This document shows positions 1 through 64,000 of a stretch of DNA of 64,000 nucleotides, piece after piece; the first letter of the stretch is position 1, and the number at the start of each line of letters is the position of its first letter. The stretch lies in the NCBI GenBank assembly GCA_041615815.1, contig JBFJCP010000025.1:10109-74108 (forward strand), written 5' to 3'. The stretch comes from Gemmatimonadales bacterium. GTDB taxonomy: Bacteria > Gemmatimonadota > Gemmatimonadetes > Gemmatimonadales > GWC2-71-9. Below the pieces are notes generated by a model. The model had not been told where the DNA came from. It made no database searches and saw only the letters and a list, made by a program, of their open reading frames with translations. Made by a program: the position numbers and the translations under genes.

Positions 1-783
1 CTCGTACTCCTCACCGCTCACAAGGGCTTGGGCGGGCGTGTCCGCCGCTGGATGCACGGGAACGCGGTCCGCGTCGATGCTGCACCGTACACCGGACGCC
101 GCCGCCAGGTGTCCCGCGTCTCCCACGAGACCGTCGCTCACGTCGAGCATGGCCGTGGTGCCGCGCGCGCCGAGCCATTGCGCCTCACGGACCCGCGGGA
201 TCGGTCTCACGAACCGTTGGCGTGCTTGAGCGTCCGGCTCCCTCCCAGCGGTCCACGCCTCGAGCGCAGCCTGTGGTGCACCGAGAGCGCCGGTCACCCA
301 CAGGCCGTCACCCGGGCGGGCGCCCACGCGACGGATCGGACTATGCGCTCTCCCCACCACCACCACGTCGATGACGAGGCGCTCGGAACACACGAGATCA
401 CCACCCCAAAGCACCGCCCCCACCGCCGACGCGGCGTTCCCCACACCTTCCATCACGTCCGTGACGAACTCTTCCGGCCACTCGCCGGATACCCCGAGAC
501 TCGTGAGGACACCTGCTGGCTCGGCACCCATGGCCGCCAGGTCGGACAAGGCCGCCGCCGCCGCCCGCCACCCGATCTCGTGCGGCTGCATCCACCCCAC
601 GGAGAAGTGCACATCCTCGAGGGCCAAATCCGTCCCAATGGCCAGCAACGCGCCATCGATTTCTACGATCGCGCAGTCGTCGCCCGCAGACCGGACGCCG
701 TCCCCCAGCCGTTGCCAAATGCCCCGGATGCGGTCGAACTCGGCACCGGGACCTAGCGGGACGCTGAGCGGATGCTGGGACAT
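1..783 (-). CDS. thiL: Thiamine-monophosphate kinase (3' end runs off the window)
   Basis: Not in the ORF track because no stop lies in the window. Manual translation from ATG 783 gives MSQHPLSVPLGPGAEFDRIRG...GDDCA...DVHF...SDLAAMGAEP...GGDL...LDVSDGL...GEEYE, the ThiL motifs. Confidence 0.9.
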   Translation of the reverse strand, partial: MSQHPLSVPLGPGAEFDRIRGIWQRLGDGVRSAGDDCAIVEIDGALLAIGTDLALEDVHFSVGWMQPHEIGWRAAAAALSDLAAMGAEPAGVLTSLGVSGEWPEEFVTDVMEGVGNAASAVGAVLWGGDLVCSERLVIDVVVVGRAHSPIRRVGARPGDGLWVTGALGAPQAALEAWTAGREPDAQARQRFVRPIPRVREAQWLGARGTTAMLDVSDGLVGDAGHLAAASGVRCSIDADRVPVHPAADTPAQALVSGEEYE

Positions 784-816
784 GACTCTCGCATGGTCGA
801 TGGTCCTAGGTCTCTC

Positions 817-907
817 TGTGAGGAGCAGGGGCGGCAGCCGAATCAGCCGAAGAGGCCCTACCCCCTTCGTTCCTCACTTCGTCTCCTGCCGCTGCCGCCC
901 ATCCGCC
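817..907. repeat. Intergenic imperfect inverted repeat
   Basis: gtgaggagcagggg is complementary to cccttcgttcctcac, and gggcggcagc to gctgccgccc; lies between the nnr stop and the thiL start. Confidence 0.5.
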
Positions 908-2452
908 TTATTCCAAAGCGACTGCCGGCAGCGCGAGCAGCACTGGCGGCCGCACCGTCATGGGCTCCTCGAGCATCCGCCACCACGAAGGCAACGCGGC
1001 GAGCACGTCGGCGGGACGGGTCGAACGTACCCCGTGCTCGGCCGCCGCCAACTCGGCCCCGCGGCCGAGGGTGAGCGCCCCCAACGCCGCAGCGTCATGG
1101 GCTTCGACGCCGCGTGCCAAGTACGTCCCGATGAAACCACTCAACAGATCTCCGCTGCCACCGGTGGCGAGAGCCGGATTGCCGGCGGCGACCACCCAGC
1201 TGGGTTGGTTGCCGGTGACCGCCACCACGGTCGGAACCCCTTTGAGTAGCACCGTGGCGCCACCCTCCCGAGCGGCGCCCTGGGCCGCGGCGAACCGGTC
1301 CGCCGACAGCCCATCGGCGAGGCTCGGAAAGGCCGCCAAAAACTCGCCGGGGTGGGGCGTCAACACGCGCGGAGATTTCGCAGCGGTCGCGAGCGCCGGC
1401 CCGGCGTGCAACGCGTCCGCGTCCACCACCACGGGCTTGCGGATCTCAGAGAGCACGGTGCCAACGAGCGCCGTTCTCGCCTCACCCCGGCCGAGCCCTG
1501 GGCCGAGGATCACCGCGTCCGCCCATGCGATGGCCTCGACGAGCTCGCGCTCCAGCGGGGCGGCGAGGCGTGTGACCAATGTCAGCGCATCGGGCATCGA
1601 GGCCTGCGCGGCACGCACCGTGGACTCGGTCGCCGCGATGCGAACCAAACCCGCGCCCGCCGCGAAGGCAGCCGACGCGGCGTGGAGGGCCGCACCGGCC
1701 ATTCCTTCGTCTCCACCAACGATGAGCACTCTGCCGCGATCGCCTTTGTGCATGTTGGCCCGCATTCGGGGCAACACGCTGCGCGCAACGCCGTCGTGCA
1801 TCATCCTGGGCCACTCGGCCTGAGGCGCGGGGAACCCGATGTCCACCACGACCACCTCGCCGCACCAATCTCGGGCGAGCAGATGCCCGCGGCGGACACC
1901 ACCGAAGGTCACGGTCAGCACGGCGCGGCAGGGGCCGTGCATCGCGCCCGTGGAGAGATCCAAGCCGGTGGGTCCATCCACCGCCACGATCGGGGCGCGA
2001 TGCGCTGCCATCCGCGTGGCCAGGTCACCAATGGCTCCCCGAGGGGGGCCGGAGGCGCCGGTACCGAGCAACGCATCCAGCACCAGACCCGTGGCCGGCC
2101 ACGCGTCGCTGGGGTCGAGCAGCGCCACGCCGGCATCGAGCGCGAGGCGGCGGTTCGCCTCACAGTCCGGCGTGCGCTTGTGGTCCGCTTCCACCGCCCA
2201 CACGGACGCGCCGGCCGTCATGAGTGCGCGTGCTGCCACCCACCCATCCCCACCATTGTTGCCATGACCCGCTACCACGAGGACGCCGCGCTCCACGCCG
2301 TGCGGCAGTGCGCGGGCCAGCACGTCCGCTACGGCGCGCCCAGCCGATTCCATGAGCACCCGGCTGGGGATCTGGGCGTCGGTGCGTGCACGCTCGTCCC
2401 AGGCGGCGGCTTGGGCGGCATTGAGGACGGGGATAGGAGGCATGAGCGTCAT
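908..2452 (-). CDS. nnr: Bifunctional NAD(P)H-hydrate epimerase/dehydratase (YjeF)
   Basis: GNNGGDG, DALLGTG, HKGDRG, GPGLG, TPHPGE and ATGGSGDLLSG motifs. Confidence 0.93.
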   Translation of the reverse strand: MTLMPPIPVLNAAQAAAWDERARTDAQIPSRVLMESAGRAVADVLARALPHGVERGVLVVAGHGNNGGDGWVAARALMTAGASVWAVEADHKRTPDCEANRRLALDAGVALLDPSDAWPATGLVLDALLGTGASGPPRGAIGDLATRMAAHRAPIVAVDGPTGLDLSTGAMHGPCRAVLTVTFGGVRRGHLLARDWCGEVVVVDIGFPAPQAEWPRMMHDGVARSVLPRMRANMHKGDRGRVLIVGGDEGMAGAALHAASAAFAAGAGLVRIAATESTVRAAQASMPDALTLVTRLAAPLERELVEAIAWADAVILGPGLGRGEARTALVGTVLSEIRKPVVVDADALHAGPALATAAKSPRVLTPHPGEFLAAFPSLADGLSADRFAAAQGAAREGGATVLLKGVPTVVAVTGNQPSWVVAAGNPALATGGSGDLLSGFIGTYLARGVEAHDAAALGALTLGRGAELAAAEHGVRSTRPADVLAALPSWWRMLEEPMTVRPPVLLALPAVALE

Positions 2453-2513
2453 GGCACGCGGCGGGAAGGGGAGCCTACTGGCAAACTGGGTATGCGACGC
2501 GATTTCGGGACGG

Positions 2514-2598
2514 TAGGTGCTAGGCGCTAGGTGCGAGGGAAAGCCATCGACATTCGCCAGGACCCATCACGGATCTCGTGCCTAGCACCTAACCCCTA
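2514..2598. repeat. Heptamer-periodic inverted repeat (REP-like hairpin)
   Basis: Left arm taggtgc-taggcgc-taggtgc-gag; right arm ctc-gtgccta-gcaccta-accccta. Confidence 0.75.
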
Positions 2599-2607
2599 GT
2601 CCCTCTC

Positions 2608-2808
2608 TCACTTGAAACTCTGCCCGATGGCCCTCCCCAACGATATCTCGCCGTTGTCGATACGCAGATTGAATCCACAATCGGGGTTCGTACACGCCCA
2701 CGCTTTGTACCGGATCGGCGCCCCATCACGCCCGTAGTCGGACAATGGTACGAGCACGGCCGAGGTGCACTTCTGACACTTGGGCCAATGACTGTCGTCC
2801 ATGCTCAA
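2608..2808 (-). CDS. Small zinc-ribbon-like protein (66 aa)
   Basis: CxxC (CQKC) and CxxxxC (CTNPDC) pairs; strong RBS (gaagggagg) upstream. Confidence 0.7.
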   Translation of the reverse strand: MSMDDSHWPKCQKCTSAVLVPLSDYGRDGAPIRYKAWACTNPDCGFNLRIDNGEISLGRAIGQSFK

Positions 2809-2859
2809 GCCTCCCTTCCCCTGAGCTGAGCCATGTTGTTGTCTGCGAGGGATGCGGTG

Positions 2860-3249
2860 TCAGCCCGTCCGCGCCACCCCCGCCCACGGATAATTGCCTT
2901 CGAAAACCTCTTCGAAGTCGAACACCGCGTTGAAGTCTTCGATCCGGTCGGACGAGTTTCTGATCAGCAGGCCTACGTCGATCAGCGTAAAGACGATGCG
3001 GCCGATGTCCGCAGTGGACTCGACGCCCCAATGGGAGAGCACGGTTCGCGCAGTGAGCCCGAATTGGTCGAGCGCGAAGTCCCGACACGCCTGCGCCAAT
3101 TCCGGCCCCGAGATGTGGCCGCGCGTCTTGCGGCGGCGCTGACAATACTCCAACGCCGCCAGGACGAACAGGTAGCCCCGCTCGTGAAAGCGCCCGTCGT
3201 GCGCGCGGATGCGCTGCATGATCTCGTCTGCGAGTCGCAGTTCTAGCAC
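2860..3249 (-). CDS. Conserved hypothetical protein, Minf_1886 (TIGR04138)-like
   Basis: YLFVLAALEY...HISGPEL...FGLTARTVLSHWGV.ST.DIG.IVF.LI...D..EDF..VFDF pattern. GTG start at 3249 is inferred; the ORF track extends to 3327. Confidence 0.75.
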   Translation of the reverse strand: MLELRLADEIMQRIRAHDGRFHERGYLFVLAALEYCQRRRKTRGHISGPELAQACRDFALDQFGLTARTVLSHWGVESTADIGRIVFTLIDVGLLIRNSSDRIEDFNAVFDFEEVFEGNYPWAGVARTG

Positions 3250-3295
3250 GTCCAAAAAGTGGAGGCCGGGGTCGGAGGGAGCAAGGGGGAGGGTC

Positions 3296-4567
3296 CTACC
3301 GTGCCGTCGTGGGGGTCGCCCCCACATACAAGGGGAAGCCCGCCGTCAGCTCGCGCACCTCGTCCAGGACGCGGCGGGAGGGCTCGCCGTCCGCCTCCTG
3401 CAGCACGGCATCGATGAGACCCGCCACCCGGCGCATCTCGTCCTCTTTCATGCCTCGAGTCGTGAGGGCGGGCGTGCCGATCCGAATGCCACTGGTGACG
3501 AAGGGCGATCGCGGGTCCCCGGGAACGGTGTTCTTGTTGACATGAATCCCGGCCCGATCCAACGCCGCTTCGGCTACCTTGCCCGTCCATGGCGTGTTTC
3601 GGAGGTCGACCAAGACCAGGTGGGTATCCGTCCCGCCGGACACGAGGTCGTACCCCCGTTCCATGAGCCCTTCCCCCAGCGCCACCGCGTTCCGGACGAC
3701 TTGGGCGGCATAGTCCGCAAACGACGGTTGGAGGGCTTCCCCGAACCCCACGGCCTTTGCGGCAATCGCATGCTCCAGCGGTCCCCCCTGCGTCCCTGGG
3801 AACACCTGTTTGTCGATCGCCTTGGCACGGTCCGCTACGCAGAGGATCAAACCTCCTCGCGGACCACGAAGGGTCTTATGCGTGGTGCTGGTGACGATGT
3901 CCGCATGCGGCACCGGCGAGGGGTGAACGCCACCCGCCACGAGTCCGGCAATGTGCACCATGTCGACGAGGAACGTGGCGCCCACCTCTCGCGCGATCTC
4001 GGCAAAGCCGGCAAAGTCGATGATGCGGGGATAGGCGCTCGCCCCGGCGATGATCATGCGAGGACGCTCAGCGAGCGCGACGTCCCGGACCCGATCCAGC
4101 TCGATGAGCCCGGTGGTCTCATTCACGCGGTACTGCACGGCGCGGAACAACCGGCCGCTCGCATTCACCGGCGAGCCGTGCGTGAGGTGGCCGCCATGCT
4201 GCAGCTCGAGACCCATCAGCGTGTCGCCCGGGGCCAAGACGGCCAGGTAGGCGGCGAAGTTGGCCTGCGCGCCGCTGTGGGGCTGGACGTTGGCGTGCTC
4301 CGCCCCGAACAATTCCTTTGCGCGACGGATGGCGAGGCGCTCCACCTCGTCGACCACCTCACATCCGCCGTAGTACCGGCGCCCGGGATACCCTTCGGCG
4401 TATTTGTTGGTGAGCTCCGACCCCGTCGCTTCGATGACCGCGCGGGATGCGAAGTTCTCGCTGGCGATCATCTCGAGCCCCTCTTCCTGCCGCGCGATCT
4501 CCCGTTGAATCAGCGCATGCACCGCTGGATCCGTATCTTCGAGACGTCGAGTGATATCGGGTCCCAC
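3296..4567 (-). CDS. glyA: Serine hydroxymethyltransferase
   Basis: [24 protein letters not shown] Lys in [15 protein letters not shown] 4567 follows gggagg. Confidence 0.97.
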
Positions 4568-4584
4568 GCCACGTTCCTCCCGTT

Positions 4585-5736
4585 TCAAACGGCGGCTGCC
4601 TTTTCTTGTGCTTTCATGGTCGCCGCGTCGATGATCCTCCGCTCGGCGAGCCGGTCTGCGGCCCGATAGGACGGAATGCCCTCGTCCCGGGCCAGCTCGA
4701 GCAAGTTCAGGATAGTGTCGTGGATTTCGGAAGCTTTTTGCCGCGACCGCTCGAGGTCCCAGCCTTCCACCTCGGCATTCACGTTGATGAGGCCACCGCT
4801 GTTGATGACGTAATCGGGTGCGTAGACGATACCTCGCTCGCTGAGCATGTCACCGTGACGCTCTTCGTCCAGCTGGTTGTTGGCCGCGCCGGCGACAATG
4901 GTCACGGTGAGCAGGTTGACCGTTTTGTCGTTGATCACCGCGCCCAAGGCACATGGGGCAAAGATGTCGGCATCCACACGATAGATCTCGTCGGCAGCCA
5001 CGACGGTGGCCCCGAACTCGTCCACCACCCGTTGCACGCGTCGCTCATCGATATCCGTAACGATGAGCGTGGCGCCCTCGGCAGCGAGATGCTTGCAGAG
5101 GTAGTACCCGACGTTGCCGACACCCTGAACGCTCACCGTCTTACCGGCCAACGAATCCGCGCCATAGACGAATTTGGCGCAGGCCTGCATCCCGCGGTAC
5201 ACACCGAACGCGGTCACCGGCGAAGGATCGCCCGAACGGCCCGCCAGCCCCACCACATGTCTCGTCTCCATCCGAATGTAGTCCATGTCGGTGATGTTCG
5301 TGCCGACATCCTCTGCGGTGATGTAGCGTCCAGCGAGGTACTCCACGTGACGGCCGTGGGCTCGAAAGATCGGCTCCCGGTTCTGGGTCCTGTTGTCGCC
5401 GATGATGACACTCTTACCGCCACCGAGGTTCAGCCCCGCGACGGCCGCTTTGTACGTCATACCGCGGGAGAGACGCAGCACATCTTCCAGCGCTTCCGCA
5501 TCATTCTCATAGTTCCAGAACCGGGTACCCCCCAGCGCAGGCCCCAGCGTAGTGTTATGAATGGCGATGATCCCCCGATACCCGGACGCCGGATCGGTCG
5601 CGAAGCTCACTTGCTCGTGGTAGTGCTCCCCGATGAGGTGGAAGAGGCCGTCGTCCAGTGACTCGGGCGTTTCCGGCTTACTCGGGGTGGAGCCCCCGTG
5701 CAATAACGATTCGCTGGATTTCAGATGTGCCTTCAT
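4585..5736 (-). CDS. Leucine dehydrogenase (Glu/Leu/Phe/Val dehydrogenase family)
   Basis: [43 protein letters not shown]; start uncertain. Confidence 0.9.
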
Positions 5737-6844
5737 AGATCTCGGTTACCTTTGCGTCACGGAGGAGGCGCTCGACCGGGTAGTCTCGCATGTAGCCGTA
5801 CCCACCAAAGACCTGCACCGCCTGCGTGGTGATCCAGACCGCGGCTTCTGACGCGTACAGTTTGGCCATACTGGCGAGCGTCTTGACGGGTTCGCCACGA
5901 TCCTTGGTTCGGGCGGCCTCGTGCAGAAGCGCGCGAGCCGCCGTGAGACGTGTCGCCATATCGGCAAGCTTGAACTGAATGCCCTGGAACTCCTTGATCG
6001 GTTTTTCGAACTGTCGTCTTTCCTGTGCATACCGCACCGCATGTTCGAAGGCCGTGCGCGCGATCCCGATGGCTTGCGCAGCCACGCCCATGCGCCCCTG
6101 ATCCAACGCCGCCATCGCGTAGACGAACCCCATACCCGCCTCTCCGAGGCGACACTCGTCGGACAAGCGGACATCCCGAAACGTGACTGTGGTGGTACGC
6201 GACGAGCGAAGCCCCATCTTGTCTTCCGGTTTGCCCGGCTCGACCCCCGGAGTTTCCCGCGGCACCAAGAATGCGGTGATGCCGCGCGTGCCCTTCCGCG
6301 CCTCGGGCAAATCGGTTCTGAGGATCGCGACGAGGAGATCGGCGGTATCGCCGTTGGTGACCCACGCCTTGGTCCCGCTCAGGACCCAATCGTCGCCGTC
6401 CCGCACCGCTTCGGCGCGCAGCGCCCCGGCGTCGGAACCGCTGTCCGCCTCCGAGAGCGAGAACGCCGCCAGGACCTCACCGCGGGCCATCGCCTTGAGC
6501 CAGCGCTCCTTTTGCGCATCGGTACCATGCCGAAGCAGCATCGTCGCCGGAAGCGAGTTGTGGACGGACAGCGAAATCGCCACCGATGCGTCGGCCGCGG
6601 CGATCTCCTCGATCACCATGAGGTAAGTCAACGCGTCGAGCCCCAGCCCGTCGTACTCCTCGGGAATCAGCATGCCGTAGAATCCGAGTTCGCCGAGCTT
6701 GGACATCACGGCGTGCGGATACTCCTTCGTGCGATCCCACTCCGCGGCGTGCGGCGCGATCTCCTGCTGCGCAAACTCCCGCGCCACCGCCACGACTTCG
6801 CGGCGATACTCGCCCACGTCGTGCAACACTTCAGTGGTAGTCAT
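5678..6844 (-). CDS. Acyl-CoA dehydrogenase (short/branched-chain type)
   Basis: [44 protein letters not shown] 6844 overlaps the end of the hbd gene. Confidence 0.93.
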
Positions 6845-7676
6845 AGAACCCGCGGCCGGCCTTTCGCCCCAGTCTGCCGGCTGCCACCATCTTGCGCAGC
6901 AACGGGCACGGCCGGTATTTGGCGTCGCCCAGCCCCTGGTGCAGGACTTCCATGATCGAAAGGCATACGTCCAACCCAATGAGATCCGCCAGCGCCAACG
7001 GTCCCATGGGATGATTCATCCCTAGCTTCATGACCGTGTCCACGGCCTCTGGCGTGGCCACACCTTCCATGACGCAGTACACGGCCTCGTTGATCATCGG
7101 CATCAGGACCCGGTTCGACACGAAGCCGGGATAGTCGTTCACCTCGACCGGGGTCTTTCCGAGTGCGGTGGCCATCTCCATGACGCAGTGCGTCGTGTCG
7201 TCTGACGTTCCGAGTCCACGAATCACCTCCACCAGCTGCATGACCGGCACCGGGTTCATGAAGTGCATGCCAATCACGCGCTCGGGCCGGCCCGTACACG
7301 CGGCAATCTCCGTGATCGAGATCGACGAGGTGTTGCTGGCCAGGATAGCTCCGGTACGTGCCACGCGGTCCAGCTGCTCGAACAGTCGGAACTTGACCTC
7401 CTTGGCTTCCGTGGCCGCCTCAATGACGATCTCGGACTCCGCGGACCCCACCAGATCCGTCGCGGTGGCGATCCGGCCCAACGCCGCCTCGCGATCCGCT
7501 TCCGTGAGAACACCCTTCTTGACCTGCCGCGCCATGTTCTTGCCGATGGTGTCCACTGCCGCGTGCAGCGCGTCACGCTCCACGTCGATCAGGGCCACCT
7601 GCCAGCCCGCTTGGGCAAAGACATGGGCGATCCCGTTCCCCATCGTTCCCGCGCCCACCACCGCCATCTGTTTCAC
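6831..7676 (-). CDS. hbd: 3-hydroxybutyryl-CoA dehydrogenase
   Basis: [40 protein letters not shown]. Confidence 0.92.
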
Positions 7677-8545
7677 GTTGCGCCACTCTCCTCAGCCGGG
7701 GTACCGTCGGTCGCCGCGACGTCGGGAGCCGTATGTCGCACCAGCCCCACCAACGCGAGTGCCATGACCACGGTGGCCACAAGCCCACCTTCGGGACCAA
7801 ATGACCCACCCGTGAGCCAGCCGGGTCCACCGGCCGTGAAGTCGAGGAGTGGCAGACCAAACGGAATTCCACTCACCGGCGCATCCGCTCCCAGGCTCAG
7901 CCCACCATTCCAACCGAAGTGCACGCCCCATGCCAGGGGTAACCCACCCGTCGTGAAGAACGCGGCACTAAGGACGAGTGCGGCCAATCCGATATTCGCG
8001 AGACCCAAGACACTGGTGGCTGGATTCGCCACGTGCATGCCCACGAACACCACGGCCAGCGCCAGGCTCGCCGGTACCCGACCCACACCTTGGGCGAGCC
8101 GTGCCAGCGGGTATCCGCGAAACAGCAGCTCTTCGCCGAGCGCCGCCACCAATAGCACCAGCGCGAGCCCAACGGCTGCGGAGGCGTACGAGCCGATCCC
8201 CCCGTCGAGCACGACGATGCGGGCGCCGCCGGCGACGACTGCCAGGGTGAGAGCGCCAAACGCCATCGCCACCCCCACAGCCGTGCCGGCTGCGAAGCAC
8301 CGCACCGTTTGGCCCCTCCCCCGCCACCCCAAGGCGGCCGACGGATAGCCCCGCCACTTGACGAGCGCCGCATTCACGGCGAGAGCCCCCAGCACCGTCG
8401 GCAGCCACGAAACGCCGATCCCAGCCGTGCCGCGCATCCACGGCGCCGGTATCAGGCGAAAGAGGCTGAGCGCGACGAGAAAGACCGCGAGGTAGAACCC
8501 CACGACGGCCGTGCCCGCCCTGACGAGATCTTTCACCCGCCCCAA
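7673..8545 (-). CDS. CPBP (CAAX/Abi) family intramembrane metalloprotease
   Basis: EELLFRG, FxxxH (FVGMH) and HxxxN (HFGWN) motifs; multiple TM segments. Confidence 0.85.
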
Positions 8546-8561
8546 AACAACACGCGCGCTC

Positions 8562-9131
8562 TCAGAGGAGCGCGCGTGTCTTCGTGGCGAAGCGCTGGAC
8601 GATGAGCCCAGCGAGCAGGACCTTGACGACGTCCCCGAGCAGAAACGGCACCGAGCCCAGTTTCACTGCCGTAGACACATCACCACCGAGCGCGGCGAGT
8701 TGCGCCACGCCACCGGCGTGGATCACGAGCACCCCGAGCACCAGGCTAGTCAGGATGCGCAACCAGGACCGCGTATCACGGATCAACACACCGACGAGCG
8801 CCGCCGCCATCGGGTATGCCAGGAGGTAGCCACCGGTTGGGCCGAGCAGCCGCGCCAGCCCAGGTGCCCCAATGGGGGCGAACACCGGGAGTCCAACGGC
8901 GCCGAGCCCGAGGTACACGACCATGCTGGCCGCCCCGAGACGCGGGCCGAGCAGCGCACCCACCACGAGCACGGCGGGCACCTGGAAGGTGATGGGGACC
9001 GGGGTACCGGGAAGCGGTACGGCCATCTGCGCGCCGAGAGCGACGAGGATCGCTCCCGCGAGGATGGCGAGCGACCGCCGCACCACGGTGGACGGCGTCA
9101 TGGACAGCTGAGTAACCCGAACGTCGTTCAT
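8562..9131 (-). CDS. bioY: Biotin transporter S-component BioY
   Basis: PVPITFQ, GLPVFA, GPTGGYL, FLLGDVVK; ATG 9131 overlaps the thiolase stop. Confidence 0.9.
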   Translation of the reverse strand: MNDVRVTQLSMTPSTVVRRSLAILAGAILVALGAQMAVPLPGTPVPITFQVPAVLVVGALLGPRLGAASMVVYLGLGAVGLPVFAPIGAPGLARLLGPTGGYLLAYPMAAALVGVLIRDTRSWLRILTSLVLGVLVIHAGGVAQLAALGGDVSTAVKLGSVPFLLGDVVKVLLAGLIVQRFATKTRALL

Positions 9132-10324
9132 CAGGCTCGCTCCACGCTGAGGGCAACCGCGTTGCCACCACCGAGACAGAGTGTGGCGAGGCCAGTGGCG
9201 GCGTCGCGGTCCTGCATGGCATACAACAAGGTCGTCAACACGCGGGCGCCGCTCGCGCCAATGGGATGTCCCAGCGCGATGGCCCCTCCGTTCACGTTGA
9301 CGCGATCCCAATCCCATCCCAGGGCTCGGCCGTCCGCCAGCGTCTGGACGGCAAACGCCTCGTTGACCTCGATGAGATCGAAGTCTCCCACGGTCGTCTT
9401 GGTCTTGGTCATCAGGTTCTTGACGGCCTGGATGGGCGCGAAGAACAGGTCCTTGGGCTCGCCCCCGCCCGTGGCATATCCCGTGATGCGTGCCACCACG
9501 CGGAGACCGTGGGCCGCGGCAAACGCCTCCGAAGTCACGACCAGCGCGCTGGCCCCATCGTTCAGCCCCGGCGCATTCCCGGCCGTAACCGTCCCATTCT
9601 TCTGAAACGCGGGACGCAACTTTGCGAGCGCGTCGAGCGAGGTGTCCTTTCTGGGCCCCTCGTCCTTCTCGATGACCGTCGTCGTGCCTTTGCGACCGGG
9701 GACCTCCACGGGCACGATCTCCGCGGAGAACTTGCAGTTCTCGATTGCCGCCACCGCCTTCTGATGGCTCTCGAGGGCGAAGCGATCCTGATCCTCTCGT
9801 GAGACGCCGGCCTTCTCCGCCGTGTACTCGGCGTAGCTCCCCATCACCGAATCGCCGAACGAGCACCAGAGCCCGTCAAACTGGAGTCCGTCCACCAACG
9901 TCTGGTTCCCGTATTTGATACCGCTCCGCATCCCGAAGACGTAGTGGGGTGCGTTCGACATGGACTCCATCCCACCGGCCACGAGACATTGGGCATCGCC
10001 GGCTCGGATCGCTTGCGCCGAGAGCATCACAGCCTTGAGCCCCGAACCGCACACCTTATTGACACTGAGCGCCGGTACCTCGCCGGGAATCCCTCCCCGG
10101 ATAGCCGCTTGGCGGGCCGGCGCCTGGCCTACTCCACCCTGGAGCACGATCCCCATGATGACTTCGTCGACCGCCGCCGCATCCACCTCGGCCCGAGCCA
10201 CCACCTCGCGAATGGCAATCGCCCCCAGCTCCGTCGCCCGGACGGGACTCAACCCGCCGAGGTACCGGCCCACGGGCGTGCGTGTGGCACTGACGATGAC
10301 TGGCGTCTGTTCCTTGTTCGACAC
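9131..10324 (-). CDS. Acetyl-CoA C-acetyltransferase (thiolase)
   Basis: NKVCGSG, NEAFA, GHPIGASG, LCLGGG; GTG 10324 follows gaagga. Confidence 0.95.
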   Translation of the reverse strand: MSNKEQTPVIVSATRTPVGRYLGGLSPVRATELGAIAIREVVARAEVDAAAVDEVIMGIVLQGGVGQAPARQAAIRGGIPGEVPALSVNKVCGSGLKAVMLSAQAIRAGDAQCLVAGGMESMSNAPHYVFGMRSGIKYGNQTLVDGLQFDGLWCSFGDSVMGSYAEYTAEKAGVSREDQDRFALESHQKAVAAIENCKFSAEIVPVEVPGRKGTTTVIEKDEGPRKDTSLDALAKLRPAFQKNGTVTAGNAPGLNDGASALVVTSEAFAAAHGLRVVARITGYATGGGEPKDLFFAPIQAVKNLMTKTKTTVGDFDLIEVNEAFAVQTLADGRALGWDWDRVNVNGGAIALGHPIGASGARVLTTLLYAMQDRDAATGLATLCLGGGNAVALSVERA

Positions 10325-10505
10325 GGAATATCCTTCACTGAACGTTCGGAGGGTTCGGTCGGCCGGCTTCACTCAGGCCGCCGGAACCGGCCCAACATCA
10401 GAACCAGGAACGGCTTGGCAGTTGTTCCCGGACGCGGCGCATCTTGCCGCCCGCGCTGAACTTAACGGTGGCGTGATGCGGCCTCAAGCGCAAAGGTCAC
10501 ATAAC

Positions 10506-10532
10506 CTTCTCCTGCCTCCCCTGCCTCTCCTG
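10506..10532. repeat. Three imperfect 9-mer tandem units
   Basis: cttctcctg-cctcccctg-cctctcctg in the thrS-thiolase intergenic region. Confidence 0.5.
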
Positions 10533-10618
10533 TGCCCCAGAGCCTGCCCTGGCCTCGTGCTCCGTCTCTCATGGCGGCGGCGGCGGCACGAGCGATCCCC
10601 TGACGCAGGAAAGATCCC

Positions 10619-12562
10619 CTACAGCTCCAGCGACCGGCTCGCAATCTTCTCTCGCACTCGCGCCAGAAAGTCCTCCACGGGCACGATTTCCTGCTTTTTG
10701 CCGGCGCCCCGGACCCGGACCGCGAGCGTGCCGGCTTCGACCTCTCGTTTCCCGACGACCGCCATGTACGGCACTTTCAGCACCTCAGCGTCGCGGATCC
10801 GGTAATTGAGCGTCTCGTTACGATCGTCGAGGGACGTCCGGATTTCGGCCTCGCGAAATCGGCGATGGATGTCCCGGGCCGCGTCTGTCTCTTCGTGGGT
10901 AATCGGAACGAGCCGTACCTGTTCCGGGGCCAACCACACCGGGAAGGCTCCGGCAAAATGCTCGATCAGGCAACCCACGAACCGTTCGAGCGTCCCGAAG
11001 ATGGCGCGGTGAATCATCACCGGGCGATGCGGTCGATTGTCGGATCCAGTGAACTCCAGCTCGAACCGTTCCGGTAGCTGATAATCGAGCTGGATGGTGG
11101 CCCCTTGCCACTCGCGACCAATGGCGTCTTCGAGCTTGATGTCGATTTTGGGACCGTAGAATGCGCCCCCGCCCTCGTCGAGCCCATACGTGATCCCGCG
11201 GCGATCGAGTGCGCGTTGGAGCGCTTGCTCCGCCACGTCCCAGGCGTCGTCCGACCCAATCTTCTCGGCCGGCCGGGTCGAGAGATCGAGCCGATAGGCG
11301 AAGCCAAACGTCCGGCGCAGCACCAAATCCACGAGATCGAGCATGTCGTAGATCTCGTCCTCGATCTGATCCTCGCGACAGAAGACGTGCGCGTCATCCA
11401 TGGTGAGCATCCGTACGCGCAAGAGACCGTGCAGCGTGCCGGAGAGCTCGTTCCGGTAGACGTTGGCCACCTCGGCCAATCGGACGGGAAGATCCCGATA
11501 CGACCGTTGGCGTGCCGCATAGATGAGGGTGTGCATGGGGCAATTCATGGGCTTCACGCGATAGCGCACGTTCTCCGCTTCGCCGCCCCCGGCGCCCATG
11601 CCGGGAAACTGATTGTCACCGTACAGCGGGAGGTGTCCCGACCGATAGAACAGTTCTTCCCGCGTAATGTGCGGCGTGAAGACCAAGTCGTAGTTCCGCC
11701 GCAGGAGCTCGTCCTCGATGAAGCGACGCAGCTCATGCTGCAGCGTGGCGCCGCGGGGGTGCCAGAGAACGAGCCCAGGTCCCACGTCTTCCTGGATACT
11801 AAACAGATCGAGCTGTTTGCCTAGCAAACGGTGATCGCGCTTTTCCGCCTCTTCCAGCCGGCGGAGGTACGCGTCGAGGTCGGCCTTGCGGAACCATGCG
11901 GTGCCGTAGATGCGCTGGAGCATCTGCCGGTTGGAATCCCCCCGCCAATAGGCGCCGGCCGCATGCAGCAGCTTGAAGTGTTTGATTCGTCCCGTGCTGG
12001 GAACGTGCGGTCCGCGGCACAGATCGACGAACGGGCCGTCCGTGTAGACCGAGATGACCTCGTCGTCGCCCAGCTCCTCGAGCCGTTCCAGTTTGAGCGG
12101 ATCATCCTTGAACCGCTGCCGCGCGGTATCGCGGTCCACCTCTTCGCGTACGAAGGGGTCGTCGCGCCCCACTACTTCCCGCATCTTCTTTTCGATCGTG
12201 ACCAGATCGTCCGGCGTAAACGGCCGCGGCACCTCGAAGTCGTAGTAGAATCCGTCCTGGATGGGCGGACCGAATCCGATGCTGGCATCCGGAAACAGCT
12301 CGCGCACGGCGGTGGCCAGAACGTGCGCGGCGGAATGGCGGAGCACCGGGAGGGCTGCTTCCTCACCTTCGGTCAGGACCTCGAGGCTGGTGTCCCCCCG
12401 AATCGGCCGATCCAGATCCCACACTTCGCCGTCGACGCGAGCGGCGACGGCCGCCCGGGCCAGACGAGGGCCAATGGCCTCGGCCACGGCACGAGGCGTC
12501 GTCCCAACGGGCACGTCCCGGGCCGACCCGTCGGGAAGCGTGAGCCGGATCTTCTTGGTCAT
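10619..12562 (-). CDS. thrS: Threonine--tRNA ligase
   Basis: N-terminal TGS domain, RHSAAH, DLCRGPHV, QRIYGTAW, KPMNCP, HRAIFG; start at MTKKIRL. Confidence 0.97.
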   Translation of the reverse strand: MTKKIRLTLPDGSARDVPVGTTPRAVAEAIGPRLARAAVAARVDGEVWDLDRPIRGDTSLEVLTEGEEAALPVLRHSAAHVLATAVRELFPDASIGFGPPIQDGFYYDFEVPRPFTPDDLVTIEKKMREVVGRDDPFVREEVDRDTARQRFKDDPLKLERLEELGDDEVISVYTDGPFVDLCRGPHVPSTGRIKHFKLLHAAGAYWRGDSNRQMLQRIYGTAWFRKADLDAYLRRLEEAEKRDHRLLGKQLDLFSIQEDVGPGLVLWHPRGATLQHELRRFIEDELLRRNYDLVFTPHITREELFYRSGHLPLYGDNQFPGMGAGGGEAENVRYRVKPMNCPMHTLIYAARQRSYRDLPVRLAEVANVYRNELSGTLHGLLRVRMLTMDDAHVFCREDQIEDEIYDMLDLVDLVLRRTFGFAYRLDLSTRPAEKIGSDDAWDVAEQALQRALDRRGITYGLDEGGGAFYGPKIDIKLEDAIGREWQGATIQLDYQLPERFELEFTGSDNRPHRPVMIHRAIFGTLERFVGCLIEHFAGAFPVWLAPEQVRLVPITHEETDAARDIHRRFREAEIRTSLDDRNETLNYRIRDAEVLKVPYMAVVGKREVEAGTLAVRVRGAGKKQEIVPVEDFLARVREKIASRSLEL

Positions 12563-12717
12563 GCGGCCGTCGTCGTTGGGCCAGCGAGGCTCAGCAGGGG
12601 CTCGGCAGCGCTCTGAAACAGGAAGAAGAGCACCACGCCCGCGATGACGATCGCCACGATCACCCCCGTGATGACGAGGACGCGGCGCCGGCGGGCCGGA
12701 GTGTGTGCGGTTTGCAT
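12559..12717 (-). CDS. Small single-TM protein (52 aa), possible thrS leader ORF
   Basis: Manual translation MQTAHTPARRRRVLVITGVIVAIVIAGVVLFFLFQSAAEPLLSLAGPTTTAA*; its stop overlaps the thrS ATG (ATGA). Confidence 0.6.
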   Translation of the reverse strand: MQTAHTPARRRRVLVITGVIVAIVIAGVVLFFLFQSAAEPLLSLAGPTTTAA

Positions 12718-12788
12718 GGTGACGTGGATAGAGCTTTGATTCGCGTATATCTATTATTCTTGTTAATTCTAGCACGGCCAGAGAGCCG

Positions 12789-13214
12789 ATGCCACGGGAG
12801 GACTTCATTCGCATACGACCCTACCAGGACGATTGGCTGGGCGTCGCCTTCTCCGCCGCCGTTGGGCTCGGGGCCGGACTCTTTGCCGGGATCGTGGCCG
12901 GCGAGCTGTTCGGCAAGGTGAACTCCGAACGGGTGCGGGGGGCCATGGGCCGGCTCAAACGACGGCCGGCGAGCCTGCCGGAACCGCATGCGGTCGAGCG
13001 CGCCGTGCAGGACGCATTGCGGGAGTTGGCCACCACACGCCACCTGAACGTGCGGGTGCACGCCCTGGGCGACGGCCTCGTCGAGCTGACGGGCACGGCG
13101 CCAGACGCCGCGTCCCGTCGCGTCGCTGGGGACACCGCCCGTACGGTTGTTGGGGCCGAGGTGGTGGTCAACCGGATCCTCGTGGAAGGGAACGATATTC
13201 CGAACGCTCGGTGA
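12789..13214 (+). CDS. Membrane-anchored BON-domain protein
   Basis: N-terminal TM helix, then L.V....G.VELTG...A...A..V.G...VVNRI (BON-like). Confidence 0.75.
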   Translation: MPREDFIRIRPYQDDWLGVAFSAAVGLGAGLFAGIVAGELFGKVNSERVRGAMGRLKRRPASLPEPHAVERAVQDALRELATTRHLNVRVHALGDGLVELTGTAPDAASRRVAGDTARTVVGAEVVVNRILVEGNDIPNAR

Positions 13215-13237
13215 TCCCTCCTCCACGCTCCTAGACG

Positions 13238-15979
13238 ATGGCAACGACGCAACTCGCCTCCCGGTACGATCCTTCGGCGATCGAAACCGACATCTACAAT
13301 CGATGGCGGGATGCCGGTGTGCTGACGGCAGACGCCCACAGCGACGCCACGCCATATGTCATCGTCATCCCGCCCCCCAACGTCACGGCGGTCCTCCACA
13401 TGGGCCACGGCCTGAACAACACGATTCAGGACGTCCTGATCCGTTTCGAGCGCATGCGGGGCCGCGAGGCCCTCTGGCTTCCGGGAACGGATCACGCCGG
13501 CATTGCGACACAAAACGTGGTGGAGCGGCTCGTCGCCGACGAGTTAGGGAAGCGCCGACAGGACCTCGGTCGGGAACAATTCGTGGAACGGATCTGGACG
13601 TTCGTGCACGAAACGGGGAATACAATTCTCAAACAGCTCGAGGCCATCGGGGCATCGTGCGATTGGGACCGCACGCGCTTCACCCTCGACGACGAATACT
13701 CACGAGCGGTGCTCAAGGTGTTCGTCGATCTGTATCACGATGGGCTGATTTACCGTGGACACCGCGTCATCCACTGGTGTCCCCGGTGTCTCACGGCACT
13801 GTCCGACGAAGAGGCGGAGTTTCGGGAGCGGGACGATCATCTGTTTCACATTCGCTATCCCGTCGTAACATCGGCCGGGGAACGGCGCGGCGGAGCGATC
13901 TCGCCGGGAGGGGGCGAGCCGCCGAACCGCCGACTCGTCGATTCCATCGTCGTGGCCACGACGCGCCCCGAAACGATGTTCGGGGATGTGGCCTTGGTGT
14001 TTCACCCGGACGATGAGCGCTATCGGGACCTCAGAGGTCAGACCATCCGGATCCCTCTCACCGACGTGGAGATTCCCATCGAGGTGAGCCCGCGAGTGGA
14101 GCGCGAGTTTGGGAGCGGCATGCTCAAGGTCACTCCCGCTCACGATCCCAACGACTTTGAGATCGCCGGCGAGCTCGAGGGCGACTACGAAATGCCCGTG
14201 GTGATCGATGCCGAGGGGCGGATGGGTCACGAACCCCGGGTCCCCGAAGAGTTACGTGGGCTCGATCGCTACGAAGCACGCGAGCGGGCGGTCGCCATGC
14301 TCGAGCAGGAAGAACTCCTGGCAAAGAAGGAGCCCTATCGCCACGCAGTACGCCACTGTTATCGCTGTCACACCGTGGTGGAGCCGCGACTGTCCGATCA
14401 GTGGTTCGTGCGGATGAAACCGCTCGCCACACCAGCCCTCGCCGCGTACCGGGACGGCCAGTTGACGTTCGTGCCCGAGCGATGGGGTGCGGTCTACGAG
14501 AACTGGCTCACGGAGATTCGAGATTGGAACATCTCCCGGCAGCTCTGGTGGGGTCACCGCATACCCGCGTGGTACTGCGACGCCCCGTCGTGCGGACATA
14601 TCACCGTTGCCCTCGACCCCCCAGCCGCCTGTGAGCGATGCGGCGGGTCGGTTCGGCAGGACGAGGATGTGCTGGACACGTGGTTTTCGTCGTGGCTCTG
14701 GCCCTTCGCCACCATGGGGTGGCCGAACGCCACCGACGACCTCGCCAAATTCTATCCAGGACACACCCTCGTCACCGCCGCCGAGATCATCTTCTTCTGG
14801 GTAGCCCGGATGGTGATGGCGGGCTTCTACTTTATGGGCGAGCGCCCCTTCAGCACCGTGTACATTCACGGGACCGTACGCGACACGCTGCACCGGAAGA
14901 TGTCCAAGTCCCTGGGGAACGGGATCGACCCGTTGGAAGTGGTCAGCCGGTACGGCGCGGACGCGCTGCGGTTCACGGTGGTGGCAGGAGCGCCCGTGGG
15001 CACCGATGTCATTCTCGATCCCAACGATCTCGAGACGACCTTCGCCCCTGGACGCAACTTCGCCAACAAGGTGTGGAACGTTGGTCGCTTCATCCTGAGC
15101 AATCTCGACGGTCCCGTCGTGGCCCCGGATCGGTGGGACCCGGCCCACTTCGAGCTGGCCGATCGCTGGATCCTCTCGCGGGTCCAGCGCGTGATCGTGG
15201 ACACCACGGAGGCGCTCGAGCGATTTCGCCTCAACGACGCCGCCAACGCCATCTACCATTTCCTGTGGGACGATCTCGCCGACTGGTACGTCGAACAGGT
15301 GAAGCCGCGTCTCTACGGCGACGCTCGCGGGGGTGAAGTGGCGCGCGCAATTCTGCGCAACGTGTTCGAGACCGCATTGCGACTGCTCCACCCAATCATG
15401 CCGTTCATCACGGAGGAGCTCTGGCAATATCTCCCGCAGGCACGCGAACCCCTGCTCGCCAAGGCGGCGTGGCCCCGGCCCAAGGCGCCGTTGGTGGACG
15501 ACGAAGCCGAAGACCGCTTCGGCCGCGTGCAGGCGCTCGTCGCCGCCGTCCGTTCCGTGCGCGCGGAGTACAACGTGCCACCGGGCACCGAAATCGCCGC
15601 CGTCGTCCAGCCATCGAGCACGGACGCGCTGGAAGCGTTCAACGCCGAGCAACGCACGATCGAGCGCCTGGCCAAGCTGAAACATCTCACGATGGACGGC
15701 GCGGGAGAGGGTGCCGGTGCGCACCAGGTCTTGCCCGATGGTTCGGCCGTCTTCGTGCCACTCGGCAATGCGATCGACGTGCAGAAAGAGTGTGCGCGTC
15801 TGCGGACCGAAACGGCGCGATTGGACGGGCAACTGAGAGGCGTCCGGCAGAAACTCCAAAACGAGCAATTCGTGAACCGCGCCCCGGCCGACGTGGTCCA
15901 GCGCGAGCGGGAGAAGGAGCAATCGTGGCGCGAGCAGCGCGAGACGCTTACCGCCAAGCTGCACGCGCTGGGCTGCTGA
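13238..15979 (+). CDS. valS: Valine--tRNA ligase
   Basis: PPPNVT..LHMGH, DHAGIATQ, ATTRPET, ISRQLWWGH, KMSKS, C-terminal coiled coil. Confidence 0.97.
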   Translation: MATTQLASRYDPSAIETDIYNRWRDAGVLTADAHSDATPYVIVIPPPNVTAVLHMGHGLNNTIQDVLIRFERMRGREALWLPGTDHAGIATQNVVERLVADELGKRRQDLGREQFVERIWTFVHETGNTILKQLEAIGASCDWDRTRFTLDDEYSRAVLKVFVDLYHDGLIYRGHRVIHWCPRCLTALSDEEAEFRERDDHLFHIRYPVVTSAGERRGGAISPGGGEPPNRRLVDSIVVATTRPETMFGDVALVFHPDDERYRDLRGQTIRIPLTDVEIPIEVSPRVEREFGSGMLKVTPAHDPNDFEIAGELEGDYEMPVVIDAEGRMGHEPRVPEELRGLDRYEARERAVAMLEQEELLAKKEPYRHAVRHCYRCHTVVEPRLSDQWFVRMKPLATPALAAYRDGQLTFVPERWGAVYENWLTEIRDWNISRQLWWGHRIPAWYCDAPSCGHITVALDPPAACERCGGSVRQDEDVLDTWFSSWLWPFATMGWPNATDDLAKFYPGHTLVTAAEIIFFWVARMVMAGFYFMGERPFSTVYIHGTVRDTLHRKMSKSLGNGIDPLEVVSRYGADALRFTVVAGAPVGTDVILDPNDLETTFAPGRNFANKVWNVGRFILSNLDGPVVAPDRWDPAHFELADRWILSRVQRVIVDTTEALERFRLNDAANAIYHFLWDDLADWYVEQVKPRLYGDARGGEVARAILRNVFETALRLLHPIMPFITEELWQYLPQAREPLLAKAAWPRPKAPLVDDEAEDRFGRVQALVAAVRSVRAEYNVPPGTEIAAVVQPSSTDALEAFNAEQRTIERLAKLKHLTMDGAGEGAGAHQVLPDGSAVFVPLGNAIDVQKECARLRTETARLDGQLRGVRQKLQNEQFVNRAPADVVQREREKEQSWREQRETLTAKLHALGC

Positions 15980-17121
15980 CCGCGCTGCTCAGCGGCTGCG
16001 CCCAGGTCCAGGAGCCTCCCGGCGGTCCGCCCGACTTCACCCCTCCCACACTGGTGAGTGTGCGCCCGGACTCGGGGGCAGTGCTCCCGCGATTCAACGA
16101 CGCGGCCGAGTTTCAGTTCGACGAGGTCGTGACCGAACCCACCGGGCAGACCGCCTCCCGCCTGTTCTTGCTCTCCCCCCGCCCGCGGGAGCTGGACGTG
16201 GACTGGAAACGGACGCGGCTTACCGTGAAACCGAGCGGGGGCTGGCGGCAGGGCGTGGTGTATCGATTGACGCTGCTCCCGCAGGTGACGGATCTCAGGA
16301 GCAATCGGCTCGAGACGGGACGCGTGATCGTGTTTTCGATCGGCCGACCCATTCCGGAAACCAGCATTGCAGGACGCGTCGTGGACTGGGAAGCGGGGCG
16401 GACCGCCCGTGCGGCCTTGGTGGAAGCGGTCGCCGTCCCCGATTCGACCGTGTACTTCACTCAAACCGATTCCACCGGGCAGTTCGATCTCACAGCCATC
16501 CCACCCGGGATCTACACACTCTATGGCACGATCGATGGCAACAACAATCAGGTGCGCGATCGGGGTGAGGCGTTCGACTCCATGACCGTAGCCCTCGATT
16601 CGATGCTCGGTCAGGTCTTCTGGGCATTTCGCCAGGACACGCTGGGACCGCAGATCCAGGCCGCCACCAGGGCGGACAGTCAGACCATCGCGATCGAGTT
16701 CACCCAGGCCCTCGCGCCGGGACCGGTGGACACGGCGGCGATCCAGGTCTTCGCTCTCCCGGATAGCAGCCCGGTAGGCGTCCAAACGGTGTGGACCCAG
16801 GCGCAGTACGACTCGGTGCGGGCTGCCGAGCGCGACCGAGCACGCGCGGCCGTGGATTCGGCCCGAGCGGACTCCGCCGCGGCTGATTCCGTGGCCGCGC
16901 CACGGCCGCCGGTGCAAGCTCCTCCGGCGGCCGCCCCGGACACCACACCCGCGGCGCAGCTCGTGGCGCAACGGCCGCCGTTGATCAGCCGGATCTTTCT
17001 CAGGCTCACCGCACCCGTCCGTCCCGGGGACCGGTTCCTGATCACGAGCCGTCTCGCCAACGTCCTGGGCGCGGTGGCCGACTCCCGCTCGGTGCTGGTC
17101 ATTCCGGGAGGCGGCCGATGA
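15925..17121 (+). CDS. Lipoprotein with Ig-like (Big_5-type) domain
   Basis: GTG 15925 follows gaaggag; lipobox LSGC, then CA...PPGGPPD.TPP; beta-rich; overlaps the valS end. Confidence 0.75.
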   Translation: MARAARDAYRQAARAGLLTALLSGCAQVQEPPGGPPDFTPPTLVSVRPDSGAVLPRFNDAAEFQFDEVVTEPTGQTASRLFLLSPRPRELDVDWKRTRLTVKPSGGWRQGVVYRLTLLPQVTDLRSNRLETGRVIVFSIGRPIPETSIAGRVVDWEAGRTARAALVEAVAVPDSTVYFTQTDSTGQFDLTAIPPGIYTLYGTIDGNNNQVRDRGEAFDSMTVALDSMLGQVFWAFRQDTLGPQIQAATRADSQTIAIEFTQALAPGPVDTAAIQVFALPDSSPVGVQTVWTQAQYDSVRAAERDRARAAVDSARADSAAADSVAAPRPPVQAPPAAAPDTTPAAQLVAQRPPLISRIFLRLTAPVRPGDRFLITSRLANVLGAVADSRSVLVIPGGGR

Positions 17122-18464
17122 CCGATCGCCGCCGCGCGCTCCCCGCCGTCAACACCCTGCTGGCCGAGGCGGAACGAGCGGGACTGACCGCGCAGACCCC
17201 GCGGGGCCTGGTGGTGGATGCGATCCGGGAGGTCCTGCAGGAAGCGAGACGCGGTGGCGGGACCCTTTCGCATGAGTCGTGGCTGCCGGCGATCGAGCGT
17301 CGAGTCGTGGCGCGCACTCGGCTGTCCCTGCGTCGCGTCGTCAACGCCACAGGCGTGGTGCTCCATACCAACCTCGGACGCGCTCCGCTGGCGGAGGCGG
17401 CTCAACGCGCTATGGAGGGGGCATTCGGCTACACAACGCTCGAACTGAACCGCGAGACCGGCGAGCGTGGATCACGCCAGGACCATGTGCGCGCCCTACT
17501 GCGAGAGTTGACCGGCGCTGACGACGCATTGGTGGTGGGAAACGCCGCGGCGGCGTTGTTCTTGTTGCTGGCGGCGGTGGCGGCTGGCGGCGAAACGGTG
17601 GTGTCGCGCGGTGAATTGGTCGAGATCGGCGGCGCGTTCCGCATTCCCGAGATTCTCGCAAAGAGCGGTAGCATCCTGGTGGAGGTCGGGACCACGAATC
17701 GCACCCGGCTCCGCGACTACGCCCTCGCGGTGAGTCCGCGCACCCGCCTCTTCCTGAAAGTGCATCGGTCCAACTTCGAGATCACGGGCTTCGTGGCGGA
17801 GACCGCGATCGCAGACCTGGTCGCGCTTGGGCGGGACCGCGCCATTCCGGCCGCCCACGATGTGGGGAGCGGCCTGCTCGTTTCCCTCGAGCGGTTTGGG
17901 CTCTCCGGAGAGCCACTCGTTTCGCAGAGCGTTGCGGCGGGAGCCACGGTCGTCTTTTCGGGAGACAAGCTGCTAGGCGGCCCGCAAGCCGGAATACTCG
18001 TGGGGCCGTCGACCGTCGTTCAACAGGCGGCGCGCCACCCCCTGACCCGAGCGCTTCGGCCTGACAAGACCGTCCTGGCGGCCCTCGAAGCCACCCTCAT
18101 GCTCTACCGCGATCCCGAAGACGCGGTGCGGGCCATCCCGACGCTGGCCATGCTCACCGCCTCACCGGCAAGCCTCAAGCGGCGGGCGCGACGCCTCGCA
18201 CGTCGCATTCCGGGAGCCACGACGATGCCCGGACTGTCGTCGGTGGGAGGTGGGGCATTCCCCGGCGTGGACCTGCCGACGACACTCGTCGGGATCGAGC
18301 CGGCGTCGTGTGACCAATTCCTGCGGCAGCTGCGGGCCAACGATCCGCCGGTGATCGCTCGGACCGCGGAGGGATGCGTGGTGTTTGACGTGCGCACCGT
18401 GGCCGACGCGGAGCTTGCCATCGTGGGGGACGCCGCGCGCGCCATTGTTGCGTCGGGATTGTGA
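17118..18464 (+). CDS. selA: L-seryl-tRNA(Sec) selenium transferase
   Basis: VVNATGVVLHTNLGRAPL, SRGELVEIGG.FR, EVGTTNRT, PLP Lys in FSGDKLLGGPQAG. Confidence 0.95.
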   Translation: MTDRRRALPAVNTLLAEAERAGLTAQTPRGLVVDAIREVLQEARRGGGTLSHESWLPAIERRVVARTRLSLRRVVNATGVVLHTNLGRAPLAEAAQRAMEGAFGYTTLELNRETGERGSRQDHVRALLRELTGADDALVVGNAAAALFLLLAAVAAGGETVVSRGELVEIGGAFRIPEILAKSGSILVEVGTTNRTRLRDYALAVSPRTRLFLKVHRSNFEITGFVAETAIADLVALGRDRAIPAAHDVGSGLLVSLERFGLSGEPLVSQSVAAGATVVFSGDKLLGGPQAGILVGPSTVVQQAARHPLTRALRPDKTVLAALEATLMLYRDPEDAVRAIPTLAMLTASPASLKRRARRLARRIPGATTMPGLSSVGGGAFPGVDLPTTLVGIEPASCDQFLRQLRANDPPVIARTAEGCVVFDVRTVADAELAIVGDAARAIVASGL

Positions 18465-18554
18465 ACGGAGGGAAACGGATCCAAATTGCCAGCTGACAGA
18501 TTCCCACCGACGCCGTCACGAGCCACAGGGGGAAGGGCGACGCAGGGAGGACCA

Positions 18555-19223
18555 ATGCACGTGGCCGTCCTCGCCTCGGGTTCCGGCACCAATCTCCAGG
18601 CGCTGTTGGATCACTGTCGTACAGGAGCCGCCGCACAGGTCACGCTCGTGGTCAGCAATACAACATCCGCGCGAGCCCTCGAGCGCGCCCACGCCGCCGG
18701 CGTTGCCACCCATGTGCTCATGGACCACCGCGATGGGCGAGAGCTCACGGAGACGCTCGCCGCCCATCGGACCGACCTGGTGGTCCTCGCTGGCTACCTG
18801 AAGCTGGTGCCGCCCGCAACCGTGGATGCATACGCCGGCCGCATGATCAATCTGCACCCGGCGCTGCTGCCTGCCTTCGGCGGAAAGGGAATGTACGGAT
18901 CAAACGTGCACCGAGCCGTGCTGGACTCGGGAGCGACGATCACGGGAGTGTCGATACACCTGGTGACGCATGAATACGACCGGGGGCCGGTGATTGCACA
19001 GTGGCCTGTGCCCGTCGCGGCGGACGACACGCCGGACGCGCTGGCGGCACGGATCCGTCACGTAGAACACGCACTGCTCCCGGCCGTGGTCTTGGCCGCC
19101 GCTCGGGCGGGACGGGTCGTGCGCCTGGTCCCCAAGGGGAACGTATTCACACTGACGGCAGACGCCGAGGCAATCCCGGAGCTGCTATTGCCAACTGCGC
19201 TTCCCGCCCAGTCACCACGGTAA
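18555..19223 (+). CDS. purN: Phosphoribosylglycinamide formyltransferase
   Basis: ASGSGTNLQA, LAGYL, NLHPALLP, YDRGPVI; ATG follows ggagg. Confidence 0.93.
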   Translation: MHVAVLASGSGTNLQALLDHCRTGAAAQVTLVVSNTTSARALERAHAAGVATHVLMDHRDGRELTETLAAHRTDLVVLAGYLKLVPPATVDAYAGRMINLHPALLPAFGGKGMYGSNVHRAVLDSGATITGVSIHLVTHEYDRGPVIAQWPVPVAADDTPDALAARIRHVEHALLPAVVLAAARAGRVVRLVPKGNVFTLTADAEAIPELLLPTALPAQSPR

Positions 19224-19240
19224 TGGGCAACGAAGGCGAG

Positions 19241-19282
19241 CACTCATCACCGAGCCCACGACACCTAACACCTAACACTCAT
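19241..19282. repeat. Six imperfect heptamer units before purH
   Basis: cactcat-caccgag-cccacga-cacctaa-cacctaa-cactcat. Confidence 0.6.
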
Positions 19283-19286
19283 ACAC

Positions 19287-20816
<1,530 letters not shown>

Positions 20817-20978
20817 AGAGGCAGGGGTTGGGGATCAGGGACTAGAAATTGGGATCGGTCAGAGCTTGTGTTCAGCACCGGCGGTCCGACCCAACGGCCG
20901 CCGATGGCACGACCTTCGTTGGCGAAGCCCCGCGCGACTCGTCTTTCCCAATCCCTTACCCCGAACCCCTATCTCCCC
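20817..20978. repeat. Heptamer-periodic inverted repeat between convergent genes
   Basis: aggggtt-ggggatc-agggact-agaaatt-gggat faces ttcccaa-tccctta-ccccgaa-cccctat. Confidence 0.65.
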
Positions 20979-23014
20979 ACCTGTGCTCCTACAAACAAGT
21001 TGCGGCCGGGCGCGGGCTCAAAATACCGGCCCCCAAACGCATTGACGACGATGGATCCGGCATACCGCTCGTCAAAGAGGTTGAGCACGCCCAGATACGG
21101 GGCCACACGCCACCCGGCGATTCGGCCATCCCATCCCACTCGGACATCCGCGGTCCACCAAGCGGCGTTCTCCGCAGTATTCTCGTCGTCCACCGCATAA
21201 GCTGCCGTGTGCGTGTAGTCCGTCGCCGCCCAGAGACCCACGGGGGCTGCGTACCTCAGGGACACGTACAAGTGGTGCGGTGGCACGCCCGGAATGTCGT
21301 TGCCATCGAACGTGCCATCTTCAGTCGTGAAGTCGGTGAATTGATACTCTGCGAAGGTGTAGGCACCCACGAGACGCAGGGCACGGTGAGGCCTGAGCGT
21401 GGTTCCGATTTCGACACCCGCGTGTCGGGAGGCGCCCACATTGCGGAAGAACTGCCGCCCCGGCTCGCTCGGCACCTCGAACGGGATGAGCCCGTCTTGG
21501 ACGTCAGCGTAGAACGCAGCCAGGTTGTAGGTCACGATACCGGCCTCACCCCGCACGCCCGCCTCGACGTTGACCGTGCGTTGTGGACCGAGCTGGGGGT
21601 TGAGCCCTCCGCCCCCTTCTGGACGGTTGACGAGCTCGGTGGTCGTGGGTGTCTCGAAAGCGCTCGCCACACCCAGGTAGGGCACGAGCGTTGGATGGAC
21701 ATCGACCGTGATCCCCCCAGACCACGACACCGCATCCATCACCTCGTCACCTGAGGCATCACCGTCGCTGAGGAAGCGGTCGTCGAGGTCAAACGCGATC
21801 CGATCGTACCGGATCCCACTCGTCAGGGTGACGCGATCGCCCAGCGCAATCCGAGCTTGCACGAACGGTCCCAACTCGAACACGCGCTCGAACTGGTTCA
21901 GGGTGACCGCGTCCCGGTCCGGGGTGAAGTTGAGGCGGTCGTCCCGCTGCCATTGGGCATCCACACCGACGGTGAGCGTGTGGGTGTGGCCACCGGCTCG
22001 GAACGGAAGCTGGGCGCTGCCACGAACCCCATACGCCCATCGGTCCAGATCGATGAACGCGAACGAGAGAGGATTCTCGAGGTCCCGTCGGAGACCGTAG
22101 ATGGCAACGTCGACGGCCCCCCCACCCCCCGTCGCGTGGCTCACCGAGACACCGCCGAGGGTCTGTGTGACTGCCTTCCCCGCATCGGCGTTCACGTTCC
22201 GGGGATCGGCGAGCGTGACGGAGGAATCGAATTGGGCAGCGGTCAACGCCCCGGGGCTCTGCGCCGTGGGCATGTCCGTGATGTACGCCAGCGCGGCGAC
22301 GCGAGTGCGTTGCCCCACCGGCTGGAGGACGCGGGCTTGAAAGTGTCGCACGTCGGCCCGGCTGTGCATCCGGTGACCATCCACGGTGGTGCGAGAGACG
22401 GCGGCGTACAGGGCACCGGGCCCCAGCGGCGTCGCAGCCGCGGCAGACCATTTCAACAGATCGAACGCGCCCGCGGTTACGCGAACCGCGGGAGTCACTC
22501 GCCCCGGTATGGCGAGGTCCGACGAAAGACTGATCACGCCACCGGACGCGTTTCCGTGCAGACTGGACGACGGCCCCTTGAGGATCTCGATTTGTCCCAC
22601 TTGCGAGAGGTCGATGTTCGTGAGTTGGCCCTGTCCGTCGGGCAGTGTTTGGGGGATACCGTCGAGCAAGATCTTGATCCCGCGAACGCCGAACGCAGAG
22701 CGGGCGCCGAAACCCCGGATGGACACGCGCTGATCGAGAGCATAGTTGTACCGATTGGCTACGAGGACGCCGGGTACCGTCACTAGTGCTTCGTCCAGGC
22801 CCAACGTCGCACGACCGCGACGCAACTCATCGCCGTCCACCGTGGCCACCGCGTAGGGAACGGTTCGAAGCGGAGCCTCCGAGCGGACGGCGGAAACCGT
22901 GATGGGCCGGAGGGACGCACGCGGGAGCGTATCGCTCGGGATTGAATCGGCCTGAGCACGGACGACGCCAGAAGCGACGACACTGAAGACAACGAGGAAC
23001 ACGATCTCCCGCAT
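20969..23014 (-). CDS. TonB-dependent receptor
   Basis: Signal peptide, TonB-box-like ITVSAVR, plug motifs IRGFG and IEILKGPSSSLHG...GGVI, C-terminal NLFD..Y...PAPGRN. Confidence 0.9.
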   Translation of the reverse strand: MREIVFLVVFSVVASGVVRAQADSIPSDTLPRASLRPITVSAVRSEAPLRTVPYAVATVDGDELRRGRATLGLDEALVTVPGVLVANRYNYALDQRVSIRGFGARSAFGVRGIKILLDGIPQTLPDGQGQLTNIDLSQVGQIEILKGPSSSLHGNASGGVISLSSDLAIPGRVTPAVRVTAGAFDLLKWSAAAATPLGPGALYAAVSRTTVDGHRMHSRADVRHFQARVLQPVGQRTRVAALAYITDMPTAQSPGALTAAQFDSSVTLADPRNVNADAGKAVTQTLGGVSVSHATGGGGAVDVAIYGLRRDLENPLSFAFIDLDRWAYGVRGSAQLPFRAGGHTHTLTVGVDAQWQRDDRLNFTPDRDAVTLNQFERVFELGPFVQARIALGDRVTLTSGIRYDRIAFDLDDRFLSDGDASGDEVMDAVSWSGGITVDVHPTLVPYLGVASAFETPTTTELVNRPEGGGGLNPQLGPQRTVNVEAGVRGEAGIVTYNLAAFYADVQDGLIPFEVPSEPGRQFFRNVGASRHAGVEIGTTLRPHRALRLVGAYTFAEYQFTDFTTEDGTFDGNDIPGVPPHHLYVSLRYAAPVGLWAATDYTHTAAYAVDDENTAENAAWWTADVRVGWDGRIAGWRVAPYLGVLNLFDERYAGSIVVNAFGGRYFEPAPGRNLFVGAQVGR

Positions 23015-23083
23015 GGCCCGATACCTTAACCCGGCCTCATCCCAGCGGCAATCGTTCCCATCCACCCGTCTTGCCATTCGTCG

Positions 23084-23584
23084 CTAACAACTCCCGTGGC
23101 GGTGTTCCACGGGACGGCAATCGAAACCTCCGTTGGCCCAGTGGCCGGCGCCAAGCCGCTCGGCCTCGGACTGCGCATCGCGGAGACGACGCTCGTAGCG
23201 GACGTTGGGTGGGATGATGAAGACCACGGCCCACCCACGACGGACCATGGCTTCGTTGATCATGGTGTTTCCGTCCCACAGATAGGCGAGTGTGCGTCCA
23301 AAATCATCGATACGTTGCTGTGCATACTCCAGTTGCACCGTCTCGCCCGGCAGGAGCATCGCCTCGAGCTCCACCCGAGACCGCTCGCCAAACGGAGCCT
23401 GATCGAGCTCAGGCGTGTCGATGCCGACGAGCCGGATCCGAATACCTTGCGTGCACGTGATGGTGTCGCCGTCCGCAATCCGCTCTACCGTGCACGCGGC
23501 GTCGAACGTGAGCCCCTCTTCACTTGGGCACGCTACCAGCGCCGCAACCAACACGAGCACACCCGCTGTCCTCGCATGCTGCAT
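23084..23584 (-). CDS. Thermonuclease (SNase) family lipoprotein
   Basis: Lipobox LVAC; DGDT, RLVGIDTPE, DDFGRTLAY, INEAMVRRGWA. Confidence 0.88.
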   Translation of the reverse strand: MQHARTAGVLVLVAALVACPSEEGLTFDAACTVERIADGDTITCTQGIRIRLVGIDTPELDQAPFGERSRVELEAMLLPGETVQLEYAQQRIDDFGRTLAYLWDGNTMINEAMVRRGWAVVFIIPPNVRYERRLRDAQSEAERLGAGHWANGGFDCRPVEHRHGSC

Positions 23585-23597
23585 TCTGGAACCTTTC

Positions 23598-24206
23598 TTA
23601 TCCCTCCCCCCAAGGCTCGACGAACTCTTCCACCGGCACGCCGAGCGCGTCCGCGATCCGCGTGATGTAGTTGAAGTAGGCAATCACTTGGGTGGCGTCG
23701 TGGATCGCGACGTCAGTGAACCCGTGGTCGCGGAGGCGCTGGAGATCGTTGGGAGACATCTCTTGCTGCTGGTGCGTCAGCCTCGCCGCGAACTCACACA
23801 ACGCGCGATCCGGGGTCGCCAATTGGGCGGACCGCCAGTCCCGGGCAACGGCGTGGACGAAGGTGTCGGCGTCCGCCTCGGTCTCGAACATCTTCGCGGT
23901 CGCGACCTCGGCCCGGAGGTCGTGGGCATGCGCCTGTGTTCAGTAATGACAGTCGAGTTCCGCAGAAACCACGGTGGCCAAGAGCTCTCGTTGGACCCGG
24001 CTCAGGGGTGACGGTCCGAACATGATGGCGATGTACTGCTCCATGCTCGCTTTCATGACCCGGGGATTGAGACTCATGATCTGGACGATGTTCCATACCC
24101 GCCCGGCCCGGCGCATCGCCTTGTCGAACTCGGCCTTGAGTAGACCCTTGGCCTCGCCGACCGGAACCTGGTCGATCCATGGCTTGGTTTGTTCGCTCCC
24201 AGTCAC
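23598..24206 (-). CDS. AhpD/carboxymuconolactone-decarboxylase-like peroxidase-related selenoprotein (202 aa, Sec89)
   Basis: ORFs 23940..24206 and 23598..23891 share a frame. The junction TGT CAT TAC TGA ACA CAG GCG CAT reads C-H-Y-U-T-Q-A-H, matching AhpD CxxCxxxH. A hairpin follows the TGA and selA is nearby. Confidence 0.88.
23903..23942 (-). promoter_or_regulatory. Sec UGA codon with putative bacterial SECIS element
   Basis: UGA, 17 nt, then CGACCUC-[CGGGCC]-GAGGUCG: a perfect 7-bp stem whose G-containing loop starts 25 nt after UGA. Confidence 0.75.
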
Positions 24207-24967
24207 ACCAGCACTCTCCCGTAGTAGACGCGAGTATCATACTCGATCCGGATCATTCCACGCTCATGATGTTGGTCGAACACCCTGTTCAAATCCTCGA
24301 GCATCGGCTTGCGGTCTTGGTGGTCTGGGCCTGGAACATAGGAACTCGAACAGACTCGCGCCCGCAGGCCGGCCCGATCCAAGACCTGGACGTAGTCGAA
24401 CGAGGTCTCGCCGTATCCGGCGTCACCAAACAGCGTCCGGAGACCCGGAGCGATATCGTAGCGGTGCCGCACCGTCTCGTAGTCCACACTCCACCGCTCG
24501 ATGAAATGCTCGTACGCCTCGAGAAATGCGGTACCGCCGAGCCGACGCTCGTTCCACAAGATGACGACCCACCCCGGCGGCCGGAGGATCCTCGAAAACT
24601 CACGCGCTGTCGCCGGCGCGTCGAACCAGTGGAAGGCCTGGCCAACGACGACCACATCAGCCACGGCTGCCGCAAGCGTGGTAGCTTCCGCGCGGCCGTC
24701 GATGCTGCGGAAGCCGGGGTACCCGCGCAACCTGTCCTCGGCGGTGCGGCGCATGGCGACGTTCGGCTCCACCGCGTACACCGTATTGCCGTGGCGTAAA
24801 AAGAGCTCGCTGAGGATACCGGTTCCCGAACCCACGTCGACAACCACGTTGCATGGTTCAAAGCCCATCTCCTCCGCCATGAGCGTCATGACCTCGGGCG
24901 GATAGGTCGGGCGGGCCAGGGCGTAATCCCGGGCGCGGTCGGTGAAGCGGGCGGTGTCGTCGGGCAT
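24203..24967 (-). CDS. Class I SAM-dependent methyltransferase
   Basis: RF...A..Y...RPTYP, DVGSGTG, GQAFHWFD, LRPPG; stop overlaps the selenoprotein GTG (GTGA). Confidence 0.88.
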   Translation of the reverse strand: MPDDTARFTDRARDYALARPTYPPEVMTLMAEEMGFEPCNVVVDVGSGTGILSELFLRHGNTVYAVEPNVAMRRTAEDRLRGYPGFRSIDGRAEATTLAAAVADVVVVGQAFHWFDAPATAREFSRILRPPGWVVILWNERRLGGTAFLEAYEHFIERWSVDYETVRHRYDIAPGLRTLFGDAGYGETSFDYVQVLDRAGLRARVCSSSYVPGPDHQDRKPMLEDLNRVFDQHHERGMIRIEYDTRVYYGRVLV

Positions 24968-25190
24968 AGGATAACGGGCGAAGGCTGTGCTCCTTATCCG
25001 GCCCACGTGGCGGGCCGGCGCAAGTGACCGGGGTCGGTGTGGTGCCAGCAGCGGCCATGTTTCTCGTGGCAGAGCCGGCGCCTGGGCGTCGTGCGTATGA
25101 AGCCGCTATGTTGTCCCGATCGGTCGCGTAGATCTGACCTCAGGTGGCGAGCGATCGCAGGACCTGATGGTGCAAAGGAGGACACCCAAC

Positions 25191-26327
25191 GTGCACGCAA
25201 GCCCCTTTGGCAAGAGACTGAAGGTCCTGGGACTCTGCAACCAGGTGCGGAAAGAACGGAAAAAGAACGTTCTCGCCCAATGCTCCGACATCCTCCGACT
25301 CAGACTAGGCAAGGGAAAGCTCGGCGCCTATGAATACTACAAGTACAGGCTGTACGACGACGAACTGCATCATCCCGCGAGCAAGCGGACCTTTGCTGGA
25401 TTCCGCAAAGAGCACGCACTCGATGCGCGACTGAACCACCGCTCATGGCATGGCATGACGACGGACAAGCTGATTCAATACTCGATTTTCAAGGGGTTGG
25501 GGATTCCGATCCCCAAGATTTACGCGGTGTACCATCCGAGTCGTCGTTACTTCGGCCAGGCTCCTTCCATCCGTGATCCTGAGGCCCTACGCGAGTTCTT
25601 GCGGCGGGACATCGCCTATCCGTTCTTTTCCAAGCCGGCCCACGGTTCGTTCGGGGACCGCGCCGCCGCCGTGCGCTCGTATCATCAGGCGACGGACCGG
25701 CTCGAGTTGCTTTCGGGCGACGAGATGGCGCTCTCGGACTACGTCGCCGAATGTCACCCGCGCGAAGGCGCCTACCCCTGGCAAAGTGGTTATCTCTTCC
25801 AGGAGTATCTCTCCCCGCACCCGGAGATCCTACCCGTCTGCGGGCCACGCTTGTCCAGCGTGCGCATGATCATCTTGCTGTCTGACGCTGGACCGCGCGT
25901 TTTTCGAGCGATCTGGAAGATTGCTACCGGGAAGAACGTGGTCGATAACTTCCAGCACGGTGCCAAGGGCAATCTCTTGGCAACGCTCGACGCAGAGACC
26001 GGCGCCGTCGGCCGGGTGATCCGGGGCCTCGGTCCCGAACAGGAGGTGGTTCGGGCCAACCCAGATACCGGCAAACCGTTCCAAGGTTTCCGGATCCCAC
26101 AGTGGCCACTCCTCGTCGATATCTGTCTCACGGCGGCCACCAGCTTCCCCGGACTACGGCTGCAGCATTGGGACATCGCCATCAGTGCACGCGGTCCGGT
26201 CGTCTTGGAGGTCAACATCGGAGGAGATCTCGACCTCCCGCAGCTGGCCAGTGGCACCGGATTTCTCGATGCCGAGTTCGAGGCGTTCCTCTCCGACTTA
26301 CAGCGCACTTACCCCACCTCTTACTGA
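25191..26327 (+). CDS. ATP-grasp protein, sugar-transfer-associated (ATPgrasp_ST)-like
   Basis: DK, KP..GS.G, FQEYL..HP, SSVR, VDNF..G, WDIAI...GPVVLEVN; GTG follows aaggagg. Confidence 0.8.
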   Translation: MHASPFGKRLKVLGLCNQVRKERKKNVLAQCSDILRLRLGKGKLGAYEYYKYRLYDDELHHPASKRTFAGFRKEHALDARLNHRSWHGMTTDKLIQYSIFKGLGIPIPKIYAVYHPSRRYFGQAPSIRDPEALREFLRRDIAYPFFSKPAHGSFGDRAAAVRSYHQATDRLELLSGDEMALSDYVAECHPREGAYPWQSGYLFQEYLSPHPEILPVCGPRLSSVRMIILLSDAGPRVFRAIWKIATGKNVVDNFQHGAKGNLLATLDAETGAVGRVIRGLGPEQEVVRANPDTGKPFQGFRIPQWPLLVDICLTAATSFPGLRLQHWDIAISARGPVVLEVNIGGDLDLPQLASGTGFLDAEFEAFLSDLQRTYPTSY

Positions 26328-26364
26328 GGCGGCGGCCGTGGCCTGCTCTTTCGATGCCGGGTTT

Positions 26365-26874
26365 TCAGTCCGGCTCTTCCCCCATGGGCATTTCTCGGAG
26401 ACCCTGCCGGAGAGCTGGATGGAGCCTGAGGAGATACCACCCCATGGCGATGGCGGCAGCGACGCTGCCCAGTCCCAATTCCCACCATGCCGAGGGTCCC
26501 AGCAGTGGCGCGGCGAAGAGGAGGCCGGCCGCGTACACGTGCGCAGCCACGAATATCAGCGCGACGAGAATGAGATAACGGGCGACAGGGTGCAGCTCCG
26601 CCTCGACGACGAGCCATGATACCAGCATGCCGAGGCCCAGAAAGGCGAGCACGTGGAGCATGTTGTAGGCGAGTACGGGGCCTGGGGCGATTTGGAGGGC
26701 GGCGGGATCATCCAGGCCGTAGAAGATGGCCGAGCCAAACAGCGCGGCGGTGTGAAAGACGGAGCGGCCAGCCAGGACATTGAGCCCCGCCATGACCACG
26801 ACGACCACCATGTAGCCGAGGAGCCCGGCGAAAAGGCCACCACGCAGCAGCGTGCGCCATTCGTCGCGTGTCAT
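26365..26874 (-). CDS. Hypothetical membrane protein (about 4 TM)
   Basis: Hydrophobic segments; 169-aa ORF with a plausible start. Confidence 0.7.
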   Translation of the reverse strand: MTRDEWRTLLRGGLFAGLLGYMVVVVVMAGLNVLAGRSVFHTAALFGSAIFYGLDDPAALQIAPGPVLAYNMLHVLAFLGLGMLVSWLVVEAELHPVARYLILVALIFVAAHVYAAGLLFAAPLLGPSAWWELGLGSVAAAIAMGWYLLRLHPALRQGLREMPMGEEPD

Positions 26875-26966
26875 GGACCCGTCCTATGGAATCCGGGGCA
26901 GTGGCACGCTACGCCTGCCCCACTCCCATCGAGATGAGGCAAATGTGAATGTTCGTTCAGACACAG

Positions 26967-26998
26967 GAAGGGCGGCGCGGGCAACCCCGGCGCCCTTC
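26967..26998 (-). terminator. GC-rich hairpin downstream of the beta-barrel gene
   Basis: gaagggcg...cgcccttc stem; no clear U-tract. Confidence 0.35.
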
Positions 26999-27021
26999 TG
27001 CCGCCCCTGCCGTGCCCATCA

Positions 27022-28356
27022 CTAGAAGTTGTACTCGATCCCAGCCGTCCATGAAACGTTGGTCCGCAACCCGCCGTTGTTGAGCGGCCACAGCGAGTTC
27101 GCAATCAACGCGAGCCCGGCCGGCGTCACGAACTTGAAACCGATCGACCCGTTGAGGATGTCGTCCCGCCGGTTGGGAATCGTGGTCAGCTCGAGGGGTC
27201 GGAGGAACGGCTCCTCCAGCAGGACGTCGCCCGGCACGGTGAGTTTGTTGGACCCCACCTGCAGCTCAGACACGAAATCGACCGCCAGGGTGGCCCATGG
27301 CGCCAAGACGTGATCGAACCCCACGGTGGCGAGGAAGGCGTCGTTCTGAAGTTCGCCGCTTCGATATAGATACCCCAGGTTGATGTGGGGTGAGAAACTC
27401 GCGAACTGTGCGGACACAACACCCAATCCACGGATCGACGTTTCACCCGAGCCCAGGAGATCTGCCTCGTCGCCGGTGGCAAAGCGTGCATCGGCCAGGA
27501 TCGAGAATCGGGCGTTTTGGGATTCACTGACACCGATCTTGAGCCGGGCGGCGATATCGCCCAGTCCCGTGGCCGAACCCTGGGCTCTCGCTTCCGCAAT
27601 GAGTTGGGGACTCGTTTCCGAGCCACCGAAGAAGTGGGCGGCCGTTGGGCCGCCGAAGGGGAAGATCTCGGCGCGGCTGAAGCCGTCGAGCGACGTGGAC
27701 ACGAGGGGAATCGCGACGCCGATATCGATTCGGTCGGTGAGGCCGTAGGTCAAGACGAAGAGCGTCGTGATCACGTCGATGTTCAGATCGAGGTTGAGCG
27801 CAATGAAATCGTTCTCGAGCGTCGGGATGCCCTGGGGCGCGCAATCCTCGCCGATCGCGAGGTCGCACGCATCGGAGTCCACATTCACGTGGGCAAAATT
27901 GAGCCGGATGTTGTCGAGACTCACGCCCCGCAGCGATTTGAAGTTGAACACGTTGACGGATGCCCCCACTAGCACTCGTCCACGCCCGAGCGTCTGCGCC
28001 CGCTCCGCGAAGATGGGGCCCGGCGAGGTGGAGGTCGGGACCGGTACGCCACCCTCGAAGCGAAACGTGAGACCACTACTGGTCGCACTGATGGGAATGT
28101 TGGAGACGTTGGAGCTGATGGCATTCGTCAAAAATGCGATCAGCGTTCCGTTGCTCTCGACCGCCGAAGGAATGAAGTGATCCGCGTGGATCGAAACCGT
28201 CTGCTCTGGAGATCCGGCCGTCCCCGCTAAGAACAGTGGATCGTCACCGGGCCCGAAGATGAACAGCTCGGCAATCTTGTCGCGCAGCCCCTGTGCCGAC
28301 GCAGCCTGAGGGGCGACGATGCCCAGCAACAGCACGGCAAACACCCAGCGCACCAT
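27022..28356 (-). CDS. Putative outer-membrane beta-barrel protein
   Basis: Sec signal peptide (ASA|Q), amphipathic strands, GLGDI..RLK, C-terminal IEYNF; strong RBS. Confidence 0.75.
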   Translation of the reverse strand: MVRWVFAVLLLGIVAPQAASAQGLRDKIAELFIFGPGDDPLFLAGTAGSPEQTVSIHADHFIPSAVESNGTLIAFLTNAISSNVSNIPISATSSGLTFRFEGGVPVPTSTSPGPIFAERAQTLGRGRVLVGASVNVFNFKSLRGVSLDNIRLNFAHVNVDSDACDLAIGEDCAPQGIPTLENDFIALNLDLNIDVITTLFVLTYGLTDRIDIGVAIPLVSTSLDGFSRAEIFPFGGPTAAHFFGGSETSPQLIAEARAQGSATGLGDIAARLKIGVSESQNARFSILADARFATGDEADLLGSGETSIRGLGVVSAQFASFSPHINLGYLYRSGELQNDAFLATVGFDHVLAPWATLAVDFVSELQVGSNKLTVPGDVLLEEPFLRPLELTTIPNRRDDILNGSIGFKFVTPAGLALIANSLWPLNNGGLRTNVSWTAGIEYNF

Positions 28357-28428
28357 GGATCCTCCCTCGTGTTCTCTATTGGACGTCCGGTCGTTGGAAA
28401 CCGGAACGCCTGGATTCGACGAGCGTTG

Positions 28429-30927
28429 CTACCGCGCTCCCACTCCGGTGATATACCAGCCTTGCGCACCGCGCGCGAGCGTGACGGCAAAGTCGTTCGT
28501 TTGATCCTGCTGTCCGCCGTCACGGAATTCGTACCGCAGCCTCACATTCGCGCGGGCCGAATCGCCGGACGGTTGCAAGTCGAGCACCGTCATGGAGACG
28601 GTCAGCTCTTCCACACTTCCGAAAAACGTGCGGAATCCTTGTTCCTGCTGGCTGGACATGCCGGGAAAGAGGCGCTTCAGGGACGCGAGATCCCGACCCT
28701 GGATTGCCTGGGCGTACCCCTGCAGCACGGTGCGGATTTCCGGCGAGGGGTCGGGTGGCGGCGACGGTCCGGCGTCGCCGACCGCCGCCGGCGCCTCCAC
28801 GGTGATTCGCGCCGAGGCCTCGACGGATCCGCTCCGCGCGCTGATCGTCACCGACCCCGGCGTCACTCCGGTCACGACCCCATTCGACGCGACGCGGGCG
28901 ATGGCCCCGTTGTCGGTGGCCCACGTGACGCCGCGCCCCTGCATAGGGTTGCCACCGGCGTCTCTCGGCGTCGCTCGCAGCTGGACCGTCCCGCCCACCG
29001 GAATAGAGGAACGGGTTGGCGAGACCACCATGGAGGCGACTTCAGCGGGAGCCACGGTCACCGTGGTGGTTCCCGACCGCCCGGCCGCCGTGGCCGAGAT
29101 CCGGGCCGATCCCTCACCCCGGGCAACCACCAGTCCCTGGGCCGTGACCACCGCCACGCCGTTGTCACTGGATTCCCAGGTGACCCCCTGCCGTATCGTA
29201 TTGCCGTTTTGGTCCCGCACGATCGCGGACAGCTGGGCGGTTTCCCCGAGGGCGAGGCTGGCTGATGAGGGGTTGACGCGAACGGATGTCACGCGTGGGC
29301 GCGGCGGTGTGGGCGACGTCGCCTGGGCCTGCCGAGTCCGCACCGTGATGAAGGTGGATGCGGTGATGTCCGCGGTCCGCGCCACGATCTCTGCTTCACC
29401 GGTCGTGATCGCCGACACGAGGCCGCGAGAAGACACGCGAGCTACCGAGGCATCCATGGACTCCCAGGTAACGGTGGCTGACGGCATCTGGGACCCTTGT
29501 GTATCGAGCACGTTGGCGGAGAGCCGAACGGTGTCCCCCACGATGAGCGACGCCGATGCCGGCAGCACTTCCACGGCCGCGACCGTGGGAACCGCAATCG
29601 GTGGCGGCGTCCGAATCGTGTCGGTCGCAGTGGGCGACGCCGGCTCCGCGGGAGCGTCGGCACGCCACGGGGCCCAGAGCACGAGCACCACGGCCGCCGC
29701 GGCCGCTGGGGGAAGGGCCCAAAGAAGCTTGCGGCTGTTCCCCGGTTGGAGTCCCGGAATTGGCGTGACGTCCGCCGGTGGCGTCGCCGACTCCTGCCGC
29801 GCGTCCCGCGCCCGCGTCGCCAACGCGATACTGTCCGACAGGCGATCTCGCGGCACGGGGCTCGGCGGTGTCTGAAACTTGTCGACGAGCCGTTGCGCGT
29901 CCGCGCTCTTGGCCAGGGTCAGGATCTGGGTGCGGACTTTGTCGCTCTCCGCCGGCGGGACCGGGCCGAGGGACGAGACCATTTCCTCCAGGGACTGCCA
30001 CCGGTCCTCCTTACCCTTCGCCATCATTCGCATGACCGCGTTGACCATGCCCGGCGGACATTCCGGCACGGCGGCTGTGACCGGCGGCGGGGGCGTGTTG
30101 CAGTGCTTGTACATGATCGCCATTGCCGACTTGCCTGCGAACGGCTTTTGACCCGTCAACATCTCGTACGCTACGCACCCCAACGAGTACTGGTCTGAGT
30201 GGCCCGAGACCGCCAGGCCGGTGCACTGCTCGGGACTCATATACGCCGGCGTCCCCACCGTGCCGCCGGTCTGGGTCAGGCCTTGAGCCTCTGCCACCTT
30301 GGCAATGCCGAAGTCCGTCACCACCGCCCACCCCTCTTCGTCCAGCATGATGTTCCCTGGCTTGATGTCTCGGTGGACGACGCCATGCCGGTGCGCATAC
30401 CCCAGCGCGTTGCCGACCTGGCCGAGTATGGTGTGGACCATGGGGATGGGAAGCGGACCGATCTCGGCGATGACCGATTCGAGCGTGCGGCCCTTCACGT
30501 ACTTCATCACGAAGAAGAGCAGGTCTTCGCTCTCCTTGACGGCATAAATGGGGATGATGTTGGGATGGCTCAGGGACGCGGCGGTGCGGGCCTCACGTTT
30601 GAACCGCTCAGGAATGCCTTCGCCCATCCACAGCACCGTGGGGGAGATGACCTTGATGGCCACCTTGCGATCCAGAGCCAGATCGTGCGCGAGGTACACC
30701 ACCGCCATGCCGCCCCGCCCCAACTCTCCCAGGATCTCATACTCACCCAGTGTGGCCGAGCGCAGCGTCTCGAGTAGCGCAGCCGAGGTCCGGGTGGCGG
30801 AGACGTCGCCGATCGGAACGCGCGTCGTGGGGTCCGATGCCATACGTCCGGGAAGCTGCGCCCCACAGTACACGCAAAAGGCCGCATCGACCGGGTTGTC
30901 CCGACCGCAGGTGTTACAAGGAGGCAC
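28429..30927 (-). CDS. Membrane Ser/Thr kinase: zinc ribbon + kinase + TM + three Ig-like (Big_2) repeats + NTF2-like C-terminus
   Basis: CxxC-x10-CxxC, GRGGMAVVY, VAIK, HRDIKPGN, DFG, SPE; three V.W.S.(D/N)..VA.V...G.V repeats; GTG start inferred. Confidence 0.88.
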   Translation of the reverse strand: MPPCNTCGRDNPVDAAFCVYCGAQLPGRMASDPTTRVPIGDVSATRTSAALLETLRSATLGEYEILGELGRGGMAVVYLAHDLALDRKVAIKVISPTVLWMGEGIPERFKREARTAASLSHPNIIPIYAVKESEDLLFFVMKYVKGRTLESVIAEIGPLPIPMVHTILGQVGNALGYAHRHGVVHRDIKPGNIMLDEEGWAVVTDFGIAKVAEAQGLTQTGGTVGTPAYMSPEQCTGLAVSGHSDQYSLGCVAYEMLTGQKPFAGKSAMAIMYKHCNTPPPPVTAAVPECPPGMVNAVMRMMAKGKEDRWQSLEEMVSSLGPVPPAESDKVRTQILTLAKSADAQRLVDKFQTPPSPVPRDRLSDSIALATRARDARQESATPPADVTPIPGLQPGNSRKLLWALPPAAAAAVVLVLWAPWRADAPAEPASPTATDTIRTPPPIAVPTVAAVEVLPASASLIVGDTVRLSANVLDTQGSQMPSATVTWESMDASVARVSSRGLVSAITTGEAEIVARTADITASTFITVRTRQAQATSPTPPRPRVTSVRVNPSSASLALGETAQLSAIVRDQNGNTIRQGVTWESSDNGVAVVTAQGLVVARGEGSARISATAAGRSGTTTVTVAPAEVASMVVSPTRSSIPVGGTVQLRATPRDAGGNPMQGRGVTWATDNGAIARVASNGVVTGVTPGSVTISARSGSVEASARITVEAPAAVGDAGPSPPPDPSPEIRTVLQGYAQAIQGRDLASLKRLFPGMSSQQEQGFRTFFGSVEELTVSMTVLDLQPSGDSARANVRLRYEFRDGGQQDQTNDFAVTLARGAQGWYITGVGAR

Positions 30928-30991
30928 GGCGGGTGATCCTCGAGCCGCAGCGGGCGCGGCGACGACGGAGCGTGGGTGACGAGACCATGCC

Positions 30992-31423
30992 CTAGTATTT
31001 GGACTGCATGTAGGTGATGCCCCGAGACACGGTGGCCCGCCACGCGGCTTCGACATCAGATCCGAATTCCGGGTCGTAGACCGCCACCGTCTCCATGAGA
31101 CTGTCCACAAACGCGCGGTATAGCTCCGGCGAGACATCGAGCCCGTTCCGGCTGTGCCGCTCCGCGAGGCGGGTCAGGAGGTTGGGTTCCTCCTTTTCCT
31201 GTCCCGGGAAGATCAGTAGCAGCCCAATGGCATGCCGCAGCAGCTTGTGCTGCCGCTCGAAGTCCGTGTTGGCGAACTTCTCCACGGCCGGCGGGCAGTT
31301 CCGGAAAAAGGTCTGGTAGAAGGTCTCGAAGAAGGCCTCCTGTCCGAGGCAGCGCTCGTAGCTCGCCTTGGCCGACTCCATGGTGGTCCGGCTGATCGCG
31401 GTCTGGGAATGGGGATCATTCAT
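30992..31423 (-). CDS. Single-domain globin
   Basis: FF..FY..F (B10 Tyr), F..TDF.RQ (CD1 Phe, E7 Gln), LAERH (F8 His), V.PELY..F..SL, AAW. Confidence 0.82.
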   Translation of the reverse strand: MNDPHSQTAISRTTMESAKASYERCLGQEAFFETFYQTFFRNCPPAVEKFANTDFERQHKLLRHAIGLLLIFPGQEKEEPNLLTRLAERHSRNGLDVSPELYRAFVDSLMETVAVYDPEFGSDVEAAWRATVSRGITYMQSKY

Positions 31424-31498
31424 GTCGCCAACCTCTAAAATGCAGCACACGGCCCAGGACGCAAACGGATCAAGCCCCGGAAGCCAAATCTCTGATGG

Positions 31499-31528
31499 TT
31501 GACCCAACCGCAAGCGTCTCTTTACGTT
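31499..31528 (+). promoter_or_regulatory. Sigma70-type promoter of tRNA-Ser(UGA)
   Basis: TTGACC-18 nt-TACGTT, 12 nt before the tRNA. Confidence 0.65.
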
Positions 31529-31540
31529 ACCAGTAATCGG

Positions 31541-31625
31541 GGAGGGCTAGACCTAACTGGTAAGGCAGCGGTCTTGAAAACCGCCGGGCTTAAGGCCCTT
31601 GTGGGTTCGAGTCCCACGCCCTCCG
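31541..31625 (+). tRNA. tRNA-Ser (anticodon UGA)
   Basis: Acceptor GGAGGGC/GCCCTCC plus G73, anticodon arm GCGGT-CTTGAAA-ACCGC, long variable arm, GTTCGAGTC; CCA not encoded. Confidence 0.95.
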
Positions 31626-31634
31626 TCGCCTGCT

Positions 31635-32084
31635 TCAGCCCTCCAGTTCCGCGATCAGCTCCCGCACCCGCGGCGGGAGCGGCGTCTTTCGCCTGGCCCG
31701 GTAGTCGAACGAGACGATGAGACCGGCCCCGTCCGCCGCCACTTCCGCCTGGGCGTCCGAGACGATGCGATATCGCATGGAGAACCGATCCTCCTCGACC
31801 GCCTCGGCCCGGGCGCCCACGGAGACCGTGTCTGGATAGAACAGCGGTCTCCAGTACCGACACTGGGTGGAATGCAGGATCGCCCCAACCCGTTCGCGAT
31901 CGTAGGACTCGACGAAACCGCACCGTTCCAGGTAGGCGATTCGGGCGGTCTCGAAGTATCGGAAGAAGACGGCGTTGTTGACATGCCCGTACGCATCCAT
32001 CTCACCCCATTGCACGGGGAGGCGGACGACGACGGGATACTCGGCCAGGTGGGGATGCCCGTCACCGGGTGTGGCGGATGGCAT
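31635..32084 (-). CDS. Acyl-CoA thioesterase (4HBT/YbgC hotdog fold)
   Basis: VQWGEMDAYGHVNNAVFFRYFETAR. Confidence 0.9.
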   Translation of the reverse strand: MPSATPGDGHPHLAEYPVVVRLPVQWGEMDAYGHVNNAVFFRYFETARIAYLERCGFVESYDRERVGAILHSTQCRYWRPLFYPDTVSVGARAEAVEEDRFSMRYRIVSDAQAEVAADGAGLIVSFDYRARRKTPLPPRVRELIAELEG

Positions 32085-32156
32085 CCAACCAATCTACGGG
32101 GACGAGGCGGTTCCGCGAGTGGTGGCGAACCGGGGGCCGCCTCGCCCCGTGTCGGT

Positions 32157-33419
32157 TCAGAACTGCAGACCCATGGCGAGATTCAAGTGCGTGGCTCCTT
32201 GCTCTCCAATGGTCGGATCGCCATACGTCGTGAAAATACGACGGAGCTCGACGCCAAACAGCAGCGGTCGGGGACGCCACGTCACATGGGTTTCCCAACT
32301 CTTGTTCTGGAGCGTACCCCCGCCCGGGGTGAGATCGGCGTCGTCCGGATCGTCCATCCCGAATCCGGCGCCGATTTCCCACTCGGGATACGGGAGAAAA
32401 TTGACCTGACCCCATCCACCGACGGTCCGCACTGGAACGCCGCCGACGCCGAAGTTCTGACCCGCGCCACCCCCGCCGAGCACGGTCAGCGCCTCCCCGA
32501 TGAACGCCTCTCCTCGGAGCTCGACGAACTCGGTGACGAATGTCCGCACCGCCACCGCAGCCCCTTTACTGGTCAAGGTGGAGTCTCCCGTCGTGGCAAA
32601 CCAGCCCAAGTGTCCTCCCAGGCTGACTTCGCCGCCATCGATGTCCTGATCGCCCCAACGGGCGAGCAGTCGGCCTTCGATCATCGGGCGGTTACTCCGC
32701 TCCGCAGCGGTGAAGGTCGTGGCGATGGACGCCGACTGCGGAAGCGAGAACGGCGCGATGGCCGCGAGTTCGAACCCGACGGCCACTGGTGTCGCCGTTT
32801 GTATACCAATGCGTGCCTGCGGCATCCAGAACCAGAGGTTACCGGAGATCGTGAAGCCGGGAAAATCGAGGGCGGCGAGGGAAGAGGGGTTCACGCTCGC
32901 GATGGGGGGAGCCTCCTGACCGAAGAGGACCCATACTTGTGACCACCGAAGCTCGACTCGCGCACGCCGCATACTCAGAATGGGACGGAGGCGCCCGTCG
33001 CCAATGTGGCCTCCGAACAGATTGAACTCGACCTCTCCGAGCAGCTCGGCCCCCAGGACGTCGGAGTGTGTGGCACGTAATCCCACGCGGGTTTGCCGCA
33101 AGGTCCCGCCCACGCCACCGGCCGGAAGACCACCGGGCGGGTCTGGTGGCAGCACCACGAGGGGAAGATCACTGTTGTTGGTCCGTTGGCTCGTAAAGAA
33201 CCCGTTCACCAGAATGTGGCCAAACAGCTCGAGGGTTCCACCGGCGGCGGGCTCCACCTTGTTCTCCGCTTGATCGGCCACCTGGGCCTGCAGCACCTCG
33301 ATCAGTCGCTCAGCCCGTTCCAGCCTGGCCAAGATGGAATCGAGGGGTTCCACCTGCCCCACCAGCGGAGGCGCGGCGCAGAAGAGTAGCAAACACGGGA
33401 GGAGGTGACGGATCTTCAT
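32157..33419 (-). CDS. Putative outer-membrane porin with N-terminal coiled coil (DcaP-like)
   Basis: Signal peptide, coiled coil, RQTRVGL, VEFNLFGG, LFGQ, PQ.R, terminal Phe. Confidence 0.72.
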   Translation of the reverse strand: MKIRHLLPCLLLFCAAPPLVGQVEPLDSILARLERAERLIEVLQAQVADQAENKVEPAAGGTLELFGHILVNGFFTSQRTNNSDLPLVVLPPDPPGGLPAGGVGGTLRQTRVGLRATHSDVLGAELLGEVEFNLFGGHIGDGRLRPILSMRRARVELRWSQVWVLFGQEAPPIASVNPSSLAALDFPGFTISGNLWFWMPQARIGIQTATPVAVGFELAAIAPFSLPQSASIATTFTAAERSNRPMIEGRLLARWGDQDIDGGEVSLGGHLGWFATTGDSTLTSKGAAVAVRTFVTEFVELRGEAFIGEALTVLGGGGAGQNFGVGGVPVRTVGGWGQVNFLPYPEWEIGAGFGMDDPDDADLTPGGGTLQNKSWETHVTWRPRPLLFGVELRRIFTTYGDPTIGEQGATHLNLAMGLQF

Positions 33420-33447
33420 GATGACAACTCCGCTAATGTGAGTTCCG

Positions 33448-33476
33448 TTGACGCGTGGCAGTGGTCTCGGTAACCT
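33448..33476 (+). promoter_or_regulatory. Sigma70-type promoter for the cupredoxin-kinase pair
   Basis: TTGACG-17 nt-TAACCT. Confidence 0.55.
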
Positions 33477-33506
33477 AGTGTCGTGTTGCACAACCCCATT
33501 GGACCG

Positions 33507-34223
33507 ATGCGCTTCCCTCTTCTGATCGGCGCGGGGCTTCCTGCCCTCGTGGTATTCGGGTTCGCGAGTCAAAAGGACACCGCGGGCACGCCACTGGCAA
33601 GCGTGACCGGTCAGGTCACCGTGTTGGAGGAGGGGAACAGGCTCGCGAAGGACGTGAGTGACGCGGTAGTGTGGCTCGAACCCGTGCGGGGACGCTACGA
33701 ACGCCCAGACTCGATTCCCCCCGACACGCTCCAGATGACGATGTCCAAGAAGGAGTTTCGCCCCCATCTCATGGTGCTGGAGGTGGGATCCGGGCTCGCC
33801 TTCCCCAACGAAGACTCATTCAACCACAATGTGTTTTCGCGCTCCGATATCGCGCCGTTCGACCTTGGCCGGTACGGTCGCGGTGAGATCGGCGTGACGC
33901 ATTTCGGGCGGCCAGGTGTGGTGCGGGTTTTCTGTAATGTGCACGCTCGCATGAGTGCCATCGTCGTGGTGCTGGACAACCCATACTTCGCGCGCCCGCG
34001 TCGGGACGGGACGTTCACGATCCGCGATGTCCCCCCGGGCCGATACCGCCTGCAGGCTTTTCATGAACGGGCCAATGTGTATCAGCCCAGGCTCATCGAC
34101 GTCACTGGCCAAGGAGCCGGCGCCCTCCGCGTGGAGCTCGATGCTCGGGAGTATCGCTTCGTGCAACACCTGAATAAGTTCGGCCAGCCCTACTCACGGG
34201 CCAAACGCGGGCGTCGGTATTAA
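33507..34223 (+). CDS. Exported cupredoxin-like protein with a carboxypeptidase-regulatory-like beta domain
   Basis: Signal peptide; FPN.D...HNVFS, FDLG.Y and CNVHARM supply type-1 copper ligands H, C, H, M; G.F.I.DVPPG.Y.L. Confidence 0.8.
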   Translation: MRFPLLIGAGLPALVVFGFASQKDTAGTPLASVTGQVTVLEEGNRLAKDVSDAVVWLEPVRGRYERPDSIPPDTLQMTMSKKEFRPHLMVLEVGSGLAFPNEDSFNHNVFSRSDIAPFDLGRYGRGEIGVTHFGRPGVVRVFCNVHARMSAIVVVLDNPYFARPRRDGTFTIRDVPPGRYRLQAFHERANVYQPRLIDVTGQGAGALRVELDAREYRFVQHLNKFGQPYSRAKRGRRY

Positions 34224-34275
34224 GGCGCTCCCCATTCAGCGGCTCGGATCGAAGATCTTCGCCGCCACCGCTCTC

Positions 34276-36294
34276 GTGATCGTCGCCGTTCTCGGCGGCG
34301 CACTCTACTTCACGTGGGTCCGCGCCAATCGGGCTGCCGACGAGTCCATCGACAAGGCGTTGACCGCTACGCAATCCGCCATCGACGACGCCCTCACCGG
34401 CCGGAGCCAAGCGTTGCTTCAGGTAACCGCCGGCCTCGCGCAGGTGCCGGACTACGTGTCGCGGATCAGCGAGGCCCTCGCAGGCGGTGATCGCTCCGAT
34501 CTCCTCGATCAAGCAGACGAGTTTCGGGAACAGACGGGCGCCGCATGGGCCCTCATCACGGATGGGGCCGGCATCCTGCAGGCATGGACGTACGAACCCT
34601 TCGTGTTCGACGACGATCTCTCCGAGAGCTCGCTGATCGGGCTCGCGCTCGAGGGCGATACGACCCAGGGGGTGTGGATCGAGCCCACGGACGAAGGGGA
34701 TCAGCTCTTCCAGGCCGTGGGGGTGCCGGTGTTCGATCCCTCCCGCAGCCTGATCTACGCGGTGCTGGTGGCCGCACTTCCCGTCGACAGCGCGTTCGCC
34801 GCCGATATCCAGCGCCATACGAATTCCGACATCGTGTTTTTTGCGCTCGACACGCTCGACGCCCCCTACGTGTTGGTGTCCACCCTCCCCCGTGGACCCA
34901 TCGACTCCGCCATCGTCCAAGTGAATCCCGATAGCGCGTTGACCGACAATCCGGAGCGTGCCCGGGTACGCCTGCCCGTGGCGGGGGAGACGCTCGTGGG
35001 TGTCGCCGGTCCGGTCCGCACGGCGTCCGGCTTCCCGGTGGGTGGGTACGTCGGGTTCCGTTCGCGCGAGGTGGAGCTGGCGGCGTTCTTCGCCCTGCGC
35101 CGCACCATGTGGTACATCTTCGGCGGCGGGCTCGTCTTGGCCCTCTTGTCCTCGCTGCTCGTCGCAGGGCAGATCACGCGCCCCGTCAAGCGGCTCGTGC
35201 GGGCCACCCGACGGGTGGGGGATGGCCAATACACCGGCTCCATCGAAGTGACGTCCCGAGACGAGATCGGCGAGCTGGCCGCAGCGTTCGACCACATGAT
35301 CCGCGAGCTCCGCGCGAAGGACGAGTTGGTGGACTACCTGAGCGGTGGCAGCGAGGCCACGATCCCGCTTCCCGGCGCCGCGGTCAGTCGCACCGCCGGG
35401 ACCGCGGCCGATGCTCAGCGCGCGCCTCCCTCCGGTGTCGTGGTGCATCGCTTGACCAAAGGATCGGTCTTCGCCGGGCGGTACGAGATCCGGGACGTGC
35501 TCGGGACGGGCGGCATGGGGGTCGTGTACCGCGCGTTGGATCGGGAGCTCGACGAGCTCGTGGCCATCAAGACGCTTCGCCCTGATGTGGTCAAGGGCGA
35601 CACGAGCATGCTCGATCGGTTCAAGCAGGAGATTCGCCTCGCACGACGCATCACGCATCGCAACGTGGTCCGCACTCACGACCTGGGCGAGGTGGAGGGC
35701 ATGTACTTCATCACCATGGAGTACGTGGAAGGCACCACACTCAAGCAGCTCATTCGAAAGCGGGGGCAGCTCCCGCCGGCGGTGGCCGTGACCATCGGCA
35801 AACAACTCTGCCGGGCACTGGAAGTGGCGCACGAGCAGGGCATCATCCACCGGGACATCAAGCCGCAGAACCTCGTGGTCGATCACAGTGGCTTCTTGAA
35901 GGTCATGGACTTTGGAATCGCCCGGCTGGTGGATCGGAGCAAGAAGGAGTTGACGTCCACCGGGGCCGCAGTGGGGACCGCGGACTATATCCCCCCGGAA
36001 CAGCTGATGGGCGAGGAGATCGACGGCCGCGCGGACCTCTACTCGGCCGGTGCCGTCCTCTTCGAGTGCGTCACCGGACGCACCGTGTTCAGCGCCCCGA
36101 CGCTGATGGGCCTCATGGCCAAACACCTCGAGGAGCGGCCGGAGAACCCTACGAGCCTCAACCCGGAAGTGCCTGAGGCCCTCGCCAATGTGATCCTCAA
36201 GGCCTTGGAGAAGCGTCCCGCTAACCGTTTTCCGTCCGCCGGCGCCATGTACGACGCCCTCGACGCCATTCGCCTCAAAGCGCGCGCAGCCTAG
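34276..36294 (+). CDS. Sensor Ser/Thr kinase: TM, extracytoplasmic Cache-like domain, TM, HAMP, Hanks kinase
   Basis: Two TM helices, ITRPVKRL...DEIGELAAAFDHM (HAMP), GTGGMGVVY, HRDIKPQN, DFG, PPE; true start uncertain. Confidence 0.88.
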   Translation: MIVAVLGGALYFTWVRANRAADESIDKALTATQSAIDDALTGRSQALLQVTAGLAQVPDYVSRISEALAGGDRSDLLDQADEFREQTGAAWALITDGAGILQAWTYEPFVFDDDLSESSLIGLALEGDTTQGVWIEPTDEGDQLFQAVGVPVFDPSRSLIYAVLVAALPVDSAFAADIQRHTNSDIVFFALDTLDAPYVLVSTLPRGPIDSAIVQVNPDSALTDNPERARVRLPVAGETLVGVAGPVRTASGFPVGGYVGFRSREVELAAFFALRRTMWYIFGGGLVLALLSSLLVAGQITRPVKRLVRATRRVGDGQYTGSIEVTSRDEIGELAAAFDHMIRELRAKDELVDYLSGGSEATIPLPGAAVSRTAGTAADAQRAPPSGVVVHRLTKGSVFAGRYEIRDVLGTGGMGVVYRALDRELDELVAIKTLRPDVVKGDTSMLDRFKQEIRLARRITHRNVVRTHDLGEVEGMYFITMEYVEGTTLKQLIRKRGQLPPAVAVTIGKQLCRALEVAHEQGIIHRDIKPQNLVVDHSGFLKVMDFGIARLVDRSKKELTSTGAAVGTADYIPPEQLMGEEIDGRADLYSAGAVLFECVTGRTVFSAPTLMGLMAKHLEERPENPTSLNPEVPEALANVILKALEKRPANRFPSAGAMYDALDAIRLKARAA

Positions 36295-36295
36295 C

Positions 36296-37654
36296 TCACA
36301 CCAGCTCTTCGAATCTCGCCGTGAAGTGCCTGAGGCTCGGCGGGCTGTTGGTCATCCGCAACCCCACCAGCTTGCGACGCCGTTCGAACACTTCGCCGCA
36401 CGCTTCGGCAACGTAGTCGATGTGGCTCTGCGTATACACCCGCCGCGGGATCGCGAGGCGAACGAGCTCCATGGGAGGGGATTTCCCCTCGCCGCCAAAC
36501 ATCACGCTGCCAATCTCGACCGCACGAATACCGGCCTGGCGGTACAGCGCGCACACGAGTGCCTGGCCGGGAAACGCGTGCGGCGGAATCTGCGGGCAAC
36601 ACGCGGCTGCATCGATGTAGATGGCATGCCCACCCGGCGGCTCCACGATCTGGTAGCCCACCGACATGAGCTTCTCACCCAAATAGGCGGTAGATCGGAG
36701 ACGATACTGCAGGTAGTCCTCCTCCAACACCTCTTCGAAGCCCTGGGCCATGGCTTCCAGGTCCCGGCCCGCGAGCCCACCGTACGTGACGAAGCCCTCG
36801 GTGAGAATGAGCAGCGCGTCCGCGCGCTGTGCTAGCTCCTCGTCTCGCAACAGGAGGACCCCCCCGATGTTGACGAGCCCGTCCTTCTTGGCGCTGATCG
36901 TCGCGCCGTCGGCGAGATCGAACATCTGGCGGACGATCTGTCGCACGGAGTGCTCGCGCTGACTCGGCTCACGTTGCTTGATGAAGTACGCGTTTTCCGC
37001 AAACCGACACGCGTCGAGAAAGAGCGGGATCCCGAACTCGTCACACACCTGACGAACCGCACGGAGGTTTTCGAGGCTGACCGGCTGGCCACCACCCGAG
37101 TTATTGGTCACCGTCACCATGCAGATCGGGACGCGCTCGGGTCCCACCCGTTCGATCAAATTCCGCAGCGCGGCGACGTCCACGTTCCCCTTGAATGGAT
37201 GCTGTGTCGCCGCCCGCTGGCCCTCGGCGATGACGAGGTCCACCGCCTCGGCACCGGAGTGCTCGATGTTGGCCCTCGTCGTGTCGAAGTGGTTGTTGTT
37301 CGGAACCACGCGTCCCGGCCCCCCCACCAACTCAAAGAGGATCCGCTCGGCGGCGCGCCCCTGATGCGTCGGGAGAATGTGGCTGAAACCCGTGATACGC
37401 TCGAGCGTGTCCCGAAAGCGATAGAAGCTTTCCGCGCCGGCGTAGGATTCATCCCCCCGCATGACCGCTGCCCACTGCAGACTACTCATGGCCCCCGTCC
37501 CGCTATCGGTCAGGAGATCGACCAGCACGTCCCGCGCGTGAATATTGAACACATTGAAGTAGGCCGCCTGCAGGATCCCCTCCCGCTCATCGCGGGTAGT
37601 CATCCGCAGCGGTTCAACGACTTTGATCTTGAAGGGCTCGATGATCGTCTTCAT
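36296..37654 (-). CDS. tnaA: Tryptophanase
   Basis: EPFKIKVVEP, DLLTDSGT, PLP Lys in SAKKD; C-terminal LRHFTARF has His as in tryptophanase, where tyrosine phenol-lyase has LRFF. Confidence 0.88.
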   Translation of the reverse strand: MKTIIEPFKIKVVEPLRMTTRDEREGILQAAYFNVFNIHARDVLVDLLTDSGTGAMSSLQWAAVMRGDESYAGAESFYRFRDTLERITGFSHILPTHQGRAAERILFELVGGPGRVVPNNNHFDTTRANIEHSGAEAVDLVIAEGQRAATQHPFKGNVDVAALRNLIERVGPERVPICMVTVTNNSGGGQPVSLENLRAVRQVCDEFGIPLFLDACRFAENAYFIKQREPSQREHSVRQIVRQMFDLADGATISAKKDGLVNIGGVLLLRDEELAQRADALLILTEGFVTYGGLAGRDLEAMAQGFEEVLEEDYLQYRLRSTAYLGEKLMSVGYQIVEPPGGHAIYIDAAACCPQIPPHAFPGQALVCALYRQAGIRAVEIGSVMFGGEGKSPPMELVRLAIPRRVYTQSHIDYVAEACGEVFERRRKLVGLRMTNSPPSLRHFTARFEELV

Positions 37655-37733
37655 GGTTGGCCAAGCGCTGGGAATCGGTGGTGGCAAGATACGGAGAGAG
37701 CAGAAGCAGAACCAATCCTGGAGCGGTCGCCGA

Positions 37734-37762
37734 TTGACATTGCCCCGGGGACCCGTCATCAT
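37734..37762 (+). promoter_or_regulatory. Sigma70-type promoter upstream of the AI-2E transporter
   Basis: TTGACA-17 nt-CATCAT. Confidence 0.5.
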
Positions 37763-37803
37763 CGGGCCACCTCGCTCCGAGACCGGACCTTCAGCTTGAG
37801 AGC

Positions 37804-38829
37804 ATGACAGCACCCGCCACCGAACAGTCACGGGTCATCACGGCATCCCTGGTGATCCTCGCCGCCGTGGCCATCGCCGCCGCGCTGGCCCTCACGCGCT
37901 CGGTCATGATCCCGTTCGTGCTGGCCATCTTTTTTTCCTACTTGCTCGCACCCCTGGTGGACCTCCTCCAGGACAAGCTCCGGGTTCCCAGGTTCGTCAC
38001 CATCGTCCTATCCCTGCTCGTCGCGCTCGGCCTCTTGACGCTTCTGGGACTCCTGATCACGACGTCGACCCGTGGGCTCCTGGAGTCCGTGGATATCTAC
38101 CGGGACCGTCTGCGCGGAAGCGCCGAGCGCGTTTTCTCGGTGTTGGATCGATTCGGCATCGACATGGGGCAGCAACCCATCCTCGAAGCCATCAACCAAG
38201 TGCCGTTTCTCGAGATCGCCCGACGCGCCTTCGGCACCGCGCTCGACGTGCTCACCACCGGTGGGCTCGTGCTCATCTTCGTCGTCTATCTGCTCGCTGG
38301 CCGCCGGCCCGCCGAGCTACGCACCGGGATCTATGCAGAGATCGACGCCAAGATCCGCCGCTACATCCTCACCAAGACCGCCGTCTCGGCCACGACGGGT
38401 GTCTTGGTTGGACTGATCCTGTGGATGTTCGGTCTCGAGCTCGCGCTGGTCTTCGGCGTCATGGCGTTCCTCCTCAACTTCATCCCGTCCATCGGCTCCG
38501 TGATTGCGACGCTGCTACCGGTACCCATTGCGATCGTACAGTACGAGAGCGTGTGGCCCATCATCGGTATTCTGGCCATTCCGGGCGCCGTCCAGATGAG
38601 CGTCGGGAACGGCGTGGAACCGGTACTCATGGGGGAGGGGCTCGACTTGCACCCGGTCACCGTCCTGCTGGCCCTGATCTTCTGGGGACTGCTGTGGGGC
38701 GTCGTCGGCATGCTGCTCGCCGCACCGATCACCGCTATCATCCGGATCGCCATGGCTCGCATCGAGACCACCCGACCCTTCGCGGAACTCCTGGCCGGGC
38801 ACCTGCCGGCTGACACGCGAGCCGCGTGA
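37804..38829 (+). CDS. AI-2E family transporter
   Basis: LNFIPSIG, EP.LMG..L.LHP, FWG.LWG..GMLLA.P. Confidence 0.9.
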   Translation: MTAPATEQSRVITASLVILAAVAIAAALALTRSVMIPFVLAIFFSYLLAPLVDLLQDKLRVPRFVTIVLSLLVALGLLTLLGLLITTSTRGLLESVDIYRDRLRGSAERVFSVLDRFGIDMGQQPILEAINQVPFLEIARRAFGTALDVLTTGGLVLIFVVYLLAGRRPAELRTGIYAEIDAKIRRYILTKTAVSATTGVLVGLILWMFGLELALVFGVMAFLLNFIPSIGSVIATLLPVPIAIVQYESVWPIIGILAIPGAVQMSVGNGVEPVLMGEGLDLHPVTVLLALIFWGLLWGVVGMLLAAPITAIIRIAMARIETTRPFAELLAGHLPADTRAA

Positions 38830-38839
38830 GGCCGCTTGC

Positions 38840-38958
38840 AGAACTGAGAATAGCGAATGCCGTACAGCGAATGCAGAGCTCGAACAAGGCAACGACGAGC
38901 ACCGACAGGGGCGTCGCCCATCGCTCCTGACTTGTTGCTCCTCACTCCTGACTCCTGA
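38840..38958. repeat. Two heptamer tandem tracts
   Basis: agaactg-agaatag-cgaatgc-cgtacag-cgaatgc and ctcctga-cttgttg-ctcctca-ctcctga-ctcctga. Confidence 0.6.
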
Positions 38959-38966
38959 CATCGTCG

Positions 38967-40457
38967 ATGGCCAAGACCCCATCCCGTCCCCATCCCACCG
39001 CGCCCCCCGAGGCCTGGCTTCCAGCCCGCCGAATCGCCATGGCCGTGGCTCGGCCGATCGAGCGATTCCTTCACGTCGAGGCGGCGGGCGGCATCATCCT
39101 GCTGGCTGCGGCGGCCATAGCGCTCGTATGGGCTAATTCGCCATGGAGTGCGAGCTACGAGGCGCTGTGGCACACGCACATCGCGGTCGGCATCGGCAAT
39201 TGGCAGCTCGACAAAACACTGCATTTCTGGATCAACGAGTTCCTGATGACCGTGTTCTTCCTGGTCGTCGGGCTCGAGATCAAGCGCGAATTAGTGGAGG
39301 GTGCGTTGTCCGATCTGCGGCGGGCCACCCTCCCCATCGCCGCCGCGGTGGGTGGCATGGTCGTGCCGGCCGCGATCTATATCGGCCTCAACCGCGAAGG
39401 CGCCGCGCAGAGCGGCTGGGGCGTGCCGATGGCCACGGACATCGCATTTGCGGTGGGTGTACTCACGCTCCTGGGGAAACGCGTTCCCGCCGCCCTCCGT
39501 GTGCTCCTGCTGGCCCTCGCCATCATCGACGATATCGGGGCGATCCTCGTCATCGCGATCTTCTACTCGAGCGGGTTCGCAACCGAAGGGATCGCCCTGG
39601 CCCTGGTGGGGCTGGCACTGCTCCTGGTCCTCCGGCAAATCGGCATCCGCCCCGGGTGGGCGTTCGCGCTGCCCATGCTGGTCATCTGGGTAGGGCTCCT
39701 TCGTGCCGGCATTCACCCTACGATCGCCGGGGTGCTCGTCGGACTCACCGCGCCGGTCCGTTCGTGGTTCGGGCGCGAGGGCTTCGTGGCCACCGCGCGG
39801 AGCGCCATCGACGATTTTGAGAAGGAGGTCCAACGCGGCTCACCGGATCACGATCTCATCGAACCCCTGACCCGCCTCGCCATCGCGCGCCGAGAAGCCC
39901 TGTCCCCGGCACTCCGGATCGAGAACGAGTTGCACCCCATCGTCGCATATATCGTGATGCCGCTCTTCGCCTTGGCCAACGCCGGCGTGGATCTCCGCGG
40001 CATCGACTTTGGCGACCCCGCATTCACCGGCGTCTCGCTCGGTGTGATCATGGGCCTCGTCGTGGGCAAGCCGCTCGGCGTCATGGCAGCGAGCTGGCTC
40101 GTCATCCGACTGCGGTTGGCGGTCCTGCCGGAGGGCGTCAACTGGCGGGGCGTCTTCGTGGTGGGGGCCGTCGCGGGAATCGGGTTCACCATGGCGATCT
40201 TCATCGCCCAACTCGCCTTCGCCGACGAGGGCTTGTTGGCGATCGCCAAGCTCGGAATCTTGATTGCCAGCGCCGTAGCCGGCGCCCTTGGCATCCTGGT
40301 AGGACGTTTCTCCATGACGCAAGAGCAAGCGGCGCAAGTCGCGGCGCTCACCCCCAGCCAGGTCGAGGCGTCCACCGGTTACTGGACCGGCGGGCACCCC
40401 GTTCCCGACGCCCCCGGCACCACCTCACAGGGGGGGACCTATCGCTCTCCCTCGTAG
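38967..40457 (+). CDS. nhaA: Na+/H+ antiporter NhaA
   Basis: WINE.LM.VFF..VGLEIKRE, PMATDIAFA, AIIDD, GKP.G, GIGFTM.IFI. Confidence 0.93.
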   Translation: MAKTPSRPHPTAPPEAWLPARRIAMAVARPIERFLHVEAAGGIILLAAAAIALVWANSPWSASYEALWHTHIAVGIGNWQLDKTLHFWINEFLMTVFFLVVGLEIKRELVEGALSDLRRATLPIAAAVGGMVVPAAIYIGLNREGAAQSGWGVPMATDIAFAVGVLTLLGKRVPAALRVLLLALAIIDDIGAILVIAIFYSSGFATEGIALALVGLALLLVLRQIGIRPGWAFALPMLVIWVGLLRAGIHPTIAGVLVGLTAPVRSWFGREGFVATARSAIDDFEKEVQRGSPDHDLIEPLTRLAIARREALSPALRIENELHPIVAYIVMPLFALANAGVDLRGIDFGDPAFTGVSLGVIMGLVVGKPLGVMAASWLVIRLRLAVLPEGVNWRGVFVVGAVAGIGFTMAIFIAQLAFADEGLLAIAKLGILIASAVAGALGILVGRFSMTQEQAAQVAALTPSQVEASTGYWTGGHPVPDAPGTTSQGGTYRSPS

Positions 40458-40480
40458 CCCGGCCCTGGGCGCAGAGCCGG

Positions 40481-42850
40481 TCAGGCGAGGTGCTCGCGCA
40501 CGAGCTGGTTGACCAACGCTGGATTGGCCTTGCCGTCGGTCTGCTGCATGACTTGCCCGACGAAGAAGCCGAGGAGACCCGTCCGACCCTCACGATACGC
40601 GGCTACCCGATCGGGAAAGCGACCGAGGACGCCGCGGATCACGGGCTCGAGTACCTCGCGATCGTGGATCTGCTCCAACCCCTCGCGCTGCATGATGATC
40701 TGGGGATCACCACCCACGTCCACGAGTTCCGCGAAGATCCGTTTGGCGGCGGGGCGGGACAGCGTGCCAGTCTCGACGAGGGCCACGAGCTTCCCAACCG
40801 ATGCTCCGCTCAGTGGCAGCTCGTGAATGGCCCGGCCCTTGGCTTCCCGAACGAGCTCGTTCGTCACCCATCCGGCCACGGCCCGCGGATTGTCGTAGAC
40901 ATCGAGCGCGTCCCGAAAGAGGCCCGCCAACGCGCCGTCGGCGGCCAGCACCTTCACCTGCTCCTCGGGAACCCCCAGGGCCGAAGCATCGAAACCAGAC
41001 AGCCCCGGCTGCAGCGCAGAACCCACCGGGGGGGCTGCCGGCCCCGACTCCGGCACACGCCGTCCCCGCCGCGCGCGGCGAGGGGTGGGCGGAGCAGCCA
41101 CTTTCGCCTGGAGCTTGGCCCAGGTGTCCCGCAGACCAACGGTGCGATTGAAGACGAGGGACCCCGGCGTGGAGTCCTGCGGGTCACTGCAGAAGAAACC
41201 CTGTCGTTCGAACTGGTAGCGAGTGCCGGGCGGATCATGCGCCACGCTCGGCTCGACACGGGCATGCTCGAGGATCACCAACGACTCGGGATTCAGAGCA
41301 TCCGTAAACCGCCCACCCCCCTCCACGGCGTCGGGGTCCGGCACTAGGAAGAGGCGGTCGTACAACCGCGCCCGGCACGGGAGCGCATGAGGGGCGGAGA
41401 CCCAGTGGAGCGTGCCTTTCACCTTACGACCGTCCGGCGTGGTCCCACCTCTGGTGGCGGGGTCGTAGGTGCAACGCACCTCCACCGGCTCACCTGTGTT
41501 CGGATCGTTGACGACATCCACGCACTTGATGAGGTACGCATAGCGCAACCGGACCTCGCGCCCCGGCGCCAGTCGGAAAAATCCCTTCGGCGGTTTCTCA
41601 CGGAAATCGTCACGCTCGATGTACAGCTCGCGTGAGAACGGCACCGCCCGCGATCCTTCCTTCGGTACATCGCGGGGATAATACGGCGCCTCCAACTCTT
41701 CCACCTGATCCTCCGGGTAGTTCTCGATCACCACCCGAAGCGGCCGGAGGACCCCCATGACCCGAGGGACCCGATGGTTCAAATCGTCTCGAATACAGTA
41801 TTCCAACTTGCCGATGTCCACGCGGCTATCGATCTTGGCCACGCCGATGAGATCGCAAAACCGTCGAATCGCCTCCGGCGTCACACCCCGCCGGCGCAAG
41901 CCGGCGATGGTGGGCATGCGTGGATCGTCCCACCCCGTCACATGGTCCTCGCGCACCAGCTCCACCAGCTTGCGCTTACTCAGCACCGTAAAATCGAGAT
42001 TCAGACGAGCAAATTCGATTTGCTGCGGGTGACACTCGACCTGGGTCTCGTCTAGCACCCAGTCGTACAGCTCGCGGTTGTCCTTGAACTCGAGGGTACA
42101 CAACGAGTGCGTGATTTCCTCGATCGAGTCCGAGAGACAGTGGGTGAAATCGTAGAGCGGGTACACGCACCAGCGGTTACCCGTCCGATAATGCTCCGCA
42201 TGGCGAATCCGATACAGAACTGGATCCCGCATGATCATGTTGGGGTGGGACATGTCGATCTTGGCGCGCAACACATGGACGCCGTCCGGAAACTCGCCGG
42301 CCCGCATGCGGCGGAACAGATCGAGATTGTCCTCCACCGAGCGGCCCCGGTAGGGGCTCGGACGGCCCGGCTCCGTCACCGTCCCTCGATACTCCCGAAT
42401 CTGTTCGTCCGTGAGGCTGTCGACGTATGCTTTGCCGCGCCGGATCAAGACGACGGCGTACTCGTAGAGCCGCTCGAAGTAATCCGACGCGAAGTAGAGC
42501 CGGTCTTCCCAATCGAAGCCCAACCAGCGCACGTCCTCCTGAATAGCTCGGGCATATTTCATGTCTTCGGTGAGCGGGTTGGTGTCGTCGAATCGCAGAT
42601 TACACCGCCCGCCGAACTCGTGAGCGACACCGAAGTTCAAACAGATGGACTTGGCGTGACCGATATGCAGGTATCCGTTGGGCTCGGGGGGAAACCGCGT
42701 GGCGACTTTGCGGCCGTGCTTCCCAGCGCGCACGTCGTTCGTCACGATCGTGCGAATAAAATCCGTGCCGCCACCCGGCCCTCTCCCTTCCCCCGCCGCA
42801 AGGGCGGGATCGGAAGCTAGGCTCCCACCTCGCCGCGTCCGATCGCTCAT
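40481..42850 (-). CDS. glnS: Glutamine--tRNA ligase with C-terminal GatB/YqeY domain
   Basis: [39 protein letters not shown]; tail GFFVGQVM....GKANP. Confidence 0.95.
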
Positions 42851-42935
42851 AGGCTCCAAACGCATCTGGTCTGTTTCACCGCGTACACCTTTCCCTCGTA
42901 TCCCACCATCCGAAAATAACCAGCCGCCATTCGAG

Positions 42936-42964
42936 TTGACCCCCTTACGGGTCTCCCCTACGTT
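42936..42964 (+). promoter_or_regulatory. Sigma70-type promoter of tRNA-Ser(GCU)-gltX
   Basis: TTGACC-17 nt-TACGTT. Confidence 0.65.
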
Positions 42965-43037
42965 TCCTCGACTCGGTACCGGCGGGGCCGTCAGAGCGGG
43001 CGCTTCCGGGTCCCACGGCGCCGAGGTCCGCCAACCA

Positions 43038-43127
43038 GGAGAGGTGGCCGAGTGGCTGAAGGCGGCGGTTTGCTAAACCGTTATAGGGTTTAAAGCCCTA
43101 TCGGGGGTTCGAATCCCCCCCTCTCCG
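43038..43127 (+). tRNA. tRNA-Ser (anticodon GCU)
   Basis: Acceptor GGAGAGG/CCTCTCC plus G73, anticodon arm GCGGT-TTGCTAA-ACCGT, long variable arm, GTTCGAATCC; CCA not encoded. Confidence 0.95.
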
Positions 43128-43138
43128 TACCTCACCTG

Positions 43139-44458
43139 ATGATGAAACCACTTCGCGTCCGTTTCGCCCCGTCCCCAACGGGGTATTTGCACGTGGGGGG
43201 AGCCCGCACCGCGCTCTTCAACTGGTTGCACGCCCGCCATGAAGGCGGGGTATTCCTCCTCCGCATCGAGGACACCGATCGCGAACGGTCGTCCGAGGCC
43301 CACGTTCGCGTCATCCTCGATGGTCTGTCGTGGTTGGGGCTGGACTGGGACGAGGAGGTGGTCTATCAGAGCGCCAATCTCAGCCAACACCAGCAGCTCG
43401 CTCACCGGCTCGTCGCCGAGGGCAAGGCGTACGAACACGACGGCGCCATCCGGTTCCGCATGCCTGCGGGCGAACTGGCCTGGGACGACGAGGTGTACGG
43501 TTCCATTCAGTTTCAGGGCGGGGATCTCGTGGACTGGGTGATCCTCCGCTCGGACGGATCCCCCACGTACAACTTCAGCGTGGTCGCGGACGACATCGCC
43601 ATGGGGATCACCCTGGTCATGCGCGGGGACGACCACATCTCCAATACGCCCAAGCAGATTGCCGTCTACCGGGCGTTGGGCCACCCAGCGCCGCGCTTCG
43701 CGCACGTCCCCATGATCCACGGAGCGGACGGGAAGAAGCTCTCGAAGCGCCACGGCGCCACCGCGGTCGGTGATTACCAGAGCCGGGGGATCTTGCCCGG
43801 TGCAATGCGCAATTTTTTGGCACTCCTCGGCTGGAATCCCGGTGATGACCGGGAGCTCTTCCTCGACGCGCCTGAACTCGTGGCCGCCTTCTCGCTCGAT
43901 CGTATTCAGAAGAAAAGCGCCATTTTCGATCCCGCCAAGCTCGAGTGGCTGAACGGCCAACACCTGAGTCACACCCCGCCGGAGGATCTCCTGGACATCG
44001 TCCGTGCCGAGTTGGCCACCCGCGGCCTGGACGGAGAGCCCGAGCCCGTACTTCGGGACCGGCTACTGCAGATCATCGAGGTGGTGCGCGAGCGATCACG
44101 CACCACCTTGTTCCTCGCCGAGCAGGTGGCCGTCCGGCTCGACCGGCGGCTGGTTCAGCCTGATGAGAAAGCCGAGAAGACCATCGGCAAGGATCCGACA
44201 GGGTTTGCGAGCGCCCTTACGGCCGCCGCTGAGCGGCTCGGGACGGTGGGCGATGCGGAGTGGGACGCCGAACACTTGGAGACCGAGCTCCGACAGCTCG
44301 CGGACGCGCTCGGTGTGGGCGCCGGAAGGATCTTTCAGCCCATTCGGATCGCCGTCACCGGTACCACGGTCTCCGAACCTGTCAACGTGTTGCTCGCGAT
44401 TGTGGGCAAAGAGGAAAGTCTGGCGAGGATTCAGGCGGCGACCAGATGGGCGAGCTGA
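43139..44458 (+). CDS. gltX: Glutamate--tRNA ligase
   Basis: RFAPSPTGYLHVGG, RIEDTD, RGDDH..NT.KQ, KLSKRHG, C-terminal anticodon-binding domain. Confidence 0.95.
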   Translation: MMKPLRVRFAPSPTGYLHVGGARTALFNWLHARHEGGVFLLRIEDTDRERSSEAHVRVILDGLSWLGLDWDEEVVYQSANLSQHQQLAHRLVAEGKAYEHDGAIRFRMPAGELAWDDEVYGSIQFQGGDLVDWVILRSDGSPTYNFSVVADDIAMGITLVMRGDDHISNTPKQIAVYRALGHPAPRFAHVPMIHGADGKKLSKRHGATAVGDYQSRGILPGAMRNFLALLGWNPGDDRELFLDAPELVAAFSLDRIQKKSAIFDPAKLEWLNGQHLSHTPPEDLLDIVRAELATRGLDGEPEPVLRDRLLQIIEVVRERSRTTLFLAEQVAVRLDRRLVQPDEKAEKTIGKDPTGFASALTAAAERLGTVGDAEWDAEHLETELRQLADALGVGAGRIFQPIRIAVTGTTVSEPVNVLLAIVGKEESLARIQAATRWAS

Positions 44459-44540
44459 CAGCGATTGGAGAAAGCGCAAAGCAGGTTAACGATTCACATC
44501 CCCCAACATGACCACTCTGTGGCGAAATCTGTCATCGGGG

Positions 44541-45401
44541 TCAGTCCGGCGTCACCGTATCGCGCGCCGCCGCCTGCCGTGCTCGTTCGGCGTCGCGTTC
44601 TTCCTGTTTGCGTCTGCGAACCTGTTCCACGTAGTCCTTGAAGTCCTCCGCGTTCTCCGCAGCCCGGGCCGCCCGGATGATGTCCGTGCGAATACGCTGG
44701 AGTTCCTGCTCGCGTTTCGCTTCGTAGTAGTTGCCCTGGGGAAACGGGAGGAGCGCGAGGAGCGCCGTGGGGAGCTTCAAGTCCCCCAGATAGATCCACT
44801 TCCCATCCATGCCCCAGGTCTGCCCGTCGATCTCGGACGTCCACGACGGCATCGCCCGTGTCGCGAAGCTATCGGGTGGCATGCTGTCGATGAACGAGAG
44901 GATCTTCACCCTGAGCGCGCTATCCACTCGGGCGACGTGGGCCGCCACGCTCGTGGAAGGCCCTACGACCCCGAGCTCCGCTTCCAGAGGTCGTACCCAC
45001 ACCCGGCCCTCGGCAAACGAGGGGCCGATGGTGCGGTTCGTACCGATCACCATCGCGCTGTCCGGTGACGGGGGAATACCGACCGGGACCTCAGTTGGCG
45101 CGATGATCGTGGCGACGCGGGTCGTGTCCGCGCCACGAACCGGCCGCACACGTGGGGGCGGCACGACCGGCTGGCGGCTGGGCGCCGCAAAGGAAGGCGC
45201 AGACGGAACCTCGAACTCTCGCTCTTGGGGCACCTCCAACGGCGCGAGTTGGATGAACATGGGGCGGCTCCGCTCGAGATACCTCCGGCTCATGCTCACC
45301 GCGGCGAGCGCGATCACCACCACGTGAATGACGATACTCACCATCGTCCACCACGGCCGTGGACGGTCCGGTGGAGGAAGGGAAAACTTACGAGTGAGCA
45401 C
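44541..45401 (-). CDS. Hypothetical membrane-anchored Pro-rich protein
   Basis: TonB-like S.V.H TM anchor, Pro-rich linker, charged C-terminal helix; GTG 45401 overlaps the upstream gene end. Confidence 0.65.
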   Translation of the reverse strand: MLTRKFSLPPPDRPRPWWTMVSIVIHVVVIALAAVSMSRRYLERSRPMFIQLAPLEVPQEREFEVPSAPSFAAPSRQPVVPPPRVRPVRGADTTRVATIIAPTEVPVGIPPSPDSAMVIGTNRTIGPSFAEGRVWVRPLEAELGVVGPSTSVAAHVARVDSALRVKILSFIDSMPPDSFATRAMPSWTSEIDGQTWGMDGKWIYLGDLKLPTALLALLPFPQGNYYEAKREQELQRIRTDIIRAARAAENAEDFKDYVEQVRRRKQEERDAERARQAAARDTVTPD

Positions 45402-46578
45402 CGGCCACTCCCAGGCGCTCGCAGATCCGCGCCATCCGATTCCCAGCCTCGGACAACCGATCCGGCTCAGCGCTGAGGGCAATGCGGAAGAACCCTTCAC
45501 CGCCGGGCCCAAACGCCGAACCTGGGACCACTACCACTGCTTCACCTTCCAGCACGGCCATGGCAAACTCTCGTGCTGGGCGCCGGCCCGGAACTGGGAC
45601 CCACACATACATCGTGGCCCGCGGAGGACGGACGGGGAGCCCGGCCTCGCCCAGAGCGACCACACACGCATCGCGCCGCTCCATGAAACGCCTCCGGAAC
45701 TCCACGATGAGATCGTCCGCAGCATCGAGCACCCGAGCGCCCGCGCTTTGCACTGCCAAGAAAGGTCCCGTGTCCATGTACTCTTTTACACGCGAGAGGG
45801 CCCGAATGAGTCGCGCGCTTCCAACAGCCCATCCCAATCGCCAGCCCGTCATCCCAAAGCTCTTTGAGAACGAGTGGAACTCGAGCGCAATCTCGCGGGC
45901 CCCCGGAAGCTCCATGATGCTGGGGGCTCGGTAGCCATCGAACGTGAGCTCGCAGTAGGGATTGTCGTACGCGATGACGATGTCCCGCTCGCGACAGCAT
46001 GCCACGGTCCGCTCGAGATAGTCCAGCGGAGCCACGGCCGTGGTGGGATTATTGGGATAGTTCAAATAGACGAGCCGGGCTTGGGCGAGTCGTGTGTCGG
46101 GAAGCGCCTCGAGCTCGACGAGAAAGTCCGCCTCGGGCTCGAGGCGACAAAGCTCGATGTCGGCATCCGCCAACACGGCCCCGCCGATGTACGCCGGATA
46201 ACCCGGCTCCGGAAGCACGCAGACGTCACCGCGGTTGAGCACCGCGAACGGGAGATGGGCGAGCCCGTCCTTCGAGCCCAGCAACGGCAGCACTTCCGTG
46301 AAGGGATCCACCGTCACGCCAAACCGACGCGCCATGTAGCGGGCGACCGCCTCGCGAAAGGTGGGGAGGCCCAACTGGAAGCCGTACCGGCTCATTCGGC
46401 TGTCGTTCAGGGCCTCCCGCAGGGCCTCGACCGCTACCTGCGGTGGCGGAACGTCCGCATCACCCACACTGAGATCGATGACGTCTCGCCCCTCGGCCAC
46501 CATCTGCCGCTTGATCGTGGCTAAGTCGGCCACGGCATATGCGGGGAGCCGCTGGAGGCGCGCGATGTCGCGCGTCAT
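45388..46578 (-). CDS. PLP-dependent class I/II aminotransferase (LL-DAP aminotransferase-like)
   Basis: GSKDGL, NYPNNPT, D..Y, SFSKSFGMTGWRLG. Confidence 0.88.
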   Translation of the reverse strand: MTRDIARLQRLPAYAVADLATIKRQMVAEGRDVIDLSVGDADVPPPQVAVEALREALNDSRMSRYGFQLGLPTFREAVARYMARRFGVTVDPFTEVLPLLGSKDGLAHLPFAVLNRGDVCVLPEPGYPAYIGGAVLADADIELCRLEPEADFLVELEALPDTRLAQARLVYLNYPNNPTTAVAPLDYLERTVACCRERDIVIAYDNPYCELTFDGYRAPSIMELPGAREIALEFHSFSKSFGMTGWRLGWAVGSARLIRALSRVKEYMDTGPFLAVQSAGARVLDAADDLIVEFRRRFMERRDACVVALGEAGLPVRPPRATMYVWVPVPGRRPAREFAMAVLEGEAVVVVPGSAFGPGGEGFFRIALSAEPDRLSEAGNRMARICERLGVAGAHS

Positions 46579-49088
46579 GCCGGCGCTCCGATTCCATGGC
46601 GTGCAAAGAACTCCTCGACTTCCTCACGGATGTCCGGCCAGGGTCCCACGACGCGTCGAGCCGGCGGCAGGGACGCCAAGAGGAGGCGACCGTAACTCCG
46701 CTGCACCACACGCCGATCCAACAGCACCACGGCCCCGACATCGGTCCGCGTGCGGATCAGCCGTCCGAATCCCTGCTTCAGCTTGAGTGCGGCAAGCGGG
46801 AGCAGGTACTGCGTAAACCCATCGATCCCCTGTTGCTCGAGCGATTCGAGGCGCGCCGCCGTGAGCGGCTCGCTCGGGACCTTGAACGGCAACTTGGCCA
46901 GGACGAGTACGCGCAGCGACGGCCCTGGAACGTCCACACCTTCCCAGAAGCTGTCCGTTCCCAGGAGGACGGCATTCCCCATGTCCCGAAACCGCCGCAA
47001 GAGGTAATCTCGTTGTCCCTCACCCTGCACCAGGAGCGGCCACCGGCCCCCAATGACCCCTCGCAGCTGGGCGGCCGCCCGCCTGAGCGCGGCATGGCTC
47101 GTAAAGAGAACGAACATCCCCCCGTCGGAGGCGTGGGCGAGTTCTGCCACCGCCTGGACCAAGGCTCGGTCGTGACCGCGTTCGTCCGCCCGAGGGTCGG
47201 GGGCGTCGGTGGGGACGGCGAAGAGGCACTGCTCCGCGTACGCGAACGGTGACGGCAGCATCTCGGCGTATTTCCGGGGATCCGGTGGCAGCGATAACCC
47301 CACACGGTCCGAGAGGAACGAAAAGTCCTCGCCGGTGGCGAGCGTCGCGCTCGTCAAGACCACCGTCTCCACGCGATCGAACAACGTGTCTCGGAGGATG
47401 GGAGCCAGGTTGAGTGGCACCGCGGACAAGGCGATGGGGAATGGCAGCGGCCCGCTCGGCCTGTCCCCCCGTCGTTCCAGCCACCGCACCAGCGAGGCTC
47501 CCTGTTGTGGGCGCAGGGTCAGCAACACGCCGTCCATCACCGCCTGGAGTCGCCGCACCACACCCTGCATCTCCTGAAGCAGCTGCGAGCGACGATCCGG
47601 CTCCTCGGCGAGCTCGAGCCGATCCGCGACGGTTTCGACACCATCCCGCAGTCTCGTGAGGCCGGAGACAAAGTGGTCCACGGCGATGTCGAGGCCACTG
47701 GACCACACGGGATGCGCGATGAACCCATCGTCGAGGCGCAGCACTCCCCCGCGCTCGGACTCGAGGAGCCCCGCGAGGATGCGAAAGAGCCGATCGGCAT
47801 GCTCGCGCGCCTCGCTCACCGCGGGGAGCAGAGCCGTCCGCAATAGCTCCACCGATGCCGCGCTCAGCATGTCCGTCTTCGCCGACAGCTCGGCGAGGAG
47901 CGTGGGAATCAACCCGCGCCCACCACGTTCGAGCCGAGACAAGAGTCGGGTCACACCGCGCGAGCTCACCTGGTTCCCCAGGTGCTGCGCGGCGGTGTCT
48001 TCGAGGTGGTGCGCCTCATCGATGATCAGGCGTCGGTACGGCGGGAGCACGGCGGCCTCTTGCCAGTTTTCCTGCACGCGTCGGATGCTGAGATCCGCGG
48101 CCAGGAGATGGTGATTCACGACGACCACGTCCGCGTCCGCCGCCCGGCGGCGGGCGTCGAAGACATAACATCGATCGAAGTGGGGACACTCGAGCCGCGT
48201 GCAGAGATCGGGCTCGGCACTGATCTCGTCCCATACCTCCGGGGACGGCGGGTCCGGCAAATCCGCCAGCGACCCATCCGTGGTCCGTTCCGCCCAGGCC
48301 AGGAGGCTGTCGAGCTCTTTCTGGCGCTCCGGTTCGAGCAGCATGGTCTGGCCCCCACTGGCCAGGTTCAACCGGGCAAGACAGACGTAGTTCCGCCACC
48401 CTTTCAGCAAGGCGTAGGTGGGACGGCGCTCCCCCTCGGCGAACGACTTGGCCAGGAGCGGCAGGTCCTTCCCCACGAGCTGTTCCTGGAGGTTGATCGT
48501 GTTGGTCGAGACGATGGTCCGCTCGCCATTCACCTGTGCCCACAACAAGGCGGGAACGAGGTAGGCGAACGATTTCCCGACGCCGGTTCCCGCCTCCAGA
48601 AGTGAGACCCCGCCGTCGTTGTACGTATCGGCTACGTACGCGGCCATATCGCGTTGACTGGGCCGGTCTTCGAACGACGAGACGATACGGGCCACGCGTC
48701 CGCCCGGTCCTAGTTCGTCCGCCACGACCACCGCGTCCAATGGTGCGTACGCGCGTTTGCGAGGGACCTCCACGACGACGTACAAATGGGAGGCCGAATT
48801 GTCGATGATGCCGAATCCGATGCCCCCGTCGTGCATGCGTGCTGCCACGTAGAGATCGGCCTGGGAGGGCTCCAGGATGCCGCTCGGATGGTTGTGCAGC
48901 ACCATCTCACCGGTTTCGGCGACACCGGGAAGGGCAAGCACCGCATCGACCGTTCCCCGCGCCACGGCGCGTGCGGAGACGATCCGTCCTTCCTCATCGA
49001 GCGTGGCAACGAATGAGACCTCGCGGCCGCCGGCCGCCGTGATCTCGTCGACCAGGTGCGCGGCGACCCCGGGGGTCAGTTCGCTCAC
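46575..49088 (-). CDS. DinG/XPD-family Fe-S helicase with N-terminal JAB/RadC-like domain
   Basis: HNHPSG....S..D, EAGTGVGKS, four Fe-S Cys, DEAH, TSATL, QGFGRLIR; GTG 49088 overlaps the upstream stop. Confidence 0.9.
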   Translation of the reverse strand: MSELTPGVAAHLVDEITAAGGREVSFVATLDEEGRIVSARAVARGTVDAVLALPGVAETGEMVLHNHPSGILEPSQADLYVAARMHDGGIGFGIIDNSASHLYVVVEVPRKRAYAPLDAVVVADELGPGGRVARIVSSFEDRPSQRDMAAYVADTYNDGGVSLLEAGTGVGKSFAYLVPALLWAQVNGERTIVSTNTINLQEQLVGKDLPLLAKSFAEGERRPTYALLKGWRNYVCLARLNLASGGQTMLLEPERQKELDSLLAWAERTTDGSLADLPDPPSPEVWDEISAEPDLCTRLECPHFDRCYVFDARRRAADADVVVVNHHLLAADLSIRRVQENWQEAAVLPPYRRLIIDEAHHLEDTAAQHLGNQVSSRGVTRLLSRLERGGRGLIPTLLAELSAKTDMLSAASVELLRTALLPAVSEAREHADRLFRILAGLLESERGGVLRLDDGFIAHPVWSSGLDIAVDHFVSGLTRLRDGVETVADRLELAEEPDRRSQLLQEMQGVVRRLQAVMDGVLLTLRPQQGASLVRWLERRGDRPSGPLPFPIALSAVPLNLAPILRDTLFDRVETVVLTSATLATGEDFSFLSDRVGLSLPPDPRKYAEMLPSPFAYAEQCLFAVPTDAPDPRADERGHDRALVQAVAELAHASDGGMFVLFTSHAALRRAAAQLRGVIGGRWPLLVQGEGQRDYLLRRFRDMGNAVLLGTDSFWEGVDVPGPSLRVLVLAKLPFKVPSEPLTAARLESLEQQGIDGFTQYLLPLAALKLKQGFGRLIRTRTDVGAVVLLDRRVVQRSYGRLLLASLPPARRVVGPWPDIREEVEEFFARHGIGAPA

Positions 49089-50398
49089 GTCTTGAGCTCG
49101 CGTTTCTTCGCGGCCGGGAAGAGAACGTTGTTGAGGATGAGCCGATACCCTGGGGAGTTGGGATACAGGGAGAGATCGGTGGGCGGATCGCCGATCTGGT
49201 GTTGCGGATCTTCTGGGTCGTGACCCCCGATGAACGTCCAGGTGCCTTGGCCAAACTCTCCGTGGATGTACTTCACCCACGGCGCGCCCTGCTCGTCGGC
49301 CAGGACGGTCACGCCGGGCTTCAGCCGTTCACGGTTGAACGACGTCGTGAGCCCATAGAAGTCTGGGATGATCTGCCGATGACACTGCACCAACATGGTC
49401 GGAACGGGATCGATCTTCGCGCTGAAGTCGAACAGTCGGAAGGCGCCCAACGGCTGCCGACGGGCCGGATTGTTGACCTGATGTCCATCGATATCCGAGA
49501 AGCTGGCAATGGCCGGTGAGACCTCCAACCGCACTCCCTCGAAGGCAAACGTGCGATCCCACTGGAGGCGCTCCGAGGCGTCCGGATCCATGGGTGTCCC
49601 ATCGCTGTACTGCGCCGCGACGTCCACGCCTTCCGCCGCCATCACGATCTCCAATGTTTCCGTGGCCGTACACATCGCAAACAGGAATCCGCCGTTTTCC
49701 ACGTAGCGCCGGATCTCCCGCGCGACCGTTTTCTTGAGATCTGCCACCGTGGTCAATCCCAAGCTCCGCGCCATTTTCACGTTCTGCTGCACCATCTCCC
49801 GCAGCCAGCTGCTTCCGCTGTATGTCAAAAAGAATTTCGAGAACTGACCAGTAAAGTCCTCGTGATGCAGATGCAACCATTCGTACTCGCGCAGCTTGCC
49901 GGCTGCGACCTCCGCGTCCCACACCTTGTCATACTCGATGCCGGCGTACTGCAACGCCATTGTCACCGCATCGTCCCACGGAGCCGCTGTGGGTGGCACG
50001 TAGACGGCCACTTTGGGTGCCTTCTCCAGCGGCACGGCGTCCATGTTGCTGCCCTCGATCGTCCCGCGAATGTTGATCACCTGAGCGTCGGAGATCTGCT
50101 CGGCCACGACGCCCGCCAAGGCAGCATCCCGTCGAATGGCGTCCGTGGCCGGCAGCAGGAAGCTTCCTCCACGGTAATTGAGCAACCACTCCCCACTCAC
50201 ACCGCTCTTCAGGGCCCGAAACGCCAAGCCATAGGCCTTGAGGTGCTCGGCTTGCCGATCGTCCATGGGGATCAGAAGGCTCGAGGCGGACGGTGGGACC
50301 GTCGGACCCTCGGACAGCAGCGAACGCCGTGCGCCCGCCCATCCGCCAATCGGCAGGAAGAATCCTGCGACGCCCCCGACAAACTCCCGCCTCCTCAC
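49085..50398 (-). CDS. Tat-exported conserved protein, class-I GATase-like (family often loosely labelled asparagine synthetase B)
   Basis: MRRREF twin-arginine signal; LIPMD..Q..HLKAYG, WLHLHHEDFTGQ, GGFLFAMC, GGHDPED, SPGYRLILNN. Confidence 0.7.
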   Translation of the reverse strand: MRRREFVGGVAGFFLPIGGWAGARRSLLSEGPTVPPSASSLLIPMDDRQAEHLKAYGLAFRALKSGVSGEWLLNYRGGSFLLPATDAIRRDAALAGVVAEQISDAQVINIRGTIEGSNMDAVPLEKAPKVAVYVPPTAAPWDDAVTMALQYAGIEYDKVWDAEVAAGKLREYEWLHLHHEDFTGQFSKFFLTYSGSSWLREMVQQNVKMARSLGLTTVADLKKTVAREIRRYVENGGFLFAMCTATETLEIVMAAEGVDVAAQYSDGTPMDPDASERLQWDRTFAFEGVRLEVSPAIASFSDIDGHQVNNPARRQPLGAFRLFDFSAKIDPVPTMLVQCHRQIIPDFYGLTTSFNRERLKPGVTVLADEQGAPWVKYIHGEFGQGTWTFIGGHDPEDPQHQIGDPPTDLSLYPNSPGYRLILNNVLFPAAKKRELKT

Positions 50399-52131
50399 GA
50401 GCTGGGCAGCATTCCCTTCATTTGATCGAGGAGGCGCCGAGCCTGCGGTACGACCGCGCTTTCAGGATGGTCGAGAATGAGATTCTCCAGTAGCCGAATC
50501 GCGTCGTCGTGGCGGCCCAATCGTGCGTAGGAGACAGCGAGCGCGTATGCGGCCGTAGGCGCCGATGCACCGTTCTCGTCGAGGCTCAGCGCATCGAGCA
50601 GCAGACTTTCCGCCTGATCATAGTCGCCGACAGCCACCGCGAGCTCCCCGGCAAAGGCCAAAACCGCCGCGCGGCCGCCCCGGACCGGAAGCTCGCCCGC
50701 GGCGTCCTCCAACTCGCGGACGGCGCGAACCGTATCCGCCCGGCCCAGCCGTAGCAGCGCCGCGCCGAGCGTGGGCACGGTGTCCGGGTCGATCCGTTGG
50801 ATCAATGCCAGCACCTGCGTACGTCGCGTGGCCTCTTCCCGTGACTGCGCGTACGGGCCAGCCACCCGGAAATACTCGGTCGCCCCAGCGAGATCGCCAC
50901 GGTACAACGCGACCCAGCCCAAGACGGCCTGTGCCCCGATAGACGAATCTCCCGCAATCAAGCGTTCCGCGCGATCCAGGTCTCCCCGACGCACCCGTGA
51001 CCAGGCCAGCTTTTCTCTGAGCATGGCCACCTCGTCGCCCCGAAGGCTCCGCTCCCACTGGCGGAATAGTTCCTCGGCTTCCTCAGCGCGGCCCGCATCT
51101 GCCAGGACGCGAATCAGCGCGGCCATCGTAGCCCCTGCGTCGCTACGGCGCGCTCGTGGGTCCAGCGTGAGCCCGCCGAGCATCCGACGCGCAGCGCCGA
51201 GGTCGCCGGCATCCGCGAAGGCCTGGGCCGATTCCAGCCTGGCGCGCTCCCTCTCCGGACCGGTCACCAACTCGGCAAGACGTTCGAGCGCGTAGCCCCG
51301 GGCTCGCGCTCCACCCAACGTGCGGACCTGCCGAGCCCGCTCGGCGAACTGGGTGAGAATGGTGACCGCCCGTCCTCGATCCGCCGGCAACGCACTGTCG
51401 AGGCGGGTCCACGCCTCCTCGGCGCGGCCCCAGCTCAGGAGGAGATCCGCAGCAAGACGTCGGTCGGTTCCGGCCGCTCCCCGACCGTCCAACAGCGCGA
51501 GCAGACGAGACCGCTCGTGATCGGGCGCTTCGGCCAGCGACGTCGCCGCCGCCAGCGCAAACTCCTCGTCTTGACGCACGGCTTGCCGCCAGGCTTCGGC
51601 CGCGCGCATCCACTCCCCCGCGTACGCCAGGATCTCCGCCATCTCGCGGACCAAGGCCAACTCACCGAGCCTTGCCTGCCCCCGCTCCAGAACCACCCTG
51701 GCTTGCGCCACCTCACCCTGCTGCGCCAGCCACAGCGCCCACTGACGGTACGGCGCGGGGCTTTCCGGAGCGGCGGCCATCCATCGGGACGCAACCGCCG
51801 CCAGACTGTCTCCCCTCCCCAACGCGCTCCACACCCTGATCTGCATCGCTCGTACGAACTCGCTCGCTGGGGCCACCACCTCCGCGCGACGCAGGTACGG
51901 CACCAACGAATCTACGCGCCCCAGCCTCGTGTAGATGCGCTCCAACCCCAGCAGAGCCTGAAAATCGCCTGGTGACTCCTCGAGCAGCCCGCGGTAGAGC
52001 AAGACCGCTTCTTCGTATCGACCGCGCCCCTCGAGTTGACGGGCGTTGCGCACGGCCTGAGTCTGCGCTTCCGCCGCGGCGGCCATCACCATGAGGACAC
52101 CGAGCATCGACGCGATGTTACGGCCGCGCAT
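50395..52131 (-). CDS. Exported tetratricopeptide-repeat protein
   Basis: Signal peptide; Ala/Leu-rich helical TPR units; terminal YbgF-like TPR (LILDHPES). Confidence 0.8.
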   Translation of the reverse strand: MRGRNIASMLGVLMVMAAAAEAQTQAVRNARQLEGRGRYEEAVLLYRGLLEESPGDFQALLGLERIYTRLGRVDSLVPYLRRAEVVAPASEFVRAMQIRVWSALGRGDSLAAVASRWMAAAPESPAPYRQWALWLAQQGEVAQARVVLERGQARLGELALVREMAEILAYAGEWMRAAEAWRQAVRQDEEFALAAATSLAEAPDHERSRLLALLDGRGAAGTDRRLAADLLLSWGRAEEAWTRLDSALPADRGRAVTILTQFAERARQVRTLGGARARGYALERLAELVTGPERERARLESAQAFADAGDLGAARRMLGGLTLDPRARRSDAGATMAALIRVLADAGRAEEAEELFRQWERSLRGDEVAMLREKLAWSRVRRGDLDRAERLIAGDSSIGAQAVLGWVALYRGDLAGATEYFRVAGPYAQSREEATRRTQVLALIQRIDPDTVPTLGAALLRLGRADTVRAVRELEDAAGELPVRGGRAAVLAFAGELAVAVGDYDQAESLLLDALSLDENGASAPTAAYALAVSYARLGRHDDAIRLLENLILDHPESAVVPQARRLLDQMKGMLPSS

Positions 52132-55100
52132 CGTTCAACCGTCGGAAGTAATCCAGAATGAGACGCCGTTCCTCGGGCGACAACGAGCGTAATTCCTCCC
52201 AGGTGGGGTAGCGGAAGCGAGGACCGTCCCCTGGACGCATGCCGTCCACCGGTGGTGGCCGGACGAGATTGGGATCGGCCGTCTCGCTCATGCGCTCCTT
52301 GCGCTCGTCTTCCTCGTCCTTGCGGAGCGAACGGCCGGCGTCGAGGAGCCGGTGGTACAGCCGCTCCTGGCGCTCGACCGTCTCCCGGTTGAGCTGGCCC
52401 GCGTCGAGCTCACCGGCGATCTCGCGCGCATCTTCGGCAAGCTCGTCGGTGCCACTGACATCTCCTTGGGCATTCAATCGGTCCAACTCGTTGGCCAAGC
52501 CTCGCTGGCGGTCCGCCATGGCACGCAACTGCTGCATGAGTTGATCACCACCCATGGACATCATGGGCTGCATTTGTCCGGTTTCGCTGTTGATCGCCCC
52601 CTGCTGCTCTGCGAGCTGCGCCATCTGTTCCAGTGCCTCCTGCAGTCCCGAGCCCGACTGCGCGCCAGCGACCTCGCTCCTCGTGCGGAGGAGCGCGTGT
52701 GCGACGGCGTTCAGGGCGTCGACCGCCTGACCCGCGCGGTCGCCGGCCTGTCGGGAGTTGGGAACGGGACGCTGGAGCTGCTGCAGCGCTTCGTCCATGC
52801 GTAGCTTGGCAAAGCCCAGGGCCGCGCCGAGTTGCGGCGAGACGAGCGCGTTCTTCCCGGCCGCCGATTGCACTCGTTGAATCACTCGATCCACGCCGTC
52901 TCGCACGGCCGCCTGCTCGCCCCGGAGATCGCTTCCGGATTCCCCCCGATTCAGTCGTTGCGACACGGCTTCCTCACGCTGCGCCAACTCGGCCGTCTCG
53001 ACGAGAGCGCGATCCATCGCGTCCAACACCTCTTGCTGCCACCCCTGACGGAGCTGATCGCGCTGCTCGCGAAGTTGATCGCTCAAAGGATCGAGCTCTT
53101 GGCTCGCGGATTGGCCCGCTTGGCGCGCCCCCTGTTGCCGTCCCTGGCTCGCCTGGGACACCGCCTGCTGCATGTGTTGCGACGCCTGCCCTGCTTGCTC
53201 GGCCGCTTGATCCATCGCCTCGCCCACGGGGCCCAGGGAATCCAGCGCATCGCCCATGGCTTGGAGCTGCCGGCCCAGCGAGTCCGCCCGATCGGCAAGA
53301 TCGGCCTCGGACCGGGCGAGATCGGGGTTGAGCCCGCGGTCCACTTCTCGATTCCACTCGCGCTGGAGTCGGGCCAGCTCGTCGGCGTCCTGCGCGAGCG
53401 TCGTCATCTCGCCCTCGATCGCTGCGCGCTCGAACAGCTCGCGCCCCCGATCCAGCTCTTGGCGCAGCTCCTGCGCCGCCTCGGCCAGCTCGTCCAGTGC
53501 CTGCCGTACCGCTTCCGCGTCCAGACGCTCGAGGGCTTCCCGGAGCGCCTGAAGCCGCTCGGCGAGTTCGTCACTGATTGCACGGTCCAACAGCTCTTGG
53601 AGATCCTGGAGCTGCCGTTGGAACGCTGGATCCGTGAGTCCGGCGTTCCACGCGGCCTCCTGGAGCTCCCGGAGCTCGTCGCGCAGGTGCCGGGCCCGTT
53701 CGAGGGCGCGCTCCTGGCGATCCGCCAACTCCCGTGCGCGTTCGACCGAGCTGAACGGCAGTTGGTCCGCCGGCTGTGCACCCCCGGTTTGCGAGCGTTC
53801 GGGCTGTCCGCGGTCTCGCTCCGCGGCCAGATCCTCCAGATCGCGGGCCAGCTCCCGCTGCGCGGCGGTGAGCGAATCGCTTCCGCTCGCGATCGCCTCG
53901 CTGGCAGCTCGCATGGCCTGCCGAAGCTCCCGCATTGCCGGAAGACGCAGCGCAAACGTCCGACTCTCGCCCACCTGAGGCTGCGGGGCGTTGTCACTGG
54001 CGCGCACCTTGAAGTAGGCCGTGTCACCGGGGAGAAATCCGCGCCCGTTCAAATCCAGCACCCACTGAAGGACCGCACGCTCGGTGCCGCCTTCGGGAAG
54101 CGGAATCAGCTCCGCACTGGCCGGCCGGCGCTCACCCAAACGGGTCACGCGCCAACTCACGAGCTCGACCTTGGACAGGGCATGGTCGTCTCGGGCATCC
54201 ACCACGAGCGGCAGTGTGAGCGAGAGGGGTGCCGTGGTGTCAGCGCCGGGCACCGGCACCGTAACGATGGGGACACTGTCGATGAGGGCCGTGATGTGAA
54301 GGACCGGACGGGGATCGTCCAGCGAGTCCCCGCCCACTGGTTGCACATCGAGCACCCACCGTCCGCTCCCCCGTACCGTCAAGACCCCGCGGAACCCGCG
54401 GTGCGCCACCGTGAGCTCGACCGTGCGATCTTCCTGCCTCCACGCCGCCGCCGCCACGGGAACCGTGGCCTCGCCACGCGTGAGCACGCGGGTGCCGACC
54501 CACAACAACACCGGGTCCGGGCCGGAGACCAGCGGTTCGTCGGGACGCTCGAGGTACTCGGGGTAGCGAGCAAGCAACTGGACGTCAGCCAAGAACGCCG
54601 GGAGCGCTACTCGCACGTGCACGGTGTCGGACGAACGACCCTCGCTCACTGCCCTGAGGAATCGATCCGCGTCCAGCGGGCCTAGCACGGCACGCACGCT
54701 CCCCGTGGTGTCGAGCACCAGGGTTCGACCGGACCACGGCTCACCGGGAGCCCGCGACCACAGCGTGATGCTCCGCTCACCGGGAGCGCGGACGGTCACC
54801 ATCACGCTCTCTCCCCGGCGGATTTCGGTCCTGTCCACTGCGATCTCTACCCATCGGTCCGGGGTCGCGAGCACCGCGAGCGGTCGCAGAAAGGGATTCG
54901 TGCGCCAATCGGGAATCGAAACGCCGAAGAGCCCGATCCCGACGAACAGGACCAGAGCGCCCATACCCATGGATCGCGTCGTGCCGCCTCGCACCCCAGC
55001 CAACGCGCCGCGCCCTTGCTGCTCCAACCACCCGTGGGCCCGCCGATCGGCCACCGCCGCTAACGCCGGGCTTCCAAACCGCTTGTCCCACGCGGCGGCC

Positions 55101-55402
55101 CCAGCGATGGATCCCCGACGCAGGCCACCGCGACGCTCCACTTGATCGGCGAGAAACGGGAGATCGTGGCAATGCGCCGCTCGCCGGTACCACCACAAAC
55201 CCGCCACCAACCCCGCAACGGCCGCAACCCACCCTGCCAGGACGGCCGGCGGCGCCCACTGGTACACACCCCACCGCCCGAGGAGCAGCCCCACGCCAAT
55301 AGCCGCGAACACGAACCCCACGGTGAGCAACGTGCCCGCCCCAGCGATGCGCCAGACGAACCGCCGCCGCTGTCCTTCGAGCCAGCGTCGCGTTTCGGTC
55401 AT
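52118..55402 (-). CDS. DUF4175-like membrane protein with a long Gln-rich coiled coil
   Basis: Three N-terminal TM helices, Ig-like region (ARDDHAL), Q/A/E-rich coiled coil, terminal YF..L motif. Confidence 0.75.
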   Translation of the reverse strand: MTETRRWLEGQRRRFVWRIAGAGTLLTVGFVFAAIGVGLLLGRWGVYQWAPPAVLAGWVAAVAGLVAGLWWYRRAAHCHDLPFLADQVERRGGLRRGSIAGAAAWDKRFGSPALAAVADRRAHGWLEQQGRGALAGVRGGTTRSMGMGALVLFVGIGLFGVSIPDWRTNPFLRPLAVLATPDRWVEIAVDRTEIRRGESVMVTVRAPGERSITLWSRAPGEPWSGRTLVLDTTGSVRAVLGPLDADRFLRAVSEGRSSDTVHVRVALPAFLADVQLLARYPEYLERPDEPLVSGPDPVLLWVGTRVLTRGEATVPVAAAAWRQEDRTVELTVAHRGFRGVLTVRGSGRWVLDVQPVGGDSLDDPRPVLHITALIDSVPIVTVPVPGADTTAPLSLTLPLVVDARDDHALSKVELVSWRVTRLGERRPASAELIPLPEGGTERAVLQWVLDLNGRGFLPGDTAYFKVRASDNAPQPQVGESRTFALRLPAMRELRQAMRAASEAIASGSDSLTAAQRELARDLEDLAAERDRGQPERSQTGGAQPADQLPFSSVERARELADRQERALERARHLRDELRELQEAAWNAGLTDPAFQRQLQDLQELLDRAISDELAERLQALREALERLDAEAVRQALDELAEAAQELRQELDRGRELFERAAIEGEMTTLAQDADELARLQREWNREVDRGLNPDLARSEADLADRADSLGRQLQAMGDALDSLGPVGEAMDQAAEQAGQASQHMQQAVSQASQGRQQGARQAGQSASQELDPLSDQLREQRDQLRQGWQQEVLDAMDRALVETAELAQREEAVSQRLNRGESGSDLRGEQAAVRDGVDRVIQRVQSAAGKNALVSPQLGAALGFAKLRMDEALQQLQRPVPNSRQAGDRAGQAVDALNAVAHALLRTRSEVAGAQSGSGLQEALEQMAQLAEQQGAINSETGQMQPMMSMGGDQLMQQLRAMADRQRGLANELDRLNAQGDVSGTDELAEDAREIAGELDAGQLNRETVERQERLYHRLLDAGRSLRKDEEDERKERMSETADPNLVRPPPVDGMRPGDGPRFRYPTWEELRSLSPEERRLILDYFRRLNDARP

Positions 55403-56064
55403 GAACTTCCCGCGACCGCGTAAACGAAGAGGTTCACGCCCATCCTCAGCGCCGTCTCACGCACGGCTGGCGGATCATTGTGCACGTCGGCATCCTCCCA
55501 CCCGTCTCCGAGGTCCGACTGATACGAGTAGTACACCGCGAGCCGCGGTCCGACGAAGATCCCCAGCCCCTGCGCGGGCAGACCATCGTGTTCATGAATC
55601 TTGGGAAGACCCTGAGGAAACGAATAGACGACGTGGTAGACAGGGTGGTCGGCCGGCACATCCACGAGTGGTTGATTCGGGAAGACCCGGCTGATCTCGC
55701 GACGGAAGGACTCATCCATTCCATAATTGTCGTCCGCATGGAGGAACCCTCCGTTTTCCAGGTACCGTCGCAAGATCCGCACCTCGTCATCGGTGAAGCG
55801 GATGTTCCCATGTCCAGTGAGATAGAGATACGGCACCTCCCAGAGGTCGGGACTCGTCAAGCGCACCACCCGTTCCCGCTCCTCGACGCGTATCGCCGTC
55901 CGTTGACGGACGACGCCGAGCAGATTGGCGAGGCTGGAGGGATTGGCGTACCAATCGCCCCCGCCGTCGTACTGCAGGCGGCCCGCCGTCAGCGCGGTGG
56001 GGGTAGGACGATCGACCCCAGCGAGCGTGCACAGGATCGCGGTGACGAGGAAGGCGCGCATCAT
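55399..56064 (-). CDS. DUF4159 domain protein
   Basis: YDGGGDWYANPSSL.NL, YLTGHG, GGFLHADDNYG, PKIHEHDG, DLGDGWED, MGVN. Confidence 0.88.
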   Translation of the reverse strand: MMRAFLVTAILCTLAGVDRPTPTALTAGRLQYDGGGDWYANPSSLANLLGVVRQRTAIRVEERERVVRLTSPDLWEVPYLYLTGHGNIRFTDDEVRILRRYLENGGFLHADDNYGMDESFRREISRVFPNQPLVDVPADHPVYHVVYSFPQGLPKIHEHDGLPAQGLGIFVGPRLAVYYSYQSDLGDGWEDADVHNDPPAVRETALRMGVNLFVYAVAGSS

Positions 56065-56891
56065 AGCTCCGACACCAGCCGATAGGCTTCGTTGCGTGAA
56101 CAATCAAACTCCGCCGCCAATTGCGCGGCGGCGTCCCGACGACTGATCCCTCGAGCCAGGAGAGCAGCGGCACGAGACCGTAGCTCGGCCCGATTGGCGC
56201 TGGCTCGCGGCACAGCGGCACCGGCCACGAGCACCGTCACCTCGCCGCGGGGCGGATGCTCCCGGTAATAAACCGCCAAGTCATTGAGGGTCCCCAGCTT
56301 AACCTCTTCGTGCACTTTCGTCAGCTCCCTCGCGACGGCCGCCTCGCGATCCGCATCACACAGTCCCGCCAGATCCTCCAGTAGGCTCGCGACCCGGGAC
56401 GGCGCCTCGAAGAACACGACCGTCCACGGGCTGTGGGCCGCCTGCTGGAGCAGACGGTGTCGGGCCGCCCCCTTCCGGGGGGAAAACCCCATAAAGGAGT
56501 ATCGGTCCGCAGGAAGGCCGGAGATACTCAGCGCCGCGGTGACGGCTGACGGCCCGGGGACCGCCACCACCCTCACACCGGCTGCCCGCGCTTCCCGGAT
56601 CAACGCCACCCCTGGATCACTAATGGTTGGGGTCCCCGCGTCCGTGAGCAGCGCCACATTCCGCCCTTCCGCTAGGGCCGCTAGAAGCTCGGTGCGGCGC
56701 GCAGGCGGGGAATGGGCATGGTAGCTCAGCAGGCGGGGGTGGGCGTCCGCCTTGCCCAACAGGACCCGGGCGCGTCGGGTGTCTTCCGCGGCCACCAGGT
56801 CCACCTCCCGGAGGATCCGCCCCGCCCGGTGCGACAGGTCCTCGAGGTTACCGAGCGGAGTGGCCACCACAAAGAGCGTACCGGCACTCAC
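56061..56891 (-). CDS. rsmI: 16S rRNA (cytidine1402-2'-O)-methyltransferase
   Basis: VATPLGNLEDLS.RA, AEDTR, DAGTP.ISDPG, ARELTK.HEE. Confidence 0.95.
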   Translation of the reverse strand: MSAGTLFVVATPLGNLEDLSHRAGRILREVDLVAAEDTRRARVLLGKADAHPRLLSYHAHSPPARRTELLAALAEGRNVALLTDAGTPTISDPGVALIREARAAGVRVVAVPGPSAVTAALSISGLPADRYSFMGFSPRKGAARHRLLQQAAHSPWTVVFFEAPSRVASLLEDLAGLCDADREAAVARELTKVHEEVKLGTLNDLAVYYREHPPRGEVTVLVAGAAVPRASANRAELRSRAAALLARGISRRDAAAQLAAEFDCSRNEAYRLVSEL

Positions 56892-57904
56892 CAGGTAACG
56901 GACCACGGAAGCCGGGTGTAGAAGCCCGTCTTCTGGAGCAGGAATCGGTGTTCTTTGGTGGCCTCCTTGAGCACCGTGGGGGCCGCGCCCGGCGACACGA
57001 CGTCCAGCTCCTCCAGGAGCTGGAGCGCCCAGTCGGACAAGGCGAACGTGAGTTGTTCCTCCGTGTCGCTGATTTCCGCGGGATCCCGATCAAGCGGCCG
57101 CCCGATGGCGGTGAGTGATCCGTGGATGGTGGCCAACGAGTCGCGCAACCGGTACGCACGCTTCATCCCCATGTTCGGCGCCTTGCGCTCGGTTTCCGTG
57201 GCGATAGACCAGAAGAGCTCCCGATAGATCTGCAGCATGGCCGGGGATGCTTGTACCGGCACTTTGGCAAACAGCGGGTATTGGCCCACGGCAACCACGG
57301 GAAGTCCGCCGGAAGCATCTGGCAGGAGGAGCTGCCTCACCCGGTCCACCACCGGTTTGTCCGCGGCGTCCTCGGTAAAGAACCCATCGACGCAGGCGCC
57401 ATCCTCCCATCGGAGGTACTGCACGCGGCCGTCCACGATCATCTCGAGGAGGCCGGTATAGTGCTCGGTCTCGAGCTCCCCGATCAGCTTCTCGGGTTGC
57501 TTGGGGTCCAGCGGTCGCGGGATGGCCGGCGCCGCGCAGCTCCCGTACATCCACGCGATCTGCTTGAGGGGCGCATCGCAGAAGACCAGCTCCCCCCGTT
57601 CCGGTTCTTCTCGCACCCGGCGGAGCGCGGTGGCCAACGGGAGCACACCACGCCCGGCCTCCGCAAACCCGACCGCCGAGACCACCTCCCCATCCAGGAG
57701 CAGGAGGATGACGACCTCGTCCGGCAGATACGCCACGACGTACCCGTCCACCCGGCCGTCCCGATCGATCTTGGCGAAATGCAGGAGATTATCGAGATGA
57801 ATGAACACCAAGCGGGTCCGGAAGACATGGACCCGGTCGTGCGGAAAGGTCAGCTCTGAGAGCCGAACGGGTGTATGGGCGAGCAGCGCGCTGCTGCGAC
57901 GCAT
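56888..57904 (-). CDS. Hypothetical protein with two PATAN/DUF4388-like repeats
   Basis: Two segments of the form L...L......(T/D)G........L....G; stop overlaps the rsmI start. Confidence 0.6.
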   Translation of the reverse strand: MRRSSALLAHTPVRLSELTFPHDRVHVFRTRLVFIHLDNLLHFAKIDRDGRVDGYVVAYLPDEVVILLLLDGEVVSAVGFAEAGRGVLPLATALRRVREEPERGELVFCDAPLKQIAWMYGSCAAPAIPRPLDPKQPEKLIGELETEHYTGLLEMIVDGRVQYLRWEDGACVDGFFTEDAADKPVVDRVRQLLLPDASGGLPVVAVGQYPLFAKVPVQASPAMLQIYRELFWSIATETERKAPNMGMKRAYRLRDSLATIHGSLTAIGRPLDRDPAEISDTEEQLTFALSDWALQLLEELDVVSPGAAPTVLKEATKEHRFLLQKTGFYTRLPWSVTW

Positions 57905-57963
57905 GGCAACCTCAGCTTTGGGCCGCTCCCGCCTTCCGCGGCGGGCTGGGCGGCCCGACGGCC

Positions 57964-58302
57964 TCAGTGCTCGGCGAGATGTTTGTCGATCTTTTCCACA
58001 AGGTACGCCTTTGGCACGGTCCCCACCACGGTATCCACGTGCTGACCACCCTTGAAAAAGAGGATGCTCGGGATCGAACGCACGCCCAGCCGCATCGCGG
58101 TCTGCGGATTGGCATCCACGTCGAGCTTGGCGACCTTCACCTTGCCCTCGTAGTCCTTGGCGATCTGTTCGATCACCGGGGCGATGATCTGGCACGGTCC
58201 GCACCACGTGGCCCAGAAATCCACGATGGCGAGCCCGTCATGTCGCTCGATTTCCCTCTCGAAATCGTCGTCCTTCACCGCCACCGGATGCGTCACTGCC
58301 AT
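57964..58302 (-). CDS. trxA: Thioredoxin
   Basis: VDFWATWCGPC, VRSIP, FKGG. Confidence 0.95.
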   Translation of the reverse strand: MAVTHPVAVKDDDFEREIERHDGLAIVDFWATWCGPCQIIAPVIEQIAKDYEGKVKVAKLDVDANPQTAMRLGVRSIPSILFFKGGQHVDTVVGTVPKAYLVEKIDKHLAEH

Positions 58303-58383
58303 GTTCTGCTCCCCAACTGTATGATGTGTAACCATGAATGTACCAGACTCTGCTCACTCACGACTCCGCCCATGGGAGGCGAT

Positions 58384-58782
58384 GTGAACGACGTAGCGGC
58401 CCGGGTGGCGCACATTGGCATCGCCGTCACCGATCTCGAAGAAGCGACCGCCTTCTACCGTGACGTCCTCGGCCTTACGCCGTCCGAACCCGAAACAGCC
58501 GACGGCGCCCAAATAGTTTCCATCACCTTCGCCGACGTAGACGTCGAGCTGCTCGCCTCGAGCGATCCGCACAGCCCCATCGCCAAGTTTCTCGCCAAAC
58601 GGGGGCCCGGTATTCACCACGTCTGCTACCGGGTGCCGAATCTGGAGCGCGCCCTCGAGGCCTGCCGTCGTCATGGCTACCAATTGGTGGACCAGAACCC
58701 GCGCCGCGGTGCCGGCGGGCGCCGGATTGCCTTTATCCACCCCAAGGCGACAGCCGGGATCCTTCTCGAGCTGACCGAATAG
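58384..58782 (+). CDS. mce: Methylmalonyl-CoA epimerase (VOC family)
   Basis: HIGIAV, VELL, SPIAKFL.KRGPGIHH, IAFIHPK...GILLEL.E. Confidence 0.9.
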   Translation: MNDVAARVAHIGIAVTDLEEATAFYRDVLGLTPSEPETADGAQIVSITFADVDVELLASSDPHSPIAKFLAKRGPGIHHVCYRVPNLERALEACRRHGYQLVDQNPRRGAGGRRIAFIHPKATAGILLELTE

Positions 58783-58798
58783 CACTCCGCCGACCGAC

Positions 58799-59242
58799 CT
58801 AGGGCCGACAGGCGCGAGCCGGGTTCCCGGCGGCGGCCAGATCGATCGACGTGATGAGCCACCCATCCCCGTATCGCCGGAGGGTAAAGGGCACTGTCGG
58901 CCGGCAACCCCGACGCGTCAACCGAACGGAAAGTTCGCGTTGTTGCGGCGACGGCGCGGCGCCGAATCCCGGCGGCAACACCTCGTAGCTCTCGTGCACG
59001 AGGTAGGCGCGAATCACCGACAATCGCTGTTCCAGCTCCGGCCGCTTCATGTAGGACGAGGCCGGACCACGAGCACTGCCCCAGATATTCGCCATCGTGG
59101 CGAGGTCGTTGGACTGTACCGCCCCGAGAAAATCGCGAATCGCGTTCTCGGGATCGGCGGGCACCGGGATCGTCTCCGGTTGACCACCGCCGCATGCCCA
59201 GAAGATGAGGGCAACTGTCAGGCCTGGTATACTTCTACGCAT
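58799..59242 (-). CDS. Putative lipoprotein (NTF2-like)
   Basis: Lipobox-like FWAC; P..AI..FL.AV...D helix; W.I..IDL end. Confidence 0.65.
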
Positions 59243-59310
59243 TCGTATCGTGTGCTCCGCGAGCGCCGGCGTCGAACCTAAACGCTTCCAAAACCCCGGG
59301 CAACCCGAGT

Positions 59311-60024
59311 ATGCGTTTGTACGTCAACGTCGACCATGTCGCCACCGTCCGCCAGGCCCGCCGGACCGACGAACCGGATCCCGTGGAGGCCGCGCTCCTC
59401 TGTGAGCGCGGGGGAGCGGACGGCATCACCGTCCACTTGCGAGAGGACCGCCGCCACATCCAGGATGCGGACGTGCAACGCCTGGCGGAGGCGGTCACGA
59501 CCGTGCTCAACTTCGAGCTCGCCACCAGCGCGGAGATCGTGGAGCTCGCGTGCGGGCTCGCTCCCCATCAAGCCACCCTCGTTCCCGAGCGCCGTGAGGA
59601 GATCACGACCGAGGGGGGACTCGACTTAAGCGGCGATACCGACCGGCTGCAGGACACGATCGATCGGCTCAAAGAGGCCGGCGTACGGGTGAGCTTGTTC
59701 GTCGACCCGGACCGCCGCGTCCTCGATCTGGCCGCGGTCATGGGGGTGCCCGCCGTGGAGCTCCACACTGGCGAATATGCCAACACCTATCGATCCTCGG
59801 ATACCGCCCTCCAGCGACTGCGCGTGGCGGCCACCCATGCGCGCGTGGCCGGTCTCGCCGTGCATGCCGGACATGGGCTCACATACCGCAATGTGACGCC
59901 CGTCGCGGCGATTGCCGAGATCGAGGAGTTGAATATTGGACACAGCATCGTGAGCCGAAGCATCATGATCGGCATGGAAACCGCCGTGCGGGAGATGCGG
60001 GCGCTCATGGGCGGCGCGCGTTGA
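59311..60024 (+). CDS. pdxJ: Pyridoxine 5'-phosphate synthase
   Basis: [45 protein letters not shown]. Confidence 0.96.
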
Positions 60025-60149
60025 CTAAGCTCAAGCGGGCTCGTAGCTTGGGCGGGCTTGGCACCGCGACGGCAGCAGCGGGATGGACCGCAGCGGCGGG
60101 ATGGGCACGCGAAACGGCACCTTAACACCAGGACCCGGCACTACTCCCA

Positions 60150-61874
60150 ATGTCCCAGATGGGCTTGACCGAGTTTTTTTCCATGGAGGCGAGCGAGTAC
60201 CTCGAGCGTCTGGACGCGCTCGTGTCTGCACCCGTCCCACCGGACTCGGAGGAGCTCCTTCGCCTCACGCGAGCGCTCCGCGGGTCCGCCCTGATGGCCA
60301 ACCAACGGAGTATCGCGACGGCGGCGGCGGCGTTCGAGACTCTCGCCCGCGCGGTTCGCGAACACAGCCAACCCTGGGATGAAGCAACCCGCCAGTTGTC
60401 GATCCGTGCCGTCGATGATCTCAAGGTCCTCGTGCGGAGCGTCAACGACTGGACGGACGCCGCCGAGCGGCGGGCCGCCGGCATCACGAGCGAACTCGAG
60501 CGCGCCACCGGCCGACCCTCGGGCGCACAGCCTACCGCGGAAGACCGCGGTCTCGATGCGGGCACACGAGCGTTTCTCGCTCGAGAGGGAGCGGCCGTCG
60601 CCAGCGCATTGCACGAAGCCGCTCGCAGCATGCAACAGAACCCGCAGGCGCCGGAACCGCTGGAGCGCGTGCTCAAGGTCATGCAGCCTCTCCGGGGGGT
60701 AGCGATTCTCTCGGAGATTCCGCCGCTCAACGACGTGCTCCAGGGGGTCGAGCAGGCCGTCGGCGAGGTGTCTCGCCGACGCGAACGTATCGATGGTGCA
60801 GACCTGCTCTTCGAGGCTGCTGCCAAAGCGCTCTCCCGGGCCGCTCGCGAGATCGCCGCGGACGGCCGCGCCGACCCCGAGTCGGTCGAGACCCGAGATT
60901 TCGCCCATCGCCTTTCGGCACTCTTGGAGCTCGACCAAGAGGCCGTCCCCATCGACTCGTTGTTTTTCGACGACGACGGTCCGCACATCGTGGAGCGCGG
61001 CACCGCGACGGCGCGGCCCGCGCGCCTCGGGCGCCTCGAGCTGGTCTCTCACGGCGAACACTTGGAGCTGGCCGCTGACGAGCTCCAACGAGCACCGTCC
61101 ACTACCCAACGGGAGCTGCGTGCGCAGGCGCTCGCTGGCACCTTCAGGGCACTCGCGTCGGCCACCGGAGGACCGCTGGAAGCGGCCGTGTCCGCCTTCG
61201 GCCACGCGGCACGCGAGGCCGTCGCACGAGGAGCCGCGCTCCATCATACCGAGCGAATCGCGGAGCATCTCCGCGCGGCCGGCGTCGTGCTGAGCGAGAC
61301 CGCGGAAGGGGATGAGGCAGCCCTCGCGGAGCGGCTGCGCACGTTGGTGGCGAAAGTCAACGCGCTCCCCAAGGCGCCGGCGCCGAAACCGGTAGCCACG
61401 ACCGAAAGTGCGGCCCCGCGGCGGCCACCGGCGGCTTCGGCTGCATTCGAGACCGAGCCGACACCCTCCGCCGCGCCCGCGGCCCCACGTCCCCCGGCTC
61501 AGGTCACGCGACCCCGCCGGGCCGTGCAAAAGACGCCGGCACCCGGACTCCACAAGGAGACGGGAGACCTCGTCGGAAGTTGGATCCGCTACGAGCGGTA
61601 TGCCGGCGCGCTCGGCTTTGGTGCCGCGTCGCTGGACGACCTCATCGCCGGCCCGCCGACCGACCCCGCCGACGACGGTGGAGTGGCCGAAGAGAGCGTG
61701 GTCCCCATCAGGGACCTCTCATACCGGGGACCGGCGGCCCTGGAGCGCGCCTTGGCGCTGCGGGAAAAGATCCAGGCCGAGCTGAAGGCCGAGGCGTTCG
61801 ATCTCCCGCGGGTGCGCGAACTGATCAAGGAAGTCTTCGATCTCGTCGAGCTTGGCCGCGACCCCCGCCCGTAG
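60150..61874 (+). CDS. All-helical protein with degenerate Hpt-like repeats
   Basis: EFFSMEASEYLERLD...LLRLTRALRGSALMA resembles CheA P1/Hpt; Pro/Ala linker. Confidence 0.65.
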   Translation: MSQMGLTEFFSMEASEYLERLDALVSAPVPPDSEELLRLTRALRGSALMANQRSIATAAAAFETLARAVREHSQPWDEATRQLSIRAVDDLKVLVRSVNDWTDAAERRAAGITSELERATGRPSGAQPTAEDRGLDAGTRAFLAREGAAVASALHEAARSMQQNPQAPEPLERVLKVMQPLRGVAILSEIPPLNDVLQGVEQAVGEVSRRRERIDGADLLFEAAAKALSRAAREIAADGRADPESVETRDFAHRLSALLELDQEAVPIDSLFFDDDGPHIVERGTATARPARLGRLELVSHGEHLELAADELQRAPSTTQRELRAQALAGTFRALASATGGPLEAAVSAFGHAAREAVARGAALHHTERIAEHLRAAGVVLSETAEGDEAALAERLRTLVAKVNALPKAPAPKPVATTESAAPRRPPAASAAFETEPTPSAAPAAPRPPAQVTRPRRAVQKTPAPGLHKETGDLVGSWIRYERYAGALGFGAASLDDLIAGPPTDPADDGGVAEESVVPIRDLSYRGPAALERALALREKIQAELKAEAFDLPRVRELIKEVFDLVELGRDPRP

Positions 61875-62949
61875 CCGTCGCCTACACTGGCCGGGAGCGC
61901 TGGGGATTCTGCTCTCGGTTGCCCTTCTCTGGTGGACCCTCCACGACGTCTCGCTGACGGAGGTCTGGGAACACCTCAAAAGCGTACGGCCCGTTGCCTT
62001 CCTCAGTGCCGTGGTGGTGGCGACGCTCGCCTTTCCGGCGCGCACCGTCCGATGGCGCTACATCCTGAGGCTCGAAGGGAGTACCCTCCCCTTCATCCCG
62101 CTCTGGCACGCCACGGCCATCGGGTTCATGGCCAACAACCTCTTGCCCGCACGAGCGGGGGAGGTGGCCCGGGCGTACGCCGCTCGACGCCTCACGTCCG
62201 TGCGATTCTCGACGGCGCTCGCGTCCATCGCCATCGAACGTGTCCTGGACGGGATCGGAATCGTTGCGCTCCTGACCATCGCTATCTGGGCGGGCGGATT
62301 CAGCGGATCCACCACGGTTGCGAACGTGCCGTTGATCGACGTGGCACGGACCGGGGCCCTGGTATTTCTCCTCTTGCTCGTGGTCGCACTGCTCCTCGTG
62401 CATTGGCCCGAACCAGCCATCCGGGCCGCCACGGCGGTGGGGAACCGACTCCTCCCGCAGCGCTGGGCGGAGCGCATGGTCCATGCCGTTCGCGGTGTCC
62501 TCTCGGGGTTGGAAGCGCTGCGTAGTTTCAGCCGCCTGAGCTACGCGTTGCTCTGGACTTTCATTGTCTGGTTAGTCAACGCTGCCTCCTTCTGGCTCTG
62601 CTTTGTCGCGTTCGATCTGTCACTCCCAGTCACGGCGGGATTGATGGTCATGGGGCTCATCGCCTTCGGGGTGGCACTCCCGTCGTCACCCGGTTTCTTT
62701 GGACCGTTCGAGGCTGCCTGCCGAGTGTCGCTTTCGTTGTACGGCGTGCCTGCGGGACGCGCGGTTTCGTATGCGGTCGGCTATCACTTTGCGACGTTCA
62801 TCCCCATCAGTCTGTTGGGGCTCTGGTCGCTGTCACGCGCGCATTTGCATTTGGCGGACTTACAAAAAGGAGCGGACGAAGCCAAAGGGGCGGAAGCGGG
62901 GAGAGACGACGCATCCACTGGTTCGGGGTCGGCACCCGCGGAACAATGA
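61852..62949 (+). CDS. Lysylphosphatidylglycerol synthase TM / flippase-like protein
   Basis: R..RW..L, GFMANNLLPARAGE..R, ERVLD, PSSPG..G.FE; start uncertain. Confidence 0.85.
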   Translation: MAATPARSRRLHWPGALGILLSVALLWWTLHDVSLTEVWEHLKSVRPVAFLSAVVVATLAFPARTVRWRYILRLEGSTLPFIPLWHATAIGFMANNLLPARAGEVARAYAARRLTSVRFSTALASIAIERVLDGIGIVALLTIAIWAGGFSGSTTVANVPLIDVARTGALVFLLLLVVALLLVHWPEPAIRAATAVGNRLLPQRWAERMVHAVRGVLSGLEALRSFSRLSYALLWTFIVWLVNAASFWLCFVAFDLSLPVTAGLMVMGLIAFGVALPSSPGFFGPFEAACRVSLSLYGVPAGRAVSYAVGYHFATFIPISLLGLWSLSRAHLHLADLQKGADEAKGAEAGRDDASTGSGSAPAEQ

Positions 62950-63047
62950 GGTCTCCTCATGCTCACAACACTCAACTGCGCAGGCAGGCACCTTCTTCCG
63001 CCCCTCCGACTCCGTTCGCCTGGTCCGCGCGCGGCAGGCACACGCCC

Positions 63048-63998
63048 ATGCCCGACACCGTAAGCGTCCATGCTCACGCGAAAGCGAATCTCCTCTTGCG
63101 GATCCTCTCGCGAGAAGAAAGCGGCTATCACGGCATCGAGACGCTCTTCACGCTCCTCGAGCTCCACGACGAGGTGGTGGTGGAACGCACGGCGGGCGGC
63201 ATCTCGCTCGAGGTGGGGGGTGCGGAGACCGGTCCCGAGCAGGAGAACTTGGCGTATCGGGCGGCGGCGGCGGTGTTGGCTGCCACGGGCAATAAGTTCG
63301 GCGTTCGGATTCGTTTGCAGAAACGGATTCCGGTGGAAGCCGGTTTGGGCGGCGGATCGAGCGACGGGGCAGCCACGCTCCATGCGGTGAACCGGTTGAC
63401 CGGCGATGCCGTCCCACGACACGAGATCTTGCAGTTTGCTGCCAAGTTGGGGAGCGACGTGGCGTTCTTCGCCTCGGGGGCAGCCCTGGCCCTGGCGTGG
63501 GGACGGGGCGAGCGTCTGTTTCGGCTCCCTGCGCCAAGGGCATCTCCGACGCTCATCGTGGTGCCGCCGATCGGGGTGAGCACGGCCGCGGCCTATCGGC
63601 AGTTCGACGTGGGCAGGGCACATGAGCTGAGGCGGGGGGCGGTCGTGTTCGACGCCGACGCCTTCGCAAGTTGGGGCGGGATCGGACGGTTGGGTGGCAA
63701 CGATTTCGAGACGACGGTGTTTGGGCACCATGCGGAGCTCAAGGAGCTTTTTGAGCGGCTGGCCGAGACCCGGCCGCTGCTGGCACGCCTCTGTGGGTCG
63801 GGATCATCGCTGATTGCAGTGTATAAGAATGAAAAGGACCGTGACAACGCAGCCATGGAATTGGGTGAGCGGGATCAGCGCCTCATCAAGACGACGACGC
63901 GACAGGCGCCGGCTCCTCCGCCGGGAGCGAGGAGCGGGGAGCAGGGAGCGGGAGAACGGGGAGCAGGGGGCGGGGAGCGGGGAGCGGGAAATGGGTAG
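63048..63998 (+). CDS. ispE: 4-diphosphocytidyl-2-C-methyl-D-erythritol kinase
   Basis: AKANL.L, GYH.IET, KRIP..AGLGGGSSD, LGSDV.FF, NDFE, GSGS. Confidence 0.92.
   Translation: MPDTVSVHAHAKANLLLRILSREESGYHGIETLFTLLELHDEVVVERTAGGISLEVGGAETGPEQENLAYRAAAAVLAATGNKFGVRIRLQKRIPVEAGLGGGSSDGAATLHAVNRLTGDAVPRHEILQFAAKLGSDVAFFASGAALALAWGRGERLFRLPAPRASPTLIVVPPIGVSTAAAYRQFDVGRAHELRRGAVVFDADAFASWGGIGRLGGNDFETTVFGHHAELKELFERLAETRPLLARLCGSGSSLIAVYKNEKDRDNAAMELGERDQRLIKTTTRQAPAPPPGARSGEQGAGERGAGGGERGAGNG
63923..63995 (+). repeat. About ten heptamer units (GGGAGCG consensus) inside the ispE 3' end
   Basis: gggagcg-aggagcg-gggagca-gggagcg-(g)gagaacg-gggagca-gggggcg-gggagcg-gggagcg-ggaaatg. Confidence 0.8.
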
Positions 63999-64000
63999 AC

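Follow-up and report, generated by a model that had tools for sequence, protein, structure and literature searches.

The window is the whole stretch of DNA that was analysed, 64,000 nucleotides of a Gemmatimonadales contig. An earlier note on this DNA had placed a hidden selenoprotein gene at 23598-24206 and left its strand unstated. The coordinates were right, and the gene lies on the minus strand; translation of the plus-strand frame at these positions gave no protein. The features around it are as follows.

17118..18464, plus strand: selA, selenocysteine (Sec, U) synthase (TIGR00474, 507.5 bits, cut-off 267.9), not in the same unit as the AhpD-like gene
23084..23584, minus strand: SNase-family nuclease (Pfam SNase), downstream, starting 13 nt after the TAA of the AhpD-like gene
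23598..24206, minus strand: predicted AhpD-like selenoprotein coding sequence, 202 amino acids, GTG start, TAA stop
23903..23922, minus strand: putative SECIS hairpin, 7-bp stem and 6-nt loop CGGGCC (23915-23910), overlapping codons H95-A102
23928..23930, minus strand: His93 of the proton relay (His137 position of M. tuberculosis AhpD), downstream of the TGA, 78/78 aligned loci
23942-23940, minus strand: in-frame TGA, probably read as Sec89; TGA in orthologues and the same in sequencing contigs
23949..23951, minus strand: Cys86, first Cys of CxxU (Cys130 position of M. tuberculosis AhpD), invariant in 78/78 aligned loci
23985..23987, minus strand: Glu74 of the proton relay (Glu118 position), 78/78 aligned loci
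24203..25006, minus strand: SAM-dependent methyltransferase (Pfam Methyltransf_11), upstream, its stop overlapping the AhpD-like start

The open reading frame list cuts the gene at the TGA into pieces of 88 amino acids (23940-24206) and 97 amino acids (23598-23891), as had been reported. When positions 24206-23598 are read with TGA as U, one protein of 202 amino acids followed by TAA is obtained, in which U89 is the single recoded codon. This readthrough contains all of the fragments quoted in the earlier note, RELLATVVSAELDCHY-U-TQAHAHDLRAE, DWR, RALCEFAARLT and AYFNYITRIADALGV. We infer that GTG is the start codon; it is preceded by GGAG at 9 nt and shares bases with the stop codon of the gene before it (GTGA), and in orthologues the start is placed about 7 codons further on than the GTG chosen here. 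Four sequencing runs were compared. Contigs from two of them, X1 and X5, extend across window 23400-24400 and show 0 differences, and none of the four lists a different base at 23940-23942, so that a misassembled TGC or TGT is excluded. The assembly itself may derive from X1 or X5, and conservation of the TGA in relatives is therefore the stronger argument.

The joined protein belongs to the AhpD-like (TIGR01926) family by HMM, active site and fold. It scores 123.7 bits against TIGR01926 (cut-off 81.8) over residues 9-193, and Pfam CMD also matches the joined gene. It aligns end to end with the solved AhpD-like proteins 6K40, 2PFX and 3C1L, and U89 falls on the second Cys of their C-x-Y-C-x3-H, which bears out the proposal that the TGA occupies the second Cys of CxxCxxxH. 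The helix-pair active site E-x11-C-x2-C/U-x3-H is present as E74-x11-C86-H-Y-U89-x3-H93, each of the four residues being found in 78/78 aligned loci. An AlphaFold model from nine orthologues is all-helical (pLDDT 84), and its best structure matches are 2PFX, 3C1L and 6K40 (TM about 0.65). Alignment to homologues revealed that the clade of this protein, recognised by the motif H-D-L-R-x-E-V, carries its own insertion after H93 and the catalytic helix. The protein does not belong to the M. tuberculosis type of AhpD, since it scores 15.9 bits against TIGR00777 (cut-off 191.95) and has no ahpC neighbour. Two related models of CxxU AhpD-fold selenoproteins match it far under their cut-offs, NF041238 AhpD_rel_CFYUT with 78.8 bits against 175 (model positions 147-339 of 357 covered) and NF053654, YciW-related (seleno)protein, with 22.2 bits against 310.

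The genome (G000, 4.19 Mb, 95.7% complete) possesses the machinery for Sec. In addition to selA, it has selB (362 bits), selD (368 bits, with an in-frame TGA of its own at C27:16688-17620) and tRNA-Sec (71.6 bits, anticodon TCA), so the three genes that the earlier note had wanted confirmed, selB, selC and selD, are all in place. Otherwise TGA is the commonest stop and ends 1141/2125 long codon-biased ORFs, and the tRNA-Sec is the sole tRNA with a UCA anticodon. A tRNA-Ser with anticodon TGA (window 31541) was considered as a reader of UGA and rejected, because it reads UCA. Of 61 related genomes, selA was found in 54 and a match to tRNA-Sec in 53. The protein has no match in the two genomes checked that lack selA and selD, G049 and the single-contig G057. 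In G032 the TGA gene, selB and a Sec-type selD are present, with no match to selA or tRNA-Sec; since the assembly is in 550 contigs and contains selB and selD, we read it as incomplete, and Sec-independent readthrough in this genome was rejected on the same grounds.

The TGA is conserved at this site in 8/8 close orthologues and in 80/80 genome loci, the best 80 of 563 confirmed (78 by script; L096 and L108 read by eye). It was also found in 28/28 parsed loci among 29 picked by HMM and in 78/80 metagenome loci, of which one has TAA (L253) and one does not span the site; these sets overlap, and related loci do not count as independent. Across 301 sampled genomes of the phylum, the match contains a single TGA at 63/65 places listed and is stop-free at 0. 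The closest named orthologues are from Gemmatimonadota, in keeping with a gemmatimonad host, and others are from Chloroflexota, Acidobacteriota and Actinomycetota. From these comparisons, conservation of TGA at this codon is evidently more than chance. The clade is nearly always Sec-coding and has almost no Cys-coding members. One genome (L173, G162) holds a remnant that has lost the N-terminal half and is frameshifted at the Sec site; this remnant and the TAA of L253 are due to decay or sequencing error.

Database proteins look different at this position. Among the best 120 of 172, the residue is absent in 87, which are fragments, in line with the expectation that annotation pipelines break the gene; it is W in 23, C in 6, G in 2, R in 1 and L in 1. 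The W and G homologues (P0002-P0039) are full-length and come mostly from contigs of 1-2 kb, and they could mean that UGA is decoded as Trp or Gly under code 4 or 25, a reading considered together with TGA being an assembly error of TGC or TGT. However, in one 90% cluster, members of 81 amino acids end exactly before the W of members of 195 amino acids, which indicates that W is a gene-caller artefact; W or G at the site is by this evidence a mistranslation under codes 4 or 25, as that one cluster demonstrates. Moreover, no TGG, TGC or TGT occurs at the site in 80 genome and 80 metagenome loci, the contigs match the window, and TGA usage as a stop and the lone UCA-anticodon tRNA in this genome leave no room for Trp or Gly. 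Both decoding as Trp or Gly and assembly error are refuted for this genome, and we give them hardly any chance. None of the three outcomes that the earlier note had named as refuting was seen: the sequencing contigs keep TGA, the aligned homologues have TGA or Cys at the site, and the genome has selB and tRNA-Sec.

The six Cys-coding homologues are 38-49% identical to the protein. Four of them (P0018, P0022, P0024 and P0025) nest inside the clade with support 98/89 above, in a tree of 73 rows with a midpoint root, in which the W-bearing neighbours of the Cys members were taken as TGA. This suggests a probable reversion from Sec to Cys. Such reversions, with a remnant SECIS, are described for other families (PMC1794560). 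P0024 and P0025 have Cys at the Sec position and Thr in place of the first Cys, as would be expected if the second site is the one that cannot be lost; Acidimicrobiia are among the members of the P0025 cluster. One row of the tree (L049) is a neighbouring paralogue and not an orthologue: a 4-kb stretch of this Acidobacteriota contig contains two distinct Sec AhpD-like genes.

Just downstream of the UGA lies a hairpin whose loop begins 24 nt after it. The hairpin formed in all five windows folded, has an energy of -10.5 kcal/mol and carries GG at loop positions 2-3. It fits the published bSECIS model in loop length (6 nt), spacing and energy; the model asks for a loop of 3-9 nt that has G[G/U] close to its beginning, a spacing of 16-37 nt and at most -7.5 kcal/mol (PMC13188914). 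The codons within it are unusually fixed. Leu97 is CTC and Glu100 is GAG in 78/78 loci, and Arg98, whose codon supplies the loop's G[G/U], uses no codon but CGG and CGT (78/78), whereas at the other conserved Leu and Arg positions, taken as a control, the commonest codon accounts for 37-55%. These loci had come from a peptide pattern that covered the D-L-R-x-E-V/I motif itself, so the codon count was redone on the loci picked by HMM, with the same outcome (28/28). Asp96 encoded by GAT is paired with Ile101 (ATC/ATT) in 8/10 genome loci and 5/5 HMM-picked loci. This combination turns a C-G pair into U-A and thereby restores it, and 7 such double changes were counted at that pair. Over 77 distinct rows, 97% of cells are paired, against 22-47% in slid registers. 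Three of five covariation measures beat nearly all shuffles and two did not, and double changes occur at only two of the seven pairs. Hairpin stability alone is not significant against shuffles (z +0.34 to -1.07), and 154/3000 random TGAs pass the same hairpin test; the case for the SECIS therefore rests on comparison among orthologues. On that comparison, the putative SECIS is under selection and determines which codons are used for D-L-R-x-E-V/I. The start of the loop is +24 in 186/187 sites of the clade, while in the 20 sites from other subfamilies it is always between +16 and +20 (one of these, L023, is from the unpublished genome G016). The same Leu-Arg codons (CTCCG) form the 3' arm in the sister family with H-G-x-x-L-R and the 5' arm and loop in the H-D-L-R-x-E-V clade. 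The SECIS appears to be shifted about 8 nt downstream relative to sister families, a direction that we infer. Outside the hairpin, the codon for Phe178 (window 23673-23675) is TTC in 78/78 genome loci and 27/28 HMM-picked loci, while Phe195 is TTC in 75%; this fixation could reflect ordinary codon bias or a further constraint at the RNA level.

Gene-calling programs report two separate pieces, and an in-frame ATG lies 17 codons downstream of the TGA. This would be expected if the TGA were a true stop, either in a pseudogene or in a split gene whose halves are made separately, but a restart at M106 would drop His93, and no restart is conserved: the first in-frame start is scattered over codons 1-30 and is missing in 11/78 loci. 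The TAA in L253 and the broken remnant in G162 would also suit a stop; otherwise the stop is TGA and always at the catalytic position, and both halves are conserved (60-78%) across several phyla. Selection on the SECIS argues in the same direction. The true-stop reading is largely refuted, and we regard it as highly improbable. The gene almost certainly encodes one polypeptide with Sec at its active site, and sequence, covariation and machinery together make insertion of Sec at residue 89 very probable.

The neighbourhood of the gene gives little information about its role. selA lies 5.1 kb away, matching the distance of about 5 kb that had been noted, and sits between valS and purN/purH. Among 117 loci, the methyltransferase is beside an orthologue only in G002, and the nuclease only in two genomes of the same genus. 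No neighbourhood is shared beyond the genus in 80 loci or in 117 loci with flanks of about 1.5 to 4 kb, and no neighbour family occurs in more than 7/80 loci. Thus, the proximity of selA is incidental, and we discarded linkage to selA, nuclease or methyltransferase as evidence of function. In the 80 and 117 loci, no peroxiredoxin or reductase gene was found as a conserved neighbour that would point to a partner, and within 20800-25300 no sigma-70 promoter-like site or terminator was found near the gene. Downstream of the nuclease, a TonB-dependent receptor gene (window 20969-23077, minus strand) is most like PqqU (349 bits, cut-off 1200), and such a receptor is kept beside the orthologue in G001. 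Elsewhere in the window, at 28429-31137 and 30992-31513 (minus strand), a Ser/Thr kinase-like ORF with Ig-like repeats (seen by eye) adjoins a single-domain globin (Pfam Globin).

Besides this gene, four further AhpD-like genes have TGA at the CxxU site, which makes five Sec AhpD-like paralogues in the genome. The places related to paralogues are C1:182551, C26 (L136), C2:9355, C2:215260, C28 (L137) and C37:26637-26849. All four further paralogues have a SECIS-like hairpin, three scored in one test and the fourth in an ab initio scan. One AhpD-like paralogue, on C28, codes for Cys, and a CMD match on C37 contains no stops. In a tree that does not include C2:215260, the Sec paralogues fall in distant subfamilies. 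Family scans also point to likely selenoproteins at C26:31428, C3:8229, C23:45837, C55:1025, C13:59753 and C27:16688-17620 (SelD); the families are peroxiredoxin (TxxU), glutaredoxin-like (UxxC), SelW/Rdx (CxxU), OsmC-like, DUF3179 (UxxC) and SelD. The ab initio scan for Sec genes was noisy, giving 86 and then 260 candidates, and its first run missed the AhpD-like gene; 19 regions were given family scans and 9 match a family across the TGA, so this list of selenoproteins is a lower bound. One more candidate, at C12:74176 (L125), has P-T-U-G-G-C (UxxC), a signal-peptide-like start and a hairpin, and has no Pfam or NCBIfam match. At C2:9505-9513 a short paralogue ends in W-Y-G followed by TGA GGG TGA, of which the first TGA is probably the stop. 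The genome also contains Lpd and seven AhpC/TSA-type matches, and the Sec peroxiredoxin and OsmC are candidate partners of the AhpD-like protein.

In M. tuberculosis AhpD, Cys133 is the nucleophile and is activated by His137, a water and Glu118. That P0024 and P0025 have lost their first Cys is consistent with attack of the Cys133 type. The active-site residues of that enzyme are Glu118, Cys130, Cys133 and His137 (PMC3141380), with the same spacing as E74, C86, U89 and H93. The likeness is limited to the helix pair (profile E 0.015), there is no adjacent ahpC here, and His132 is replaced by Tyr, as also in PA0269 (PMC3141380; PMC6300522). PA0269 is described as having weak peroxidase activity only and the substrates of its family as largely unknown (PMC3141380). 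The best sequence and structure matches are D. radiodurans DR1765 (6K40), 2PFX, 3C1L and 2OYO (E 8e-21; TM about 0.65); they keep E-x11-C-x-Y-C-x3-H and differ in having Cys and not Sec, in being about 26-35% identical and in lacking the clade insertion. DR1765 is needed for H2O2 resistance via its CxxC, and AhpD proteins get electrons from lipoyl systems (both PMC8945050). An 'AhpD-like' protein of C. glutamicum, whose motif differs, has its first Cys as the nucleophile (PMC10460364), so the order of attack is not given for every relative.

By analogy with these proteins, the most likely role is that of a selenolate-based peroxide or disulfide reductase, with substrate and donor modelled on the relatives. 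SelB and Sec-tRNA(Sec) would bind the hairpin just downstream of the UGA and place Sec at residue 89, where it would stand in for the second Cys of the AhpD CxxC. The targets of its selenolate would be hydroperoxides or oxidised peroxidases, the latter at their disulfide; Cys86 would resolve the product into a Cys86-Sec89 selenenylsulfide, and a dihydrolipoyl/Lpd or thioredoxin-type donor would re-reduce it. Under selenium shortage the ribosome would release an 88-residue product lacking Sec89 and His93, and no enzyme would be made. We consider this explanation as a whole, a Sec-inserted AhpD-like enzyme acting as such a reductase, to be likely.

Sec might also serve another chemistry. Bmp8 is a tetrabromopyrrole debrominase, a Cys enzyme in a biosynthetic cluster. 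Its structures (6OHI and 6OHJ) match the model (E about 2e-4, TM 0.60), so that the selenolate might act on a haloaromatic, by reductive dehalogenation as in Bmp8 or deiodinase, or on a hypohalous oxidant or a metalloid. That one genome has five Sec paralogues belonging to distant subfamilies hints at a range of substrates, and the missing peroxiredoxin neighbour and the clade's own insertion after H93 are in line with this. Nevertheless, Bmp8 shares the fold at just 15-16% identity and does not appear in the profile search up to E 10, in which DR1765-type proteins reach 1e-32, and halogen or metalloid genes do not recur near orthologues (80 loci). We consider such a role unlikely. A bolder version is that the H-D-L-R-x-E-V clade is a nearly obligate selenoenzyme in which the SECIS moved about 8 nt downstream, freezing the peptide motif, and whose chemistry is now non-peroxide, for example reductive dehalogenation. 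The SECIS shift and the near-obligate use of Sec are seen here, the change of chemistry is speculative, and the combination strikes us as improbable. The peroxide or disulfide reductase remains the preferred reading.

AhpD-like selenoproteins had been predicted in bacteria before, as the earlier note had stated. The AhpD-like family (COG2128, TIGR01926, 'AhpD-like 1') likewise has CxxU and a downstream bSECIS and scores above the cut-off of the same HMM. It was described in 2005 with 27 sequences from Sargasso Sea reads (PMC1088965), ranks fourth among selenoprotein families in GOS with 299 sequences (PMC2398784), appears as TIGR01926/CxxU in a table of a 2026 review (PMC13188914) and is the subject of a page in BSepDB (PMC13326102). 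Because this CxxU family is already catalogued, the gene is an annotation fix and not a discovery. The H-D-L-R-x-E-V clade differs from the family in its insertion after the catalytic helix, in its loop at +24 and not +16 to +20, and in its almost complete lack of Cys members. We found no description of this clade or of Gemmatimonadota selenoproteomes in the literature searched, whose supplements, like BSepDB, may list the gene. The Sec form had been called little studied, and our literature search, with most subscription papers outside its scope, found no biochemical study of a Sec AhpD. The additions made here are smaller ones: a clade that is nearly always Sec-coding, the database splits and false Trp, a SECIS that lies about 8 nt further downstream than that of sister families, and five Sec paralogues. 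What is known about Sec decoding stays unchanged. The analysis corrects the annotation of a widespread gene, which databases store either split in two or with Trp wrongly placed at the catalytic position. Few predicted selenoproteins of bacteria are as common as the AhpD-like ones, and this clade is a clean test case for the biochemistry of the Sec form, in which natural Sec/Cys pairs and a very conserved SECIS make the comparison of Sec with Cys easy.
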